Below, in pieces: positions 1-64,000 of a stretch of 64,000 nucleotides of DNA. Numbering within the stretch: position 1 is the first letter of the stretch; the number at the start of each line of letters is the position of its first letter. The stretch comes from Granulicella sp. GTDB lineage: Bacteria > Acidobacteriota > Terriglobia > Terriglobales > Acidobacteriaceae. Location: contig DAHWNL010000051.1 of the NCBI GenBank assembly GCA_027339965.1, forward strand, positions 1-64,000, written 5' to 3'. A model generated the notes under the pieces. It did not search any database. It saw only the letters and a program-made list of their open reading frames with translations, and was not told the DNA's origin. The position numbers and the translations under genes were made by a program.

Positions 1-2
1 GC

Positions 3-1694
3 ATGAGGCGCGCGGAGCGGCAGGTCGTCGTCGTCGGTTCAGGCATCGCCGGACTGATTGCAGCCCTGGAGCTGAGCCGGGGCTACCACGTCACCCTGGT
101 CACCAAGGCGCTGCTGGCGGACTCCAATACCCGCTGGGCGCAGGGAGGGATTGCGGCGGCTGTGTTTGCGGACGACTCCGCGGCCAGCCACGTGGAAGAT
201 ACGCTGGCGGCCGGGGCGGGTTTGTGCGATGCGGAGGCTGTACGGGTGCTCTGCGGCGAGGGCCCGGAGCGGATCCGCGATCTGATCCGGCTGGGCGTGC
301 GCTTTGACCAGACGGCCAGCGGGGAGCTGGCCCGCGGACTGGAGGCGGCGCACTCGACGGCCCGTATTCTGCACGCTGGAGGCGACGCTACGGGGCTCTC
401 CATTGAGACGGCGCTGGTGCATGCGGTGCGCGCGACGCGCAGCGTGGAGGTGCTGGAAAACACCTTTGCCCTGGATCTGGTGGTGAAGGATGGCGTGGCC
501 GCGGGGCTGCAGGTCGTCGGCCCCCAGGGCATCCGGCGCACTTTGGAGGCTGCGGCCATCGTGCTGGCCTCCGGCGGGGCCGGTGAGATGTATCTGCACA
601 CCACCAACCCCAGCGTGGCCACCGGGGACGGCCTGGCCATGGCGCTGCGGGCCGGCGCGCAGCTCGCCGACGTTGAGTTCTACCAGTTCCATCCGACGGC
701 TCTGGCGGCGGCTGAGGCTGAGGCGGTAAGACCAGCTCCTTTTCTGGTCTCCGAGGCGGTGCGCGGGGAGGGCGCTGTGCTGCTGGACCTGTACGGGCAG
801 CGCTTTATGCAGAAGGTTCACCCAGCGGCGGAGCTGGCTCCGCGCGATGTGGTGGCGCGCGGCATTGCCCGGCAGATGGCGCTACAGGGCGGAGCTCCGG
901 TGCTGCTGGACGTCCGCGGGCTATGTCCGCGCGAGGAGCTGGCGGCGTTCCTGGCGCGGCGGTTTCCTTCCATCGACGCGGAGACGCGGGCGCGAGGTCT
1001 GGACTGGAGCCGGGAGCCGATTCCGGTGACCCCGGCGGCGCACTACTGGATGGGCGGCGTGCGCACGGACGTGCATGGCCGCACATCGATCCCCGGCCTG
1101 TACGCTGTGGGCGAGGTAGCCTGCACGGGAGTGCATGGGGCCAACCGGCTGGCGTCCAACTCGCTGCTGGAGAGCCTGACCTTCGCCTGGCGCTGCGCTC
1201 ATCTGCTGCTGAGCGAAGAGGCTGCGGGGAGGGCCGCGGGCGCGGGCGCGCGGCCAGAGACGATGCTTGCGGAAGCAAGCCTGCCGGCGGCCAAGCGGGC
1301 CGTAGGCGGAGGTGAACCGGTGAGCCGCCCTGAGCTGCAGCGGCTGATGTGGGCCAAGGCAGGGATTGAGCGCAGCCGGGAGGGCCTGGAGGAGGCTGCG
1401 CGACGGCTGAACGGCTGGCGTGGGGTGGACACAGGCGCGAAGAATGCCCGGTTGGAGGAGTTGGAGACGCGCAACCTGCTGGAGCTGGCCCGGGTGGTGG
1501 TCGGCGCGGCCTTGGCCCGGGAGGAGTCACGCGGCGCCCATTACCGCAGCGACTTTCCCACGCCCCGGCCGGAGTGGCAGCGCTCGCTGGTGTACTGCGC
1601 GTCGGCGCAGCCCTCGCGGCGGAGCGGGTCGCAGCCGACCCAGCCTGGCGCGGCGACAGGGCGTGAGCCGTCGGGCGAGACCGTGCCATGCTGA
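3..1694 (+). CDS. nadB: L-aspartate oxidase
   Basis: GSGIAG FAD motif, SNTRWAQGGIAA, QFHPT, HYWMGG and TGVHGANRLASNSLLE motifs; overlaps nadC. Confidence 0.95.
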   Translation: MRRAERQVVVVGSGIAGLIAALELSRGYHVTLVTKALLADSNTRWAQGGIAAAVFADDSAASHVEDTLAAGAGLCDAEAVRVLCGEGPERIRDLIRLGVRFDQTASGELARGLEAAHSTARILHAGGDATGLSIETALVHAVRATRSVEVLENTFALDLVVKDGVAAGLQVVGPQGIRRTLEAAAIVLASGGAGEMYLHTTNPSVATGDGLAMALRAGAQLADVEFYQFHPTALAAAEAEAVRPAPFLVSEAVRGEGAVLLDLYGQRFMQKVHPAAELAPRDVVARGIARQMALQGGAPVLLDVRGLCPREELAAFLARRFPSIDAETRARGLDWSREPIPVTPAAHYWMGGVRTDVHGRTSIPGLYAVGEVACTGVHGANRLASNSLLESLTFAWRCAHLLLSEEAAGRAAGAGARPETMLAEASLPAAKRAVGGGEPVSRPELQRLMWAKAGIERSREGLEEAARRLNGWRGVDTGAKNARLEELETRNLLELARVVVGAALAREESRGAHYRSDFPTPRPEWQRSLVYCASAQPSRRSGSQPTQPGAATGREPSGETVPC

Positions 1695-2554
1695 TGAAGC
1701 CCAGCCGCGCCGCAGTGGAAGCGATCGTGCGCATGGCTCTGGAGGAGGACGCTCCGTGGGGGGATCTGACCTCGCAGACGCTGCTGCCGGCCACGGCAAC
1801 GGTGAGCGCCCGGCTGGCCGCGCGCGAGCCAGGGGTGCTCTGCGGCGAAGACCTGGTGGAGGCGGCGTTTCGGCTGACCGACGCCGCGGTGACGATTCGC
1901 TTTGAGCGGCACGACGGCGAAAGGTTTTCTGCCGGGGAGACGCTGGCTACGCTGCACGGCCCGGCGCGTGGCGTGCTGCAGGCCGAGCGGGTGGCGCTGA
2001 ACTTTGCCCAGAGGCTATGTGGCGTGGCCACGCTGACGGCGGCTTATGTGCGCCAGACGGAAGGGACGCGGGCGCGCATCACGGACACGCGCAAGACGAC
2101 TCCGGGGCTGCGCCTGTTGGAGCGCTACGCCGTCCGCTGCGGCGGCGGGCAGAACCACCGCTTCTCTCTGTCGGACGCGGTGATGGCCAAGGACAACCAC
2201 TTGGCCCTGCTGGCGACGGCGCTGCCGGAGGCTCTGCGCGCGGCGCGCGCGGCGCTGCCGCACACCACCGCCATCGAGGTGGAGATTGACCGGCTGGAGC
2301 AGCTTGCGGCGCTGGAGCCGCTGCTGGGCGCGGTGGTTCATACCGTTCTGCTGGACAACTTCCCGCTGGACGACCTGCGCGCCGCCGTGGAGCGCATTGC
2401 GGGCCGCGCCCTGACGGAGGCCAGCGGCGGCGTCACGCTGGAGAGCGTGGCGGCGATCGCCGCGACCGGGGTGGACATTGTCTCTGTGGGCGCGCTGACG
2501 CACAGCGCTCGCGCGCTGGATCTGGGGTTGGATATTGCGGTGGGCGCGGGCTGA
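1688..2554 (+). CDS. nadC: Nicotinate-nucleotide diphosphorylase (quinolinate phosphoribosyltransferase)
   Basis: DTRKTTPGLR, NHRFSLSD, KDNH, EVEID, LLDN, EASGG and SVGALTHS motifs; start may be 1694. Confidence 0.95.
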   Translation: MLMKPSRAAVEAIVRMALEEDAPWGDLTSQTLLPATATVSARLAAREPGVLCGEDLVEAAFRLTDAAVTIRFERHDGERFSAGETLATLHGPARGVLQAERVALNFAQRLCGVATLTAAYVRQTEGTRARITDTRKTTPGLRLLERYAVRCGGGQNHRFSLSDAVMAKDNHLALLATALPEALRAARAALPHTTAIEVEIDRLEQLAALEPLLGAVVHTVLLDNFPLDDLRAAVERIAGRALTEASGGVTLESVAAIAATGVDIVSVGALTHSARALDLGLDIAVGAG

Positions 2555-2837
2555 GGCTCTGCGTTCGGCCAGAAGGCAGGCGCGGGCTTGGCCGCAATCC
2601 GTGAAGACTGCGATACTAAAAACTGAAGGAAGATGAGTTTGAACGATCTTCCGATTGAGGAAAATTGAGCTTCAGCGGCCATCCGATTGAGGCAAATCGA
2701 GTTCGAAAGATCTTTCGATGGAGAGAACTCCGTTGCAGCGATCTCCAAGCGGAGCTTCTTTCGGTGGAACCGTTCTTCTCGGCCCCACTGATTCCTGCTG
2801 ATCCGCTTGCTGCAGACCTTGGTCCGGCTGGTTGGCG

Positions 2838-2992
2838 CTTTTGATCTGCTGAGCTTGGTTGTCGATTTGATCTGCTGAGCTTCCGTCTCTTGGGGCCGGC
2901 TGAGCTTGGCTTTTGTTGACTTGTGTCGTTTGATTTCCGTTGATGTGTTTGGTTTGATCTCTGTTGGCCTGCTTTGTTTGATTTCTGTTGAA
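2838..2992. repeat. Degenerate ~24-26-bp tandem repeats (TTTGATYT.. / CTGAGCTT units)
   Basis: TTTGATCTGCTGAGCTT twice, then TTTGATTTCCGTTGA, TTTGATCTCTGTTGG and TTTGATTTCTGTTGA about 24-25 bp apart. Confidence 0.7.
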
Positions 2993-3000
2993 GTTTCTAT

Positions 3001-4263
3001 ATGCCAATCGTCCGCGAAACTTTCGAACATACCCTGCGCAGCGCCCGGACCTCGGTCTCGTTTCGCGAGACGGCCAACCTGGCCTACGACAGTTTTCGCG
3101 CCAGCAAGGCCCGCTTTCTGCTGACCATGCTGGGCATGGTGATTGGCTCTGCCTCCATTGTGCTGGTGGCCACGGTGGGACTTACTGGCAAGCAATACGC
3201 CCTGGACACCATCTCCTCGCTTGGGCCCAACAAGGTGGAGATGCAGTACACGGGCGGCTTTGTGATGGGACCGGACAACATCTCCACTCCCGACTACATG
3301 ACGATCCAGGACATGCAGGCGGTGGACCAGCAGGTTCCGGGAATTCGCTACAGCTCTCCCATGCTGGAGTTTCACGACCGCATCGCGATCGGCAACGGCA
3401 TCAGCCGGGACGCCATGCTGCTGGGGGTGAGCCCGGAGTACAAGGATATACGCGGCCTGAAGATGAAGGCGGGGCGGTTCTTCGATCAGGAGGATGCGAT
3501 CAACCACGCCAAGGTGGCCGACATCGTCGGCGTCATGGCCTTGGAGTTGTACGGAAACTATCACGACGCCATCGGTCACACTATCTCCATCCACGGAATT
3601 CCCTTCACCATCATCAGGGTCTTTGTGGAGAGCATCGACACCTTTGGGCAGTCGGAGATCAACAACCACACCCTGCTGGTGCCTTATGAGGTGGCCCGCT
3701 ACTTTACCGGCAGCAACGATCTGAAAGAGATCTTCTTCGCCATGGAGAATCGCCAGGACGTGGAACCGGCCGCGAAGCGCATCACGGCCCTGATCGCCAG
3801 CCGGCATCGCCCCACCAGCGAGTACACAGCCCAGACCCTGACCGATGTGCTGAATACGATGCGGAACATCGCCAACATGCTGACCACGGTGCTGATTCTG
3901 GCCTCTGCGATCACGCTGATCGTCTCCGGGGTGGGCATTATGAACTCGATGCTGGCCAACGTGCAGGCGCGGATCAAGGAGATCGGCATCCGCAAGGCGC
4001 TGGGCGCAACCAGCCGCGAGATTCGGCTCCAGTTCCTCACCGAGGCCATCTTTCTTTCGCTCTCCGGCGGGCTGGTGGGCACCATTCTGGGCATCGCTCT
4101 TCCCATCAGCGTTGGCCTGTTCACGCCCTTCGCGGTTCCGGTCTCTTACTGGGCCGCGGTCATCTCGCTGGCCACTTCCGTGCTGGTGGGCGTCGTCTTT
4201 GGCACGCTGCCGGCCAACCGCGCCGCGATGCTGGATCCGGTGATCACGCTCAAGTACGAGTAA
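3001..4263 (+). CDS. ABC transporter permease, MacB/FtsX family
   Basis: LTMLGMVIG TM1, periplasmic domain, GVGIMNSML..RIKEIGIRKALGA, LDPVITLKYE end. Confidence 0.92.
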   Translation: MPIVRETFEHTLRSARTSVSFRETANLAYDSFRASKARFLLTMLGMVIGSASIVLVATVGLTGKQYALDTISSLGPNKVEMQYTGGFVMGPDNISTPDYMTIQDMQAVDQQVPGIRYSSPMLEFHDRIAIGNGISRDAMLLGVSPEYKDIRGLKMKAGRFFDQEDAINHAKVADIVGVMALELYGNYHDAIGHTISIHGIPFTIIRVFVESIDTFGQSEINNHTLLVPYEVARYFTGSNDLKEIFFAMENRQDVEPAAKRITALIASRHRPTSEYTAQTLTDVLNTMRNIANMLTTVLILASAITLIVSGVGIMNSMLANVQARIKEIGIRKALGATSREIRLQFLTEAIFLSLSGGLVGTILGIALPISVGLFTPFAVPVSYWAAVISLATSVLVGVVFGTLPANRAAMLDPVITLKYE

Positions 4264-4331
4264 AAGCCCGAAGCCGCGCGCCGCCGCGGGATTCTCCGCA
4301 TCACCATGGGGGGCAGGAATCAGGGCCGCCT

Positions 4332-5702
4332 CTATACTGCCCGCATCTGGACAGAGTCAAAGAGTCCGTTCAGCAGCGATTCGCGCTCATAGGCGCAGAA
4401 CTCTCCCACGGTTTCAATCGAGCCGGTCTCATACAGGTCGCGGGCCCGGCAGGCTCCGCCGCAGAGGTAACGCACGGCGCAGCGGGAGCACTTGCCCAGG
4501 GTGTCCACGTTGATGGAGCGCAGGCGGCGGAAGACCGCTGTGTGGGCATAGATCTCTTCCAGGGGCTGCCGGCGGATGTTGCCGGCGCGGAAGGAGTCGC
4601 CGTGGAGGAGCTGGCATGGGTAGACGTCGCCGGTTTCGCTGATGCTGATCTCGCGCTCCGCCATGGAGCAGCGCCGCACGCCGTGGCCACGCAGGCTGGC
4701 CAGGCGCTGGGGCAGATTGCCCATGGGCGCTACGCCGCCAGTCCGGGTCAGCGCTCGGTAGTACTCGATGCCGCTCAGGGCCGAGCGCTGCAAAGCGCTT
4801 CCCCTGCCCGCCTTGAAGAGCGGCTGGAGCGAGAGCCTGGACCCGTGCCGGGCCACCATGACATCAATCTCGCCGCGGTTCTCCCGGGTGACCGTCATCG
4901 CCACCGTGACCCGCGCTCCGTGTTCTTCGAGCAAGCGAACGGCGCGCTCGGCGCGGTTAAAGTTCCCGCTGCCGCGCGTGGCGGCGTGGGTCGGCTCGCA
5001 GCTCCCATCCAGGCTGATCTTCACTCGATCTGTCACCGCCGCAATCCGCGCCGCGTTTCGCTCGTCGATCAGGGTTCCGTTGGTCAGCAGATGCACTTGA
5101 TTGCCCGACGCTTTGACCTGCTCGGCAAAGTCCAGGGCGTGGGGATGGAGCAGAGGCTCGCCGCCGGAGAGAACGTACTCCACGGGCGAGGCCAGGCGAG
5201 CCACGCCGGCGGCGATCGCGTCCAAATCCTGGCGGGTGAGCATCTCCTCCGCCTGCGACGCCGCGGCGCTGCTCTGGGTATAGCAGTAGACGCAGCGCAG
5301 GTTGCAGCGCTGGGTCAGTTTGAGGTGAACAATACGCAGTGCAGCAGAGGACGGCGCTGTCCGCGCTGCCGGAGAGGGCAAGGGCAATCGCGCAAGGCCG
5401 TGGTTCTCGGACAGAGTTTGCCCAGCGGCCCCGGCATCGGCATCTTCGAGCACCTGCCGAGCCAAGGCTTCCGTGAACAAGACCGCAGCCGACTCCCACT
5501 GCGCCTCATCCCCCGGGCCGAGGATCTCCTCCATGGTGGAGCCGGCGCAACGCGAGAGCAGAATGGCGGCGTTTTCATTCACCACCATCCAGTCCGGCGC
5601 GGCGGGCTGCAGGAACAGATGCTGGCTGTCACGCTTGGCGTAGAAGACGCCGGGAGCCAACTTCAGCCGATGTTGCCGATGTTGCAACACAACCTCTAGC
5701 AT
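4332..5702 (-). CDS. Radical SAM/SPASM peptide maturase with N-terminal RRE (PqqD-like) region
   Basis: CNLRCVYC, SGGEP, LTNGT, ISLDG; SPASM C..GDVYPC..CSRCAVRYLCGGAC..C (7 Cys). The ~90-aa N-terminus has a strand-then-helix pattern like an RRE (inferred). Start could be GTG 5690 or TTG 5687. Confidence 0.88.
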   Translation of the reverse strand: MLEVVLQHRQHRLKLAPGVFYAKRDSQHLFLQPAAPDWMVVNENAAILLSRCAGSTMEEILGPGDEAQWESAAVLFTEALARQVLEDADAGAAGQTLSENHGLARLPLPSPAARTAPSSAALRIVHLKLTQRCNLRCVYCYTQSSAAASQAEEMLTRQDLDAIAAGVARLASPVEYVLSGGEPLLHPHALDFAEQVKASGNQVHLLTNGTLIDERNAARIAAVTDRVKISLDGSCEPTHAATRGSGNFNRAERAVRLLEEHGARVTVAMTVTRENRGEIDVMVARHGSRLSLQPLFKAGRGSALQRSALSGIEYYRALTRTGGVAPMGNLPQRLASLRGHGVRRCSMAEREISISETGDVYPCQLLHGDSFRAGNIRRQPLEEIYAHTAVFRRLRSINVDTLGKCSRCAVRYLCGGACRARDLYETGSIETVGEFCAYERESLLNGLFDSVQMRAV

Positions 5703-5807
5703 TTTCAGTGTTGATGGGTGGCCCGAAGAGGGCGTGCAGTGGCGTTTTCATTGGGGAAAACGCCCATAGAAGTCGAGGCTTTGGGTGCACCTGCACTGAA
5801 ACTGCTT
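5697..5807 (-). mobile_element. 111-bp MITE, copy 1
   Basis: Imperfect TIRs TAGCATTTTCAGTG / CACTGAAACTGCTT, internal GGCGTTTTC-N6-GAAAACGCC hairpin, near-identical to three other copies. Confidence 0.85.
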
Positions 5808-6319
5808 TAGCGCCCTGCGCACTCTCCGCCGCCACAACTGCCGTGGCCGGAGGCGTGCTTCCCTTCCCTGCCGCCGCAGCAGCCATGGCCGCCGCGGTGT
5901 TTCTGGTGGTCATGGCCGCCGCAGTCGCCGCCTGACCCGCAGTGTCCGTGTGCGGAGCCGGCATGTTGGCCTCCCTGGCCGCAGCAGCTATGGCTGGAGC
6001 CGTGCTTCTCTTCGCCTGCGCATCCGTGCCCGCTGCAGTCGGCGCCAGCCCCGCTGTGCCCCCGGGCGGGGCCGAGGCAGTCTTCTCCGGAGCCACACGC
6101 TCCACTTGCGCTGGCGCATTTTACTGCGCCAGTGCTCCCAGTGGCCTGGGCCGAGAACGGGGTGGAGGGCAAGTCTGGCGCCTGTCGGCCCATCCATATC
6201 CCCTGCTGCCGGGCCAGGGGCAAACGACGTAGCTGGCTCAACCCATCCGCGGCAGACCACAGCAGGGTCTGCCCATCAGCCAGGCGATTGTCGGCACTCG
6301 ACTCCATTGCATTCAACAT
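5807..6319 (-). CDS. Cys/His/Gly-rich protein, putative RiPP precursor or metal-binding peptide
   Basis: Strong SD (GAAGGAGAGG) before the ATG; 67-aa Cys-free N-terminus, then a region with 13 Cys and 13 His; directly upstream of and co-oriented with the rSAM-SPASM gene. Confidence 0.75.
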   Translation of the reverse strand: MLNAMESSADNRLADGQTLLWSAADGLSQLRRLPLARQQGIWMGRQAPDLPSTPFSAQATGSTGAVKCASASGACGSGEDCLGPARGHSGAGADCSGHGCAGEEKHGSSHSCCGQGGQHAGSAHGHCGSGGDCGGHDHQKHRGGHGCCGGREGKHASGHGSCGGGECAGR

Positions 6320-6557
6320 GACCTCTCCTTCGTAGCCGTCTTCCGCGGGAACTCCCCAGGGAGGGTCCGGCCGGCATTTCCACCTGTCCGCAGGACAGAC
6401 GCAACTCCCTTTTACTGTTTATGGGGCGCTCCGGTAGGTGATGGTCATCACAGCCCAGCGAGATCCGATTCAGCGCCGGCCGCCCACTGCGCGCGAAGGC
6501 AGCGCAGCCAGCCCAGGCACGCCGGGGTGGGGCGCGCGGCAGGGTCTGCGCGGACCG

Positions 6558-7325
6558 CTAGTTCAGCACCAGAAGTTCAGGTCCGTGATTGCGGACATTA
6601 CCCAGGGCGGAGCTGCACGGCTGGATGCATAGCTCCGGCGGCGCGGCGGACCGCAACAGATGCAGCGGGGTAGGTTGGGAGGGATCGCGATCCAGCCACT
6701 GCTCCCAGTCCTTCTCGGGGAGGATCAGCGGCATGCGTGAGTGGATGGCGGCCATGGCCGCATTGGCCTCGGTGGTGATCAGGGCGAAGCTCTGCAGCCA
6801 GCGATCCACCTCCTGCGGAGAACGCTTGGGCTCCTTCCATGCGTCCCACAGCCCGGCGATGGCCATCATGGCTCCGCCCGGCAAACTGACAGCGTAGGGC
6901 TGCCGCACCTTTCTGGCCGCGCGCTGGCGCGAGGGCGCAGGCGGGGAGGCGGAGACGTGAAGCGCTCCCAGAGATGGCGAGGCGGGCCTCTCTGACCACT
7001 CGTAAAAGCCGTCGGCCGGAATCAGACAGCGGCGGCGCTTGAAAGACTCTCGCCAGGTGGCCGAGGTGGTGAGCGACTCGGCCCGCGCATTGAAGGTGGA
7101 GATTTGTTTGAATTCCCGCAGGCTGGAGGCGAAGGAGGGAATCAAGCCCCAGCGCAGCAGCGCCAGCTCGCGTTCGCCAGTATCCGTGGCGAGGCGAATG
7201 ACAGGCTGAAAAGTGCTGGGAGCGATGTTGTAGTCCTCCACCAGCGGATCCGCAAAGACCTTGCCAGCGCGAAAACGCTCCGCGATCTCCTGTTTGTCGG
7301 ATCTGCGAAAGTAACGGCCACACAT
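6558..7325 (-). CDS. SOS response-associated peptidase (SRAP/YedK/HMCES family)
   Basis: N-terminal MCGRY, YNIAP, FNARAE, RRCLIPADGFYEW, HSRMP. Confidence 0.95.
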   Translation of the reverse strand: MCGRYFRRSDKQEIAERFRAGKVFADPLVEDYNIAPSTFQPVIRLATDTGERELALLRWGLIPSFASSLREFKQISTFNARAESLTTSATWRESFKRRRCLIPADGFYEWSERPASPSLGALHVSASPPAPSRQRAARKVRQPYAVSLPGGAMMAIAGLWDAWKEPKRSPQEVDRWLQSFALITTEANAAMAAIHSRMPLILPEKDWEQWLDRDPSQPTPLHLLRSAAPPELCIQPCSSALGNVRNHGPELLVLN

Positions 7326-7544
7326 GCTATCAGGTTAAAGCATTCGCAGCGTAGCGAGGACGCGACGCCGGTGCTCGACCAGAATCTGGCAGGGCAAGCT
7401 GGGGGGTTGGGGTGGTCAGGCTCCATGGGTTTCTGGCGGGCTGGCGCGGTGGGCGAGCACGTCCCCGAGCCGCCTTACCGTCGAAGAGACGGCAGCTTCG
7501 GCCGCGTCCCTCCGCAAGAGAACAGACCCAGGCAGTGGCGGAAG

Positions 7545-8513
7545 TCAATGGGCATGGGCGTGATCCTGCCCGTCGGGCCCGTGATGATGATGGGAGTGAC
7601 CATCCACCTCCACGGCCTCCGGCGGCGAGCTGCAGCCGTCCAGCGTCTGGCAGGCGGAGACCTCCAACTGGATGGTGGTGTGGTGGATGCCGAAGTGATC
7701 CCGGATCTGGTGGTTGATCCGCTCGAGCACCGCCTCCGTCTCGGAGAGATGCATCTGCTCCACCTGCACATGGCAGGCCATGGCGTGGCTGTGCGAGGTC
7801 AGGCTCCAGATATGGAGGTCGTGCACGTTCACCACGCCCTGAATCTGCTGCACGGCACAACGAAGCTCGGCCATGTCCACGCTGCGCGGAGTGCCTTCGA
7901 GCAGAATCTGGAGCGTCTCACGCACGATGCTCCAACTGCTGGCCAGGATCATGAGAGCGATGAGCAGGCTCAAGAGCGGATCGATCCATTCGATTCCGGA
8001 GAAGCTGATCGCCAAACCGCCGGCGATGACTGCGGCGGTGGAGATGGTATCGCCGAGCATGTGGAGAAAGACGCTGCGAATGTTGACGTCCCCGGAAGAC
8101 TTCCACAGCATGGCGGCGATGAGTCCATTCATGAGCACGCCGGCTGCGGCCACGGTGGTCATGAAGTGGGGCTGAACAATGACCGGGTGAAAAAATCGGC
8201 GCAGAGCCTCGGCGGCGATCCAGAGAGAGAGCGCCATGAGCAGCAGGGCGTTGACAAAGCCGGCCAGCACGCCGGCCCGCTGATAGCCGAACGTTCGCTC
8301 GTCCGTGGCGGGCCGCGACTGTAGCCACACGGCGACAAAGCTTAGCGCCAGGGCCAGAGCGTCCGAGGCGTTATGGACCGTCTCCGAGATCAGGGCCAGG
8401 GAGTGAGCGCGCAGGCCGAAGAAGAGCGTAGCGGCCACGTAGAGAACCGTGAGCAGGAGCGATCCCTTGAGGATCTGCTGCATCTTCGCCCTGGAGCTGG
8501 GGATGGCTGCCAT
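7545..8513 (-). CDS. Cation diffusion facilitator (CzcD/ZitB-like) with His-rich C-terminal tail
   Basis: HNASD (TM2), HMLGD (TM5), TFGYQR, VHDLHIW, HTTIQLE, tail HSHHHHGPDGQDHAHAH. Confidence 0.93.
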   Translation of the reverse strand: MAAIPSSRAKMQQILKGSLLLTVLYVAATLFFGLRAHSLALISETVHNASDALALALSFVAVWLQSRPATDERTFGYQRAGVLAGFVNALLLMALSLWIAAEALRRFFHPVIVQPHFMTTVAAAGVLMNGLIAAMLWKSSGDVNIRSVFLHMLGDTISTAAVIAGGLAISFSGIEWIDPLLSLLIALMILASSWSIVRETLQILLEGTPRSVDMAELRCAVQQIQGVVNVHDLHIWSLTSHSHAMACHVQVEQMHLSETEAVLERINHQIRDHFGIHHTTIQLEVSACQTLDGCSSPPEAVEVDGHSHHHHGPDGQDHAHAH

Positions 8514-8537
8514 GCTTTACAGTCTAGAGCCACGTGC

Positions 8538-9779
8538 TCAGCTTCTCCAATGCAGCTCCACGGGCCCGCACAGCGGATGGTCTCCCTCCCCGGTCAGGCG
8601 GCGCTGCTTCAAGGCGAAGTACCACTTGGCCGGCAGGTCGGCGTCATCGATCAGCATCAGGCCCGGGTGGAAGCGCAGTCCGCGGGCTTGTTCCACCATC
8701 GTCCGCTGGTCCTGAGCAACAAACTTCGCGCCGAAGTAGCGAGCGATAGGGGTCACCAGAGGCAGGTGATAGGCGATATTCCAGGCGGCGATCACATCAA
8801 TGCGGCAGGAGGTGGGCGTGACGGGAGTCACCGTGGTCAACGAGGCGAACCAGCGCTCGCGCCCCTTGGCGTTAACCGCCCGGATGGTCTCATAGCGGCG
8901 GTTAGGCAGCACAAAATCGATGGTGGTGACCGGCTTGCCGAGCAGCTTGTAGGGAGCGCTGTTGGACGATGGCGCGTGAGCGCTCATGCGAAAGCCAGCG
9001 TTCCGGCCGCCATGTTCGCGATCTTCGATGGGCTCGAACCGCTTGGTCTTCTCATGGATGCTGGCCGCTCTGCGCCACCACCAGGCGCGATGCACAAACG
9101 GCCCATGCGCCGGATCCATCAGGCCGATGATGCCGTGATCGACGTTGCAGGGAAGGTCCGCCTGCAGATGCGCCGCGCGGTAGCGAGAAGAGAACTTCGG
9201 CAGCTCCGGTATTGGCGGCAGGTTGCGCAAAGCCGCTTGCGGCTGAGAGACCGGCTCCGACCCCGGCTCCGACTTTGACTTCGAGTCTGGCTCGTAGTCT
9301 GGGCTGGGCATCCGTCCGACGCCGGCGGAAGGGACGTAGACCCAGGCGTAGCCGTCTCTTTCCACCACGGGAAAGGCGTTGGCGTAGATCTTCTGGGGAA
9401 CCAGGTGATCGAACCTGGTCAGCGAAGGGATCTCCTCGCAGCGTCCGCTGCAGGGCTCAAACCTCCAGCCGTGATACTTGCACTGCACGCTTTCTCCATC
9501 GAACCATCCGGCGGAGAGTGGAATGCCGCGATGCGGGCAGAGATCGCGCAGGGCGAACAAGGCTCCATCCTGCTTTCTGCCCAGCAGCATGGGAATGCCC
9601 AGCAGCATGGTTAAGGCGGTGCTGCCGGGACGAAGGCGGCCGGAGCGCAGCGCCGGATACCAATCCCCGAAGACCATCTCCGCGGGCGGGCCGGCGGCAG
9701 CGGGCGCGGCAAGGATCTCCGCCGGGCAATCGCGCTCTGGGCTCAGGATGGGCCTCATCCGTGCGTGCTGTTTCGCCAT
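8538..9779 (-). CDS. Rieske 2Fe-2S non-heme iron oxygenase, alpha subunit
   Basis: CPHRG..CKYHGW Rieske motif, DPAHGPFVH mononuclear Fe motif; start moved to Met56 to avoid overlap with the divergent gene. Confidence 0.88.
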   Translation of the reverse strand: MAKQHARMRPILSPERDCPAEILAAPAAAGPPAEMVFGDWYPALRSGRLRPGSTALTMLLGIPMLLGRKQDGALFALRDLCPHRGIPLSAGWFDGESVQCKYHGWRFEPCSGRCEEIPSLTRFDHLVPQKIYANAFPVVERDGYAWVYVPSAGVGRMPSPDYEPDSKSKSEPGSEPVSQPQAALRNLPPIPELPKFSSRYRAAHLQADLPCNVDHGIIGLMDPAHGPFVHRAWWWRRAASIHEKTKRFEPIEDREHGGRNAGFRMSAHAPSSNSAPYKLLGKPVTTIDFVLPNRRYETIRAVNAKGRERWFASLTTVTPVTPTSCRIDVIAAWNIAYHLPLVTPIARYFGAKFVAQDQRTMVEQARGLRFHPGLMLIDDADLPAKWYFALKQRRLTGEGDHPLCGPVELHWRS

Positions 9780-9853
9780 GGCTCTTTCCCTTTGTGGCCA
9801 GTTTAGCCGAGTTCGGCGCTCCTGCTGCCTCCCGGACGCATACACTTGTCCCA

Positions 9854-12043
9854 ATGCCTGCAGTGCGTCCATCCCAACCGCCTGTCCCCCGGGCGATGCG
9901 TCAAGCTCCCGCAGGGGAGACCTCTCCTGCGCCGCGCCGGACACGGAGCGTGCTTCTGCTGTGGCTGGTCTGGGTGGTGTTTTACGCCAGCTTCACCCTA
10001 TTGACCCCCGCGCTGCTGGACGACGCCGACAGCGTACACGCGGAGGTGGCCCGGGAGATGCTGCTGCGCCGCGATCCGGTCACGCTCTATGCCAACGGCA
10101 TCCGCTACCTGGAGAAGGCTCCGCTGCTTTACTGGTCGATGGCCGGCGCCATGCGGGTCTTCCAGTGGTGCGGGGCCGGCTCGGCCAAGGCTCTGACGGT
10201 GGCGGCGCGGATTCCGCTGTCCCTGACGGTGCTGGCCCTGGCCCTGCTGGCCGAGGACTTTGCGCGCCGTCTGTTCCGCTCCCGGGACCGTCCAAAGGCC
10301 GGTCCGCGGGCAGGCCTGTACGCCGGGCTGATACTGCTCTCCAGCTTTGGCCTGTTTCTGTTCACCCGCATCACCATTCCAGACGCCGGCGTCTGTCTGT
10401 TTACCACGCTGGCCATGTACTTCTTCTGGCGTACCGAGGAGCTGGCCGCAGCCCCAGCCACACAGCGTCAGGAGCCCCGGAGTCTGGGCAGGGTTCACCC
10501 CGGTTTGAGCTGGATTCGTTACGTCCCGGCCCATCACCCGGAGGGCCGACTGCGGCTCTACTGCGGAGGGTTCGCCCTCGCCTGCGCCCTGAACGTGCTC
10601 ACCAAGGGGCTGATCGGAGTGGTCTTCCCGGTGGCGACCGTGGTCTTGTATCTTCTGCTGACCCGCGGCGCCGGGGCGGCACTGCGCCGGCTGCGGGAGC
10701 TGCATCCATGGTCCAGCCTGGAGCTGTTTCTGCTGATCGCCGCGCCCTGGCACATCCTGGCCGGGCTGGCCAATCCCGGCGAAGGACATCCCGCGCCGTT
10801 TCGCTTCCGCTTTGCTTACCACTTTCCGTTTTCGCTGGGCCATTGGATCGTCCCGTTGCCCACCGACGGCAACGTGCGCGGATGGTTCTGGTTTTACTTC
10901 ATGAACGAGCATGTTCTGCGCTACCTGAACCTGCGCGTTCCGCACGACTATGACACCTCGCCGCTATGGCTGTTCTGGGGACTGTGCCTGATCTGGCTGA
11001 TGCCGTGGTCAGCGTTCCTGTTCAAGGCCACGGCCTGGGCCGCGCCGCTGCTGGGCAGCTCGGAACAGGCTGCGCAGTACCGCAACCGGCTGCGCAGCCA
11101 CCAGCTCCCCTTGAAGCGCCGCGGAGCCTTGCTGCTGCTGGTGTGGGCGGCGTTTGTGCTGCTCTTCTTTGCCTTCTCCACCCGCCAGGAGTACTACGTT
11201 CTGCCCGCGCTACCGGCGCTGGCGATACTGATCGCGGGCTGGCTGGCGCAACCCAGCGAGGCCATAGGAAGGGCGGCACAGCGCGCCACAGCCGTTCTGC
11301 TGGCTCTGGGCGGAGTGTTTGCCGCAGCCAGCCTGATTTTTCTGCTGCGGACCAAGCCGCCCACTCCGGGCGCCGACCTGGCTACGCTGCTCACCCAGCA
11401 CCCGGCGGACTACGCCCTGAGCATGGGCCATCTTCTGGACCTGGATCTGGCCGCGCTGAGCCTGTTCCGCCTGCCCCTGGCGCTGGCCGCGCTCAGCCTG
11501 GCGCTGGGGCCGTTGCTTTCATTGCTTCTGCGGTACCGCTCGCGCCCCCATGCAGCCACTCTGGCTCTGGCCGGCGGAGCCCTGGGATTCCTGCTGGCGG
11601 CGCACCTTGGCCTGCAGACCTTTGCCCCGGTGCTTACCTCCGCGCAGCTCGCTGAGGCCATCGCCCCGCAGGTGCGGCCCCAGGACCTGATCGTGATCCA
11701 CGGCGAATATGAGAGTGGAAGCACGCTGGGGTTCTATCTGCAGCGCCCCGGCAGCTATGCGGCTCCCGCTGGCTCCGTGGCGCCGGCCGGCAACTTCATC
11801 CACATTCTGGAAGGACGAAGCTCGAATCTCTGGTATGGAAGCTTCTTCCGCGACGCTCCGCCGATCTTCGAGACGCCGGCCTCGATCGCAGCCAAGTGGA
11901 ATGGGGCGCAGCGCATCTTCCTGTGGCAGTCCCTGACCGACCCTCCCAACCAACTCCCCCCGCTGCCCGGGCCGGTCTACGTGCTGGCCAGATCCGGCGG
12001 CAAGGAGATTGTGAGCAACAAGGGGCCAGGCTGGAGAGAGTAG
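9854..12043 (+). CDS. ArnT/PMT-family (GT-C) polytopic glycosyltransferase
   Basis: VAREML, YLEKAPLLYW, LTKGLIG, APWH, YYVLPALP; TACACT 7 nt before the ATG at 9854. Confidence 0.88.
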   Translation: MPAVRPSQPPVPRAMRQAPAGETSPAPRRTRSVLLLWLVWVVFYASFTLLTPALLDDADSVHAEVAREMLLRRDPVTLYANGIRYLEKAPLLYWSMAGAMRVFQWCGAGSAKALTVAARIPLSLTVLALALLAEDFARRLFRSRDRPKAGPRAGLYAGLILLSSFGLFLFTRITIPDAGVCLFTTLAMYFFWRTEELAAAPATQRQEPRSLGRVHPGLSWIRYVPAHHPEGRLRLYCGGFALACALNVLTKGLIGVVFPVATVVLYLLLTRGAGAALRRLRELHPWSSLELFLLIAAPWHILAGLANPGEGHPAPFRFRFAYHFPFSLGHWIVPLPTDGNVRGWFWFYFMNEHVLRYLNLRVPHDYDTSPLWLFWGLCLIWLMPWSAFLFKATAWAAPLLGSSEQAAQYRNRLRSHQLPLKRRGALLLLVWAAFVLLFFAFSTRQEYYVLPALPALAILIAGWLAQPSEAIGRAAQRATAVLLALGGVFAAASLIFLLRTKPPTPGADLATLLTQHPADYALSMGHLLDLDLAALSLFRLPLALAALSLALGPLLSLLLRYRSRPHAATLALAGGALGFLLAAHLGLQTFAPVLTSAQLAEAIAPQVRPQDLIVIHGEYESGSTLGFYLQRPGSYAAPAGSVAPAGNFIHILEGRSSNLWYGSFFRDAPPIFETPASIAAKWNGAQRIFLWQSLTDPPNQLPPLPGPVYVLARSGGKEIVSNKGPGWRE

Positions 12044-12136
12044 AAGGCGCAAAGGCAGAGCGGCGATTCGAGTTGAGGCCTCCGCCTCACCCTTCAGGCG
12101 GGATCTTCTCAAGTTGGCTTTTTCTCAGCCCGTTTT

Positions 12137-13354
12137 TCAGCTTGACTCATGCTGAGGTGACTCTTGCCGGCCTTCGACCCCCAGTCTCTCCAGCCGTCCG
12201 CGGCGCAGCCGGAACCTTTCGCCGCGCCAGACGACGGTGTCCGAGGCAAAGCTCCAAAACCAGAAGAAGAGGCCGCAGCAGTCGCGCAGAGGAAGCCAGA
12301 TGAGGTCGCGCAGCACCTGACCATCGCCGAGAATGCCCACCCCAACGGTGAGCGCCACGCTGACGCGCACCAGCAGCGCCATGCTGAACAGCGTGAAGGA
12401 CCACAGGGCGAAGCCGCTGGCCAGCATGGCCGCCAAAGACCAGGGCAGGACGTAGGTGACAACCAGGCCCAGGTATCCCCAGCGGCGCGACTCGCGCACG
12501 GCGCGCGACCAGCGAAGCTGATGCTCGCAGAAGCCCCGCAGGGTATAGGCGGGCACGGTGGTCTCTACGATCTCCGCAACCAGCTCGACGCGGTACCCGG
12601 CCTGGCACAGCCGCGCGCCCAGCTCGTAGTCATCGGCGAGCTGGTCCACCAGGGCCTCAAAGCCGCCGATGCCGGCCAGCGCGGTGCGGGAGGTGGCCAG
12701 CGTGGACCCCAGGCCAAAGCGGATGGAGCCCTCCAGGCGGCGAGCCACCAGCACGCCAGGCAAAAAATCCGTCGAGATGCCGAGCGCCTCCAGGCGCGAC
12801 CACAGCGTGGCTCCAGCCCGGCCCCGATAGGGCACGGTGACCAGCCCAACACGCTGGTCGCGGAAGCCGGCCATCACGCGCTGCAAGTACTGGGGGGAAA
12901 CGTGGATATCGCTATCGTTGACGATGAGATGTTCAAAGCGCGCCTGGGGCAGCATCTGCGCCAGGTTGGAGAGCTTTCCATTGGCCCCCAGCCTCTGTTT
13001 GCACTCCACCACGCGGATGTTCGCAGACGGGTACTCCACGCGCAGGCGAGCGATCTCCGGCACGGCGGGATCCTGCAGCGAGCTGACCCCGAACAGCAGC
13101 TCAAACTCTCCGCCATACTCCTGCACGCAGTGGCTCGCCAGCCCGGCGTACATGCTGGGATCCACGCCCTTGAGTGGCTTCAGGATGCTGACACCGCAGA
13201 GAGTTTGCAGCCCTGGGTCCGAAGCGGGCACAGGCGCCACCGCGCCGTCGCGTTCAAAGCGGCGGGCGCTCCACAGGGCCAGCAGACCGTAAGCGACTCC
13301 ACAGAGCGCCAGCAACGCCACCACTCCCTGCACCAGCAGCCAAAGCAGATCCAT
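12137..13354 (-). CDS. hpnI: Hopanoid-associated glycosyltransferase (ceramide glucosyltransferase-like, HpnI)
   Basis: SILKPLKG, NGKLSNL, NDSDI, LADDY, HQLRW motifs of GT21/GT2. Confidence 0.8.
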   Translation of the reverse strand: MDLLWLLVQGVVALLALCGVAYGLLALWSARRFERDGAVAPVPASDPGLQTLCGVSILKPLKGVDPSMYAGLASHCVQEYGGEFELLFGVSSLQDPAVPEIARLRVEYPSANIRVVECKQRLGANGKLSNLAQMLPQARFEHLIVNDSDIHVSPQYLQRVMAGFRDQRVGLVTVPYRGRAGATLWSRLEALGISTDFLPGVLVARRLEGSIRFGLGSTLATSRTALAGIGGFEALVDQLADDYELGARLCQAGYRVELVAEIVETTVPAYTLRGFCEHQLRWSRAVRESRRWGYLGLVVTYVLPWSLAAMLASGFALWSFTLFSMALLVRVSVALTVGVGILGDGQVLRDLIWLPLRDCCGLFFWFWSFASDTVVWRGERFRLRRGRLERLGVEGRQESPQHESS

Positions 13355-13419
13355 GCCACCAGTGTAGAAGGAAGGCAGGGGAGCGCCGGTTGGGCTGCGG
13401 TGAACCCGGAGCGGCGGCG

Positions 13420-14688
13420 TCACTCGTAGCGTAGAGCCTCAATGGGATTGAGGTTGGCGGCCTTCCAGGCCGGATAGATGCCAAATAACAGGCCGATGGC
13501 GCAGGAGCAGAGGAAGGCAGCCAGCACCCAGAGAACACTTACCTGACAGGGGATGAAGACCTTGAGCGCCATGGCGAGTCCGGCGCCGAGGAAGATGCCG
13601 ATGACTCCGCCGACCGCGCAGAGCACAATCGCCTCCAGGGTGAACTGCAGAAGGATGGTCTGGCGGCTGGCGCCGATCGCTTTGCGCACGCCGATCTCGC
13701 GCGTTCGCTCCGTGACGCTGACCAGCATGATGTTCATCACGCCCACGCCACCCACCATGAGGCCCACTGTGCTCAGGCCGAACATGAGCAGAAACAGGCT
13801 GCCGGTGATCTGCTTCCACAGCCGGGTGAGAGCCTCCGGCGCGAAGATGGCGAAGTTGTCCGGCTGCTCATTGCGCACCTTGCGCCGCCGACGCAGCAGC
13901 TCCCGGATCTCATCGGTCACAAGTTGCTGATCCTTCTGGTTGTCGTACTTGGCGCTGATCCAGTAGTCCAGAATCTCCGGGTGGAGTTTTCTGAAGGTAG
14001 GTATGGTGAAGTACGCCGTGCTGTCATCCGGGTTCTTGCCGCCTCCAAAGATCGTCTTCTGCTTCTCGAAGACCCCGATCACCGTGAAGGTGCGGTCATC
14101 GATGACCACCTGCTTGCCAAGAGGGTCGATGGCTCCAAACAGGTCATCGGCAAGATCGTGGCCCAGCACGGTGACGTCGGCGGCGCGCTGCTGATCGATG
14201 GCGGTGAAGAAGCGGCCCTCGGACAGAGCTTTGTCATAGACGATGGCGTTGGAGGGGGTATCGCCTTCCAGGCTTACATTGTCCGCCTCATTGCGGCCGA
14301 ACTTGGCGATGACCGATCCGGTGCCGAACTGATAGTTGGTGTACTGCAGTGAGGCGGAAGCAGCCACCACATGGGGCAGTTGGGAGATCGCCACCATATC
14401 GTCGTAGGTGAGCTGCTTGCGAGCCAGCATCTCCGCAGTGGGCTGAACCCCGATGACGGGAAAGCGGTAGATCCACAGAACGTTGCTGCCAAACTGCGCC
14501 ACCCAGTCCCCTACGGAGGTGTTCAGCCCATTGATCACCGAGGAGATGGTGATGACCGTGAGCACGCCGATGACGATGCCCAGGATGGTCAGCCCGGAGC
14601 GCAGCTTGTTGGTGCGCAGGGTGTCCAGCGCCATCTTGACGGTCTCGCGTTGGTCCTTGGCTCTCATCGATACGTTGATACGTTGCAA
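13420..14688 (-). CDS. ABC transporter permease, MacB/FtsX family
   Basis: KLRSGLTILGIVIG, GGVGVMNIMLVSVTERTREIG, NPIEALRYE; start may be 14667. Confidence 0.93.
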   Translation of the reverse strand: MQRINVSMRAKDQRETVKMALDTLRTNKLRSGLTILGIVIGVLTVITISSVINGLNTSVGDWVAQFGSNVLWIYRFPVIGVQPTAEMLARKQLTYDDMVAISQLPHVVAASASLQYTNYQFGTGSVIAKFGRNEADNVSLEGDTPSNAIVYDKALSEGRFFTAIDQQRAADVTVLGHDLADDLFGAIDPLGKQVVIDDRTFTVIGVFEKQKTIFGGGKNPDDSTAYFTIPTFRKLHPEILDYWISAKYDNQKDQQLVTDEIRELLRRRRKVRNEQPDNFAIFAPEALTRLWKQITGSLFLLMFGLSTVGLMVGGVGVMNIMLVSVTERTREIGVRKAIGASRQTILLQFTLEAIVLCAVGGVIGIFLGAGLAMALKVFIPCQVSVLWVLAAFLCSCAIGLLFGIYPAWKAANLNPIEALRYE

Positions 14689-14721
14689 AAGTGGGCGCGG
14701 AGGCCATGCGTCGTCTCTCCA

Positions 14722-14847
14722 CGATTTCTTGTCTCAGCGATTTCTTGTCCCAGCGACTCCTTCGTCCCAGCGACTCCTTCGTTCCAGCGACTCCTTCGTC
14801 CCAGCGACTCCTTGTCCCAGCCTTCCGGGTCCCAGCCTTCCGGCCTC
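14722..14847. repeat. Graded 15-17-bp tandem repeat (VNTR), about 8 units
   Basis: CGATTTCTTGTCYCAG x2, CGACTCCTTCGTYCCAG x3, CGACTCCTTGTCCCAG, then CCTTCCGGGTCCCAG and a partial unit. Confidence 0.9.
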
Positions 14848-14851
14848 CCCC

Positions 14852-16078
<1,227 letters not shown>

Positions 16079-16220
16079 CCGAGGTTCACCGCGCCACTAG
16101 CCTTAAGTCTAGGGGATTTTTCCTGTTGCCGGGCAACTTCCAGGAATACGCAAACCCTGGCCGCGCGGTTCCTTGGAGACGCGGGAGCCGGCGCCGCAGG
16201 TGGGCTGCTAAACTTGAAGC

Positions 16221-16659
16221 TGTGCAGGCGGCCGGATGATCGCTGCCTTCGGCGGTTCGCCGTCCGGAGGGAGAGGAAAGTCCGAACTCCGCAGGGCAGT
16301 GTGCCGGATAACGTCCGGGACGGCGAGTTCAAGCTCGCTGGACGGCCAGTGCAACAGAAAGCAAACCGCCGCTCGAGGGCCCGCAAGGGTGGTCGAGCGG
16401 TAAGGGTGAAAGGGTGGGGTAAGAGCCCACCGCGCGGCTGGTAACAGCCGTGGCACGGTAAACCCCACACGGAGCAAGACCAAATAGGCAGGGAGTCCGC
16501 CCGCAAACACGAGTGCGGACGGCGCGCGGCGGCCCGTCACGCCCAGGATCGTGGAGCACGTTCCGAAACCTGCGGGTAGGTTGCTTGAGCCCCATCGCAA
16601 GATGTGGCCTAGAGGAATGATCATCTAAAACAGAATTCGGCTTACGGGCCGCCTGCACA
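16221..16659 (+). ncRNA. rnpB: RNase P RNA, bacterial class A
   Basis: GAGGAAAGTCC, AGTGCAACAGAAAG, GGTAAACCCC, ACAGAATTCGGCTTAC; P1 TGTGCAGGCGGCC/GGCCGCCTGCACA; TAAACT -10 at 16209. Confidence 0.97.
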
Positions 16660-17267
16660 AAGTTCTGAGGGCCGCGCGCCGGGACGGCGGCGCAGGTAAG
16701 GTGCGGCTGGATACGGCTGCGGATGGCCTCGGCGGCAGAGCGTGTCACGGCCGGACTGCACCTGTGCAGGCACCTGTCCAAGCAGTTTTGTGGACGCGAT
16801 CCTCCTCTTGCCGAAACCAGGAGCCCTGTTGGTTCGAACTCTGCGATTCGGCCCACCCCTTTTCGATGGACGAGACACGGAACAAGCTGAAGGCGCGCGG
16901 CCGGGGGCTGAAGCTCATCAAGGACTCCTTCCATCCTGGCGGTGAACTGGGCGGTGAACTGGGCGATAAACTGCGCGGTAAAATGGTGGAGACGAACATT
17001 GGCTCGCGCGATGTGGCCGCGCAAGTACGCAAGTATCTTTGACGTCGGCAACCAGCAAGCTGCTGTCAGCGAACAAGCGCGGCCGGGGTGGGCAATAGTA
17101 TCTCTGCGCCGCGCAAGGCCGCGGCGTTGATGGGGGGCTGGGGTCCTGTTGGGTATGCCAGGGCCTGTTCCTTCCACTGGGGTGGATGGCCTTCGTCATC
17201 GGAACCGGCTCTGGCGCCGATGATTTTATTTAACTGAGCAGCAAAGCTGCGTTTCGAGGTTTGCCGT

Positions 17268-19730
17268 ATGCGTATGAATTTTGCCGGACTCTCACTTGCA
17301 ATGGCCGTTCTTGTTCTTCCAGCCCGCAGCTTCACCCAAAGCGCTACCGTGGTTGATCCTTCCCAACGGGCCTGGCATGCATCCTGGGTTACCCATCCCA
17401 CCGCTCCACTGCGTGAGCCTCTCGTGCTGCACTTCCGGCGCTTCGTCACGTTTGCCTCAGCTCCAGCCAACTATATTGTCCGGGTCAGTGCCGACAACCG
17501 TTTTGTTCTTTACGTGAACGGACGGCGAGCCGGCGATGGCCCCGCCCGCGGCGATCTCAGCCACTGGCGCTATGAGAAGTTTGATCTTGCGTCCTATCTC
17601 CACAGCGGTAAAAATCTTGTCACAGCCACGGTTTGGAACTGGGGCATCTACGCGCCCATCGCGCAGATGAGCGATCGCACCGCATTCCTGCTTGAGAGCG
17701 AGGCCACCGGCGCCGAGGCAATCAGCACTCCCAAAGGCTGGCAGGTGCAAACCGAACCTTGCCATAGCGCTCTCAACCGCAACTCTGTCACCCAGCGCTC
17801 TTATATGGCCTCCGGCCCCGGTGAGCAGGTTGCCGCCGCACTGTGCGACTGGAATTGGAACACTCCGACAGATTCCAGCTCCAACTGGGTTTCCGTGGCC
17901 TCGCCGATGCGCGACAGCATCTATGGCAACGTCAATCATGCCCGCTCCGCTGACTCTAGCGGCGGAAACTCCTGGGGCCTCGTCCCTGACACCCTGCCGC
18001 ACATGGTCTACGAACCCACCAGCGCCGGCCGGGTTGTGCGCGTTGATTCCATCGCCGCCGAGCCACCCGGCGCAATGTCCTTTCCCACGCACCCCTTCAC
18101 CATCCCCGCCAACACGCATCTCCACATCCTGCTTGATCGCCGCACTCTCACCACCGCATATCCCATCCTCACCGTCTCTGGCGGCAAGGGTTCTGACATC
18201 TGGCTCACTTACGCGGAGGCCCTCTATGACAACAAAGATCGCAAAGGTGATCGCAATGCTCTCACCTACAGCGACGCAAATGGCGTGGAACATCCCCGCC
18301 AGGCACTCGGTCTGCGCGACGAATTCCTGCCCGACGGAGGCGCACACCGAACGTTTGAGTCATTATGGTGGCGCACATGGCGCTATCTCGACCTTGATAT
18401 CCGCACCGGCAGCGAGCCTCTGCAGCTCGATTCACTCGCTGCCGCCTTCACCGCGTATCCCTTCCAGGAGCGTGCCAATTTCCAGTCACCCGATCCTCAG
18501 CTAGCTAAAATATGGGAGATCAGCTGGCGCACCGCGCGTCTGGATGCCCACGAAACCTACATGGACACGCCCTATTACGAGCAGCTCCAGTACATAGGCG
18601 ACACCCGAATCCAGGCCCTGATCTCTTACGCCGTCACCGGGGACGATCGGCTTGCCCGCCAGGCGCTCCAGGCCTTCAACGACTCCCGCATCCCTGAGGG
18701 CATCACTCGCAGCCGCTACCCGAGTTCGCTGGGGCAGAACATTCCCACGTTCTCTCTGCTGTGGATCGGTATGCTGCACGACTACTGGATGTACCGTGCG
18801 GATCCAGAGCCCATTCGCAACTCGCTGGTTGGAACGCGCGCGGTTCTTGACTGGTTTGCCCTCTACCAGCAGCCCGACGGCCTGCTGCGCAGGCTGCCCT
18901 GGTGGAGCTTTATTGACTGGGTTCCCTCCGGCGCAATTCCCACGTATGGAGCGAACGGCGAGTCCTGTGTCACCTCGCTTCAATATCTTGGCGCCCTGCG
19001 CAACGCGGCTGACCTTGAAGCTGCATTCGGAGATCCCAACCTCGCCGCGCGCTACCGTACCCGTGCTTCTCACGTCAGCGCCGGAATTTACAGCAAGTGC
19101 TGGGTTCCATCGCGCGGTATGCTGGCGGATAACCCGGATAAGACGGTCTTCAGCCAGCAGTCCAACATTCTGGGTGTGCTCTATGACGCGATCCCCAAGG
19201 ATCAGCAGCATGCTGTTCTTGAAAGAGTGCTGGCCATCGAGCCGGGAACCACGCCAAACGGCGTTCTCAGCGCCTCCTACTACTTCCGTTTCTATCTGGC
19301 CCGCGCACTCGACCACGCTGGAATGGCTGATGATTACCTCGCTTCCATCAAGCCGTGGCGGCAGTTGCTCGCACTGCACTTCAGTACCTGGCCGGAAGCG
19401 CCGGGCGACACGCGTTCCGACTCGCACGCTTGGAGTGCTCATCCGATTTACGATCTGCTGACCCTGGTGGCGGGCATTGAACCAGCCAGTCCCGGGTTCA
19501 GGACGGTACGCATTGCTCCGCATCTCGGCTCGCTGCCTTCCCTCACGGCCAAATACCCGCATCCCGATGGGATGATCGAGGTGGACTACCATCGTCATGG
19601 CAAAGGTCTCGATGCCAAGATCACCCTGCCGGCCAAGCTGCGCGGCGTCTTTGTTTTCGGTGGGGAGACCTGGCCCCTCGTGTCCGGGGAGAATCACATT
19701 CACGCACCCGGACCAGACGCCGGTGAGTGA
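17268..19730 (+). CDS. Alpha-L-rhamnosidase-like glycoside hydrolase (GH78), secreted
   Basis: Signal peptide, VSADNRF, DTPYYEQLQYIGD, TWPE, RSDSHAWSAHP. Confidence 0.88.
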   Translation: MRMNFAGLSLAMAVLVLPARSFTQSATVVDPSQRAWHASWVTHPTAPLREPLVLHFRRFVTFASAPANYIVRVSADNRFVLYVNGRRAGDGPARGDLSHWRYEKFDLASYLHSGKNLVTATVWNWGIYAPIAQMSDRTAFLLESEATGAEAISTPKGWQVQTEPCHSALNRNSVTQRSYMASGPGEQVAAALCDWNWNTPTDSSSNWVSVASPMRDSIYGNVNHARSADSSGGNSWGLVPDTLPHMVYEPTSAGRVVRVDSIAAEPPGAMSFPTHPFTIPANTHLHILLDRRTLTTAYPILTVSGGKGSDIWLTYAEALYDNKDRKGDRNALTYSDANGVEHPRQALGLRDEFLPDGGAHRTFESLWWRTWRYLDLDIRTGSEPLQLDSLAAAFTAYPFQERANFQSPDPQLAKIWEISWRTARLDAHETYMDTPYYEQLQYIGDTRIQALISYAVTGDDRLARQALQAFNDSRIPEGITRSRYPSSLGQNIPTFSLLWIGMLHDYWMYRADPEPIRNSLVGTRAVLDWFALYQQPDGLLRRLPWWSFIDWVPSGAIPTYGANGESCVTSLQYLGALRNAADLEAAFGDPNLAARYRTRASHVSAGIYSKCWVPSRGMLADNPDKTVFSQQSNILGVLYDAIPKDQQHAVLERVLAIEPGTTPNGVLSASYYFRFYLARALDHAGMADDYLASIKPWRQLLALHFSTWPEAPGDTRSDSHAWSAHPIYDLLTLVAGIEPASPGFRTVRIAPHLGSLPSLTAKYPHPDGMIEVDYHRHGKGLDAKITLPAKLRGVFVFGGETWPLVSGENHIHAPGPDAGE

Positions 19731-20325
19731 GATGCAAATGCCGGCCGCGGGAGATCTGTGTTGGAGTGGATACGCCGGCGGCTGAGCGTCTTCCATCGCG
19801 GGCCGGTTTAGAATTCCCGAATCAGCAGTTCCATCGCTCGACGGCGATCTTGTCGCCGGCCGGGTCCTCCAGAGTCAATCGCATCGTGCTTCAGACACCC
19901 GAAGCCCCTCGTGAGCTCCAGCACCATGAGGGAAAGATGTGCCTTGACTGCTCGCGCGTCGCAGTCCATCGCTGCGAAGAGAAAGATGCCGGATGACCTT
20001 CCCCGCGTGGATGGGGCTTGGAAGGCCGTTGCAGCGGCGCAGGCGCCGCTTGGCCTGGCGCCGGAATTTCGCTTCGCAGGGTTTCGTGTTCCCTGAGCTC
20101 AAAGCCACTTCAAATCTACGCTCTTGCCACCAAGGCTCTGAGCGTTCTTCGACATGGCGCGCGTCGTTGTATCGCTTACGCCATCTGGAAACTCCGCTGG
20201 AATCTCAAGGGCTCCCTTCCAACGATGAGCTCCAATCAGGCGCAACAAGCGAGACAATCTCGCCTGCGAGCGGCCAAGGGCGCGCGACCACTGTAGCGGG
20301 AAAAGACGGACACCGTCCAGAAGCG

Positions 20326-20922
20326 CTAGCCGGCTCCCTGGTCCTCGCTCGTCCTCTCCGGGGCATCCTGCATCCCGACCCGGCGAATCACGATCCAAGC
20401 GTACTCGGCAGCCGACATGGGGGCCATCACCGCGATCGTCCACAGCAGCACGGAGCGCAGGTCTTCCATCCCCGGACGCGGAAACACCTCCCAGGTCATT
20501 ACCGTGAGCACACCCAGAATCTGCACCAGCGTATTCACTTTGCCCAGCCTGCTGGGCGGGAAGTTGCGCAGGGTTCCCGTGGCGAACAGCAAAGTGGCGA
20601 TCAGCAAGATACCTGCGTCCCGGCTGAGCACCAGCACCGTCACAAAGCGAGGAATGACCCCCACATGGGTCAGCACCACAAACAGAGTGCTCAGCAGCAG
20701 TTTGTCCGCAATCGGATCCAGATACTGCCCCAGCGTGGTCCGTTGCTGGAGCTTCCGGGCCAGAAGACCGTCCAGGCCATCGCTCACCCCGGCTACCCAG
20801 AGCAGGCCAAAGGCCAGGCCCCAGTGCCGGTAAAGGATCGCAATCACAAGAAAAGGCAGGACAAACAGCCGCAGCATCGTCAGCAGGTTGGGAGTGGATC
20901 GGAATTGTTGAAGCGCGGTCAC
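20326..20922 (-). CDS. CDP-alcohol phosphatidyltransferase (PgsA/cardiolipin synthase-like)
   Basis: PNLLTMLR, DGLDGLLAR..G..LDPIADK motif. Confidence 0.93.
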   Translation of the reverse strand: MTALQQFRSTPNLLTMLRLFVLPFLVIAILYRHWGLAFGLLWVAGVSDGLDGLLARKLQQRTTLGQYLDPIADKLLLSTLFVVLTHVGVIPRFVTVLVLSRDAGILLIATLLFATGTLRNFPPSRLGKVNTLVQILGVLTVMTWEVFPRPGMEDLRSVLLWTIAVMAPMSAAEYAWIVIRRVGMQDAPERTSEDQGAG

Positions 20923-21007
20923 AGACGAGGCAAAGCCGGCGGAACGTCTCGTTCCTTGGTGATGCCATGGTAGACGATTTGAGGGTGCGAATATCGCGGC
21001 AATCTAC

Positions 21008-21049
21008 GACCAATCTGGTCTTGCATCTGGGCAGACGAAACCGTACACT
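21008..21049 (+). promoter_or_regulatory. Sigma70 promoter of iscR with putative IscR operator
   Basis: TTGCAT-N17-TACACT (21021-21049), immediately preceded by GACCA-ATC-TGGTC palindrome (21008-21020). Confidence 0.65.
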
Positions 21050-21102
21050 GAGCACAGCGCAATGCTGCGCGGCCGCTCCCACCGCCCCTGCGCGACCTAT
21101 CC

Positions 21103-21591
21103 ATGCTCAGGCTCACCAAAAAAGCAGATTACGGCCTGATGGCCCTGAAGTACCTCGGCGAACAGGCTGATCTGGCTGCGCGCGCCGGCTCGGAGGTGCA
21201 TCTGACGGGAGCGCGCTCCGCAAAGGACATTGCCGAGGCCTATCACATCCCGCCCCAGTTGCTGGCCAAGATTCTCCAGACCCTGACCCGAGCCGGCCTG
21301 CTCGTCTCCCACGCAGGCACCAATGGAGGCTATGCGCTGGCCCGGCCTGCCTCCAGCATCTCCACCTTCGAGGTCATCCGCGCCATTGATGGCCCGCTGT
21401 TTATCACCAGTTGCATCACCATTCACGGGCCCTGCGACTTGGCAGGGCACTGCACCATCAAAGAACCGTTGCGCAAAGTGAATGAGAGCATCACCCGCCT
21501 GCTCTCGGACATCAGCGTCTCGGATCTGATCGAACCAGCAGATCAGCTGCCCGCGCCGATGGCGGGCGGACTGGTAACGATCGGGCGATAG
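21103..21591 (+). CDS. iscR: Rrf2-family transcription regulator, IscR-like
   Basis: [19 protein letters not shown], three Cys ([15 protein letters not shown]); heads the isc operon. Confidence 0.85.
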
Positions 21592-21823
21592 GCGGGTGAA
21601 TTCATCGGCTGTCCGGCGCTTTTCGCATCCGACGGCCGCACAGAAGACTCTGCCGGAACCAAACAGGGAAGAGACCCCCATCGGCTCCGGCGGAGACGGT
21701 TTGGACCGACAGGAGAAAAGCTGCCAGAGCATCGGAGCAGAGCAGCATCAACGCAGGACAGGATCGAGCGAGCAGAACCGCAACCACACGCGCTTCCAAC
21801 GCGACCCTTCAGGAGCGAACACC

Positions 21824-23095
21824 ATGGCTGAAACCATCGGAATGAACATCACCCAGTCCAACCACCCCCTCCCCGGCGGCGTCCGGCTGCCTATCTACAT
21901 GGACAACCACGCCACCACCCCGCTGGATCCGCGCGTCCTGGAGGCCATGATGCCGTACCTGACCAACATCTACGGCAACGCGGCCAGCCGCAACCACTCC
22001 TTTGGCTGGGAGGCCGAGCAGGGGGTGGAGAAGGCTCGCGAACAGATTGCCCGTCTGATCGGCGCTACGGCCAAGGAGATCGTCTTTACCTCCGGGGCCA
22101 CCGAGAGCACCAATCTGGCCATCAAGGGCGTCGCCGAAATGTACCGCGAGCGCGGCAACCACATTATCACCCAAGTGACCGAACACAAGGCCACCCTGGA
22201 CACCTGTAAGCGCCTGGAAAAGTCCGGATTTCGCGTCACCTTCCTGCCGGTGATGGCCGATGGTCTGATCGACATGGAAGACCTGAAGCGAGCCATCGAC
22301 GGCCAGACCATTCTGGTCTCGATCATGTACGCCAACAACGAAATCGGCGTCATCCAGCCGATCCAGGAGATCGGCAAGCTTTGTCATGAGAAGGGCATTT
22401 TGTTTCACTGCGACGCCGTCCAGGCGGTGGGCAAGATTCCGGTCAACGTGCTGAGCGACAACATCGACCTGATGAGCATCTCCGGCCACAAGATCTACGG
22501 GCCAAAGGGAGTGGGGGCGCTGTACGTCCGCCGCCGCAACCCGCGTGTGCAACTAGCAGAGCAGATCAACGGGGGCGGCCACGAGCGTGGCATGCGCTCC
22601 GGCACCCTGAACGTCCCCGGCATCGTCGGCATGGGCAAGGCCTGCGAGATCTGCATGCAGGAGATGGAGACGGAAGCGCGGCGCGATCAGGAGCTTCGGG
22701 ATCATCTGATGAATCGGCTGCAGAACACGCTGGACTACGTCCGGGTAAACGGCAACATGGAGCACCACCTGCCTGGCAATCTGAATATGAGCTTCATCTA
22801 TGTAGAGGGCGAGAGCCTGCTGATGGGCATCAATGACGTGGCCGTCAGCTCCGGTTCGGCCTGCACCTCAGCCACGCTGGAGCCCAGCTACGTGCTCAAG
22901 GCCCTGGGCCTGGGCGACGATGTGGCCCATAGCTCCATCCGCTTCGGCATTGGCCGCTTCAACACCCGGGCGGAAGTGGACTACGTGGCGGACAAGATCA
23001 TCGAGGTGGTCCAGAAGCTCCGCGAGCTCAGCCCGCTCTACGAGATGGTCAAGGAAGGCATCGATCTCTCCAAGATTGAGTGGGCCGCGCACTAG
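21824..23095 (+). CDS. iscS: Cysteine desulfurase
   Basis: [34 protein letters not shown]-terminus; AGGAG SD. Confidence 0.96.
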
Positions 23096-23199
23096 GAGCC
23101 TGGAACCGAGCCTGGAAGCTGCGGGGCGCCAAACTGCGTGGTTTCCCGCCCTTCCATAGACCGTGAGGAAAGAAAACTTCCTGCTGATTTTTCTTCCCG

Positions 23200-23223
23200 C
23201 ACCAAAATAGTCCGAGTTATAAT
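23200..23223 (+). promoter_or_regulatory. Internal iscU promoter (-10) with second IscR-like site
   Basis: Perfect TATAAT at 23218-23223; CACCA-AAA-TAGTC at 23200-23212. Confidence 0.5.
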
Positions 23224-23295
23224 CTAACCAGACAAGATGGAGGCTGGGCGCGGTTTGCACGGCCGCGCCCGCCTCACCGGAGAGGGACACCCACT

Positions 23296-23715
23296 ATGTC
23301 ATACAGCGAAAAGGTAGTCGATCATTACGAGCACCCCCGCAACGTCGGCACGCTAGACAAGAACTCTTCTGAGGTTGGGACCGGCCTTGTAGGCGCCCCG
23401 GAGTGCGGAGATGTGATGCGTCTCCAGATCAAGGTGAATCCGGAGACTCAGATCATCGAGGACGCCAAGTTCAAGACCTTCGGCTGCGGCTCAGCCATCG
23501 CCTCCAGTTCTCTGGCTACCGAGTGGGTGAAGGGCAAGACGGTGAATGAAGCCCTCACCATCTCGAATACCGATATCGTCAAGGAGCTCTCCCTGCCGCC
23601 GGTGAAGATTCATTGCTCGGTTCTGGCCGAAGATGCGATCCGTGCCGCCATCGGCGACTGGAAGGCCAAGAACGGCGTCGCCAGCGAGGCTGTGGCGGCG
23701 ATCGCGGCAGGATAA
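23296..23715 (+). CDS. iscU: Fe-S cluster scaffold IscU
   Basis: GAPECGD, GCGSAIAS, LPPVKIHC. Confidence 0.96.
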   Translation: MSYSEKVVDHYEHPRNVGTLDKNSSEVGTGLVGAPECGDVMRLQIKVNPETQIIEDAKFKTFGCGSAIASSSLATEWVKGKTVNEALTISNTDIVKELSLPPVKIHCSVLAEDAIRAAIGDWKAKNGVASEAVAAIAAG

Positions 23716-23983
23716 GGAACCAAGACCCCGAAGGCAGTCGGAAGCGCAAGACACCGGACGACGGTTCCGGGCTCATCGACGCTGGAAGCCAACGGACGCC
23801 TGGGTTGGGCGCGAAGAATTTCGACCTCCCCTTCTCCCAAGGAACCCACCCGGGATCCCAGCGACCATCGTGGGTGGGAGATGCGCCAAGGGCGTCCGAT
23901 CCGGCCTGCGGTCGAATCGGACGCCCTCCCCGATCCACTCGGCGCTGGAAGAAACCTGGCGCCGCAGACCTTGAGATCTCACC

Positions 23984-24481
23984 ATGTCCACCGTCTCCAT
24001 CTCAACCACGACCAGCCGGTCCATGACGGCGGCTGAAGAGGCAAAGCCCAAAGATCCCTTTGCCGGAATGACGCTGCTCACCCCAGAGGGCCAGGAGCCC
24101 CGATCCCGAACCTCCATCGAGATCACCAGAAACGCCCTCAAGCGCATTCGCGTTGCCATGGGCAAGGAGGGCATCTCCCCCGACCAAGGGGGGCTGCGCC
24201 TGGGGGTGCAGGGCGGCGGTTGCAGCGGCTTAAGCTACAACATCCGTTTTGACACCCAGCCCCGAGAGCGCGACCGAGTCTTCAGCTTTGGCGCCGGAGT
24301 CGAGACACCCAACGATCCCTCGGGCGCAAAGCCGGTGCGCATTTTTGTCGATCCCAAGAGCTTTCTCTACCTGGCCGGCATGGTCCTGGACTTTGAGGAG
24401 ACCTTGATCCGGCAGGGCTTCAACTTTATCAATCCCAACTCAACCAAGAGCTGTGGCTGTGGCTCGTCGTTCTCTGCATAG
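23984..24481 (+). CDS. iscA: A-type Fe-S carrier (IscA/HesB)
   Basis: GGGCSGLSY and NPN..CGCGSSF. Confidence 0.93.
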   Translation: MSTVSISTTTSRSMTAAEEAKPKDPFAGMTLLTPEGQEPRSRTSIEITRNALKRIRVAMGKEGISPDQGGLRLGVQGGGCSGLSYNIRFDTQPRERDRVFSFGAGVETPNDPSGAKPVRIFVDPKSFLYLAGMVLDFEETLIRQGFNFINPNSTKSCGCGSSFSA

Positions 24482-24687
24482 CTTCCCCAGCCTCGGCGCG
24501 GAATGAGCCCACGCCGCGCGGCTTTGCGTTCTCATCCCGCCCCCGCGTGGTCGGACGAGCAGCTCCGGCGGGCTGGAGGCGGTTTGGTGAGCCGGTCTGG
24601 GTTCGAGCGTAGCCCTCATCCGCGACCAAGTGCCGGTCGGTGACGCGCGTGCCCGTCCTTGTCGCGGATTGCTTGCCTGCCCTCACC

Positions 24688-25497
24688 TCACCCGGCCAGC
24701 ACCGCGCCTCCGTTCACATTGAAGATCTCTCCAGAGACAAATCCCGCCCAGGGCGTGCAGAGAAAGACCACCGGACCCGCAATCTCTTCCGGCTCGGCGG
24801 CCCTGCCGAGTGGAATCAGGCGCAGTGCTTTCTCGGCAGCCTGCGGATCTCCAAGAGTCGCCGCGGACATCTCGGTCCGCACCCATCCCGGGGCTACGCA
24901 GTTGCAAAGAATTCCCTGGGGCGCCAGCTCGCTGGAGAGGCTTTTGGTCAAAGACAGCAGGGCTCCCTTGCTGGCCGCGTAGTCCGCGTGAAACGCCTCG
25001 CCTCGCTGGGCTGCCGTGGAGGCTATCAGCACCAGATGTCCGCGCACGCCTTCCGGAGACCTGGGCTGATCCAGCATCTGCTGTACCCCGGCCTGCACCA
25101 ACCCAAACACGCTGTCCAGATTCACTCCCAGAGTGGTTCGCCACTGTTGCGCCGACATGCCGGCCACGGGCTGATCGTGGGCCGGCCAGATTCCATGGTT
25201 GATGACCAGGCAGTCCAGCCGTCCAAAGACGGATACGGCAGTGGCCACCAAAGCCGTTCCATCCTCCACGGAGCTCAACTCCTGGGGCAACGCCCGGCAG
25301 ACGCTCTCCCCTCCGCAGGTCTGCGCCAGCGCCTCGGCCTGCTCGCGCGCCCGGCGATAGCTGAAAACCACTCGCGCCCCAGCCTGCCGGAACAGACGAA
25401 CCGTTGCAGCGCCAATTCCCCGCGATCCTCCTGTCACCAGGACCACCCGGCCCTGCAACGAGAAAGAGAGTCCGCCCCCCTGCGCTGAAATGTCCAT
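24688..25497 (-). CDS. Short-chain dehydrogenase/reductase (FabG-like)
   Basis: TGGSRGIG, YAASK, VAPGWV, NVNGG. Confidence 0.92.
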   Translation of the reverse strand: MDISAQGGGLSFSLQGRVVLVTGGSRGIGAATVRLFRQAGARVVFSYRRAREQAEALAQTCGGESVCRALPQELSSVEDGTALVATAVSVFGRLDCLVINHGIWPAHDQPVAGMSAQQWRTTLGVNLDSVFGLVQAGVQQMLDQPRSPEGVRGHLVLIASTAAQRGEAFHADYAASKGALLSLTKSLSSELAPQGILCNCVAPGWVRTEMSAATLGDPQAAEKALRLIPLGRAAEPEEIAGPVVFLCTPWAGFVSGEIFNVNGGAVLAG

Positions 25498-25736
25498 AGC
25501 GATGTTGTAGCAGTTCCGCAGCCGCTGGATCCAACGCTCAGACCTCCGTCGATTTCTGGTCGTCGATTTCCGGTCGCGGACAAACGAGCCACCCCCGAAC
25601 CGCACCCGAAGCAACGACCGCCCAACCAGAGAGAGAACCCGGCCAGATCCGCCGAAGCCGGATCGTCCTCTTCGCTACGTCTCTGCCGGGCAGGATCACT
25701 CTCCACGCCGCACCTCTGGGTGATAGGCTGGCGAGA

Positions 25737-27827
25737 ATGACGACCTCTGCCTGCCCCTGCCGCATCTCCTTGCCGACAACTCCTTGCAGCCTGCTGCTTC
25801 TGACAGCTCTCTCCGCTACTCTCGGTCTGCCTCTGCCGGCTCAGGCGGCCAGCCAGAGGCCGGCAGCTCGGCAGGGCGCTCCGATGGTGCAGTTTGGCAA
25901 CGTCTCGCTCTCGCCCGACGGCCAGACCGTGGCCTGGACAACGCGCGGGCCCGACGCCTCCACCGTTCACCTCGCCCAGGTCTCCACCCCCGCATCCACC
26001 CCCGCATCCACGGAGACAATTTCGATCCCGGGAGCCGCCGATTGCAGCAGCAGCGACCCCACCTGGGCGCCGGATGGAGAGACGCTGGCCTTCCTTTCCA
26101 CCTGCGCCAATCCCAGTGGGCAGCAGGGCCAAGCCAACAGCAACGCAGCCCGGCTTGCCCAGGAGCAGGTCTTCCTGTGGTCCAGATCCACCCACCAGGT
26201 CACTCAACTCACCCACGTGGTGGGGGAGCTACAAGAGCTCGCCTGGAGCCCGAGAGGCCATACCCTCTCCTTCCTCTTTGTTCAAAACGCCACTCGCCAC
26301 GCCGGAGCGCTGGATGCCATGCCACCCTGGAATGGGGTGATCGGCGATGAGGGCGTAGAGATTCAGCGGATCTACTCTGTGGACGCCAAGACCGGAGCGG
26401 GCCGATTCCTCTCCCCCGCCGGCCTGCATGTCTATGAATTTGACTATGCCCCAGACGGGCATCATGTAGCCTACATCGCCGCCAATCCTCCGGGAGAGAA
26501 TAACTGGTGGACGGCGAAGCTCTACGTCCAACCGATCTTGAGCGGCGCGCCGAAGGTCGTCCTGGATCCCGCCACCGTCTCCGGATCGCTGCATGGTTTG
26601 CAGATCGCGGTGCCGCGCTACTCCCCGGACGGCAAAAACATCGCCTTCATCGGCGGGCTGATGAGTGACCAGGGTTCAACCGGCGGCGACGTCTACGTCA
26701 TCCCCAGCAAGCCTGGCTCGGCCGCCAACGAAGCGCCAGTGGACGTCACGGCGAACATCGACGGCACTCCTTGCTTTGAGGGCTGGCTGAACCGCCGGGT
26801 GATCGGCTTTGTCGAGGACCGCCGCGGCCACCTTCTGCTCTCCAGCTACAGTATGGACAGCCGGAAGCCTGCTGGCGCTGCGCACGACCTGGGCACGGTC
26901 TCCATCTCCGGAGGGACTATCAAGGACGCGGCCTGGACAAGATTGGCCAGTGGCATGGCGTTTGTGAAGCGGGGACCGGCGCTGCCGCCGGAGATCTGGG
27001 CCGGCCCTTGGGACAATGTTCAACAGGTGACACGTCTCAACCAGAACATCAAACTGAACCCGCCCCGGTTTGAATCCATTGAATGGACCAACGAGAGCTT
27101 CAGTGTCCAGGGTTGGCTCACCTTTCCCAAGAACTACGACCCGGCCAAAAAGTATCCGCTCATCGTCGAAGTCCACGGCGGCCCCTCCGCCTCCGCCGGC
27201 CCCCGGCCCGAAACCATGTGGTCGGAGCAGGGCTACTTCGTGCTGGCACCCAACCCGCGCGGCTCCTTCGGGCAAGGAGAGAAGTTCGTCCAGGCCAACC
27301 GCAAGGACTTCGGCTACGGTGACCTGCGCGACATCCTCAAGGGAATGGATACCATCGAGTCCAGGTACCCCATCGACAAACAGCGTGAAGGGATCACCGG
27401 ATGGAGCTACGGCGGCTTTATGACCATGTTCGCCGTCACCCAGACTCATCGCTTCCGCGCCGCTGTGGCCGGAGCCGGCCTCTCTGACTGGCTCTCTTAC
27501 TACGGGGAAAACTCCATTGACCAGTGGATGATTCCGTTCTTCGGAGCCAGTGTTTACGACGATCCGGCGGTCTATGCCAAGTCCTCCGCCATCAACTACG
27601 TCAAGAACGTCAAAACCCCCACGCTGGTGGTGGTGGGTGATCGCGACGGGGAGTGCCCGGCGCCCCAGTCCTTCGAGTTCTGGCACGCCCTGCGCGATCT
27701 GGGCGTCAAGACGGAGTTGGTGGTCTACCCCGACGAAGGCCACGCCTTCCGCAACCCGGCCCATATCCGCGACGTCGCGGAGCGGTCGATCGCGTGGTTC
27801 GCAACCAACATGCAGGCTCAACCCTGA
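25737..27827 (+). CDS. S9-family peptidase (beta-propeller plus alpha/beta hydrolase), secreted
   Basis: PD40-like SPDG repeats, HGGP, GWSYGG nucleophile, D (DGEC) and H (EGH) triad residues. Confidence 0.93.
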   Translation: MTTSACPCRISLPTTPCSLLLLTALSATLGLPLPAQAASQRPAARQGAPMVQFGNVSLSPDGQTVAWTTRGPDASTVHLAQVSTPASTPASTETISIPGAADCSSSDPTWAPDGETLAFLSTCANPSGQQGQANSNAARLAQEQVFLWSRSTHQVTQLTHVVGELQELAWSPRGHTLSFLFVQNATRHAGALDAMPPWNGVIGDEGVEIQRIYSVDAKTGAGRFLSPAGLHVYEFDYAPDGHHVAYIAANPPGENNWWTAKLYVQPILSGAPKVVLDPATVSGSLHGLQIAVPRYSPDGKNIAFIGGLMSDQGSTGGDVYVIPSKPGSAANEAPVDVTANIDGTPCFEGWLNRRVIGFVEDRRGHLLLSSYSMDSRKPAGAAHDLGTVSISGGTIKDAAWTRLASGMAFVKRGPALPPEIWAGPWDNVQQVTRLNQNIKLNPPRFESIEWTNESFSVQGWLTFPKNYDPAKKYPLIVEVHGGPSASAGPRPETMWSEQGYFVLAPNPRGSFGQGEKFVQANRKDFGYGDLRDILKGMDTIESRYPIDKQREGITGWSYGGFMTMFAVTQTHRFRAAVAGAGLSDWLSYYGENSIDQWMIPFFGASVYDDPAVYAKSSAINYVKNVKTPTLVVVGDRDGECPAPQSFEFWHALRDLGVKTELVVYPDEGHAFRNPAHIRDVAERSIAWFATNMQAQP

Positions 27828-28134
27828 GGTTGCCGGCCGAACCGGCTCCGGTGGTCCGGGCCTGGCCTCCCGGCCTGCCGCACCGGACGCCCTCTGAAGG
27901 GACGGGGACACCCGCCGCTTCCTGCCCGGGACAGAGCCGGGACGACCCTGGCTGCTGTTGATCCAGCGTCTTCTTCGGCCCTGATCGTTGCAGAAATCTC
28001 CCTCGGTTGGAGGTTTTCCTGCGCTCCCGATTTGCTACAGGACCGTCGAACCTTTAAACTGGAAGCTCGAAAGTTATCTTCAGTTGACGGTATGACCGTT
28101 CAGCTTTCGTTCTGGTTGAACGGGGAGGTCCTTA

Positions 28135-30645
28135 GTGCGGTTGTTTCTTTCGAAAAAGGTGCGTCGTTTCAGCGGTCTCGCAGCTCTGCTCCTCCTTACG
28201 CTTCCCCTGGGCCTGTCCGTGACTGGCTGTGCTCATCACTCAGCCCCCTTGGTGTACTGCAATGCGGGCGACTCCGGTCCAGTCGTAGGCCAGGTGGCTT
28301 ACATCGTGTTAGAGGGGACGACCCTGGCGACGACCGGAGAGAGCCTGAACTACGCCGAGATGGGCGTGACGCTATCGGCGACGGCCTACGATTGTCATCA
28401 CAATTCGGTTTCGGTCAAAGCCTTTACCTACGGCAGCACCAGCAGCTTTGAGAATAACGTCAACGGCGGCCCGATCTTCGCCGACATCAACCCCTCCAAC
28501 GGCCAGGTCTGCGGTGGAACCTGGAACCGCTTCACTGGTGGTGGAATTGCGGATTACACCATTTGCACTCCTCCCAGCCCTTTGCCCACCCAGCATGTGG
28601 CGCAAGTAACGGCAGAAGCTGACGGAGTGGTCAGCAACGCGATTGATGTTTACGTCCATCCTGTGGTCACGGGGGTGGTGCTTGGCCCAGCCTCAAAATC
28701 CTGCGCCGCCGGCACAGATCAAGGCAGCGACTGCTGTCCCAATGATACGGTGGGCACGCCCGTGCCGACCCCGGCCGGAGTGGTGGACGGCAGCAAATGT
28801 ATCTCACAGAATCAGGTAGGCCAACTGGTCGCCCGGGTCTACGATAACGGCGGCACAACCGGAAGCGCGGCTGACAACATCACCTGCCAGGTGGGCCACC
28901 TCACCTTTGGCGCCCAGACCTCCGGCATCGTCTCCATCGATCAGAATGGAGCGGCGACGGCGCAGATGCCGGGTTCAACCGTCATCACTGCCACCATTGC
29001 CAACTCCGCCACAGCCAATAACGCCGGCATCTTCGCCACCTGCCCGCCCGCATCGATCACGCTCGAGAATCCTGACAATCCCTCCTCCTCCACCGTCAAC
29101 GTTCCAATCTTGACCGAACAGCCGCTAGACACAAGAGTTCTGGACACCAACGGAAACGTCATTACCGGCCTTAGCCTGGAGTTCAACTCCACCAACCTGC
29201 AGGCCATTCCGACTGCAGCCGGCGGCTCAGTCACCCCGCAGTTTCCGGGCTCAGTGAACGTTACTGCGGTATGCCAGCCCTCCTCATGCAACCCTGCTCC
29301 TTTCAGCCAGCTTGGGCTGTATGGAACCGGCAAGGCCATCACCTCCAATCCCATCACGGTGGTCGCTTCCGGCACTAGCAGCACCGTGGTCTACATGGGC
29401 AGCACAGCTTCGCAGTTCGTCGCCTTCCGGGACTTCACTACCAACGAGACCAGTTCGCTCATCGATCTGCCCTTTGTGCCAAACTCCATGGTGATGAACC
29501 TGGCTGGCACGGAGATTTATTTGGGCAGCCAGGAAGGTTTGATGACCATCGCGACGTCCAGCAACAGCGTCTCGCCGGCCGACCAGAACATCCAGGGTGA
29601 GGTTCTCTCCGTATCGCCCGATGGAAGCATGCTGGTGGTAACGGATCCTCCTCTGCAGACCATCTCTTTGATTTCGACCTCCACGATGGCGGTGATCAGC
29701 AGCTACACCGGCGTCGGCACCAGCGCCTCATGGTCCATCGACAACCAGGCGGTTTACGTCACCACCACCACCAACCAGGTTCTGACGTACTCGAAGTACA
29801 CTGACTGGCAAGTAGCTTCCGCCGACGAGATCTACTCAGCCACCACTGTAACCGTACCTGGCATCGGGGCGTTCTTTGCCGGGCCGACCACCACGGAAGC
29901 ACGCAGCTACTGCCCATCCACCACCATTTCCTCCGCCGCACTGCCACCGACCACGGCCAACTCCTTCATCCCGCTGGTCTCGACGAACCCTGTGGCCACC
30001 GACCAGCTCGTCGCCACCAATAACGGGACGCACATTGTCGGCGCCCACGCCAATGGCACTTCCTCCACCCTCACAGACATCGATGTGACGCTGCCTCTAC
30101 CACCCACCAACCCCACCTCTGGAGTCAACTACGGTTGCCCGATTCCACCAGCGGCTCAGCCTTCCACCACCTACTTTCCGACCACCGTCAACGGACCGTT
30201 ACCGCTCAGCGGCATCAACGCTGCCAGCATCACCGGACTCCAGGCCTCCACCAACTCTGAAGCAGTCTTCGTCAACTACACCCTCCCAACGACCGCAAAA
30301 ACCGGAGCCGGCATTCTGCCTCTCTACCTGCCTCCGGCCACCGGCACTGGGCCTGGGACGCTCAATCTCCTTACCCTGAGCAATGGAGCCTCCGCCTCAT
30401 CGGCCCCCGAATCCGGGGTCTTCAGCACGGATAACTTCACCTACTACGTGGGCACGGGCTCCAGCGATGGACTCTCAGCCGACAATGATGTCCATGAGAT
30501 TACCCTGACCTACCCGGCCGGCGGTCCACCGACGGCGGTTGAAAAACCCGGAGCAATCATCAGCCCCCAACTCCCCCTGGAGAACGGATCCGGATATGCT
30601 CCCGTCAACCTCATCGCGCAGTACCCGAAGAAGACACTCAACTAA
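28135..30645 (+). CDS. Large Ser/Thr-rich lipoprotein of unknown function (Ig-like plus propeller-like regions)
   Basis: Lipobox SVTGC, GGGGAGG SD, 836-aa ORF, terminator downstream. Confidence 0.8.
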   Translation: MRLFLSKKVRRFSGLAALLLLTLPLGLSVTGCAHHSAPLVYCNAGDSGPVVGQVAYIVLEGTTLATTGESLNYAEMGVTLSATAYDCHHNSVSVKAFTYGSTSSFENNVNGGPIFADINPSNGQVCGGTWNRFTGGGIADYTICTPPSPLPTQHVAQVTAEADGVVSNAIDVYVHPVVTGVVLGPASKSCAAGTDQGSDCCPNDTVGTPVPTPAGVVDGSKCISQNQVGQLVARVYDNGGTTGSAADNITCQVGHLTFGAQTSGIVSIDQNGAATAQMPGSTVITATIANSATANNAGIFATCPPASITLENPDNPSSSTVNVPILTEQPLDTRVLDTNGNVITGLSLEFNSTNLQAIPTAAGGSVTPQFPGSVNVTAVCQPSSCNPAPFSQLGLYGTGKAITSNPITVVASGTSSTVVYMGSTASQFVAFRDFTTNETSSLIDLPFVPNSMVMNLAGTEIYLGSQEGLMTIATSSNSVSPADQNIQGEVLSVSPDGSMLVVTDPPLQTISLISTSTMAVISSYTGVGTSASWSIDNQAVYVTTTTNQVLTYSKYTDWQVASADEIYSATTVTVPGIGAFFAGPTTTEARSYCPSTTISSAALPPTTANSFIPLVSTNPVATDQLVATNNGTHIVGAHANGTSSTLTDIDVTLPLPPTNPTSGVNYGCPIPPAAQPSTTYFPTTVNGPLPLSGINAASITGLQASTNSEAVFVNYTLPTTAKTGAGILPLYLPPATGTGPGTLNLLTLSNGASASSAPESGVFSTDNFTYYVGTGSSDGLSADNDVHEITLTYPAGGPPTAVEKPGAIISPQLPLENGSGYAPVNLIAQYPKKTLN

Positions 30646-30662
30646 CCGTCGAGAAATGCAAC

Positions 30663-30696
30663 GCGCCGAAGCTGACTGCTTCGGCGCACTTTTCTT
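30663..30696 (+). terminator. Rho-independent terminator
   Basis: GCGCCGAAGC-N5-GCTTCGGCGC stem followed by ACTTTTCTT. Confidence 0.8.
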
Positions 30697-30773
30697 GTCT
30701 GCTGCAACGCAGGGCATTTGATCCCGTTGACTATCGGACGAGCCGGATCAGCATCCGTCTGGCCTGAGACGGC

Positions 30774-32159
30774 CTAATAGGCGTCGCCGCCGTGCGTCGT
30801 GTCCAGGTTTTCAAACCGGGTGAAGTCGGAAAGATAGGCCAGTTGCACGGAGCCGGTGGGACCGTTGCGCTGCTTGGCGACGATAATCTCCGCCTTGCCC
30901 TTCAGATCCTCGTTCTCGCGATCGTAGTACTCCTCGCGGTGGATAAACGCCACCACATCCGCATCCTGCTCGATCGAACCGGATTCCCGCAGATCGCTGA
31001 GCAGCGGCTTCTTGTCGCCCGTGCGCTGCTCGCTGCCACGGGAGAGCTGCGAGAGCGCGATCACCGGCACGCCCAGCTCCTTGGCTAGCCCCTTCAGGCC
31101 GCGTGAGATGCTGCTCACCTCCTGCGTCCGGTTCTCAAATCGCTTCTGGGAGCCGGTCGTCGACCCGGTCATGAGCTGCAGATAATCGATCACCACCAGA
31201 TCCAGCGCTCCCTCCTGCTGGCGCAGGCGGCGTGCCTTGGCCCGCATCTCAGCCAGAGTAATGCCGGGCGTGTCGTCGATGAACATCTTGGAGTTCATCA
31301 GCCGGTCCAATGCGGCCATGAGCTTTCCCTTGTCCTCACGGGGGATGAAGCCGGTCTGCAGCTTGCGGCTTCCCACCAGCGCTTCGCTGGCCAGCATGCG
31401 GCGCAGCAGCGACTCCTTGCTCATCTCTAGCGAGAAGACCGCGACGACCTTTCCGTCACGAACCGCGCAGTTCTGAGCGATATTGATCGCCCACGCGGTC
31501 TTGCCCATGCTCGGCCGGGCCGCGATGATGATTAGCTCAGAGTTCTGCAGGCCGCTGGTCATCTTGTCGAACTCGATGTAATGGGTAGCCAGGCCTGTGA
31601 CCTCGCGGCCCTGCTCATAGAGCGCGTCGATGCTGCCAAAGGAGTTGGCGACGATCTCCGGAATGTTCGAGAAGCCGCGCTGAATGGCGGAGTCGGCAAC
31701 CTCGGCCAGCCGGACTTCCACGTCGTTGAGGACCTTGGTCGCATCCTCGCTCTGCTCGGCAGCCGCGGCCATCCCCTCATTGAAGATGCCCAGAAGCTGG
31801 CGAAGCAGGCTCTTGTCCTTCACGATCCGTACGTAGGACTCGATGTTCGGATTGCGCGGAATGCCCTCTGTCAGGAAAGCCAGGTAAGCTGCCCCACCAA
31901 TCGCATCCAGCTCCCTGCGCTTGGTCAGCGCATCCATCACCGTGATCAGGTCCACCGCGTGGCCCTGGGCCAGCAGATCCACCATGACGCGGTAGATGCG
32001 CTGATGCGAATCCAGGGCAAAATCTTCCGCGCGGAGCTTCGCCGTGGCGTCCGTGATGGCTACCGCGTCCAGCAGCATGGCGCCCAGCACCGTCACCTCG
32101 GTCTGGACCGAGGAGGGCAGACCGTCGTTCCGGGGAGAGATCGTGCTCAAAGACGCCAT
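30774..32159 (-). CDS. dnaB: Replicative DNA helicase
   Basis: AARPSMGKT, SLEM, IDYLQLM, LSQLSR, DLRESGSIEQDAD, KQRNGPTG; start at MASLST. Confidence 0.97.
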   Translation of the reverse strand: MASLSTISPRNDGLPSSVQTEVTVLGAMLLDAVAITDATAKLRAEDFALDSHQRIYRVMVDLLAQGHAVDLITVMDALTKRRELDAIGGAAYLAFLTEGIPRNPNIESYVRIVKDKSLLRQLLGIFNEGMAAAAEQSEDATKVLNDVEVRLAEVADSAIQRGFSNIPEIVANSFGSIDALYEQGREVTGLATHYIEFDKMTSGLQNSELIIIAARPSMGKTAWAINIAQNCAVRDGKVVAVFSLEMSKESLLRRMLASEALVGSRKLQTGFIPREDKGKLMAALDRLMNSKMFIDDTPGITLAEMRAKARRLRQQEGALDLVVIDYLQLMTGSTTGSQKRFENRTQEVSSISRGLKGLAKELGVPVIALSQLSRGSEQRTGDKKPLLSDLRESGSIEQDADVVAFIHREEYYDRENEDLKGKAEIIVAKQRNGPTGSVQLAYLSDFTRFENLDTTHGGDAY

Positions 32160-32389
32160 ACGTTTCCAGTGTACGAGCCGCTTCGCCGGTGGAGAACTGG
32201 GGCGCGGATGTGGACTCCGGGGGTCATCCCCGCAGCTTACCCATCCGCCCGCCGAGCTGCCCGCCTCATCCGACCGGGCCATAACTCTGCCCAAGGAGTC
32301 GAGCGGAAAGGTCCCCTTCTTCGCTCCAGCCCCATGCGCCCCCGCACAGAAGCTGGACGCATGGGACCGTTTCAGCACCAGCCAGCCGG

Positions 32390-33640
32390 TTACTTGGCGC
32401 CGGCGTGCATCTGGGCGCAGTGGCTGCCCTGGCGACCGCACAGGCACTTGCTCTCTGCCGCCGCGGTGGCGCTGCGCTGGGCGTAGACCTTCTGGGCCGC
32501 CACCAGGCCGTCGCCAAACTTGGCCCCAAGCTGCGGAACCGACTTGACCACCACCTGCTCCAGCGCCCCGATCAGCGCAATGGTGTCCATGTAGTCGAAG
32601 AAGCCCAGATGCGCAATGCGGAAGATCTGACCTTTCATCTCCCCCTGGCCGTTCGTGATCACCGCGGCAAAGCGCGCCTTCAGTTCCTTGACAAACACAC
32701 CGGAGTCCACGCCCTCCGGAGCCAGGACGGCGGTTGCGGCCGCGCCGGAGGTCTCCGGAGCAAACAACTTCAGCCCCAGAGCTGTCACCGCGGCTCTGGT
32801 CATCGCCGCAACCGTCTCGGCGTTCTCCACCAGGCGCTTGCGGCCCTCCACCAGGCTTCCGTCACCCTGCGCCGCGATCCAGTCAAAGGCCGCTCCCAGA
32901 GCCGCAATCAGCGCTACAGCCGGGGTGTAGGCGGACTCGCCCGCTTTGGCGTTCTTGCGCTCCTTGCGCAGGTCAAAATAGTAGCGCGGGTTGTAGGTGG
33001 CCTCCATGCGGTCCCAGGCGCGCTGGCTTACCGCCAGATAGCTCAGTCCCGGCGGAATCATCACCGCCTTCTGGGAGCCGCCTACCAGCACATCCACGCC
33101 CCATCCATCCATGTCCAGGTGGGTGGTGCCCAGGCCGGTGATGGCATCCACCACCAGCAGCGCCTCCGAGTTTGAGTCCTTGAGCAGCTTGGCGATGGCG
33201 GGAACACAATGGCGCACGCCCGTGGAGGTTTCCGTTGCCTGCATGAAGACGGCGCGCGTCTCCAGATGCAGCGAGGCCTTCACCTCATCCAGCGAGAAGG
33301 TCTCGCCGTAGGGAGCGCTGACCACATCTACATGGCAGCCAAAGGCCTTGGCCAAGGCTGACCAGCGCTCACCGAACTTGCCGGCGGTAAGCACCAGCAC
33401 GCGGTCGCCCGGCGAGGTCAGGTTGGACACCGAGGCCTCCATCGCTCCCGTTCCAGAGCTGGAGAGCAGGATCACGTCGTTCGTGGTGCCTACGAACTCC
33501 TTGAGTTGACCGAGCACGCGCGTGTACAGGGCGCGAAATTCGGCCGTGCGGTGATGAATATCGGCCGCCGCCATCGCAAACTGCGCGGCGGGAAGCAGGG
33601 GGGTGGGTCCAGGCGTAAACAGGCGTGTTTTTCGAATCAT
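32390..33640 (-). CDS. Class V PLP aminotransferase (alanine/serine-glyoxylate aminotransferase family)
   Basis: LFTPGPTP, SSGTGAME, ETSTGV, VDAI, GSQKAVMIPPGL. Confidence 0.92.
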   Translation of the reverse strand: MIRKTRLFTPGPTPLLPAAQFAMAAADIHHRTAEFRALYTRVLGQLKEFVGTTNDVILLSSSGTGAMEASVSNLTSPGDRVLVLTAGKFGERWSALAKAFGCHVDVVSAPYGETFSLDEVKASLHLETRAVFMQATETSTGVRHCVPAIAKLLKDSNSEALLVVDAITGLGTTHLDMDGWGVDVLVGGSQKAVMIPPGLSYLAVSQRAWDRMEATYNPRYYFDLRKERKNAKAGESAYTPAVALIAALGAAFDWIAAQGDGSLVEGRKRLVENAETVAAMTRAAVTALGLKLFAPETSGAAATAVLAPEGVDSGVFVKELKARFAAVITNGQGEMKGQIFRIAHLGFFDYMDTIALIGALEQVVVKSVPQLGAKFGDGLVAAQKVYAQRSATAAAESKCLCGRQGSHCAQMHAGAK

Positions 33641-33878
33641 AGTCTCCATTTTAGCCGTTTCACCCCAACCGGCTGCCTGACGCCGTTGGGATGGCGCGCA
33701 TCTCTCACCTCTTCTTCCCACTGCAGCCGTGAAGCCTTTCTTGAGCCGCCTCACGCAGCCTCGGTCGTACCGGCCAGGCACGCCGGTACACTGAATCAGG
33801 GAGACCACCAGACGGCGGCCTGGGCGAGGACCGGAGACGCGAAGGCGGCAAGCCCCAATAGATCGGAGAGGATTCATC

Positions 33879-34358
33879 ATGGCTGCGATTGGAGACAAAC
33901 TAGGCAAAGATATTGTGGAGGCGATGAAGGCGCGCCGGCAGGATCAGCTCACCGCTCTGCGAATGGTCAAATCTGCCCTGCGCAGCAAGGAGATCGACAA
34001 GCGCGAGCCGTTGACCGATGCCGAAGAACAGGCGGTGTTGACCACGCTGCTCAAGCAACGGCGGGAGAGCGTCGAGCAGTTCACCAAGGGCGACCGCCCG
34101 GAATTGGCCGCGAAAGAGCAGGCCGAGATCGCCTGGATTGAAGGCTACATGCCCCAGGCCGCAGGCGAGGACGAGCTGCGTTCGTTGGTGATTGCCGTCG
34201 TGCAACAGATCGCCGCTGAGAACGGCGGGACGCGCCCCGGACCCAAAGAGATGGGCATGGTGATGAAAGCTGCGCAGCAGAAGATCGCCTCCAGCGGCCT
34301 GCGCGCCGACGGCAAGCTGGTCAGCGAACTGGTCAAGGCGGAGCTGGCCAAAGGCTAA
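33879..34358 (+). CDS. GatB/YqeY domain protein
   Basis: AMKAR..LRMVKSAL, KQRRESVEQF, ADGKLVS. Confidence 0.92.
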   Translation: MAAIGDKLGKDIVEAMKARRQDQLTALRMVKSALRSKEIDKREPLTDAEEQAVLTTLLKQRRESVEQFTKGDRPELAAKEQAEIAWIEGYMPQAAGEDELRSLVIAVVQQIAAENGGTRPGPKEMGMVMKAAQQKIASSGLRADGKLVSELVKAELAKG

Positions 34359-34394
34359 CCACTTCAACGGCTGCGCGGCGCGCCTGACCATCCC

Positions 34395-36344
34395 CTATCC
34401 CAACTTGGGGTGCAGCGGCAGGAAGCCGGCTTTCTGCTGATAGGCGTAGGCTAGCAAGGCTGCCTTGGCGTCCCCATAGAGTGGCGCTAGAAAGGTGATG
34501 GAGACCGGTGTGCCGGGCCCGCCGTAGTCCGGCCACGGATCTTCCGGTCCGGCGGCAAACGGCGGCGCATCCGGCCCGCGTAACCCGTTGGGAACAATCA
34601 CCGCCGGTTGACCACAAAGGTTGGTGGCCACCAACTGCTCCCCTTCGCTGGGAGCCACGATCACGTCAAAGCCCGCGAAGAGCTGATGCATGGCCGCCAG
34701 CGCCAAGCTCCGGGCACGCTCGGCCTGGATGTAATCCACCGCCGGAATCAGCCGCGCGGCACGGAAGATGTTTGGCCAATCATCGGACTCCTGGCCCGCC
34801 AGCAGAGCATCTCGGCCGGAGGTGGTGAGCTCGTCGAACGCTGCGGCGGACTCGGCGTCCAGGATGTTTAACAGCGAAGAGAAGTGGAAGCCGGGCAACT
34901 CCACCGGCGTCAACTTCACACCCATGCCGCGCAGAACCCGCAGGGTATGCGCGTGGAACCGGTGATCGTAACTGCGCTGCGCCAGATCTCTCTTGCGCCG
35001 CTCTTCCCTCTTCTTCTGCGCCGCAGGGCTCAACTTGCCAGCCGTCTCCGGCGCAGCCGGCTTCGATGTAGGTGCCGCAAAGGCGGAAGCGATGTAGCCC
35101 ACCCGCAGCGTCTCCCAACTAGCCGTCAGATCAGTGTGAAAGGGTGCCGGCTGCACGCTCTGGTCATACCCGTCCGGGCCGTAGATGGCGTTCAGCACCA
35201 ATGCGCAGTCCTCCACCGAGCGCGCAATGGGACCGATCTTGTCCATCGACCAGCTCAGCGCCATCGCGCCGGTGCGCGGCACCAGGCCGAAGCTGGGACG
35301 AAGTCCCGTCACCCCGCAGCGCGTGCTCGGAGAAGAGATGCTGCCCAGAGTCTCGGTGCCGATGGCAAAGCCCACGCAGCCGGCTGCGGTCGCGCTGGCG
35401 CTGCCGGCGGAGCTGCCTGAACTTCCTTGCTTCGGATTCCACGGATTGCGGGTACGTCCGCCGGGTTTGCCGGAGCCCTGCGGATAGCCCCACAGATCCC
35501 CCATCGCCAGAGCGCCCATGCTGAGCTTGGCCACCAGCACGGCGCCAGCCGCATCCAGGCGCTTCACCACCGTAGCATCCTCCGAGAAGCTCTGCTGCTC
35601 GAAGCCGGCCGCGCCCCAGGTGGTCGGATAACCTTTCACCGCCAGCAGATCCTTCGCGCCCCAGGGAATACCCTGCAACGGACCGCGATCCTGGCCCGCG
35701 GCGAACGCGCGGTCCGCCGCCTCGGCCTGGCCCAGCGCGCGCTCTTCCGTCAGGGTGATGACAAAGTGCAGCATCGGGTCGTAGCGTCTCAGCCGCGCCA
35801 GATAGAGCCGGGTAAGCTCCACCGAACTCAGCTTGCGCAGGCGCAGCAGCTCCCCGAGCTGACGCACCGTGGCAAAGGCAATCTTCTCCTCCTCCGAAGC
35901 CGAGATCCCAGCGGCCAAGATCCCGGCGACAGAGGGAGCCGGTCCAACCACCACCGGCCGCGCCACTGCGGACCGCGGACCGGGCGTCCCTGCTGGTACA
36001 GGATTGAAGACCGCTGTAGGAGCAATCCGGTTGGGCAGATCCAGCTTGCGCACCTGCAACGCCATGCTGCGCTGCTCAGTTACGCCATCCAGCATCATCT
36101 GGATCTGCTCCGGCGTCAGCTTCACCGCAGCAATCGCCGCCGCCGATTCAATCATCTCTGCCGTCACCGCAGGCCAAGCCTGCGGATCACGCGGCCCGGA
36201 TTGAGCGGACGCCGAGCCGGTGGCCAGCGCCAACAGCGCTCCGGGAAACAGCGTGCCCCCCACTCCAGCAGCCGCGGAGACAGCCAGGAAGCGCCGCCGG
36301 GTTGCATCCATGCGTTCGTCAGATCTCGTCTGTTCTGGATTCAT
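34395..36344 (-). CDS. Amidase signature family enzyme with Tat signal
   Basis: TRRRFL Tat motif; KD, SSGSSAGS, GTETLGSISSPS. Confidence 0.92.
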   Translation of the reverse strand: MNPEQTRSDERMDATRRRFLAVSAAAGVGGTLFPGALLALATGSASAQSGPRDPQAWPAVTAEMIESAAAIAAVKLTPEQIQMMLDGVTEQRSMALQVRKLDLPNRIAPTAVFNPVPAGTPGPRSAVARPVVVGPAPSVAGILAAGISASEEEKIAFATVRQLGELLRLRKLSSVELTRLYLARLRRYDPMLHFVITLTEERALGQAEAADRAFAAGQDRGPLQGIPWGAKDLLAVKGYPTTWGAAGFEQQSFSEDATVVKRLDAAGAVLVAKLSMGALAMGDLWGYPQGSGKPGGRTRNPWNPKQGSSGSSAGSASATAAGCVGFAIGTETLGSISSPSTRCGVTGLRPSFGLVPRTGAMALSWSMDKIGPIARSVEDCALVLNAIYGPDGYDQSVQPAPFHTDLTASWETLRVGYIASAFAAPTSKPAAPETAGKLSPAAQKKREERRKRDLAQRSYDHRFHAHTLRVLRGMGVKLTPVELPGFHFSSLLNILDAESAAAFDELTTSGRDALLAGQESDDWPNIFRAARLIPAVDYIQAERARSLALAAMHQLFAGFDVIVAPSEGEQLVATNLCGQPAVIVPNGLRGPDAPPFAAGPEDPWPDYGGPGTPVSITFLAPLYGDAKAALLAYAYQQKAGFLPLHPKLG

Positions 36345-36522
36345 TTCGCGATACTACATCCTGGCGCGGCGAAGCGAAAGCCTTGCGGAGGCTCGGCCAG
36401 CCTGGCTTCGTCTGTTCTTCCCTGCCGTCCGGAGAAATCTCCCGCGTCCTGCCGGGTGGCCCTCATGCGGCATGACACCGCTCAGGGCAGCCCAAGCAGA
36501 GCCATTCTCGGGAGTGAGATCC

Positions 36523-39500
36523 TTACTGCGGGAGCGGCTCGTTGCGCGTCAGCAGGTAGTAGGCAATCGGCGTCACCACAAGGCTGAGGAACATCGAGAG
36601 CAGCAGGCCGCCAATCACCGCAATCGCCAGCGGCTGCAGCATCTGAGAGCCAGCGCCAAAGGCGAACGCCAGCGGCAGCATGCCGCAGATGGCGGCCGCG
36701 GCCGTCATCAGGATGGGGCGAAGTCGACGCTGCGCGGCCAGCAGCATGGCCTGGCGCGGATCCATGCCTTCACGGCGGTAGCGCTCGTCGGCATCCAGCA
36801 GCAAAATACCGTTCTTGGCCACAATCCCGATCACCATGATCGCTCCCATGAAGGAGGCTACGTTGAAGCTGATCCCCGTCACCAGCAGCGCAAAGACCAC
36901 CCCACTGATGGAGAGCACGGAGGAGGCCAGGATCGCCAACGGCGCTGAGAAGTTGCGAAACTCCGCCAGCAGAACACCAAAGACCAGCACCAGAGCGAGC
37001 AGCAGCACCCGCAGCAGGTCGGCAAAGGACTTCTGCTGCACCTCGTAAGCGCCGCCATACTCCACGCGCACGCTGGGCGGCAGATGCAACGAGTCTGTCA
37101 CGCTGCGCACCGCGCTCACCGCCGTGCCCAGATCCGTTCCTTCCAGGCTCGCCGTCACCACCACCAACTGTTGCAGATTCTCGCGATGGATCTCATGCTG
37201 CGGCGGCAGCTCGGTCACGTGGGTCATCGCGCCCAGGGTCGCCAGATGCCCGCTGCTGCTGTTGAAGACCGTGTTTTCGATCGCATCCAGCGAGCCGCGC
37301 GTCTCCTTCCCCAGCCGGATGCGAATCGTATAGGGACGGCCGGCGACGATCAGCGGCGCGTTGGTGGTCACCCCATCCAGAATTGCAGTCGCATCTTCAG
37401 CCACCTCCGCCGGCGTAAAGCCCATGCGCGCGGCCAGCATCGGATCTACCTGGAAGTTGGTCGCCGGGCCGCTGCTGGTGTTCTCCACCCCATCCTCAAT
37501 GTCCACCACACCCTTCACCTTGCCAATCGCCCTGGCCACGCGCGGCGCAATCTGGTCCAGCAGCGCGGCATCGTCGCCGAACAGCTTGATCTGGATCGGT
37601 TCCGGCGCGTTGGATAGATCCCCGATCATGTCCTGCAGCACCTGCGTGAACTCGACGTCCAACTCCGGTTCCTTGGCCAGAATCTGCTCCCGGACACTCT
37701 CCATCACCTGATCAATGCTGCGGCTGCGATCGGACTTCAGTTTTACGGTGAAGTCCCCCGTGTTGGCCTCCGTCACCGCGGCCAGCCCTAGCTGAAGTCC
37801 CGTACGCCGAGAGGTGTTCTCCACCTCGGGCGTATGGCGCAGAATCCGCTCCACATGCTCCAGCACGCGATTGGTCTCAGCCAGCGAACTTCCCTCGGGC
37901 ATGATGTAGTCCAGGATGAAGCCGCCCTCATCCATCTCCGGCAGCAGGTCAGAGCCCAGAGAGCGATACGCCAGGAAAGCGCCGGCGACCAAAATCACGC
38001 AGCCTGCGCCCAGCAGCAATGGCCGGCGCAAGCTCCACTCCAGCACCCCGTGGTGCCAGCCAATGACGCGCTGCAGCAGCCTTCCCACATGGTGCTGCTC
38101 ACCCGAAGGTTGCTTTGGATGCTCGCCCGATGGCCGGTCTGCGGCTTGCACCTCTTCTTCCTTCTTTGCGCGGAGCAGCACCAACCCCAGGCCAGGCGTC
38201 CAGGAGAGCGCCAGCACCAGCGAAGTCAACAGCGCAGCCGTCATCGTAAGAGCCAGTGCACGAAAGAAGCTGCCGGTCACGCCCGTTACCGCGATCAGGG
38301 GAAGGAATACCACCACCGGCGTAATGGTGGAGCCGATCAGCGGCGTAGCGATCTCCCGCAGCGCTTTGCCCACAGCTTCAATCCGGCCCTCGCCCGCGTC
38401 GCGGTGCAGCACGATGTTCTCCACCACCACAATGGCGTCATCAATCACCAGACCGATGGCCGCCGCCAGCCCACCCAGGGTCATCAGGTTGAAGCTCTCC
38501 CCCAGCACCCACATCACCAGCACCGTCACCGCCACGGTCACCGGAATCACCAAACCGGCGATGATCGCCGAGTGCCAGTCGCGCAGGAACAGATAAAGGA
38601 TCACGCAGGCTAGAACCAGTCCCAGAAGGATGGCGTCGCGCACGCTGCGGATGCTCTCCCGCACCAACTGCGACTGATCGTAAAACGGTTGCAGCGTAAC
38701 GCCCTTGGGCAGACTCTTGCGCAATTGGCTTAACTCCACGGCCACTTCATCGGCCACGGCGACTGTATTGCCCGAAGGCTGGCGGGTGATGTTGATCAGC
38801 ACCGCCGGATTGCCGTCGGCAGTCACCGTGGTATAGACCGGCCGCGTTGCGCTCACCACCTTGGCCAGGTCCCCCACTCGCACCGGCGCTCCCTGCGCGG
38901 TGGTCTTCACCACCAGATTGCGCAGACCGTCCATGCTATGCACCTGCCCGCCCACTAACGCCAGAACAAGCTGGTGATCCTGCTCATACAACCCCGGGGA
39001 ATCGATGATGTTGGAGGCGTCGACGGCGCTGGCCAGATCGGAGATAGTCACTCCCGCGGTCTGCATCCGTGCCATATTGGGAATCACCTGAAACTCTGGA
39101 ATCGCGCCGCCCTGCACCGTCACCGTGCTCACCCCCTCCAGGCGGTTCAACGGCGGCTTGAGCTGATAGGTTGCCAACTCCCATAGCTCGGTTTGCGAGA
39201 GCGTATGGGAGGTAAGGCTGTAGCCGAGAATCGGAAAGGTGGCGAAGGTCAGGCGATTGGTGCTAATTCGCACCGTGGACGGCAGCTCCTGCTGCACCTT
39301 GCTCAGCGCGGCGTTCACCCGCTCCAGCGTCTGATACATATCCACGGACCAGTTGAAGAACAGGCTGATCTCCGCCGAACCGCGGCTGGTGTTGGAGCGC
39401 ACCGTCACCAGACCGGGAACGCTGTTCACCGCGTTCTCAATCGGCTGGGTGATCGTCACCTCCATCTGGCTGGCCGGCATCACCCCGTTATCCACGCCAA

Positions 39501-39669
39501 TCACCACGCGCGGAAAGTTCGTCTCCGGAAAGACCGAGATCGGCACATGGAAGGCCGCATAGGCTCCGGCAAAGGTCAGCGCCAGCACAAAGAAGAAGAT
39601 GGTGCGCTTGGAACGCTCGATCCAAAAGCTCTTGCGCGCCGGAGCCTTGGAGCTATCCGCCGCCGCCAT
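36523..39669 (-). CDS. RND efflux permease (AcrB/CzcA superfamily)
   Basis: GLVIDDAIVVVEN, GIVAKNGIL, RLRPILMT; start overlaps the MFP stop. Confidence 0.95.
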   Translation of the reverse strand: MAAADSSKAPARKSFWIERSKRTIFFFVLALTFAGAYAAFHVPISVFPETNFPRVVIGVDNGVMPASQMEVTITQPIENAVNSVPGLVTVRSNTSRGSAEISLFFNWSVDMYQTLERVNAALSKVQQELPSTVRISTNRLTFATFPILGYSLTSHTLSQTELWELATYQLKPPLNRLEGVSTVTVQGGAIPEFQVIPNMARMQTAGVTISDLASAVDASNIIDSPGLYEQDHQLVLALVGGQVHSMDGLRNLVVKTTAQGAPVRVGDLAKVVSATRPVYTTVTADGNPAVLINITRQPSGNTVAVADEVAVELSQLRKSLPKGVTLQPFYDQSQLVRESIRSVRDAILLGLVLACVILYLFLRDWHSAIIAGLVIPVTVAVTVLVMWVLGESFNLMTLGGLAAAIGLVIDDAIVVVENIVLHRDAGEGRIEAVGKALREIATPLIGSTITPVVVFLPLIAVTGVTGSFFRALALTMTAALLTSLVLALSWTPGLGLVLLRAKKEEEVQAADRPSGEHPKQPSGEQHHVGRLLQRVIGWHHGVLEWSLRRPLLLGAGCVILVAGAFLAYRSLGSDLLPEMDEGGFILDYIMPEGSSLAETNRVLEHVERILRHTPEVENTSRRTGLQLGLAAVTEANTGDFTVKLKSDRSRSIDQVMESVREQILAKEPELDVEFTQVLQDMIGDLSNAPEPIQIKLFGDDAALLDQIAPRVARAIGKVKGVVDIEDGVENTSSGPATNFQVDPMLAARMGFTPAEVAEDATAILDGVTTNAPLIVAGRPYTIRIRLGKETRGSLDAIENTVFNSSSGHLATLGAMTHVTELPPQHEIHRENLQQLVVVTASLEGTDLGTAVSAVRSVTDSLHLPPSVRVEYGGAYEVQQKSFADLLRVLLLALVLVFGVLLAEFRNFSAPLAILASSVLSISGVVFALLVTGISFNVASFMGAIMVIGIVAKNGILLLDADERYRREGMDPRQAMLLAAQRRLRPILMTAAAAICGMLPLAFAFGAGSQMLQPLAIAVIGGLLLSMFLSLVVTPIAYYLLTRNEPLPQ

Positions 39670-41090
39670 CAGCTCTGGCCTCCGCCTTGGCCGTCTTGCC
39701 CCGCCGCGCCCTGGTCCGCATCGCCCTCCTCCGGCGGAGCCACATGCACCTTTGTCCCGTCGTCCAGGCCATAGCCGCCGCTGTCGATCACCACCTCGCT
39801 GGGGCTCAAGCCGCTCAGGATCTGCACCCACTTCACTCCCCGAATGCCCACCGCCACGCTCCTGAGATGCGCCGCGCCGTCGCTGCCCACCACCATCACC
39901 TGGAAGCCTCCTCCCTCGCTGGTCAGCAGCGCCGAAGCAGGCACCTGTAAGGCTTCCTGCGCGGTGCGGCCAACGATCGTGACATGGACCGAGGTACCCG
40001 CCTTCAGACGGCCATCCGGATTCTTCATCTTCACCCAGACCTCGACCGTCGTCGAGCCCGGATCGACCGCCGGGCTAATCAGCGAGACCTCGCCGGGAAT
40101 CGCCGCTTCCATTCCTGGCGCGCTCACCTCCGCCTTGGCCCCCACCTGGATGTTTTGCGTCAGCGCCTGAGAGAGGTGCAGCTTGGCGATCAGCGACGAA
40201 GTGTCCATCACCGTGATCACTGGCGTCCCTGCCGTTGCCATCTCGCCATCAAAGAGCGGCCGGTCGGTCACAACTCCTGCGATGGGGCTGCGCAGATAGG
40301 CATAGCTGCGGCTCGCCTCCGCATTCAGATACTTACCGCGCGCAGAGGTCAGATCGCCCTGCGCCGCCTTCTGGCTAGCCTGCTGGCCAACCCGTTGCAA
40401 GGCCTGCAAGTGCTGCTCGGCAGTGTCATAGGCTGCCTGGGCCTGCACCAGGGTCGCCTTGGCTGAATCCAGATCCCGGCCGGGAATCGCGCCCTCTGCA
40501 AACAACTTCTCGCGGCTCTCCACCAGCCCTTTGTCCAGATCCAGATTCGCCTTGGCCTGCTTCAGATCCAGCTTGGCCGCCTGCATCGCCGCCGGCTGCT
40601 GGACGCTGGTCGCTTGCTGATAAGCGGCCTGCGCCGCCTCGTAGGCCCCCTCGTTGTCCACGGCGGCAGCCTCCAGATCCCGGTCTTCCAGGCGAACCAG
40701 TAACTGCCCGGCCCGCACATGCGCTCCGCGCTGGACATAAAACCGGTTCACCGGCGCGCTGATCTTGGCAGAGATCGCCGCTTCGGCCAACGGCGAGAGA
40801 ACAGCATCCCCCTCAATCTGCTCCGAAATCGCGCCGATCACTGGCTTGGCCGCCTGCACATCCACCACGACATCGGCGGTTGTTCCCGCCGAGTGGCAGC
40901 CAACCATTGCCAGGCAGCAAGCCACAGCCGCCAGCCAACCACCGGCCAGCGCCAGGCCGCCGCGCTCGCCGTCCGCCCGGCCTGCGGCAGATCTGCCGCT
41001 CTCTTTCACACCCGCCTGCCAGCCCCTCCCGGCGCGGTCCGACGCCGGTTGCGGGTAGCTCACTCTGAAGCCGTCGCACACTCTCATCAA
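39669..41090 (-). CDS. RND membrane fusion protein
   Basis: Lipobox-like AMVGC, lipoyl motif VRAGQLL, coiled coil, SPIAGVV; true start may be internal. Confidence 0.9.
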   Translation of the reverse strand: MMRVCDGFRVSYPQPASDRAGRGWQAGVKESGRSAAGRADGERGGLALAGGWLAAVACCLAMVGCHSAGTTADVVVDVQAAKPVIGAISEQIEGDAVLSPLAEAAISAKISAPVNRFYVQRGAHVRAGQLLVRLEDRDLEAAAVDNEGAYEAAQAAYQQATSVQQPAAMQAAKLDLKQAKANLDLDKGLVESREKLFAEGAIPGRDLDSAKATLVQAQAAYDTAEQHLQALQRVGQQASQKAAQGDLTSARGKYLNAEASRSYAYLRSPIAGVVTDRPLFDGEMATAGTPVITVMDTSSLIAKLHLSQALTQNIQVGAKAEVSAPGMEAAIPGEVSLISPAVDPGSTTVEVWVKMKNPDGRLKAGTSVHVTIVGRTAQEALQVPASALLTSEGGGFQVMVVGSDGAAHLRSVAVGIRGVKWVQILSGLSPSEVVIDSGGYGLDDGTKVHVAPPEEGDADQGAAGQDGQGGGQS

Positions 41091-42490
41091 AACCTTCCCG
41101 TCAGTGTCTGAAGATTGGACAATGCCAGCTCATAACGAACCACGCCATCCGCGTCTGCCTTCTCTGTATCCAGCAAGGTGTTCTGCGCGTCCACCACCTC
41201 GAGTACCGTTCCCTCGCCACCCATGTAGCTGGACTCGGTCAAGCGCAAGCTCTCCCGGGCCGCGCTGACACTGGCATCCAGTGACGCCATCGCATCCCGC
41301 GCTGTGGTGGCCTCCGCATAGAATTCAGTAAGGTTGGCGATCAACCGCCGCTGCTCCGAAGAGAGATCCACCTTGGCCAGGTCGCGACGGATCTCGCTCT
41401 GCTTCACCTTGTGCTGGGTAGAGAGCCAGTTCCACACTGGAATATCCAGCGTCGCCATCGCAGAATAGCCCAGGTTTTTTGCATTGTCTGGACCATAGAT
41501 TGCGAACTGCGGCGCATCGATGCCGTAGGTCACGTTCAGCCCCAGGTCAGGAAGATACTCGGCGCGAGCCGAGACCACCTGCGCCTGGCTGGCCTGGAGC
41601 GCGGCCAGCGCGCTTTTCAGATCCGGGTTGTTCCGGCCGGCATCTTCATTCACCGTGGCGCGGTCGGGCAACATGGGCGGGGCGCTCACCTCAGTCGCAA
41701 AGGGGGTCCGCGGATCGGCGAACAGCAAAGCTGCAAGCTCCAGATGCGCCTTCAACGCCGCCAGTCTTGCGTCCTCCAGATCGCGGCTTCGCTGCTGCTC
41801 GGTCAGCGTCGCCTTGATGACATCGGCGTGAGCTGCCTGACGCGCCTGCTCGCGCTCCTCGGTAATCTGGACAAATCGGCGCGCATCGTCCACGGCCTGT
41901 TCGGTCACCTCGACCTTGGTATCGGCCGCCGTCACGCTGTAGTACAGCGTGGCCACTGCCGCGATCAGGCCGCGGCGCTCGATCTCCGCCTGTGCCGCCG
42001 CCTGCGCCTCCTCAGCGCTGGCGAGCGAGACAGCGCTGAACCTTCGCAGGCCGAGCGTCTCATTCACTACGGCTTGGCTGGCGTACTCGTGAATCGCGTT
42101 GTTGGCGATGAACCGCGGAGCTGCTTGATTCACCACCTGCCCGATGCGGTTGGTGGTGCCGTTAGCCTGCGTAAAGAGATATTGGTTGTGGAACACCACG
42201 GACGGCAACAGGCCGGCTACAGCTTCCTGGTGATCCAGTTGCGAGAGTTGCATCTGCGCCGTCGCTGCGGCAAAAGCCGGCTCGTTCTTCTCCGCCAGTC
42301 GGATGGCCTCCTCCAGCGAGAGCTTCGGCGCCGTCCGGTCCGCAGGATCCGGCTTGGCCGGAGCCGCCACGGCCGCGGCGCCCGCCTGCCCCACGGCCGC
42401 CACGCTGCAACGCAAGCAGACCACCCCCAACGCGGCCACCAACCACACCACCGCTCGCAGAGAAGATGAGACTTTGTGAATCATCCGCAC
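41087..42490 (-). CDS. TolC-family outer membrane efflux protein
   Basis: LSLEEAIRLA, YLPDL, LEVVDAQ; first gene of the TolC-MFP-RND operon. Confidence 0.9.
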   Translation of the reverse strand: MRMIHKVSSSLRAVVWLVAALGVVCLRCSVAAVGQAGAAAVAAPAKPDPADRTAPKLSLEEAIRLAEKNEPAFAAATAQMQLSQLDHQEAVAGLLPSVVFHNQYLFTQANGTTNRIGQVVNQAAPRFIANNAIHEYASQAVVNETLGLRRFSAVSLASAEEAQAAAQAEIERRGLIAAVATLYYSVTAADTKVEVTEQAVDDARRFVQITEEREQARQAAHADVIKATLTEQQRSRDLEDARLAALKAHLELAALLFADPRTPFATEVSAPPMLPDRATVNEDAGRNNPDLKSALAALQASQAQVVSARAEYLPDLGLNVTYGIDAPQFAIYGPDNAKNLGYSAMATLDIPVWNWLSTQHKVKQSEIRRDLAKVDLSSEQRRLIANLTEFYAEATTARDAMASLDASVSAARESLRLTESSYMGGEGTVLEVVDAQNTLLDTEKADADGVVRYELALSNLQTLTGRF

Positions 42491-42765
42491 CTCACATTAA
42501 ATACCAACCGTGTTGCCCCCTGGCGACTGGCTTGAAACAAGAAATCTTCCCGGCGCCTCCAGTGTTGTCGCTGCACCCCGGACAAAGGCGCAAAGCCTCG
42601 GCCCGGGCTCGCCCCACTTCCTTCCCTGCTCTCGACAAGCTCACGGCTGTTTAAGCCGGCAGCGGCGTCTCGGGTCTTGCGTGGGCGGGGTGCAAAATAG
42701 CCCTTGCGAAAGCATGCCGTGGCGCCAGGCGATCCATGCGCTGCAAATGCAATAGACTTCCTACC

Positions 42766-43473
42766 ATGAGTCTGGATCGTACGGATCTTTCTCTTGTCCT
42801 GCAACGAACCGCGCTGTTCTCAACCCTCACCCCCGAGGAAATTCACTTGCTGGCGGCGCGCGCGCTCAAGAAGCAGTTTACCAAGGGGGAGCTGCTCTTC
42901 TCCGAGGGCGAGCGCTGCCACGGGCTGCATGTCATCGCCAGCGGCCAAGTGCGCATCTTCAAAACTTCTCTCGGCGGGCGGGAGCAGATCCTGGCGGTGA
43001 ACGTCAGCGGCGAAACTGTGGCTGAGATCCCGGTCTTTGATGGCAGTCCCTATCCCGCCTCCGCGGTGGCGATCGATGAAGTGGAAATAATTTTCATCTC
43101 TCAGCAAATCTTTCAGTCCTTTTGTATGGAATATCCTCAGGTAGCGCTCAAAGTTCTGGCGGTGGCAGGCACTCGTCTTCGCCGGCTGGTGGGCATCATC
43201 GAGGAACTTTCGTTCACTACCATCCGCGAGCGGCTGATCTCCGCCCTGCTACGCATGGCGGAGAGTCAGGGAGTCGCCACCAGTCGCGGCATTGAATTCC
43301 AGTTGCCCGGAAGCCACCAGGATCTGGCCAGCCAGCTTGGAACCGTGCGTGAACTGGTCTCTCGCAATCTGATGCGATTGCAGGCCGAGGGTTTGCTTGA
43401 GGTGGATGCTCGTCAGATTGTGGTCAAGAACCTCAAAGAGCTTCGCTCCAGTCTGCATCAGACCTCCGCCTGA
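42766..43473 (+). CDS. Crp/Fnr-family regulator (HcpR/DNR-like)
   Basis: cNMP-like domain (LFSEGE, YPASA), HTH LGTVRELVSR; TAGACT 7 nt before the ATG. Confidence 0.9.
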   Translation: MSLDRTDLSLVLQRTALFSTLTPEEIHLLAARALKKQFTKGELLFSEGERCHGLHVIASGQVRIFKTSLGGREQILAVNVSGETVAEIPVFDGSPYPASAVAIDEVEIIFISQQIFQSFCMEYPQVALKVLAVAGTRLRRLVGIIEELSFTTIRERLISALLRMAESQGVATSRGIEFQLPGSHQDLASQLGTVRELVSRNLMRLQAEGLLEVDARQIVVKNLKELRSSLHQTSA

Positions 43474-43531
43474 GCTGCGCAGCCGGAGGCAGCGGCAAAC
43501 CTTGCCGCGCCAACAACGGTCACCGCGCCGC

Positions 43532-43960
43532 TCAGCTTGTCTTGCCTTCCAACTCTGCCACGCGCCGACGCAGTGCGCGCTCCTCCTGGAAGCGTTGGGT
43601 CTCATCCCGGATCACCGAGGCGATCCCATTCACCTTGCCCTCGTCGGAAAAGAGCAGCGCCACCGTAAAGGCGATCGACAAGGCGTGGCCATCCTTGTGC
43701 ACCGCGGGCACGCGCAGCAGATCAGCGCCGTAGCGGGTGTGACCGCTCTCCATGGTCTTCCGATAACCCTCCCAGTGGCGCTGCTGCAGACGTTCTGGAA
43801 TGATCAGGTCCAGCGAGTGCCCCAGGGCCTCACTCCGGGCAAAGCCGAAGATCCGCTCCGCGGCAGGATTCCAAAACGTGATCACGCCCTTTTCGTCGGC
43901 CACCAGAATCGCGTCTCCGATCGCCTCCAACAGTTGTTCATAAGAAATCTCGGCGGCCAT
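43532..43960 (-). CDS. Stand-alone PAS domain protein
   Basis: DAILVAD..ITFWNPAAERIFG..ALG, HKDG, IRD; GAGGAGG SD. Confidence 0.9.
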   Translation of the reverse strand: MAAEISYEQLLEAIGDAILVADEKGVITFWNPAAERIFGFARSEALGHSLDLIIPERLQQRHWEGYRKTMESGHTRYGADLLRVPAVHKDGHALSIAFTVALLFSDEGKVNGIASVIRDETQRFQEERALRRRVAELEGKTS

Positions 43961-44070
43961 GCAATCATCCTCCTCGAAATACTCGCGAGGCTCTGCAAAA
44001 TTCTTCCAACAACGACTTGGAAACCTTCAGTGGATATAGCCCTGATGCCGTCCACGGAGAGCGAACAAAC

Positions 44071-45423
44071 TCAGCATACGGCAAGCGCGTGCTCGCCCGG
44101 GGCTGAGGCAAACGAGGAGCGGCCCAGCGCAAAGGTGAGCATGAGATTCAGAGCAAACAGGTGCACCCCGCTCAGCTCCAGCATGGCCGAGGCCGGCAAC
44201 ACCTTCCATGCCACGGGGAGAATCCCTTCGTAGGCCAGCGCTTCCGAACTGGCGCGCAGCAGACAGCCGGTCTGCAGCATCAGAAGGCTCAGAAACATCA
44301 GCCGCTTGCTGTAGATGCTGTAGAAGCCCGAGAAGTGAGGAAGAATCCGGGGACCAATGGCAAAGATCATGGTCGCCACAAAGCCCACCGTGAGGGCGTG
44401 CCGGGAGGCCCCCCAGATGCCCCCGTGCTGATCGGCCACCGCTGCCCAGACGCCCAGAAAGCCGGCCACCGCCAACCAGAGGAATGCCACCCGAACAAAC
44501 GAGGGAAAGCTGGGGTGAATACCGGCCACCTTGGCCTGTCCATGCGGACGCTCCGCCAGATGCAGTGCAAAGCCGATGGCCACAGCGCTGACAGCAAGCA
44601 GCATGGTGGCCAGCAGCGTCCATCCGAAGACGCCGCAGAGGACGCCCAGCACATCCATCCAAAGAGCAAAACTCAGCAGATCCGAGTCAGGCTGCGGAAT
44701 CGCCAGGAACGCCGGCAGCCAGCGGGCGGAGAATCCCCACACCATGGGCGTCAAGAATCCCCAGGCCATCAGCACCAGATACCGCTGGTCGAGACCGTGA
44801 GGAAAGGCGCGGCTGGCCCCAACAAGCGCCAAATGCAGACACTCCACAAAGTTAAAAGTCACCATGGTGAATAGTCCCGCGCTGCCGAGCAGTACCGCGG
44901 CCATCCATAGTGGCATCGGGCTCCGACGGCTCCTTGACGTTGCAGCATCTGCTCCCAGAGCGGACCGCTCGTCCGGCCGCTTGTGCCTGGAAGCGGCCAG
45001 CAGAAACAGGAGAACCGCGGCCATCTCAGCGCCCGCCGACAAAGGATAGACCGCTCTCCAGTGCCAGCCATAGATACTGGCCACCCAGCGCGACGCAACC
45101 CCTGCAGTCCAGAGCAGGTAGCAAGCCAGAGGAAGACGGACCACTGAACGGCCGTGGGCGGGTTGCGAGTAGAACCCGATACCCAGGATAAAACTTCCCA
45201 CCCAACCAAAGACCTGCGCATGGCCATGGCCTTGAATCCATGCCGCCGGCAGCCCGCCCAGCCGGCGGTGGCTGACAATGGCCATCAGGTTGGAGAAACC
45301 CAGCAGCGTTCCCGGCAGCGCCATGAAGAAGATTCCGGTCGCAATCCAAAGCCGTAGCAGCACGCTCTTGCGCCGCTCCCGCAGCACCATTGCCTGTGTC
45401 GAATTCACCTGTCCGTTCTCCAT
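44071..45423 (-). CDS. nnrS: NnrS-family membrane protein
   Basis: HGHAQVFGW, RHALTVGF, GPRILP motifs; about 12 hydrophobic segments; GGAGG SD (alternative GTG start 45435). Confidence 0.78.
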   Translation of the reverse strand: MENGQVNSTQAMVLRERRKSVLLRLWIATGIFFMALPGTLLGFSNLMAIVSHRRLGGLPAAWIQGHGHAQVFGWVGSFILGIGFYSQPAHGRSVVRLPLACYLLWTAGVASRWVASIYGWHWRAVYPLSAGAEMAAVLLFLLAASRHKRPDERSALGADAATSRSRRSPMPLWMAAVLLGSAGLFTMVTFNFVECLHLALVGASRAFPHGLDQRYLVLMAWGFLTPMVWGFSARWLPAFLAIPQPDSDLLSFALWMDVLGVLCGVFGWTLLATMLLAVSAVAIGFALHLAERPHGQAKVAGIHPSFPSFVRVAFLWLAVAGFLGVWAAVADQHGGIWGASRHALTVGFVATMIFAIGPRILPHFSGFYSIYSKRLMFLSLLMLQTGCLLRASSEALAYEGILPVAWKVLPASAMLELSGVHLFALNLMLTFALGRSSFASAPGEHALAVC

Positions 45424-45468
45424 ACTTGCCTCCACTCCCCAAAATTAGTTGGCGCGAAACACCTCGGC

Positions 45469-45484
45469 AGGTACTTTTGTCACT
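45469..45484. promoter_or_regulatory. Crp/Fnr-type box between divergent nnrS and rSAM genes
   Basis: AGTGAC-AAAA-GTACCT on the - strand; centre 41.5 bp from both 45435 and 45518. Confidence 0.55.
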
Positions 45485-45517
45485 GCGCAGCCGTATCGGC
45501 TGGGTTTTCATCATCCT

Positions 45518-46666
45518 ATGAACCCGCTGAATCACACCACGGACTTCAACCAGACCCCCTTTCTCGCCATCTGGGAGGTCACCCAGGCCTGTGACCTGGC
45601 CTGCGTCCACTGCCGCGCCTCAGCGCAGCCCGAGCGCCATCCGCTGGAGTTGAGCACCGAGGAGGGCAAGCGCGTGATTGACGAAATTGCCGCCATGAAG
45701 ACGCCGGTCTTCGTTCTCACCGGTGGAGATCCGCTCAAGCGCCCCGACCTTTTTGACCTGATCCAGCATGCCCAGACCGTGGGCGTCCGCGTCTCGCTCA
45801 CCCCCAGCGCCACCCCTCTGCTCACCCGGGAGATGGTGGTTCGCCTCCAGCAGGCCGGACTGGCGCGGCTGGCCGTCAGCCTGGATGGAGCCTGTGCCGC
45901 CACCCATGACGCCTTTCGCGGATTATCCGGCTCCTTTGTGCGCACCCTGGACGCCATCCACTGGGCCAATGAGATCGGCCTGCCGGTCCAGATCAACACC
46001 ACCTTCAGCCGGCGTAACCTCACGGAGATCAATGTCATCGTCGCTCTGTTGGAGAGCGTTAAGGTCACCCTGTGGAGTGTCTTCTTTCTGGTTCCCACCG
46101 GCCGTGGCAAACTCGCGGATCTGCTCGATGCCCAAGAGTTCGAGGCGATCTTCGCCAAGCTCTATCATCTGTCCAAGACTGCGAGCTTTGACATCAAAAC
46201 CACTGAGGCGCAGCATTACCGCCGCTACCTTCTGCAACAGCGGACAGCGCAGCGTCAGGCCGGCCGCGGCGCAGCGCCCGCCGCGGAGAAGATTGCTGAC
46301 TCCATCGGCCGCGCGCCACGCGGCCTGAATGACGGCAAGGGATTCGTCTTCATCTCCCACACCGGAGAGGTGTATCCCAGCGGCTTTCTGCCCCTGCGGG
46401 CCGGCAACGTCCGTCGCCAGAGCCTGGCCTCCATCTACCGCCACTCCCCGCTCTTCCAGAGCCTGCGCGATACATCCCGGCTGCAGGGAAAATGCGGAGC
46501 CTGCGAGTTCAAGGAGATCTGCGGCGGCTCCCGCTCCCGAGCCTTCGCGCTCACCGGAAGCCCGCTCGGGGAAGAGCCCTGCTGCTCCTACATACCCCGC
46601 GGGTACGTCCCCACGGAGCAGATCCAGGCCAGGCCCCAAGGCCTGCGCGTGCTGCAGGGAGCATGA
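45518..46666 (+). CDS. Radical SAM/SPASM protein, TIGR04053/AhbD-NirJ-like
   Basis: WEVTQACDLACVHCRA, TGGDP, GEVYPSGFLP, CGACEFKEICGGSRSR. Confidence 0.85.
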   Translation: MNPLNHTTDFNQTPFLAIWEVTQACDLACVHCRASAQPERHPLELSTEEGKRVIDEIAAMKTPVFVLTGGDPLKRPDLFDLIQHAQTVGVRVSLTPSATPLLTREMVVRLQQAGLARLAVSLDGACAATHDAFRGLSGSFVRTLDAIHWANEIGLPVQINTTFSRRNLTEINVIVALLESVKVTLWSVFFLVPTGRGKLADLLDAQEFEAIFAKLYHLSKTASFDIKTTEAQHYRRYLLQQRTAQRQAGRGAAPAAEKIADSIGRAPRGLNDGKGFVFISHTGEVYPSGFLPLRAGNVRRQSLASIYRHSPLFQSLRDTSRLQGKCGACEFKEICGGSRSRAFALTGSPLGEEPCCSYIPRGYVPTEQIQARPQGLRVLQGA

Positions 46667-46702
46667 GGCAAAATAGAGGAACGCCGAGGAAGAAGGCAAA
46701 CC

Positions 46703-47242
46703 ATGAGCGTACAAATTGGCGCCAAACCCGATAGCGGTTTTGATGATCCCCTGGGCATGCTTGAGGATTGTCATCGCAGGATCCAACACTTCCTCGGCAT
46801 CCTGCACCTGGTCGCGGCGCGCGCTCCTGACCGCGCTCTCGACCCGGAAGAGGTTTCCGCGGTCAAAGCTGCGGTACAGTACTTTCACACCGGGGGTGAA
46901 CGTCACAACGCTGACGAAGAACAGTCGATCTTCTCCCGCCTGCGTAGCTTCCCTGCGGCCGGCGCCGAGTTCCTGGTCTTGCTCGCTCGCCTGGAACAGG
47001 ACCATGCTCGCTCGGCGGAACTGCATGAGGCCATCGATTGGCTCTACACGGACTGGATCGTGAAAGGAGAGCTCGAACCATCCCAACGGGAACGCCTGCT
47101 CTCCAACACCGCCGCCCTCCAGGATCTCTACAAGAAGCACATCGCCCTGGAAGAGACCGCGATCTTCCCCCGCGCCGCCGAACTGCTGAACGCCGAGACC
47201 ATCGCCGTCATCGGCCGCGAGTTCAGCGCCCGCCGCGCCTGA
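46703..47242 (+). CDS. Hemerythrin-like domain protein
   Basis: CHRRI, HNADEE, DH..H, HIALEE iron-ligand pattern. Confidence 0.88.
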   Translation: MSVQIGAKPDSGFDDPLGMLEDCHRRIQHFLGILHLVAARAPDRALDPEEVSAVKAAVQYFHTGGERHNADEEQSIFSRLRSFPAAGAEFLVLLARLEQDHARSAELHEAIDWLYTDWIVKGELEPSQRERLLSNTAALQDLYKKHIALEETAIFPRAAELLNAETIAVIGREFSARRA

Positions 47243-47547
47243 GCAGCTGCGGAAGACATCCCTGAACCGCAGGCGAAACAAAGAAGCGTGAAGTGACCAG
47301 CCAAAGCAAACAGACCCCGCCAGGCAGGAAAGCTCCACGGCGGATCTCACTCCTGCGTGGCTGCGGACGCCGAACCTTAAGCATCTCCAAAATTGGAAAA
47401 TCCACGTAGGTCAAGCACCATCGGCGCACCGAAGTTCTTTTTCGCTTTCCTTTGCGAATGAATCTTCCGGAACAACCGTTTTGTAGCTTTTTCAGCAACC
47501 CCACAAAGGCCGGGGCACAGCATTACCCCAACATCGAAAGGGCCTTA

Positions 47548-47658
47548 TAACATTTTCAGTGTTGATGGGTACACCGGAGTGGGCGTGTAGTGGCGTTTTC
47601 ATTGGGGAAAACGCCCATAGAAGTCGAGGCATTGGGTACACCTCCACTGAAACTGCTT
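47548..47658 (-). mobile_element. 111-bp MITE, copy 2
   Basis: TA-flanked (47546-47, 47659-60); same TIRs and hairpin; forms the TAA stop of the 742-aa gene. Confidence 0.88.
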
Positions 47659-49886
47659 TAGCGAAAGACCACCTCGATCTGCTGCGGCGCTGCCGTGTTC
47701 TTGAAGCGAATGAGCAAAGTTCGGCCGTTGTACTCATAGGATGCTGGATCTAACGGTTTCCCCCCAAGATCGATCTCGCGCGCTGCCCGGGCGGAGAGGA
47801 TGCGAACGACTCCGTGCGTATCTTCGATTCCCTCAACCTGAAAAGTCAGTCTGTTCTTGCCTTCTCGTTCCAACGTGACTTTGGCAGATGCGGCCAGGAT
47901 CCGCGGCCGGGATGAGCGAAAGGAGTTCACGTCCAGCAACAGCGCTCTTTCCCCCGGTTGAATCGTAAAGTGGTCGCTCTCCGCCAGATTGTTGTCAAAT
48001 AGATTGATGAAGTCTCCTGCAACGGAAAGTGGCCGCAGCGGTTGGCTCTGCTGCTCCGAGCCTTCCGCATCCAGGCCTGCGGCAATTACATAGTGGCCGC
48101 GCCGCAGCACCAGAACATGAGTTTGGCAGAGCGGCAGGCCAATGACCTTGGCAACAGTCTGGAGCGAGTCGTACACCACCTCCTGCCCAGCCGGCAAGTA
48201 GGTAAGAGCCGCTGGATTCTTCGCTTCGTACAGAACAAACCCTCTGCCAACTGCGTGCAGTCCGCTGGATCCCGGCTTCAAACCGAGCTCTTGGAAAAGG
48301 AGATCGCACGGCGTCTGAACCTTTCCATCCTTATCTCTCCACCAGGCATGAATCTTGTCGTAGGGATCCTTGTCATCATCGAAGACAATCAGGGCTCCGC
48401 CGGAATGGACCCACGCAACCAGCGCGGTTTGCGAATCTGGGTCAGGCGGCTTTTGGCCGTCATAAGTTAACAGCAGCACCTTGTATCGACGCAGGGCTCC
48501 GACGGTCACCGATCCCGGGCGGACGCTCTCCATCTGCACCGGTTCAACGGGCATGCCGCGCATCAGCAACGGGAGGGCCAGGCCATAAAACTCACCCAGG
48601 GAAGGATCGGATGGGTCCGGCGAGGCCCGCTCAAACATCAACGTGTCGGAGACAAGAACGCCGATGCCTCTGTTACCGGCAGACTCCCAATGCGTCTCCG
48701 CTGCCGGCTGTTGCATCTCGGCCAAGGCGTGGAAGACGGTCTGCAACTCCGTTGCGTACGCCTCTGGAATTGGAATCTTCGCCGGATTGGGATTGGAAGG
48801 TGAAGGTTCCGTAGCCGGATACGCGAAGCCCTCCCCAAAGATTCGCTCCGGCCATGGAAGCACCTCATAGCGCGACACCGCGGGTTGAAGAAGTGACGCT
48901 ACAAGCGTGCTCTCCCAGTTTTTGCGGTAATCACTCCAGGAGTGGTGAGGATTGTCTTCGATCGGATCATCGAGATACCAAATCGGCTTCCCTGAAGAAC
49001 GCGCAATATTCTGGAGAACTCCGTACTCCAGAAATGCTGTTTCAAACGTCCGCTCTCGCAGTACGCCCTCGTAAACATTCGGAGTCCGGGCGGTTCCGGT
49101 CCACACCTGCGCAATATAGCCATCTGCGCCTACCTTGAGCAAGGAAGACTCCGGGCTGACGATATGCCACTGTGCGTAGTTGATCAGGGAGTGGGTTGCG
49201 ACGTAGCACGGAATTGAGCGATGGTGCTTGGCACCATAAGCCTTCACGGATTGAAAGATCTGGGCCAGCGTGCGGCGATAGAGATAGTACTTGAGCTGGG
49301 AGGCGCGATACTGCGCGTCGGGGGAGCTGTCCGGCGCCTGCCAGGCCTGATGATATTCATCCTGCCACTGATTCCGGAAGCTTGTACTCCATCCCGCGCG
49401 AGCCCAGAACTCGGGCTCTTCCAGATAAACAGCCTGTGCTCCCGCATCGAGAGCGGACTCAATCTCCTTGCTCAGATACAAGCCGTAGGACCGATTCGGA
49501 GAGATATAGGGAATATCGCGTCCCCCATGCAGGATCAGGTTGCCGTTCTTCTCTTGCTGAGTCTCGTTCCAATGCTGTTTCCCATCGAAGCTTCCATCGA
49601 GATAGGCGCGATACCTTCCCCAAGCGACTCCAGTCATCAAATCCACATGATAGCCATGCGCCTTCCAGGAACGGATGCGCTCCGCGGTCGTGCCATCAAC
49701 CCCATAAACCATCACGGTATCGGCATCGATGTTGATCCGGGGCGACCATGCTCGGCTCGTCTGAAAAATGAGACGGCCTTGAGGGGCTTCGATCGTCCTT
49801 GACGGCGTCTGAGATGCCGCAAGCAACGTCTGGCCAGGAGCGAGCGAAAGACAGAAGGCAACCAGGATCAATGTATGGATCTTCAT
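47658..49886 (-). CDS. Secreted hypothetical protein, possibly glycoside hydrolase-like
   Basis: Signal peptide, Trp/Tyr-rich N-terminal domain with YLEEPEFW, C-terminal 'YKVLLLTY..WVHSGGALIV' GATase1-like segment; function is inference. Confidence 0.7.
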   Translation of the reverse strand: MKIHTLILVAFCLSLAPGQTLLAASQTPSRTIEAPQGRLIFQTSRAWSPRINIDADTVMVYGVDGTTAERIRSWKAHGYHVDLMTGVAWGRYRAYLDGSFDGKQHWNETQQEKNGNLILHGGRDIPYISPNRSYGLYLSKEIESALDAGAQAVYLEEPEFWARAGWSTSFRNQWQDEYHQAWQAPDSSPDAQYRASQLKYYLYRRTLAQIFQSVKAYGAKHHRSIPCYVATHSLINYAQWHIVSPESSLLKVGADGYIAQVWTGTARTPNVYEGVLRERTFETAFLEYGVLQNIARSSGKPIWYLDDPIEDNPHHSWSDYRKNWESTLVASLLQPAVSRYEVLPWPERIFGEGFAYPATEPSPSNPNPAKIPIPEAYATELQTVFHALAEMQQPAAETHWESAGNRGIGVLVSDTLMFERASPDPSDPSLGEFYGLALPLLMRGMPVEPVQMESVRPGSVTVGALRRYKVLLLTYDGQKPPDPDSQTALVAWVHSGGALIVFDDDKDPYDKIHAWWRDKDGKVQTPCDLLFQELGLKPGSSGLHAVGRGFVLYEAKNPAALTYLPAGQEVVYDSLQTVAKVIGLPLCQTHVLVLRRGHYVIAAGLDAEGSEQQSQPLRPLSVAGDFINLFDNNLAESDHFTIQPGERALLLDVNSFRSSRPRILAASAKVTLEREGKNRLTFQVEGIEDTHGVVRILSARAAREIDLGGKPLDPASYEYNGRTLLIRFKNTAAPQQIEVVFR

Positions 49887-50091
49887 CTCCGGGTGGGAAC
49901 CTCCGTTCGCCTTGAGATGGACGGCGGCGCATCGTTGGGGAGGATGTTCCGACCATCGTTCATGGGCGGATTAGCCGCGCGACCAGATTCTAGAAGAAAG
50001 ATGCGGTTAAGACCTTACACGTAGAGCCGCCGCGGAGTAGTCTCCCGGCGCCATCTCAAGCAGAACATGGAATCGCTCAGCCGGCAACGAT

Positions 50092-53000
50092 CTACTGCTG
50101 GACGACTGTGACCTGCGGCGAGGTTCCATCGGCGCTCAGGCAAGCTAGCCGTCCATGGGTGCTGGAATTGCTCGCCGCCTGGTCCTGACGGATCGCAAAG
50201 CAATAAGATTTGGTCAGCGTGCCGGTGCTCTGCATGACGTTCAAAACGAAGATTCCCACGGAGGCCGTTGGATCATAGGTGGTGTCCGGCGCCAGCATCC
50301 CGCTGGCGGTAACACCAATCGCGCCGCTGAGCCCTTCATCCCAATCCGCGTCGTTTTGGCTGCCCTTGTCCTGAGCAAAGGGGGAGATGTCGCCATCGGA
50401 GCTGACACTGAGAATCCCGGAACTGGAGCCACGGCTGGGGTCGCCGTTCGCCACAGAGCCCATGAAGTAGCTGGCGGCCAGATCGTCTACCGTCCAGCCA
50501 CCAGAGCTTGGCCCCGCCTGCGGTTCCATCCAACCGATCCAATCAGAGGACTGCGACGAGCTGGACGCGGCGTCCAGATAAGCCGCTGCATTGCTGTTGT
50601 AGACATACAGCACAACCCCGGGCGCGGCTTGACCAGAGATCGACTCCGTGGTGCGTCCCGTGGTCGCATCCGCGTCAAATGTCACTCCACTCAGAGACTT
50701 GGAACTGATCGTACCGGCATTGTTTTCAATCTGAGTCATTTCGCCGTTCGCAAATTGCATCGCCGTGGCTGCGTAACCCTGCGCGCTATCCTGACCCGAT
50801 GCGTAGATCACCGCCGGCCCGGCCGGCACACTGGTAGCCTTCTGCAAGCGCGCCTGGCCAATCACAAAGTCAGCCCCGGTGCTGTCGTCGTGAGGATTGT
50901 CGCTGATAAAGACGGCGTCTCCGGCCGCATCGCCGGTAGGAAACATTACTACCGGAATCAGGCTGCTGCTGGTGCTGCCGAAGCTGTTGAAGGTGGCCGC
51001 CCCGTAGACGTTTCCCTCCGGGGTAAGGCTGGAGCCGGTCAGCGTCTCGTCCGCCGTGTAACTGCCTTGAATCACTGCATCCATCGTTCCCGTGGAAGAG
51101 CTGCTGCTGAAGTCGATGGAGCCGACAGCACCTGCCAGACTCCCATCCTCCCACTCGCCTCTCAGCAGAAAGACGTAGTTGGCAGTTTCGACAGTTGGGC
51201 TGCTGCTCTGCAGGTAGCAGCGGCCAGAGCCGGTAACGCCAGAAGGAGATGTTCCCGCATCATCCATCTCTGTAAGGGCAATCCTGCTGAATTGGTTACT
51301 GCTGTTCAGATCACCCCCGGCAAGCGCAAAGAGGGCGCTAAGGTTGTTCGAGCCTTTCAGCTCAAGATATCCCCGGTTGTCGGAGCCGACCGCGTAGGTG
51401 CCGGTGAACCCTTCCGCAAGAAAGCCATTGGATGGTCCGTTGGAGTCCATCTGGCCGCCGGTAATCACGCCGCTGCCGTTGCTGGTGAAAGCAAAGACCA
51501 TCCCCCCGCGATAGAGCGTGCTGCCCGTCTGCTCCTTCACTCCGCTGGGCCAGAACTGGTCGACGTAGCAGGCGTACTGGGCACTTAGCTCAGCATCATT
51601 CGTGGTAGCCGTCTCCGCAACCACGCTCAAGGTCAACGGCGCGCTATCTTGCTCAGCAGTGGGCGTACTGCTGTCGGTCGCATCCACGGTCACCGAGGAC
51701 GAGCCCGCAGAACTCGGCGTGCCAACAATCTGATCGGGGCTTGCGCTCGCTTGTTCCAGGCCAGCGGGCAGGCCGGAGTAAGTCACGGTGTAAGGAGATG
51801 TACCTCCGCTGACGCTCAGATTCGCGTAGGTATATGGCATGTTCGCCATGCCCTGCGGCACGCTGTTTAGCGTGACCGTCAACGGAGAGGGGTTGACCAC
51901 GATGGTGTAGGCCACCGTCGCGGTGTCGCTGGTCTTCGTGGTGTCAATGACCTCCACCGTCAGCGAGAGGCTGGTTTCAGCCGCGCTCGGGTCTCCGCCA
52001 AAGGTCAACACGTTGCTCCCGTTGTTCGAGGCCGTAAGCCCATCTCCGTTCGCAATCGTTGTGGCCGCCCCGCCCACGGGGATGGCTGTTCCGTTCACGA
52101 CAAACTCGTAGTTGCTGCCGCCCGCCCCTCCCGTGGCGCTGATCGACCCAGAGTAGGTCTCTCCTACGATTCCCGAAGGCAAGGGATGGCTACCTGCCGC
52201 CGGCAGGGACACCGCCTGACTGCTCACGACGATGCTATACGCTTTGGATCCCGAGTCACCGTAGGCATCGGCGGCGCTGATCGTGAAGTTGTACGTTCCA
52301 ACAGCGGTTGGCGTTCCAGAGATCCCTCCCGTTACTCCGTTCAGCGTCAGGCCTGGCGGCAGGCTGCTGCCCGCGGCCAGCCCGTAGGTCAACGACCCCA
52401 CGCCGCCGCCGGCCAACGCCGCATAGGTGGTCGCGTAGGCCTGACCCTCGGTGGCAGTGGCGGCAATCTCTCCGAGAAACACAATCGGCGCAGCAGGCTG
52501 GATGGTAATCGTCATGGGCGCGGAAGTCGCGGTCAGCGCCTTCGGCGTCCCAGAATCGGCGAAGGTGAAAATGATGCTGCTGTAGGTCCCGGCGCAGGAT
52601 GCGGTCAACGCCGTTCCCGACGCCGTGGTCAGAATGCCCGATGCACTCAAGGTCAGGCAACTCGGCAGAGCATGGCCACTGCTGCTGACTGACCAGTTCC
52701 GATAAGGGGGGATGCCGCCACTGCCTTGCAGTTGTAACGCATAAGCCCCTCCCACCGCCCCGTCAAGGCTCGCGTTGGTGCTGATGACCTCCGGCGCAGA
52801 CGGAATGGTGATCGTCGCCGTTCCGCGGATTGAGCTGTCAGCACTCGATGTCGCCGTGATCGTCACGGTCTGCATCGCGCTCGTCGCTGCCGGCGCCGTG
52901 AACGTCGCCGACGTTGCGGTCTGGCTGGAGAGCGATCCAGTGGACGTGCTCCAACTCACCCCTGCCGAGCTGTTCGTCACCGTGGCGCTGAGAGTTGTCG

Positions 53001-53160
53001 TATCCGTCCCATCGACGGTGCTCGCGCTCGCCTTCACCGTCACAGTCCCAGGCACTGGAACGGAAGAGCTGCCTCCGCTACAGCCTGTGAAGGAGACCAA
53101 CGAAATGAAAAGAGCAAGCCCGAAGCAGTTCGTCAACAGAGCCCGACACAGACCACGCAT
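50092..53160 (-). CDS. Surface lipoprotein with putative Ig (He_PIG-like) repeats
   Basis: Lipobox SFTGC; repeats such as GGIPPY..W, LPPGLTLN..G.ISGTPT, GGTSPYT..GLPAGL; Ser/Thr/Gly-rich. Confidence 0.85.
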   Translation of the reverse strand: MRGLCRALLTNCFGLALFISLVSFTGCSGGSSSVPVPGTVTVKASASTVDGTDTTTLSATVTNSSAGVSWSTSTGSLSSQTATSATFTAPAATSAMQTVTITATSSADSSIRGTATITIPSAPEVISTNASLDGAVGGAYALQLQGSGGIPPYRNWSVSSSGHALPSCLTLSASGILTTASGTALTASCAGTYSSIIFTFADSGTPKALTATSAPMTITIQPAAPIVFLGEIAATATEGQAYATTYAALAGGGVGSLTYGLAAGSSLPPGLTLNGVTGGISGTPTAVGTYNFTISAADAYGDSGSKAYSIVVSSQAVSLPAAGSHPLPSGIVGETYSGSISATGGAGGSNYEFVVNGTAIPVGGAATTIANGDGLTASNNGSNVLTFGGDPSAAETSLSLTVEVIDTTKTSDTATVAYTIVVNPSPLTVTLNSVPQGMANMPYTYANLSVSGGTSPYTVTYSGLPAGLEQASASPDQIVGTPSSAGSSSVTVDATDSSTPTAEQDSAPLTLSVVAETATTNDAELSAQYACYVDQFWPSGVKEQTGSTLYRGGMVFAFTSNGSGVITGGQMDSNGPSNGFLAEGFTGTYAVGSDNRGYLELKGSNNLSALFALAGGDLNSSNQFSRIALTEMDDAGTSPSGVTGSGRCYLQSSSPTVETANYVFLLRGEWEDGSLAGAVGSIDFSSSSSTGTMDAVIQGSYTADETLTGSSLTPEGNVYGAATFNSFGSTSSSLIPVVMFPTGDAAGDAVFISDNPHDDSTGADFVIGQARLQKATSVPAGPAVIYASGQDSAQGYAATAMQFANGEMTQIENNAGTISSKSLSGVTFDADATTGRTTESISGQAAPGVVLYVYNSNAAAYLDAASSSSQSSDWIGWMEPQAGPSSGGWTVDDLAASYFMGSVANGDPSRGSSSGILSVSSDGDISPFAQDKGSQNDADWDEGLSGAIGVTASGMLAPDTTYDPTASVGIFVLNVMQSTGTLTKSYCFAIRQDQAASNSSTHGRLACLSADGTSPQVTVVQQ

Positions 53161-53391
53161 AGCCCGACCACCTCAATCGCTTTGCAGCACCCGCTTGCGA
53201 GCACGTTGCAACCGAGCCAAAGCAATGAGCGAGGCGCGGCACATGATGGAATGGCAAACGAAGCTACGGCATGGATAGTGTAGCTTCTTGGCCAGGAGTT
53301 TTGCTTTTCAACAAACGCTGAGATGCGCTCACAAGATTTCAGGATGCTTGCAGTCGATCGATCAAGGAGAAAGATCAACCCGCTCGCCCTA

Positions 53392-53502
53392 AAGCAGTTT
53401 CAGTGCAGGTGTACCCAATGCCTCGACTTCTATGGGCGTTTTCCCCAATGAAAACGCCACTGTAAGCCCTCTTCGGGACACCCATCAACACTGAAAATAC
53501 TA
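53392..53502 (+). mobile_element. 111-bp MITE, copy 3
   Basis: TA-flanked (53390-91, 53503-04); AAGCAGTTTCAGTG...CACTGAAAATACTA. Confidence 0.88.
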
Positions 53503-53584
53503 TAAGAGATGAAGCTACTTCTCGTTTAGTTTTAATGCTCACTCCATCCTCCGCCGGCTCCCGTTCGCTCTGCGATCTCAACCA

Positions 53585-54733
53585 TCATTCCCAGGTCAGG
53601 GAGCCGCCGTTCTGGTACTCGATCACGCGGGTCTCAAAGAAGTTCTTCTCCTTCTTCAGATCCATGGCCTCTGACATCCACGGGAACGGATTCTCCGTCA
53701 CGGTAAAGACCGGCTCCAGGCCCAACTGAGCGCAACGCCGGTTGGCGATAAAGTGCATATATTGTTCGCACAGGCCGGCGCTCAAGCCAAGAAGCCCGTT
53801 CGGCATCGTATCCCGTGCATAAGCCGCCTCCAGCTCCGCCGCAGAGCGCAGCATCTGGCGCACCTCCTGCTGAAACTCCTGGCTCCAGAGATGGGGGTTC
53901 TCGATCTTGATCTGGTTGATCACATCCACTCCGAAGTTCAGGTGAATCGACTCGTCGCGCAGGATGTACTGATACTGTTCAGCAACTCCCACCATCTTGT
54001 TGCGCCGGCCGAGCGATAGAATCTGCGCAAACCCGGTGTAAAACCAGACCCCCTCGAAGACCACATAGAAGGCAATCAGATCCCGCAGGAACGCCTGATC
54101 CGCGGCGCGCGTTCCGGTCTGAAAGGAAGGATCGCTAAGGTTTTGCGTATATTCAAGCGCCCAGGCAGCCTTCTGCGTGATCGAGGGAACCTCGCGGTAC
54201 ATATTGAACAGCTCGCCCTCATCCAGACCCAGACTTTCCACGATGTACTGGAAGGTGTGGGTATGCACTGCCTCCTCAAAGGCCTGGCGCAACAGATACT
54301 GCCGACACTCGGGGTTGGTAAGATGCCGGTAGATGGCCAGCACAATGTTGTTGGCCACCAGGGACTCCGAGGCAGCAAAGAAGCCCAGGTTCCGTTTGAT
54401 GACGTGGCGCTCTTCGGCCGTCAGCCCCTCTGCGCTCTTCCAGAGCGCGATATCGGCCTGCATGGAAACCTCGGTCGGCATCCAGTGGTTGTTGCATGCG
54501 GAGAGATATTTCTCCCACGCCCAGCGATACTTCAACGGCAGCAGTTGATTGACGTCGGCATGGCAGTTGATCATCGCCTTGTCGTCCACCCGTACCCGCG
54601 CGGCGCCGCGCGCAATCTTGCCCAGGCCGGTGCTGTCCGCCTCCTCCTTCACGCCGGGCGGAGTCAGCACAAGCTGCGCCGGCATCTCCTCTTCGAGCTC
54701 TGTCCAGTCCAGCATCTCTTCTCCTTTTGTCAT
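53585..54733 (-). CDS. nrdB: Ribonucleotide reductase beta subunit, class Ic-type (R2c)
   Basis: FFAASESL (Glu as first ligand), EEAVHTHTF (Phe at radical-Tyr site), [22 protein letters not shown]; start may be 54715. Confidence 0.93.
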
Positions 54734-54744
54734 GGGTTAGCCCG

Positions 54745-57600
54745 CTACTGGCAAGCCTCACAGGTTGGATCGTTGATGGCGCACGTCCTGCCGGCAGCCA
54801 TCTCCACCTGTACCGCATTCAACTTGCCATCGGTACCCTTCAGCGTGGAGCGCTCCACGTGCGTGGCGCTGCGCGAGCGCAGATAATACGTGGTCTTCAA
54901 GCCAGAGCGCCACGCCTGCCGATAGAGGGCGTCGAGCTTCTTCCCACTCGGCTCCGCGATGTAGAGATTCAGCGACTGGGCCTGATCAATCCACTTCTGC
55001 CGCCGCGCCGCCGCCTGGATCAGCCAGGTTGGCTCAATTTCGAAGGCTGTGGCGTACAACTGCTTGAGATCTTCCGGCACCCGATCGATCGAGCCCAGCG
55101 AGCCGTCGAAGTACTTCAGATCGCTGACCATCACCTCATCCCAGAGCCCCCGCCGCTTCAGGTCGTAGACCAACGCCGCATTCACCACGGTGAAGTCGCC
55201 GGACATGTTCGATTTCACAAATAGATTCTGATACGCCGGTTCAATCGACTGGGTCACACCGCAGATGTTGGCAATCGTCGCTGTAGGGGCAATCGCCATT
55301 GTGTTGGAGTTACGCATACCCACAGCCTTTACCCGCTCCCGCAGCCCAGGCCAATCCAGCCGCTCCGTGCGGTCGCACTCGAGCGTATGGCTGCGGTGCT
55401 CCTGCAACAGCTCGAGCGAATCGATCGGCAGCACGCCTTGACTCCATAGCGAGCCCTCGAAGCTGGCATAGCGCCCCCGCTCAGCAGCCAGATCCACAGA
55501 GGCGGAGATAGCGGAGTAGCTGATCTGCTCCATACTCTCGTCGGCGAACTCTACGGCGGCCTTGGAGGCATAAGGAATCCGCAAGGTGTAAAGCGCATCC
55601 TGGAAGCCCATCACGCCCAGGCCGACCGGCCGATGGCGCAGATTGGAGCGCCGCGCCTCCGGTACGGTGTAGAAGTTGATGTCAATGACGTTGTCCAGCA
55701 TCCGCATCGCCGTCCTCACCGTTTTTCTGAGCCGAACCTCATCGAGGCCGTCGGGCGTCACGTGACGAGCCAGATTGATGGAGCCTAGGTTGCACACCGC
55801 AATCTCCTGCTGGCTCGTGTTCAGCGTGATCTCCGTGCAAAGATTGGAAGAGTGCACGACTCCTGCATGTTGCTGCGGCGAACGCAGGTTGCAGGGATCC
55901 TTGAAGGTGATCCAGGGGTGCCCGGTCTCGAAGAGCATGGTGAGCATTTTGCGCCACAGGTCCACTGCGCGCAGCGTGCGCGTCACCTTCATCTCTCCGC
56001 GCAGCGCCTTGGCCTCATAGAAGCTGTATCTCTCCGCAAACGCCTTGCCGTAGAGGTCATGCAGGTCCGGAGCTTCATCGGGCGAGAACAACGTCCAGGA
56101 GCCGTCCTGTTCCACGCGTTCCAGAAACAGGTCCGGGATCCAGTTGGCCGTGTTCATGTCATGCGTGCGCCGCCGGTCGTCGCCAGTATTCTTGCGCAGA
56201 TCCAGAAACTCCTCGATGTCGATGTGCCAGGTCTCCAGGTAGCCGCAGACGGCGCCTTTGCGCTTGCCTCCCTGGTTCACGGCGATGGCTGTATCGTTGG
56301 CCACCTTCAGGAAAGGCACCACGCCCTGTGACTGCCCATTGGTTCCGCGAATGTGCGCTCCCAAGCCACGTACCCGGCTCCAGTCATTGCCCAGCCCGCC
56401 GGAGTACTTCGCCAGCAGGGCGTTGTCCTTGATCGCCTTGAAGATGTCCTCCAAATCGTCGCTGATGGTGGTGAGAAAGCAGGAGGAGAGCTGCGGACGA
56501 AGGGTTCCGGCATTGAACAGCGTGGGCGTGGAGCACATGAAATCAAATGAAGAGAGAATCTCGTAGAACTCCAGCGCCCGCTGATCGCGGTCGATCTCCC
56601 GTATCGCCAAGCCCATGGCCACACGCATGAAGAAAGCCTGCGGCAGCTCGTAACGCACGCCCTGATGATGCAGGAAGTAGCGGTCATAGAGGGTCTGCAG
56701 TCCCAGCAGTTGAAAGTTGCGATCCCGGTCCGCATCCAGCGCCCGGCTGATGCGATCCAGATCGAAGCTCCCCATCTCCTCCTCCAGCATCTCCAGTTCG
56801 ATGCCGCGCCGGATGAACTCGGGAAAGTACTCGGCATATTCCAGCGGCCGCTGTGCAGACTTTGTGCCTGCGGTCTGCGGGAACAGAAAGTTCATCGCTT
56901 CGTCGCGCAACAGATTCAGAAGCAGGCGAGCGCTGACGTATGCATAGTTCGGCTCCTGCTCCACCAGGGTTCGCGCAGCCATGGTCTGCGCCAGGCCCAA
57001 CTCGCGCATCTGGATGCCGTCGTAAAGGCTTCGACGCACCTCAGCCATCACACTCTCCGCGGAGACGCCCTCCAGCCCTAGACAAGCGTCGGTGATCTCT
57101 CTCCGCAGCCGCGTCTCATCGATTGGCTCCAGCCGTCCATCCGAAGTACGCATCCTCCAATGCGGAGCCTGCGCCCCTACCGCCGGCTCATCGCGTTTGC
57201 GCCGCTCCTGCGCGCGTTCTTCGCGATACAGCACATAGGCGCGAGCCACCTTGTGCTCACCGCTGCGCATCAGCGCCAACTCTACCTGGTCCTGAATGTC
57301 TTCCAGATGAATCGGACGTCCGGGCTCTGCCCGCCGGCTCAGCGCTTGCACCACCTGCGACGTCAAAGCCTCCACGGCAGCTCGGATCCTGCGCGAAGCT
57401 CCTGCCTCCGCTCCCTCCACCGCAACAAACGCCTTGGTGATCGCGAGTGTGATCTTGTTGGCGTCAAAGGGAGAAAACGCGCCGTTGCGGTTGATCACCT
57501 GAATCTCCTTCGCCGCCGTGGCGCGCAAACCCTGGCGGTCGGAAAGCTCAAGCGGGACAGGCAGATTCTGGGTTGCAAACTCATGCGGCAGCGTGGCCAT
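54745..57600 (-). CDS. nrdA: Ribonucleotide reductase alpha subunit with two ATP cones
   Basis: STPTLFNAGT, LSSCF, SNLCTEI, APTAT, KTTYYLR, C-terminal CEACQ; AAGGAG SD. Confidence 0.96.
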   Translation of the reverse strand: MATLPHEFATQNLPVPLELSDRQGLRATAAKEIQVINRNGAFSPFDANKITLAITKAFVAVEGAEAGASRRIRAAVEALTSQVVQALSRRAEPGRPIHLEDIQDQVELALMRSGEHKVARAYVLYREERAQERRKRDEPAVGAQAPHWRMRTSDGRLEPIDETRLRREITDACLGLEGVSAESVMAEVRRSLYDGIQMRELGLAQTMAARTLVEQEPNYAYVSARLLLNLLRDEAMNFLFPQTAGTKSAQRPLEYAEYFPEFIRRGIELEMLEEEMGSFDLDRISRALDADRDRNFQLLGLQTLYDRYFLHHQGVRYELPQAFFMRVAMGLAIREIDRDQRALEFYEILSSFDFMCSTPTLFNAGTLRPQLSSCFLTTISDDLEDIFKAIKDNALLAKYSGGLGNDWSRVRGLGAHIRGTNGQSQGVVPFLKVANDTAIAVNQGGKRKGAVCGYLETWHIDIEEFLDLRKNTGDDRRRTHDMNTANWIPDLFLERVEQDGSWTLFSPDEAPDLHDLYGKAFAERYSFYEAKALRGEMKVTRTLRAVDLWRKMLTMLFETGHPWITFKDPCNLRSPQQHAGVVHSSNLCTEITLNTSQQEIAVCNLGSINLARHVTPDGLDEVRLRKTVRTAMRMLDNVIDINFYTVPEARRSNLRHRPVGLGVMGFQDALYTLRIPYASKAAVEFADESMEQISYSAISASVDLAAERGRYASFEGSLWSQGVLPIDSLELLQEHRSHTLECDRTERLDWPGLRERVKAVGMRNSNTMAIAPTATIANICGVTQSIEPAYQNLFVKSNMSGDFTVVNAALVYDLKRRGLWDEVMVSDLKYFDGSLGSIDRVPEDLKQLYATAFEIEPTWLIQAAARRQKWIDQAQSLNLYIAEPSGKKLDALYRQAWRSGLKTTYYLRSRSATHVERSTLKGTDGKLNAVQVEMAAGRTCAINDPTCEACQ

Positions 57601-57711
57601 AGACGATCTCCTTATGGCCTCACGGAGCGATGCGAAGAAACAGCGGATGGACTCCGACTTGACGGAGACGGTCCCTGCCACCTCGCCTCCCCTCGGAGGC
57701 GTCAGCGAATG

Positions 57712-57873
57712 TTCCTTGGCAGGTCTTCGGACTCACAGGCTCTGCCTACTCGCCGGACTTCCCAGGCCAACAGCCCAGTGTCGTTTCGGCTTTCGTACCT
57801 GCTCACCGCTGCGGGGCAGTTCCGGTCTCTCACCGGATTCCCTTTTCATCCTCTTTGCAGAGGAACCGAGGAA
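57712..57873 (-). ncRNA. Cobalamin riboswitch
   Basis: AAAAGGGAATCCGGTGAGAGACCGGAACTGCCCCGCAGCGGT, CACTGGG..CTGGGAAG, B12 box GAGTCCGAAGACCTGCC. Confidence 0.95.
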
Positions 57874-57877
57874 TTTG

Positions 57878-57909
57878 ACCACTATATCTTGAGCAGTTGC
57901 GAATTGCAA
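57878..57909 (-). promoter_or_regulatory. nrdAB sigma70 promoter with overlapping NrdR box
   Basis: TTGCAA-N17-TATAGT on the - strand; ACCACTATATCTTGAG (57878-93) fits the NrdR consensus and covers the -10. Confidence 0.75.
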
Positions 57910-58348
57910 TTCTACCCATTGCGTCCTCTGTGCAGATTCGGCCCCAAAAGCGGAATCCCTCTTCGAGGCCCCATTCGGCCCTCGGGCCATTGGCCGGAGG
58001 ACTTCGCGGCATGGAGGCCACGGGCCAGCGTTTATCGTCTGGCGCGGTGACTCCAGCAACCGGTGTACGAACTTCTGATGAGGGTGGCTGATGGGTCAAA
58101 CCGCCGCGTCATGGACGCATCATCATGGACGCATCATCGGGAGTCTACGGGCAAAGATAGCTCGAAGAGGCCATTCACTCCCCGTCTCCAGGACAAGTTC
58201 GATGCCAAACGCGGTCTTCCCCCACTGCAAACAACCCGTTTCGAGGTCGACCCCTGAGGGTTTCACGGCGTCCACGCTTCCGGAGGTCGGGTTTGCGGTG
58301 CTTTTCCGGGCGCGGGTGAGGCCGGCCATTGGGAGGGAAGAAGACGTG

Positions 58349-58416
58349 ATGGAGAACTTTGTTTGAAGGTGTTCCGGACCATCGCGGCGCCCGTCAACTT
58401 CACCCACGCGGCAGAA
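58349..58416 (+). pseudogene. Frameshifted, truncated LysR HTH fragment
   Basis: MENF/(1-nt loss)/LKVFRTIAAPVNFTHAAE resembles the start of a LysR HTH; purine-rich SD upstream; similarity ends after ~23 codons. Confidence 0.6.
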
Positions 58417-58519
58417 GGCGGGAACAGCACAAGAGAGACACAGGTTTGTGGGAGGCCCGCTCGATGGACTCCGCTGAAAACCTGAAACCTCTTCATTTCT
58501 TTAGGCTTATGGAAAGTTA

Positions 58520-58612
58520 TGGCGGAGAGTGGGGGATTCGAACCCCCGATAGAACTTTTGATCCTATAACGGTTTAGCAAACCGCCGCCTTCAGCCACTC
58601 GGCCAACTCTCC
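58520..58612 (-). tRNA. tRNA-Ser(GCT)
   Basis: GGAGAGT acceptor stem, anticodon loop TT-GCT-AA, long variable arm, GGTTCGAATCC, encoded CCA; TATAAT upstream (58629-34). Confidence 0.97.
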
Positions 58613-59067
58613 TGCGGGGTTGCTCTTGATTATAGCCCGTAACCAAACCTAGCGGTGAGCAGATCGGCGCGGAAATGGAGCCGCGAGGGAGAAGGCGCGG
58701 AGAGCCCGAAGCGACAAAGGTCAGGCAAAGCACGGATCGGATGGATCCGAGCGCCAAGAGGCCGTTTCGCGATACAGTGCAAACAACCCTCTTGAATTCG
58801 CCGTGGACCATCCCGCCCCTGCGTTGCTCGCCCGTGACGCGAGACCGTCCGCCGCAGAGTTCTCGGTGCAGGAGTCCCCTGAGGTTTGGAGCTTTCTGGG
58901 CGTCTCTCCAGAACCGCAGGCAGCCTGGAAGCCCACAGGCTGGGGAGGTGGTTCTGGCGAGGGAGGAGACGCCGCGAAGAGGCGCGTTGGGATCTCTTGA
59001 TGCCCGTGCGGAGCGGGCGGCCCAACCACCGGCGGGGAGAGCGCCCGCCTTCCCGGGCGGCAGACGG

Positions 59068-60384
59068 ATGCGCCTGTTGCCGCTGATGGGTGCAACCTAC
59101 TTCATGGTGGCCGGAGGCCCGTATGGACTGGAAGACATCATCGGCAAGGCCGGCTACTGGCATGCCCTGCTGCTGCTCGCCGCCATCCCTTTTCTGTGGA
59201 GCGTGCCCACCGCGTTGATGGTCGGCGAGCTGGCCAGCTCCATCCCTGCTGAAGGCGGATTTTACGTCTGGGTCCGGCGCGCCATGGGTCCCTTCTGGGG
59301 CTTTCAGGAGGCCTGGCTCTCGCTGGCCGCCAGCGTTTTTGATATGGCTCTTTATCCGACTCTTTTCGTGCTCTACCTCGGCCGGATGGCCCCGTCCTGG
59401 GTGGCGGGATGGCGCGGCGCCGGGTGGGAGATCGCCGTGGTAGCCGGCTGCGCGCTCTGGAACCTGAGCGGCGCCCGTACGGTGGGACGCTCCTCGGTGG
59501 CGCTCTTCTGCGTCCTGCTCGCCCCGTTTGCCGTTCTGATTGCCGCCGGAGTGTGGGCCTGGCTGCGCGCCGTCCATGGCCCAGGCGCGGGCTTAGGTGC
59601 CGGCGCTCTGCTGCAACCGGTTCCCGCGCCGGACCTGACCGGAGCCGTCTCCGTAACGCTGTGGAACTACATGGGCTGGGACAACGCCAGCACCGTAGCG
59701 CAGGAGGTGGAGAACCCACAACGAAACTACCCTCGGGCGATGCTGGGAGCGGCGGGCTTGGTGGCCGCAACCTATATTCTGCCGCTGCTGGCCGTGGGTC
59801 TGGCTGGACTGGCTCCGGGCGAGTTCTCCACCGGGGCCTGGAGCAATGCCGCGCTCGCCCTGGGCGGTCCTCTGCTGGCGCTGGGCATCGTGGCCGGAGG
59901 CATGATCAACGGTGTGGGCATGTTCAATCCGCTGATGATGAGCTACTCCCGGCTGCCCTTTATCATGGCCGAAGAGGGTCAGGCTCCAAGCGTGCTCCTG
60001 CGGCAGAACCGGAGAGGCGTTCCCTGGGTAAGTGTGGCGGCCTGCGCGGTGATCTGGGCTCTGGCTCTGGGTTTCAGCTTCGAGCGCCTGATCTCCATCG
60101 ACCTGGTGCTCTATGGAGCTTCTCTGCTGCTGGAGTTTGCCGCGCTGGCCATTCTACGCATGCGAGAGCCCAACCTGCCGCGGCCCTTTCGTGTGCCTGG
60201 AGGAACAGCAGCCGCCGTTGCTCTGGGCATCGCCCCCGCCGTCCTGATCGCCTATGCCATGTGGGCTGCGCGCGATGAACGGATTCTGGGCATGAGCGCT
60301 CTGTTGTTTGCCGCCCTGGTTGGCCTGCTTGGAGCGGCGCTGTATCACCTGCAGACCCGCTGGAAACGACGGGCCGAGTCGTGA
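59068..60384 (+). CDS. APC-family amino acid/polyamine permease
   Basis: VAGGPYGLE, ELASSIPAEGGFYVWV, WNYMGWD, EVENPQRNYP, LPRPFRVP; exact start uncertain. Confidence 0.92.
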   Translation: MRLLPLMGATYFMVAGGPYGLEDIIGKAGYWHALLLLAAIPFLWSVPTALMVGELASSIPAEGGFYVWVRRAMGPFWGFQEAWLSLAASVFDMALYPTLFVLYLGRMAPSWVAGWRGAGWEIAVVAGCALWNLSGARTVGRSSVALFCVLLAPFAVLIAAGVWAWLRAVHGPGAGLGAGALLQPVPAPDLTGAVSVTLWNYMGWDNASTVAQEVENPQRNYPRAMLGAAGLVAATYILPLLAVGLAGLAPGEFSTGAWSNAALALGGPLLALGIVAGGMINGVGMFNPLMMSYSRLPFIMAEEGQAPSVLLRQNRRGVPWVSVAACAVIWALALGFSFERLISIDLVLYGASLLLEFAALAILRMREPNLPRPFRVPGGTAAAVALGIAPAVLIAYAMWAARDERILGMSALLFAALVGLLGAALYHLQTRWKRRAES

Positions 60385-60432
60385 GTGCTTACGAGGGTGG
60401 CAGCGGAGCGAGATGGCGATGTTCCGCCACTG

Positions 60433-62097
60433 CTAACCCAGGATCGCCGCCAGATCCTTCTCCGGCGTGGTGATGGCCATCAGGTTGTACTTCTCCTGCA
60501 GCAGCGCCAGCACGCCCGGCGACAAGAACGCCGGCAACGTAGGTCCGATGCGCATGTTCTTGACCCCCAGGTGCAGCAGGGTGAGCAGGATGGCCACAGC
60601 CTTCTGCTCATACCAGGAGAGCACCAGCGAAAGCGGCAGATCATTCACTCCGCAGTCAAACGCCTTGGCCAGCGCCAGAGCCACCTGCAGCGCCGAGTAG
60701 GTGTCATTGCACTGCCCCATGTCCAGCAGCCGCGGCAGGCCGCCAATTTGGCCGAACTCCAGCTTGTTGAAGCGGTACTTGCCGCAGGCCAGCGTAAGGA
60801 TCATGCAGTCGTTGGGCACGGAGGCAGCCAGTTCCGTATAGTAGCTGCGCTGCGAGCGAGCGCCGTCGCATCCGCCGATGAGGAAGAGGTGGCGGATGGC
60901 GCCGGACTTGACCGCCTCGACCACCTTGTCGGCGAGGCCCAGGACCGCATCATGGCCGAAGCCGACGGTAATCTCCTCATCGCCTCCGTCTTCGGCAAAG
61001 CCTGGAGCCTTCAGCGCGGCGCGGATCACCGGATCAAACCTCTGACCCTCTACGTGCGGAACGCCGGGCCACTGCACGACACCGGTGGTGAAGATTCTGT
61101 CCTGGTAGGTGAGCAGAGGCTTCTGGATACAGTTGGAGGTCATCAGAATGGCGCCGGGAAAGGCATCAAACTCCGCCGCTTGATCCATCCAGGCGCCGCC
61201 GTAGTTGCCCGCCAGATGCGGAAACCTCTTCAGCTTGGGATAGCCGTGAGCCGGCAGCATCTCGCCGTGCGTGTAGACCTGAATGCCCAGCCCCTCAGTC
61301 TGCTGCAGCAGAGCGTAGAGGTCGTGCAAATCATGGCCGGAGACCAGGATCGCCTTGCCCTTGCGCGCGCCCAGCCGCACCCGGGTGGGCTGCGGATGCC
61401 CGAAGGTGTCCGTGTGCGCCTTGTCCAGAATCTCCATCACGCGGTAGTTGAGCTCGCCGACGCTGAGCGCAAGGGCCAACAACTCCGCGGTGCTCGGCGC
61501 GTGGTGGGTGAGAGTGTTCAAGACCTCATGGATCTTGCCATAGGAGACCGGGTCGCCGGCGCCCAGCGCGAGAGCATGCACGGCGTAGGCGGCCACGCCC
61601 TTGAGGCCATAGAGCACCAGCTCCTGGAGGTCCGCAATCTCGCGGCCCTCCTCCAGCATCCGCGCCGGAAGCACCACCTGCTTGCTCTGCGCAATCAACT
61701 CATCCCGCCGGGTAGCCGGCTGCCAGACCGCGGCCCCGCCAAACTCCTGCGCCGCCACCCCGCTCTCCATCGCCGCGCGCTCATAGATGCAGCGCGCAGC
61801 CGCCCGCATCGCCACCGCCTCCTCAATAAGGCGAGCCAAAGCGTCAACGTCAAAGTTTACGTTGGTCAGTGTGGCAAATAGCGCCCGGATGGTGAAGGCG
61901 TCCACCTCTGGATCACACACCCTCAAGGCCTTGTTTGCCGCTCCCAGCAGACGCGCGTGGTGCGCGTAGATGGAGATTCCCTTGACGATGTGCAGCAGAA
62001 CGTCCTGCAACGCTGCTGCGTCCTCATCTTTGCCACAGACACCCTGTGTCTGGCAGGCTACCCCTGCGGAAGTCTGTTCACACTGATAACAAAACAT
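60433..62097 (-). CDS. hcp: Hybrid cluster protein (hydroxylamine/NO reductase)
   Basis: MFCYQCEQT..C..GVCGK, SGHDL, THGEM, GGCDG, GQCND, SWYEQKA. Confidence 0.97.
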   Translation of the reverse strand: MFCYQCEQTSAGVACQTQGVCGKDEDAAALQDVLLHIVKGISIYAHHARLLGAANKALRVCDPEVDAFTIRALFATLTNVNFDVDALARLIEEAVAMRAAARCIYERAAMESGVAAQEFGGAAVWQPATRRDELIAQSKQVVLPARMLEEGREIADLQELVLYGLKGVAAYAVHALALGAGDPVSYGKIHEVLNTLTHHAPSTAELLALALSVGELNYRVMEILDKAHTDTFGHPQPTRVRLGARKGKAILVSGHDLHDLYALLQQTEGLGIQVYTHGEMLPAHGYPKLKRFPHLAGNYGGAWMDQAAEFDAFPGAILMTSNCIQKPLLTYQDRIFTTGVVQWPGVPHVEGQRFDPVIRAALKAPGFAEDGGDEEITVGFGHDAVLGLADKVVEAVKSGAIRHLFLIGGCDGARSQRSYYTELAASVPNDCMILTLACGKYRFNKLEFGQIGGLPRLLDMGQCNDTYSALQVALALAKAFDCGVNDLPLSLVLSWYEQKAVAILLTLLHLGVKNMRIGPTLPAFLSPGVLALLQEKYNLMAITTPEKDLAAILG

Positions 62098-62160
62098 TGC
62101 CGGTCTTCCTCCTTCGGATTCGTCCTACGAAGAAGGTTATGGATCCCGGCGGAGGACTGC

Positions 62161-62176
62161 AGCGACTGTGGTCACA
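62161..62176 (-). promoter_or_regulatory. Crp/Fnr (HcpR-like) box for hcp
   Basis: TGTGA-CCACAG-TCGCT; centre about -41.5 from the TSS implied by TAACCT (62139-34). Confidence 0.7.
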
Positions 62177-62246
62177 TCACTGAAGGGCGGATGCCGGATC
62201 AATCTCTCCTCCCGGAAGATCCGGCGCACCCTGAAAACCCCTGGGG

Positions 62247-62262
62247 TGTGATTCAGATCGCA
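62247..62262 (+). promoter_or_regulatory. Crp/Fnr (HcpR-like) box for ric
   Basis: TGTGA-TTCAGA-TCGCA; centre 42.5 bp before the leaderless ATG at 62297 (TAAAGT -10). Confidence 0.7.
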
Positions 62263-62296
62263 GCGGCCATCCCGATCCCGGCCTAAAGTTGAGTCC

Positions 62297-63097
62297 ATGG
62301 AACCCGCCACGCCACCCGCGATCGCGACCCAAACTCTGCGCAAGATCGCTCTGGAGCAGCCCACTTCGATCCGAGTCTTTGAGCACTTGGGGATCGATTC
62401 CTGCTGTTGCGGCGACAAGTCACTGGCCGCGGCCTGCGCTGAGGCTCATCTGGACATCCGCGCGGTCCTGACGGCTCTTCGATTTGCAGCCGAACAGCCG
62501 CTCCTACCCACACCGGACTGGTCTAATGCCTCCATGGAACTGCTCTGCGCCCACATCGTGTTTAAACACCATGCCTACCTGCGGCGCGAACTTCCGCTGC
62601 TGATAGAGACTGCCAAAGGGCTTCTGAGCCGCCGCGGCCAAGCCCAGCCGGAGCTGGCCGGTATCCTGTCCACCCTGAGCCGGCTGGAGTTTGACCTGAT
62701 CGAACATCTGTCCAAGGAAGAGACCGTCGTCTTCCCTTACATCGTCAGTCTGGAGAGAGCCGTGGACCGCTCTCTTTGGGAGTCTGAGCCGATTCCGATG
62801 AGTTGCTTCGGCTTTCTTTCCAAGCCGGTGGCCCTACTTTGCGGCGATCACGAGGCGATCCTCGACCATCTCTCCCGGATCCGCGACTGGAGTCACGGGT
62901 ATACCCCACCACTCCGTTCATGTGAAACTTCGTGCTCCTTCTACAAGGAGCTGCACAACCTGGACGCGGACCTGCGCCAGCACCTCCACCTGGAGAACAA
63001 CATTCTGTTTCCTCGCGCGGTACAGATGGAGACCGCTGAGGAGTTTGTGAGCAGTCATGCGGCCGGGAACGTGGCCACGGAGTTCTCCAGCCATTGA
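62297..63097 (+). CDS. ric: Iron-sulfur cluster repair di-iron protein (RIC/YtfE/ScdA)
   Basis: GIDSCCCG (ScdA_N), HHAYLR, EHLSKEE, DHE, HLHLENNILFP. Confidence 0.9.
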   Translation: MEPATPPAIATQTLRKIALEQPTSIRVFEHLGIDSCCCGDKSLAAACAEAHLDIRAVLTALRFAAEQPLLPTPDWSNASMELLCAHIVFKHHAYLRRELPLLIETAKGLLSRRGQAQPELAGILSTLSRLEFDLIEHLSKEETVVFPYIVSLERAVDRSLWESEPIPMSCFGFLSKPVALLCGDHEAILDHLSRIRDWSHGYTPPLRSCETSCSFYKELHNLDADLRQHLHLENNILFPRAVQMETAEEFVSSHAAGNVATEFSSH

Positions 63098-63297
63098 CCA
63101 ACCGAACCCGAGCCCCTGCCCAAGGCCGGAGCAAGGGCCAGAAAGAGAGCCGGAAGAAGAGGCTCCCTTCACCCGGATGGACCAGCGAAATTGGCCAACG
63201 AAGCAGGCCAGCGAAAGTAGGGAAGTGAGCTGTTTTAAATCATCCTTCGAAAGGCTTTCCCATAAAGCGATGTCCACTTCAGCCATGTCTTCCGCTA

Positions 63298-63409
63298 AAG
63301 CGTTTGCAGTGCAGGTGTAACGCGACGCCTCGACCTCCATGGGCGTTTTCCCCAATGAAAACGCCACTGCACGCCCTCTCCGGTGTACCCAGCAACACTG
63401 AAAATGCTA
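63298..63409 (+). mobile_element. 112-bp MITE, copy 4 (most diverged)
   Basis: TA-flanked (63296-97, 63410-11); left TIR degenerate AAGCGTTTGCAGTG; same hairpin. Confidence 0.85.
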
Positions 63410-63880
63410 TAGCGGCTACACCTACGTCACCTCTCCCCGGCCTTCGCTCTGCCGGACTCTGTCCTGGGATCTTCCGTCAGCCCACCTGGCAGTGGACGCG
63501 GAGCGCCACCGCGGTGAACATGCGTTTTGCTTGCATGCCCTGCCCCCCAGCCTAACGCTGTATGGCGTATGGCTTTCTCGGCCAGCGGGCGAGGCGGCAT
63601 CGCGATGACCCAGCCGGCACTGTTGCGCCGCTCTGCGCAGCCGGACAGTGGTAGCATCTTCCCATGACCGATTCGGACCAACGGGCGTCACCGCTTCCAC
63701 GGGGAGACGGCTCTGGGCGATCCGTACTGAGATCCTCCGCGCCCAAGCCTGAGTCAGGTCATCGGGTCGAGTTGGGCAATCCGCGCTTGATCGCGCAGCG
63801 CAAGGACGAAAAGGAACTCATCGCCGCACCGATCCTTATTCAGATGCTGGAAGACCATAGTCTCTGCACTCGTCAGGCAC

Positions 63881-64000
63881 ATGCGTAGACGAACGTTGAT
63901 TCCGCTGTTGATCGCTGTGCTTTTGCTCAGCGTTCTGGGAGTCATGCTTTATCTGCGCGCCAAGGCCCCGCCGGAGGCGGCGCGTCTGCTGCCGGAGTCA
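63881..64000 (+). CDS. Hypothetical membrane-anchored protein, 5' part only
   Basis: MRRRTLIPLLIAVLLLSVLGVMLYLRAKAPPEAARLLPES, open to the window edge. Confidence 0.65.
   Translation, partial: MRRRTLIPLLIAVLLLSVLGVMLYLRAKAPPEAARLLPES

Follow-up and report, generated by a model that had tools for sequence, protein, structure and literature searches.

Genes and features of the locus

The window analysed here (64,000 nucleotides of Granulicella sp.) carries on its minus strand a gene for a Cys-, His- and Gly-rich protein, followed by a gene for a radical SAM enzyme. A sequence-only reading had singled out this pair of ORFs, and both lie where it placed them, on one and the same strand; that this is the minus strand had been left unsaid. 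The features are as follows.

4332-5702, minus strand: gene for an RRE / radical SAM / SPASM maturase, 456 aa (Pfam, NCBIfam, structure model, homologues)
4383-4670, minus strand: SPASM domain of the maturase, residues 345-440 (Pfam SPASM; seven Cys)
5283-5306, minus strand: CX3CX2C radical SAM cluster motif, C133/C137/C140 (invariant in 23 sequences)
5442-5666, minus strand: RRE-like domain, residues 13-87 (four strands, three helices; AF2 block with pLDDT 83-92)
5697-5812, no strand: interspersed repeat, about 116 bases long and with inverted ends, located between the stop of the precursor gene and the start of the enzyme gene
5807-6319 including the stop codon, minus strand: precursor protein gene, 170 aa (ORF call; Shine-Dalgarno sequence AGGAG; orthologues upstream of the enzyme gene)
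5810-6118, minus strand: precursor core, residues 68-170 (a single Cys followed by six Cys pairs, with linkers rich in His and Gly that are 11-13 residues long)
6119-6319, minus strand: Cys-free leader, residues 1-67 (by alignment, a homologue of the Tat signal and recognition strand found in relatives, without the twin arginine)
6182-6208, minus strand: leader recognition motif, Q38-Q46 (QQGIWMGRQ; G44 nearly invariant across phyla)
7545-8513, minus strand: ZitB-like cation diffusion facilitator (CDF) whose C-terminus is His-rich; same strand as the pair and two genes upstream (context only)

The two genes were expected to be directly adjacent. They are same-strand neighbours, but the 104 bases that separate them are a copy of the interspersed repeat. 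At least 40 copies of this repeat occur in the same genome (40 scored copies were 86-96% identical), and in metagenome contigs it has a depth of 200-1600 and loose ends on both sides. Its hairpin was calculated at -37.3 kcal/mol (z -2.6). At the intergenic site the repeat is present in the window and in L021, and absent from L002 and L003; the 4-base coupling of the genes in the latter two is removed by the repeat, which could lower expression of the enzyme.

No Rfam match (E<=1) was obtained for positions 4200-6700. Between 4100 and 6700, a scan for sigma-70-like promoters gave no sites, and two terminator-like sites were found, no more than in shuffled sequences. RNA cover consisted of one 198-base contig from one metatranscriptome (5944-6141, inside the precursor ORF), which could derive from DNA. 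A MacB-like permease adjoins the cassette in 16 Acidobacteriaceae loci. The permease is convergent and lacks an adjacent ATPase. A check for a clean presence/absence polymorphism found no SRAP gene within 1.5 kb of the orthologues of this permease in five same-genus genomes without the cassette, where synteny differs. As already proposed, neither a protease nor a co-oriented exporter adjoins the pair: the window contains none, and no immunity gene either.

Maturase

Pfam assigned Radical_SAM (PF04055, 5.8e-23) and SPASM (PF13186, 1.9e-9) to the enzyme, and the seven SPASM cysteines (C345, C363, C405, C408, C414, C418 and C436) were invariant in 23 homologues; SPASM domains have seven or eight Cys for two auxiliary clusters. 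The radical SAM enzyme with a seven-Cys SPASM domain described earlier was thus recovered, whereas the N-terminal extension, then put at about 90 residues, has 121, namely a folded domain (13-87) and a low-confidence linker (92-118). The ORF begins with an ATG at 5702; the start common to relatives is a GTG at 5690-5688.

RREs are PqqD-like winged helices with a three-stranded sheet and three helices. In the AF2 model of the enzyme (pLDDT 79.7), the folded N-terminal domain has its strands at 13-41 and its helices at 43-81. Residues 1-125 gave no Pfam match, PqqD included, at E<=10; Pfam PqqD does match 7 of 23 family members, not including the copy in the window. The AF2 fold, the alignment with CteB and these PqqD matches in relatives bear out the RRE that had been suggested for the N-terminus, and an RRE / radical SAM / SPASM architecture is supported.

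The best solved match was CteB, both by fold (5why_B; Foldseek E 4.1e-19, TMq 0.67, 476 columns) and by sequence (5wgg, 2.5e-13). The second-best solved structure was anSME (4k36_A; 9.6e-16 by fold, 3.3e-13 by sequence). The top NCBIfam models were peptide maturases (StsB with 4.9e-52, WgkB, MftC and PapB), each below its cut-off, and the scores of AhbD, MftC and NirJ nearly equalled those of the thioether enzymes.

Precursor

The ATG of the precursor gene is preceded at a distance of five bases by AGGAG (6329-6325), the strong Shine-Dalgarno sequence noted before. Public gene calls of the two known precursor homologues are longer (284 and 241 aa). We favor the start giving 170 aa because of the Shine-Dalgarno-preceded ATG and the M-L-N/T start common to seven orthologues. 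The sequence-only reading was exact on composition: the first Cys is residue 68, so that the 67-residue N-terminus is free of Cys, and residues 68-170 contain 13 Cys and 13 His, together with 33 Gly. The window contains 262 stop-free frames with 103 aa or more, and none of the others reaches the Cys plus His count of this frame in any 103-aa stretch (26, including 13 Cys). The runner-up is the CDF transporter (21, of which 4 are Cys).

Cys pairs of the core are of the types C-x5-C, C-x4-C or CC, with gaps between successive cysteines of 6, 5, 13, 4, 11, 0, 13, 5, 13, 0, 13 and 4 residues, and the histidines span residues 88-159. Two pairs (C75-C81 and C127-C133) belong to canonical C-x5-C-x-G units and four are variant. 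The first core unit, GAVxCAxxxGxCGxGxxCxG, is kept in 7 of 7 aligned orthologues.

No match was found for the precursor in Pfam at E<=10, or for the 170-aa ORF in NCBIfam at E<=0.01. The gene is single copy in its own genome, and each of the six same-genus genomes that encode the enzyme has an orthologue 5' of the enzyme gene. Neither ORF is disrupted in the window or in L021, L022 and L023, and dN/dS values for the precursor against the latter three are 0.46, 0.38 and 0.33, respectively. The units might form a cross-braced solenoid; for a canonical precursor of the family (L091 type, alignment of 30 sequences), AF2 gave a mean pLDDT of 43.8 and no usable fold.

Conserved pairing across phyla

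The enzyme has at least 503 homologues at E<=1e-30. A neighbor was counted as a precursor if it was an upstream ORF on the same strand with at least one C-x5-C-x-G unit and at least 18% Gly. By this definition, 67 of the 74 loci that could be evaluated have a Gly/Cys-repeat ORF immediately 5' of the enzyme gene, and 3 of 6112 other ORFs of the same loci qualify. L021 and L068 fall short only through a longer ORF call, which lowers their proportion of Gly; L094, a relative with 66% identity, has no recognizable precursor. As judged from the sequences, the pairing of precursor and enzyme is not due to chance. The earlier expectation that a Cys/His-rich ORF would consistently accompany the homologues holds for the Gly/Cys repeats and fails for the histidines, as apart from the window, His-rich linkers replace Gly linkers in its nearest relatives alone.

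Going by their record titles, the loci come from Acidobacteriota, Bacteroidales, Selenomonadaceae, Chlorobiaceae, Chthoniobacterales, Aliarcobacter, Burkholderiales and Treponema, and across phyla the precursor and the enzyme are the only common genes. The usual precursor has 2 to 19 C-x5-C units, each followed by a Gly-rich linker, and a leader that is a Tat signal; Firmicutes-type loci (Selenomonadaceae, Phascolarctobacterium, again by title) encode short precursors of 60-90 aa. Throughout the family, no residues of the units are invariant apart from the two cysteines and glycines, and the position preceding the second Cys is usually occupied by D, N, E or S (C-x4-[DNES]-C). The window shares the upstream same-strand ORF, the leader strand of the form hydrophobic-x-hydrophobic-Gly and the C-x5-C core units. 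We regard the two genes as very probably a genuine precursor-maturase pair. In agreement with the first impression that this is not a named family, no Pfam or NCBIfam model covers the precursors, and no description of them was found in the literature searched. The finding points to a large and widespread family, from soil Acidobacteriaceae to rumen Bacteroidales.

Predicted leader recognition

G44 of the leader is present in at least 90% of 16 aligned leaders. In the co-fold, the RRE-like domain forms the interface with the leader, and the contacts with the lowest error are those of leader residues I41-G44 to residues 40-48 of the enzyme. The ipSAE was 0.80 (0.78, 0.80 and 0.80 in three runs), compared to 0.00 for the best control. 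Of 157 solved complexes, 116 reached the mark used for such co-folds, as did 2 of 215 mismatched pairs. The pLDDT of the partner was at least 51, and at least 56% of the contacts were common to the runs. As RRE-leader complexes have already been solved, the pass may partly mirror likeness to known complexes. Docking of the conserved leader strand I41-W42-M43-G44 on the RRE of the enzyme is supported as a model prediction.

Tat signal and its loss

Tat signals have the motif S/T-R-R-x-F-L-K, followed by a hydrophobic stretch. The pattern RRx[FL][LIVMF] was found in the precursors of 67 loci in 47 cases, and TIGR01409 matched 20 of 30 precursors. That the leader of relatives is a Tat signal implies that modification of the protein would take place in the cytoplasm, before export. 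It also explains the missing exporter at the locus, as the precursors of most relatives have an export signal themselves. A Gly/Cys-repeat substrate with such a leader would link RiPP-type maturation to Tat export.

The precursor in the window was rejected as a Tat-exported protein, because the RR column is replaced and TIGR01409 does not match (NCBIfam, E<=0.01). Acidobacteriaceae without RR form one branch of the enzyme tree, with the His-rich forms nested inside. On alignment and tree evidence, this lineage has lost the twin arginine, which makes an intracellular product plausible.

Comparison with known systems

Radical SAM/SPASM enzymes that cross-link Cys-rich peptides are already well known. 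The closest solved one, CteB, is the maturase of the SCIFF ranthipeptide CteA of Clostridium thermocellum (5WGG, 5WHY). It has the same RRE / radical SAM / seven-Cys SPASM layout, with a fold match that takes in the N-terminal domain (476 aligned columns), and its Cys-rich substrate is likewise encoded next door; identity with the enzyme in the window is only 16-18%. SCIFF precursors have about 45 residues, six of them Cys, and are not known to contain repeats, a Tat signal or His. The enzyme of L091 scored 95.9 bits with the SCIFF maturase model (cut-off 425). The StsB-family sactipeptide maturases (NF045574) are the top curated model for the window enzyme (residues 112-440), with 177.3 bits and a cut-off of 625, so that membership was rejected. 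PapB (NF047865; 93.8 versus 340 bits), AlbA (NF012164; 72.5 versus 850 bits) and the mycofactocin enzyme MftC (TIGR03962; 130 versus 265) were rejected likewise.

In QhpD/QhpC and PapB/PapA, a SPASM enzyme sets several Cys-to-Asp/Glu thioethers in a small Cys-rich protein or repeat peptide. The D, N, E or S before the second Cys in our family resembles these systems; the spacing differs (C-x3-D in substrates of the PapA/QhpC type versus C-x4-[DNES]-C). Of the named clusters in the ESM Atlas, the CXXX-repeat radical SAM target peptides (PF27846) came nearest to a canonical precursor; the score of 0.84 is no more than a lead. They, too, are repeat peptides that combine periodic Cys with an adjoining radical SAM enzyme. 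Their Cys period is 4, whereas in the Gly/Cys-repeat family it alternates between 6 and at least 7. Ten precursors had no match to this peptide family in NCBIfam or Pfam at E<=1, where the Pfam release may predate PF27846, and membership was rejected.

Protein-sized repeat substrates of radical SAM/SPASM enzymes were first reported in 2026, according to the available text of that report (PMC13692751). There, CrpC of Methanococcus voltae, an RRE-SPASM radical SAM enzyme, introduces ranthionine cross-links into the protein-sized CrpA, which resembles the precursor in the window in its leader-like N-terminus and in a Cys motif repeated towards the C-terminus; CrpA was analyzed by desulfurization with deuterium labelling (PMC13692751). 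Unlike our enzyme, CrpC is archaeal and belongs to TIGR04463, and the CrpA motif has 17 residues, occurs ten times and contains C-x-x-Q/D; unlike the family and the window, respectively, CrpA is not described in the available text as having a Tat signal or His-rich linkers (PMC13692751). TIGR04463 is not among the best 25 of the 86 NCBIfam families matching the window enzyme. A survey of Bacteroidales RiPPs, in its available text, treats other radical SAM clusters (PMC10352776).

Bufferins have Sec signals and thiooxazole chemistry. The available text on these MNIO-modified, protein-like RiPP metallophores describes an export-signal leader, Cys modification and protection from metal stress (PMC11626156). 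The family resembles them in its protein-like precursors, in leaders that are export signals and in Cys that are probably modified; the bufferin enzyme is an MNIO (PMC11626156), whereas that in the window is a radical SAM enzyme.

Proposed explanation and alternatives

Taken as a whole, the explanation that we consider rather probable is a two-gene cassette making a post-translationally cross-linked protein. The 170-aa product would consist of a 67-residue leader and a core of six Cys pairs spaced by His/Gly-rich linkers. The N-terminal RRE of the enzyme is predicted to hold the leader by the I41-W42-M43-G44 strand, and the radical SAM cluster and the two SPASM clusters would then modify the Cys pairs. 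The likeliest products are intramolecular thioether bridges of the sactionine or ranthionine type, which join Cys sulfur to an alpha, beta or gamma carbon, perhaps one or two per repeat unit, and we put thioether chemistry slightly above an even chance. Without the twin arginine and with His-rich linkers, the product would probably stay in the cell and might bind metal ions.

A genuine pair could also carry out another radical SAM reaction (conversion of Cys to formylglycine as by the anaerobic sulfatase maturase, anSME, epimerization, C-C or C-O cross-links), leaving the Cys free for disulfides or metals. The rank of anSME among solved structures, the NCBIfam scores of AhbD, MftC and NirJ, and the better fit of free thiols to metal binding speak for this reading; we nevertheless consider it unlikely, as the two cysteines and the glycines are the only invariant side chains of the units, and the sulfatase maturation motif (C/S-x-P/A-x-R) is not visible in the cores examined. 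Moreover, characterized RRE-SPASM enzymes with Cys-rich partner substrates are reported to form thioethers, CteB among them. CrpC does so as well (PMC13692751). Alternatively, the cassette might be decaying in this lineage, so that its product is neither made nor matured any more. The lost RR motif, irregular spacing with C-x4-C and CC replacing C-x5-C, the repeat that splits the genes in the window and L021, and the precursor-less L094 could all be read in this way. We find decay improbable given the intact ORFs and dN/dS values (0.33-0.46) in the window and L021-L023, the conservation of all cluster cysteines and of the RRE strand, the leader that is still predicted to dock, and the RNA-library contig over part of the precursor.

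A secreted bioactive RiPP (bacteriocin or signal), with its leader cut and exported by machinery elsewhere, such as the convergent MacB-like permease, would agree with the presence of that permease in 16 Acidobacteriaceae loci, with the 60-90 aa precursors of Firmicutes-type loci and with a same-strand ABC transporter 3' of the enzyme gene in eight loci, all outside Acidobacteriota. The repetitive core of 103 residues, the lack of a protease, immunity gene or co-oriented exporter in the window, and a permease that is convergent and has no adjacent ATPase make this very improbable. Still less credence goes to an ordinary unmodified His/Cys metal-binding protein with an incidental radical SAM neighbor: composition and the nearby CDF gene fit, but 67 of 74 loci from several phyla retain the pairing, the leader is conserved despite its lack of Cys and His, the predicted co-fold passes with controls at 0.00, and no metallothionein or other Pfam model matches even at E 10.

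The cross-linking cassette can be extended further, in a version that we think unlikely. The Tat signal might double as a RiPP leader, with the RRE clamping the signal end and the enzyme acting as an export proof-reader, in the manner of TorD and DmsD for redox enzymes, so that release to Tat would follow cross-linking. In the lineage of the window, loss of the twin arginine and stretching of the Gly linkers into His-rich ones could have turned such an exported, cross-linked Gly/Cys protein into a cytoplasmic, thioether-stapled metal buffer beside a CDF pump.

Hints of a metal-related role

The CDF gene (Pfam Cation_efflux, 1.6e-38; TIGR01297, 257.8 bits) lies next door in the window and in L023 only, both His-rich. 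These are the two His-rich loci that are long enough, three others being too short; it is in the flank of none of the 7 short-form loci having SRAP. The association rests on one lineage and thus amounts to one evolutionary event, so that a link of the CDF to the cassette is speculative. Metallothioneins have Cys contents near 30%, in C-x-C or C-C clusters. With 13 Cys in the 103 residues of the core and no Pfam or NCBIfam match to such proteins, none even at E 10, a metallothionein was rejected. Thioether formation would also consume thiols, which argues against thiolate metal binding. A metal-binding role, metallothionein-like in the sequence-only reading, is a tentative suggestion, to which the 13 His of the linkers, the CDF neighbor and the mine-drainage metagenomes point. 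The His-rich, RR-less variant may represent a new type of protein that buffers metals in metal-rich habitats; DNA of the window is present in sediment, mine-drainage and wastewater metagenomes.

Conserved pairing of a Cys-rich precursor and a radical SAM/SPASM enzyme

The two genes of the cassette, their conserved pairing, their domain layout and their family relations are all established. The genes are:

5807-6319, minus strand, precursor ORF, 170 aa
4332-5702, minus strand, radical SAM/SPASM enzyme ORF, 456 aa (Pfam radical SAM 5.8e-23, SPASM 1.9e-9)

The sequence-only reading had described a 170-aa ORF with a Shine-Dalgarno sequence, a Cys-free N-terminus and 13 Cys and 13 His in 103 aa, and this was confirmed at 5807-6319(-). 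AGGAG lies five bases 5' of the ATG, the first Cys is residue 68, and the 103-residue core starting there contains 13 Cys, 13 His and 33 Gly. Of the window's 262 stop-free frames that are 103 aa or longer, this frame had the highest Cys plus His count per 103-aa stretch (26), followed by a CDF transporter (21). The core Cys are periodic: C68 stands alone, and the remaining 12 form six pairs of the type C-x5-C, C-x4-C or CC, spaced by 11- to 13-residue linkers. Twelve of the 13 core His are in the linkers, and H98 is inside the C95-C100 pair. Compared with three relatives, the ORF has dN/dS values of 0.46, 0.38 and 0.33. A direct protein search with it returned two homologues only, with gene calls of 284 and 241 aa.

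The enzyme had been read as a radical SAM protein with a seven-Cys SPASM domain, in agreement with the Pfam matches and with a CX3CX2C motif and seven SPASM-region Cys that are invariant across 23 homologues. In the AF2 model (pLDDT 79.7, pTM 0.75), the N-terminal domain has four strands and three helices (residues 13-87, block pLDDT 83-92). A linker of low confidence (92-118) connects it to the radical SAM barrel and SPASM domain. CteB is the nearest solved structure both by fold (5why_B, E 4.1e-19, TMq 0.67, 476 aligned columns) and by sequence (5wgg, 2.5e-13); anSME, TigE, SuiB, SkfB and ChlB come next in the fold ranking. The RRE fold proposed for the N-terminus is supported by the modeled domain and the CteB match; the Pfam PqqD (RRE) model matches 7 of 23 enzyme family members (best 1.7e-5) but gives no match to the window's own copy. 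A second radical SAM/SPASM gene in the window (45449-46666, plus strand, 405 aa) is 33-38% identical to the enzyme over parts of its length.

Among 24 further genomes of this genus, six carry an orthologue of the enzyme (63-88% identity), but none of 16 neighboring-family genomes does, six of these being unpublished (best match 5.3e-23). All six orthologue loci carry a homologous small ORF directly upstream. In the seven-orthologue alignment, the Cys-free leader is conserved and the first unit, GAVxCAxxxGxCGxGxxCxG, is invariant; core size differs (3 Cys/72 aa, 6 core Cys/90 aa or 13 Cys/~170 aa).

The enzyme family comprises at least 503 proteins at E ≤ 1e-30 (8000 candidates scored), all with generic names. 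A scan of one genome per species gave 91 relatives, of which 80 loci were retained, including many kin, especially rumen Bacteroidales. Pairing was assessed in the 74 loci with at least 250 bases of upstream sequence, using same-strand ORFs that end near the enzyme start and contain one or more C-x5-C-x-G and 18% Gly or more. Such an ORF was present in 67 of the 74 loci, and only 3 of 6112 other ORFs in the same loci had these properties. Among the seven misses, L021 and L068 do carry an upstream ORF, and the sole reason for missing them is a longer ORF call that lowers the Gly percentage; of the others, L064 and L083 offer scarcely 300 bases of upstream sequence, and L094, L097 and L100 match only partially or distantly. 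According to sequence-record titles, the loci come from Acidobacteriota, Bacteroidales, Selenomonadaceae, Phascolarctobacterium, Chlorobiaceae, Chthoniobacterales, Aliarcobacter, Burkholderiales and Treponema. When the ORFs of 87 loci were clustered (all those of 80 aa or more), only enzyme and precursor were common across phyla. The earlier expectation of a consistent upstream Cys/His-rich ORF with a leader therefore held for the Gly/Cys-rich ORF, but His-richness is limited to the window's subclade.

In 8 loci, all outside Acidobacteriota (e.g., L048 5271-6740), the enzyme gene is followed by a same-strand ABC transporter gene. SRAP, MacB-like permease and NadC reflect synteny that is local to one branch of Acidobacteriaceae. 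In L082 (3444-3941) and L089 (1330-1827; Phascolarctobacterium, Clostridium), the enzyme gene is preceded by two 74-aa precursor genes in tandem. The Acidobacteriaceae locus L094 (4001-5302) has a best segment of 66% identity, a weak overall score (4e-104) and no recognizable precursor ORF upstream of the enzyme homologue; it may be a decaying copy. The enzyme was found at E ≤ 1e-80 in none of 400 other Acidobacteriota genomes (even draw, four candidates scored per genome), so within its phylum the cassette is rare and has a patchy distribution.

Usual form of the precursor and the derived form in the window

Canonical precursors start with a twin-arginine signal (e.g., SRRDFLKKL) and a hydrophobic stretch, followed by units such as C-G-S-S-Y-[DENS]-C-[AS]-G-G-G-G-K, with 2 to 38 Cys per precursor. 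RRx[FL][LIVMF] occurs in 47 of 67 precursor loci, and TIGR01409 matches 20 of 30 Bacteroidales-type precursors (E ≤ 0.01; 26.9 bits for the L091 precursor, cut-off 16.7). The repeat part of ten diverse precursors matched no Pfam or NCBIfam model at E ≤ 1. In the ESM Atlas, a canonical precursor falls in an 87-protein cluster labeled hypothetical; the nearest named cluster, CXXX-repeat radical SAM targets (0.84), is a lead only. The largest precursor (L085 2970-3995, 341 aa as called) has 38 Cys in 19 units and a non-repeat spacer mid-protein.

An alignment of 16 leaders indicates homology of the window leader with the Tat-type leaders of other Acidobacteriaceae: the latter read ESRRKFLRTALVSAGA...G.GV.IGK, whereas the window type reads ESSADNRLADGQTLLWSAADG...QQGIWMGR, with the twin arginine replaced. 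G44, the Gly of a hydrophobic-x-hydrophobic-Gly strand, is nearly invariant. In a midpoint-rooted FastTree phylogeny of 74 enzyme sequences (without support values), Acidobacteriaceae form one clade with a Tat-type and an RR-less branch, and the His-rich forms (window, L021, L022, L023) are nested within the latter. Seven short matches were left out of the tree. So were L002-L007, which have the same small ORFs as L022, L023, L033, L036, L029 and L025. Precursors have 10-13 His in the counted forms of this subclade and at most 4 elsewhere. In the window's lineage, the missing export motif and the His-rich linkers are therefore derived traits.

Predicted leader docking

The enzyme (23-row alignment) was co-folded with precursor residues 1-95 (7-row alignment) alongside three controls. 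The ipSAE was 0.80 (runs 0.78, 0.80, 0.80; best control 0.00), part of which may reflect likeness to known structures, because RRE-leader complexes have already been solved. Of 157 solved complexes, 116 attain this ipSAE mark, as do 2 of 215 mismatched pairs. The partner had a pLDDT of 51 or more, and no less than 56% of contacts recurred between runs. Leader residues 16-62 contact enzyme residues 15-78, with the lowest errors between leader I41-W42-M43-G44 and both enzyme V40-L48, the most conserved RRE stretch (WxVVNxNxAxLL), and the enzyme's last residues. The model thus supports a predicted hold of the RRE on a strand at the leader end. In Tat-type relatives, the corresponding strand is the signal-peptide end (LFFGAK or GVRIGK).

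Proposed chemistry and metal role

The enzyme would modify the Cys pairs of the precursor. Thioether bridges are the most likely product, because Cys and Gly are the sole invariant residues of the repeat units, because D, N, E or S mostly precedes the second Cys, and because the nearest characterized enzymes, CteB and CrpC, form such bridges. D, N, E and S are the acceptor types of QhpD, PapB and NxxcB. For CrpC, bridge formation is reported in PMC13692751.

The cassette would work like the CteB, QhpD, PapB and CrpC systems. It differs from them in its repeat unit, in the Tat signal that serves as leader in most family members, in its protein-sized cores and, in the window's lineage, in lacking the twin arginine and having His-rich linkers. 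The top NCBIfam models for the enzyme are peptide maturases, all far under cut-off (StsB 177 versus 625), and membership in the named maturase families tested was rejected, as all curated cut-offs were missed. No description of the family was found in the main text of papers available without subscription, and an earlier mention may exist elsewhere. The earlier statement that this is no recognized named family agrees with both this search and the unmatched repeat part.

Several hints suggest that the window product might stay in the cell and bind metal. The core linkers are His-rich, and a transporter gene is located two genes upstream of the cassette:

7545-8513, minus strand, ZitB-like CDF transporter

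The CDF gene has this position in the window and L023 and is absent from the flank of 7 short-form loci; the association is confined to one lineage and so counts as one evolutionary event. The stretch is present, with at least half of its sampled words, in ten sequencing runs labeled sediment, mine drainage, wastewater or plain metagenome, among a total of 19 runs from 8 studies that contain it. Against metal binding, thioethers would consume thiols.

The CDF transporter has a His-rich C-terminal tail, EVDGHSHHHHGPDGQDHAHAH. The CDF gene and a Rieske-domain gene (8538-9944) adjoin the cassette only in the His-rich lineage.

Expression and the spacer repeat

In one metatranscriptome, a lone 198-base contig maps within the precursor ORF (5944-6141, one mismatch); this is weak evidence of expression, because RNA libraries can contain DNA. 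A scan around the cassette found no promoter-like site.

Metagenome contigs reach a depth of 200-1600 at 5697-5812, compared with 5-12 in the adjoining sequence, and have loose ends at either side. This ~116-base sequence carries inverted ends, is very abundant in the metagenomes compared and occurs 40 or more times (86-96% identity) in its own 3.8-Mb genome, including two further copies in the window:

53386-53502, further repeat copy
47548-47663, further repeat copy

The spacer copy forms a long hairpin on folding (-37.3 kcal/mol, z -2.6), matches no Rfam family and looks like a MITE- or REP-like element. It was found in the window and L021; in L002 and L003, which are without it, the enzyme GTG start lies four bases after the precursor stop. 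The repeat supplies the in-frame ATG at 5702 of the enzyme ORF, and the start common to relatives is the GTG at 5690-5688.

Elsewhere in the window, positions 2501-3000, between nadC and the MacB-like permease gene, have a G+C of 0.53 versus 0.6-0.73 on either side, and repeated TEIK-like words in one frame suggest possible short direct repeats.
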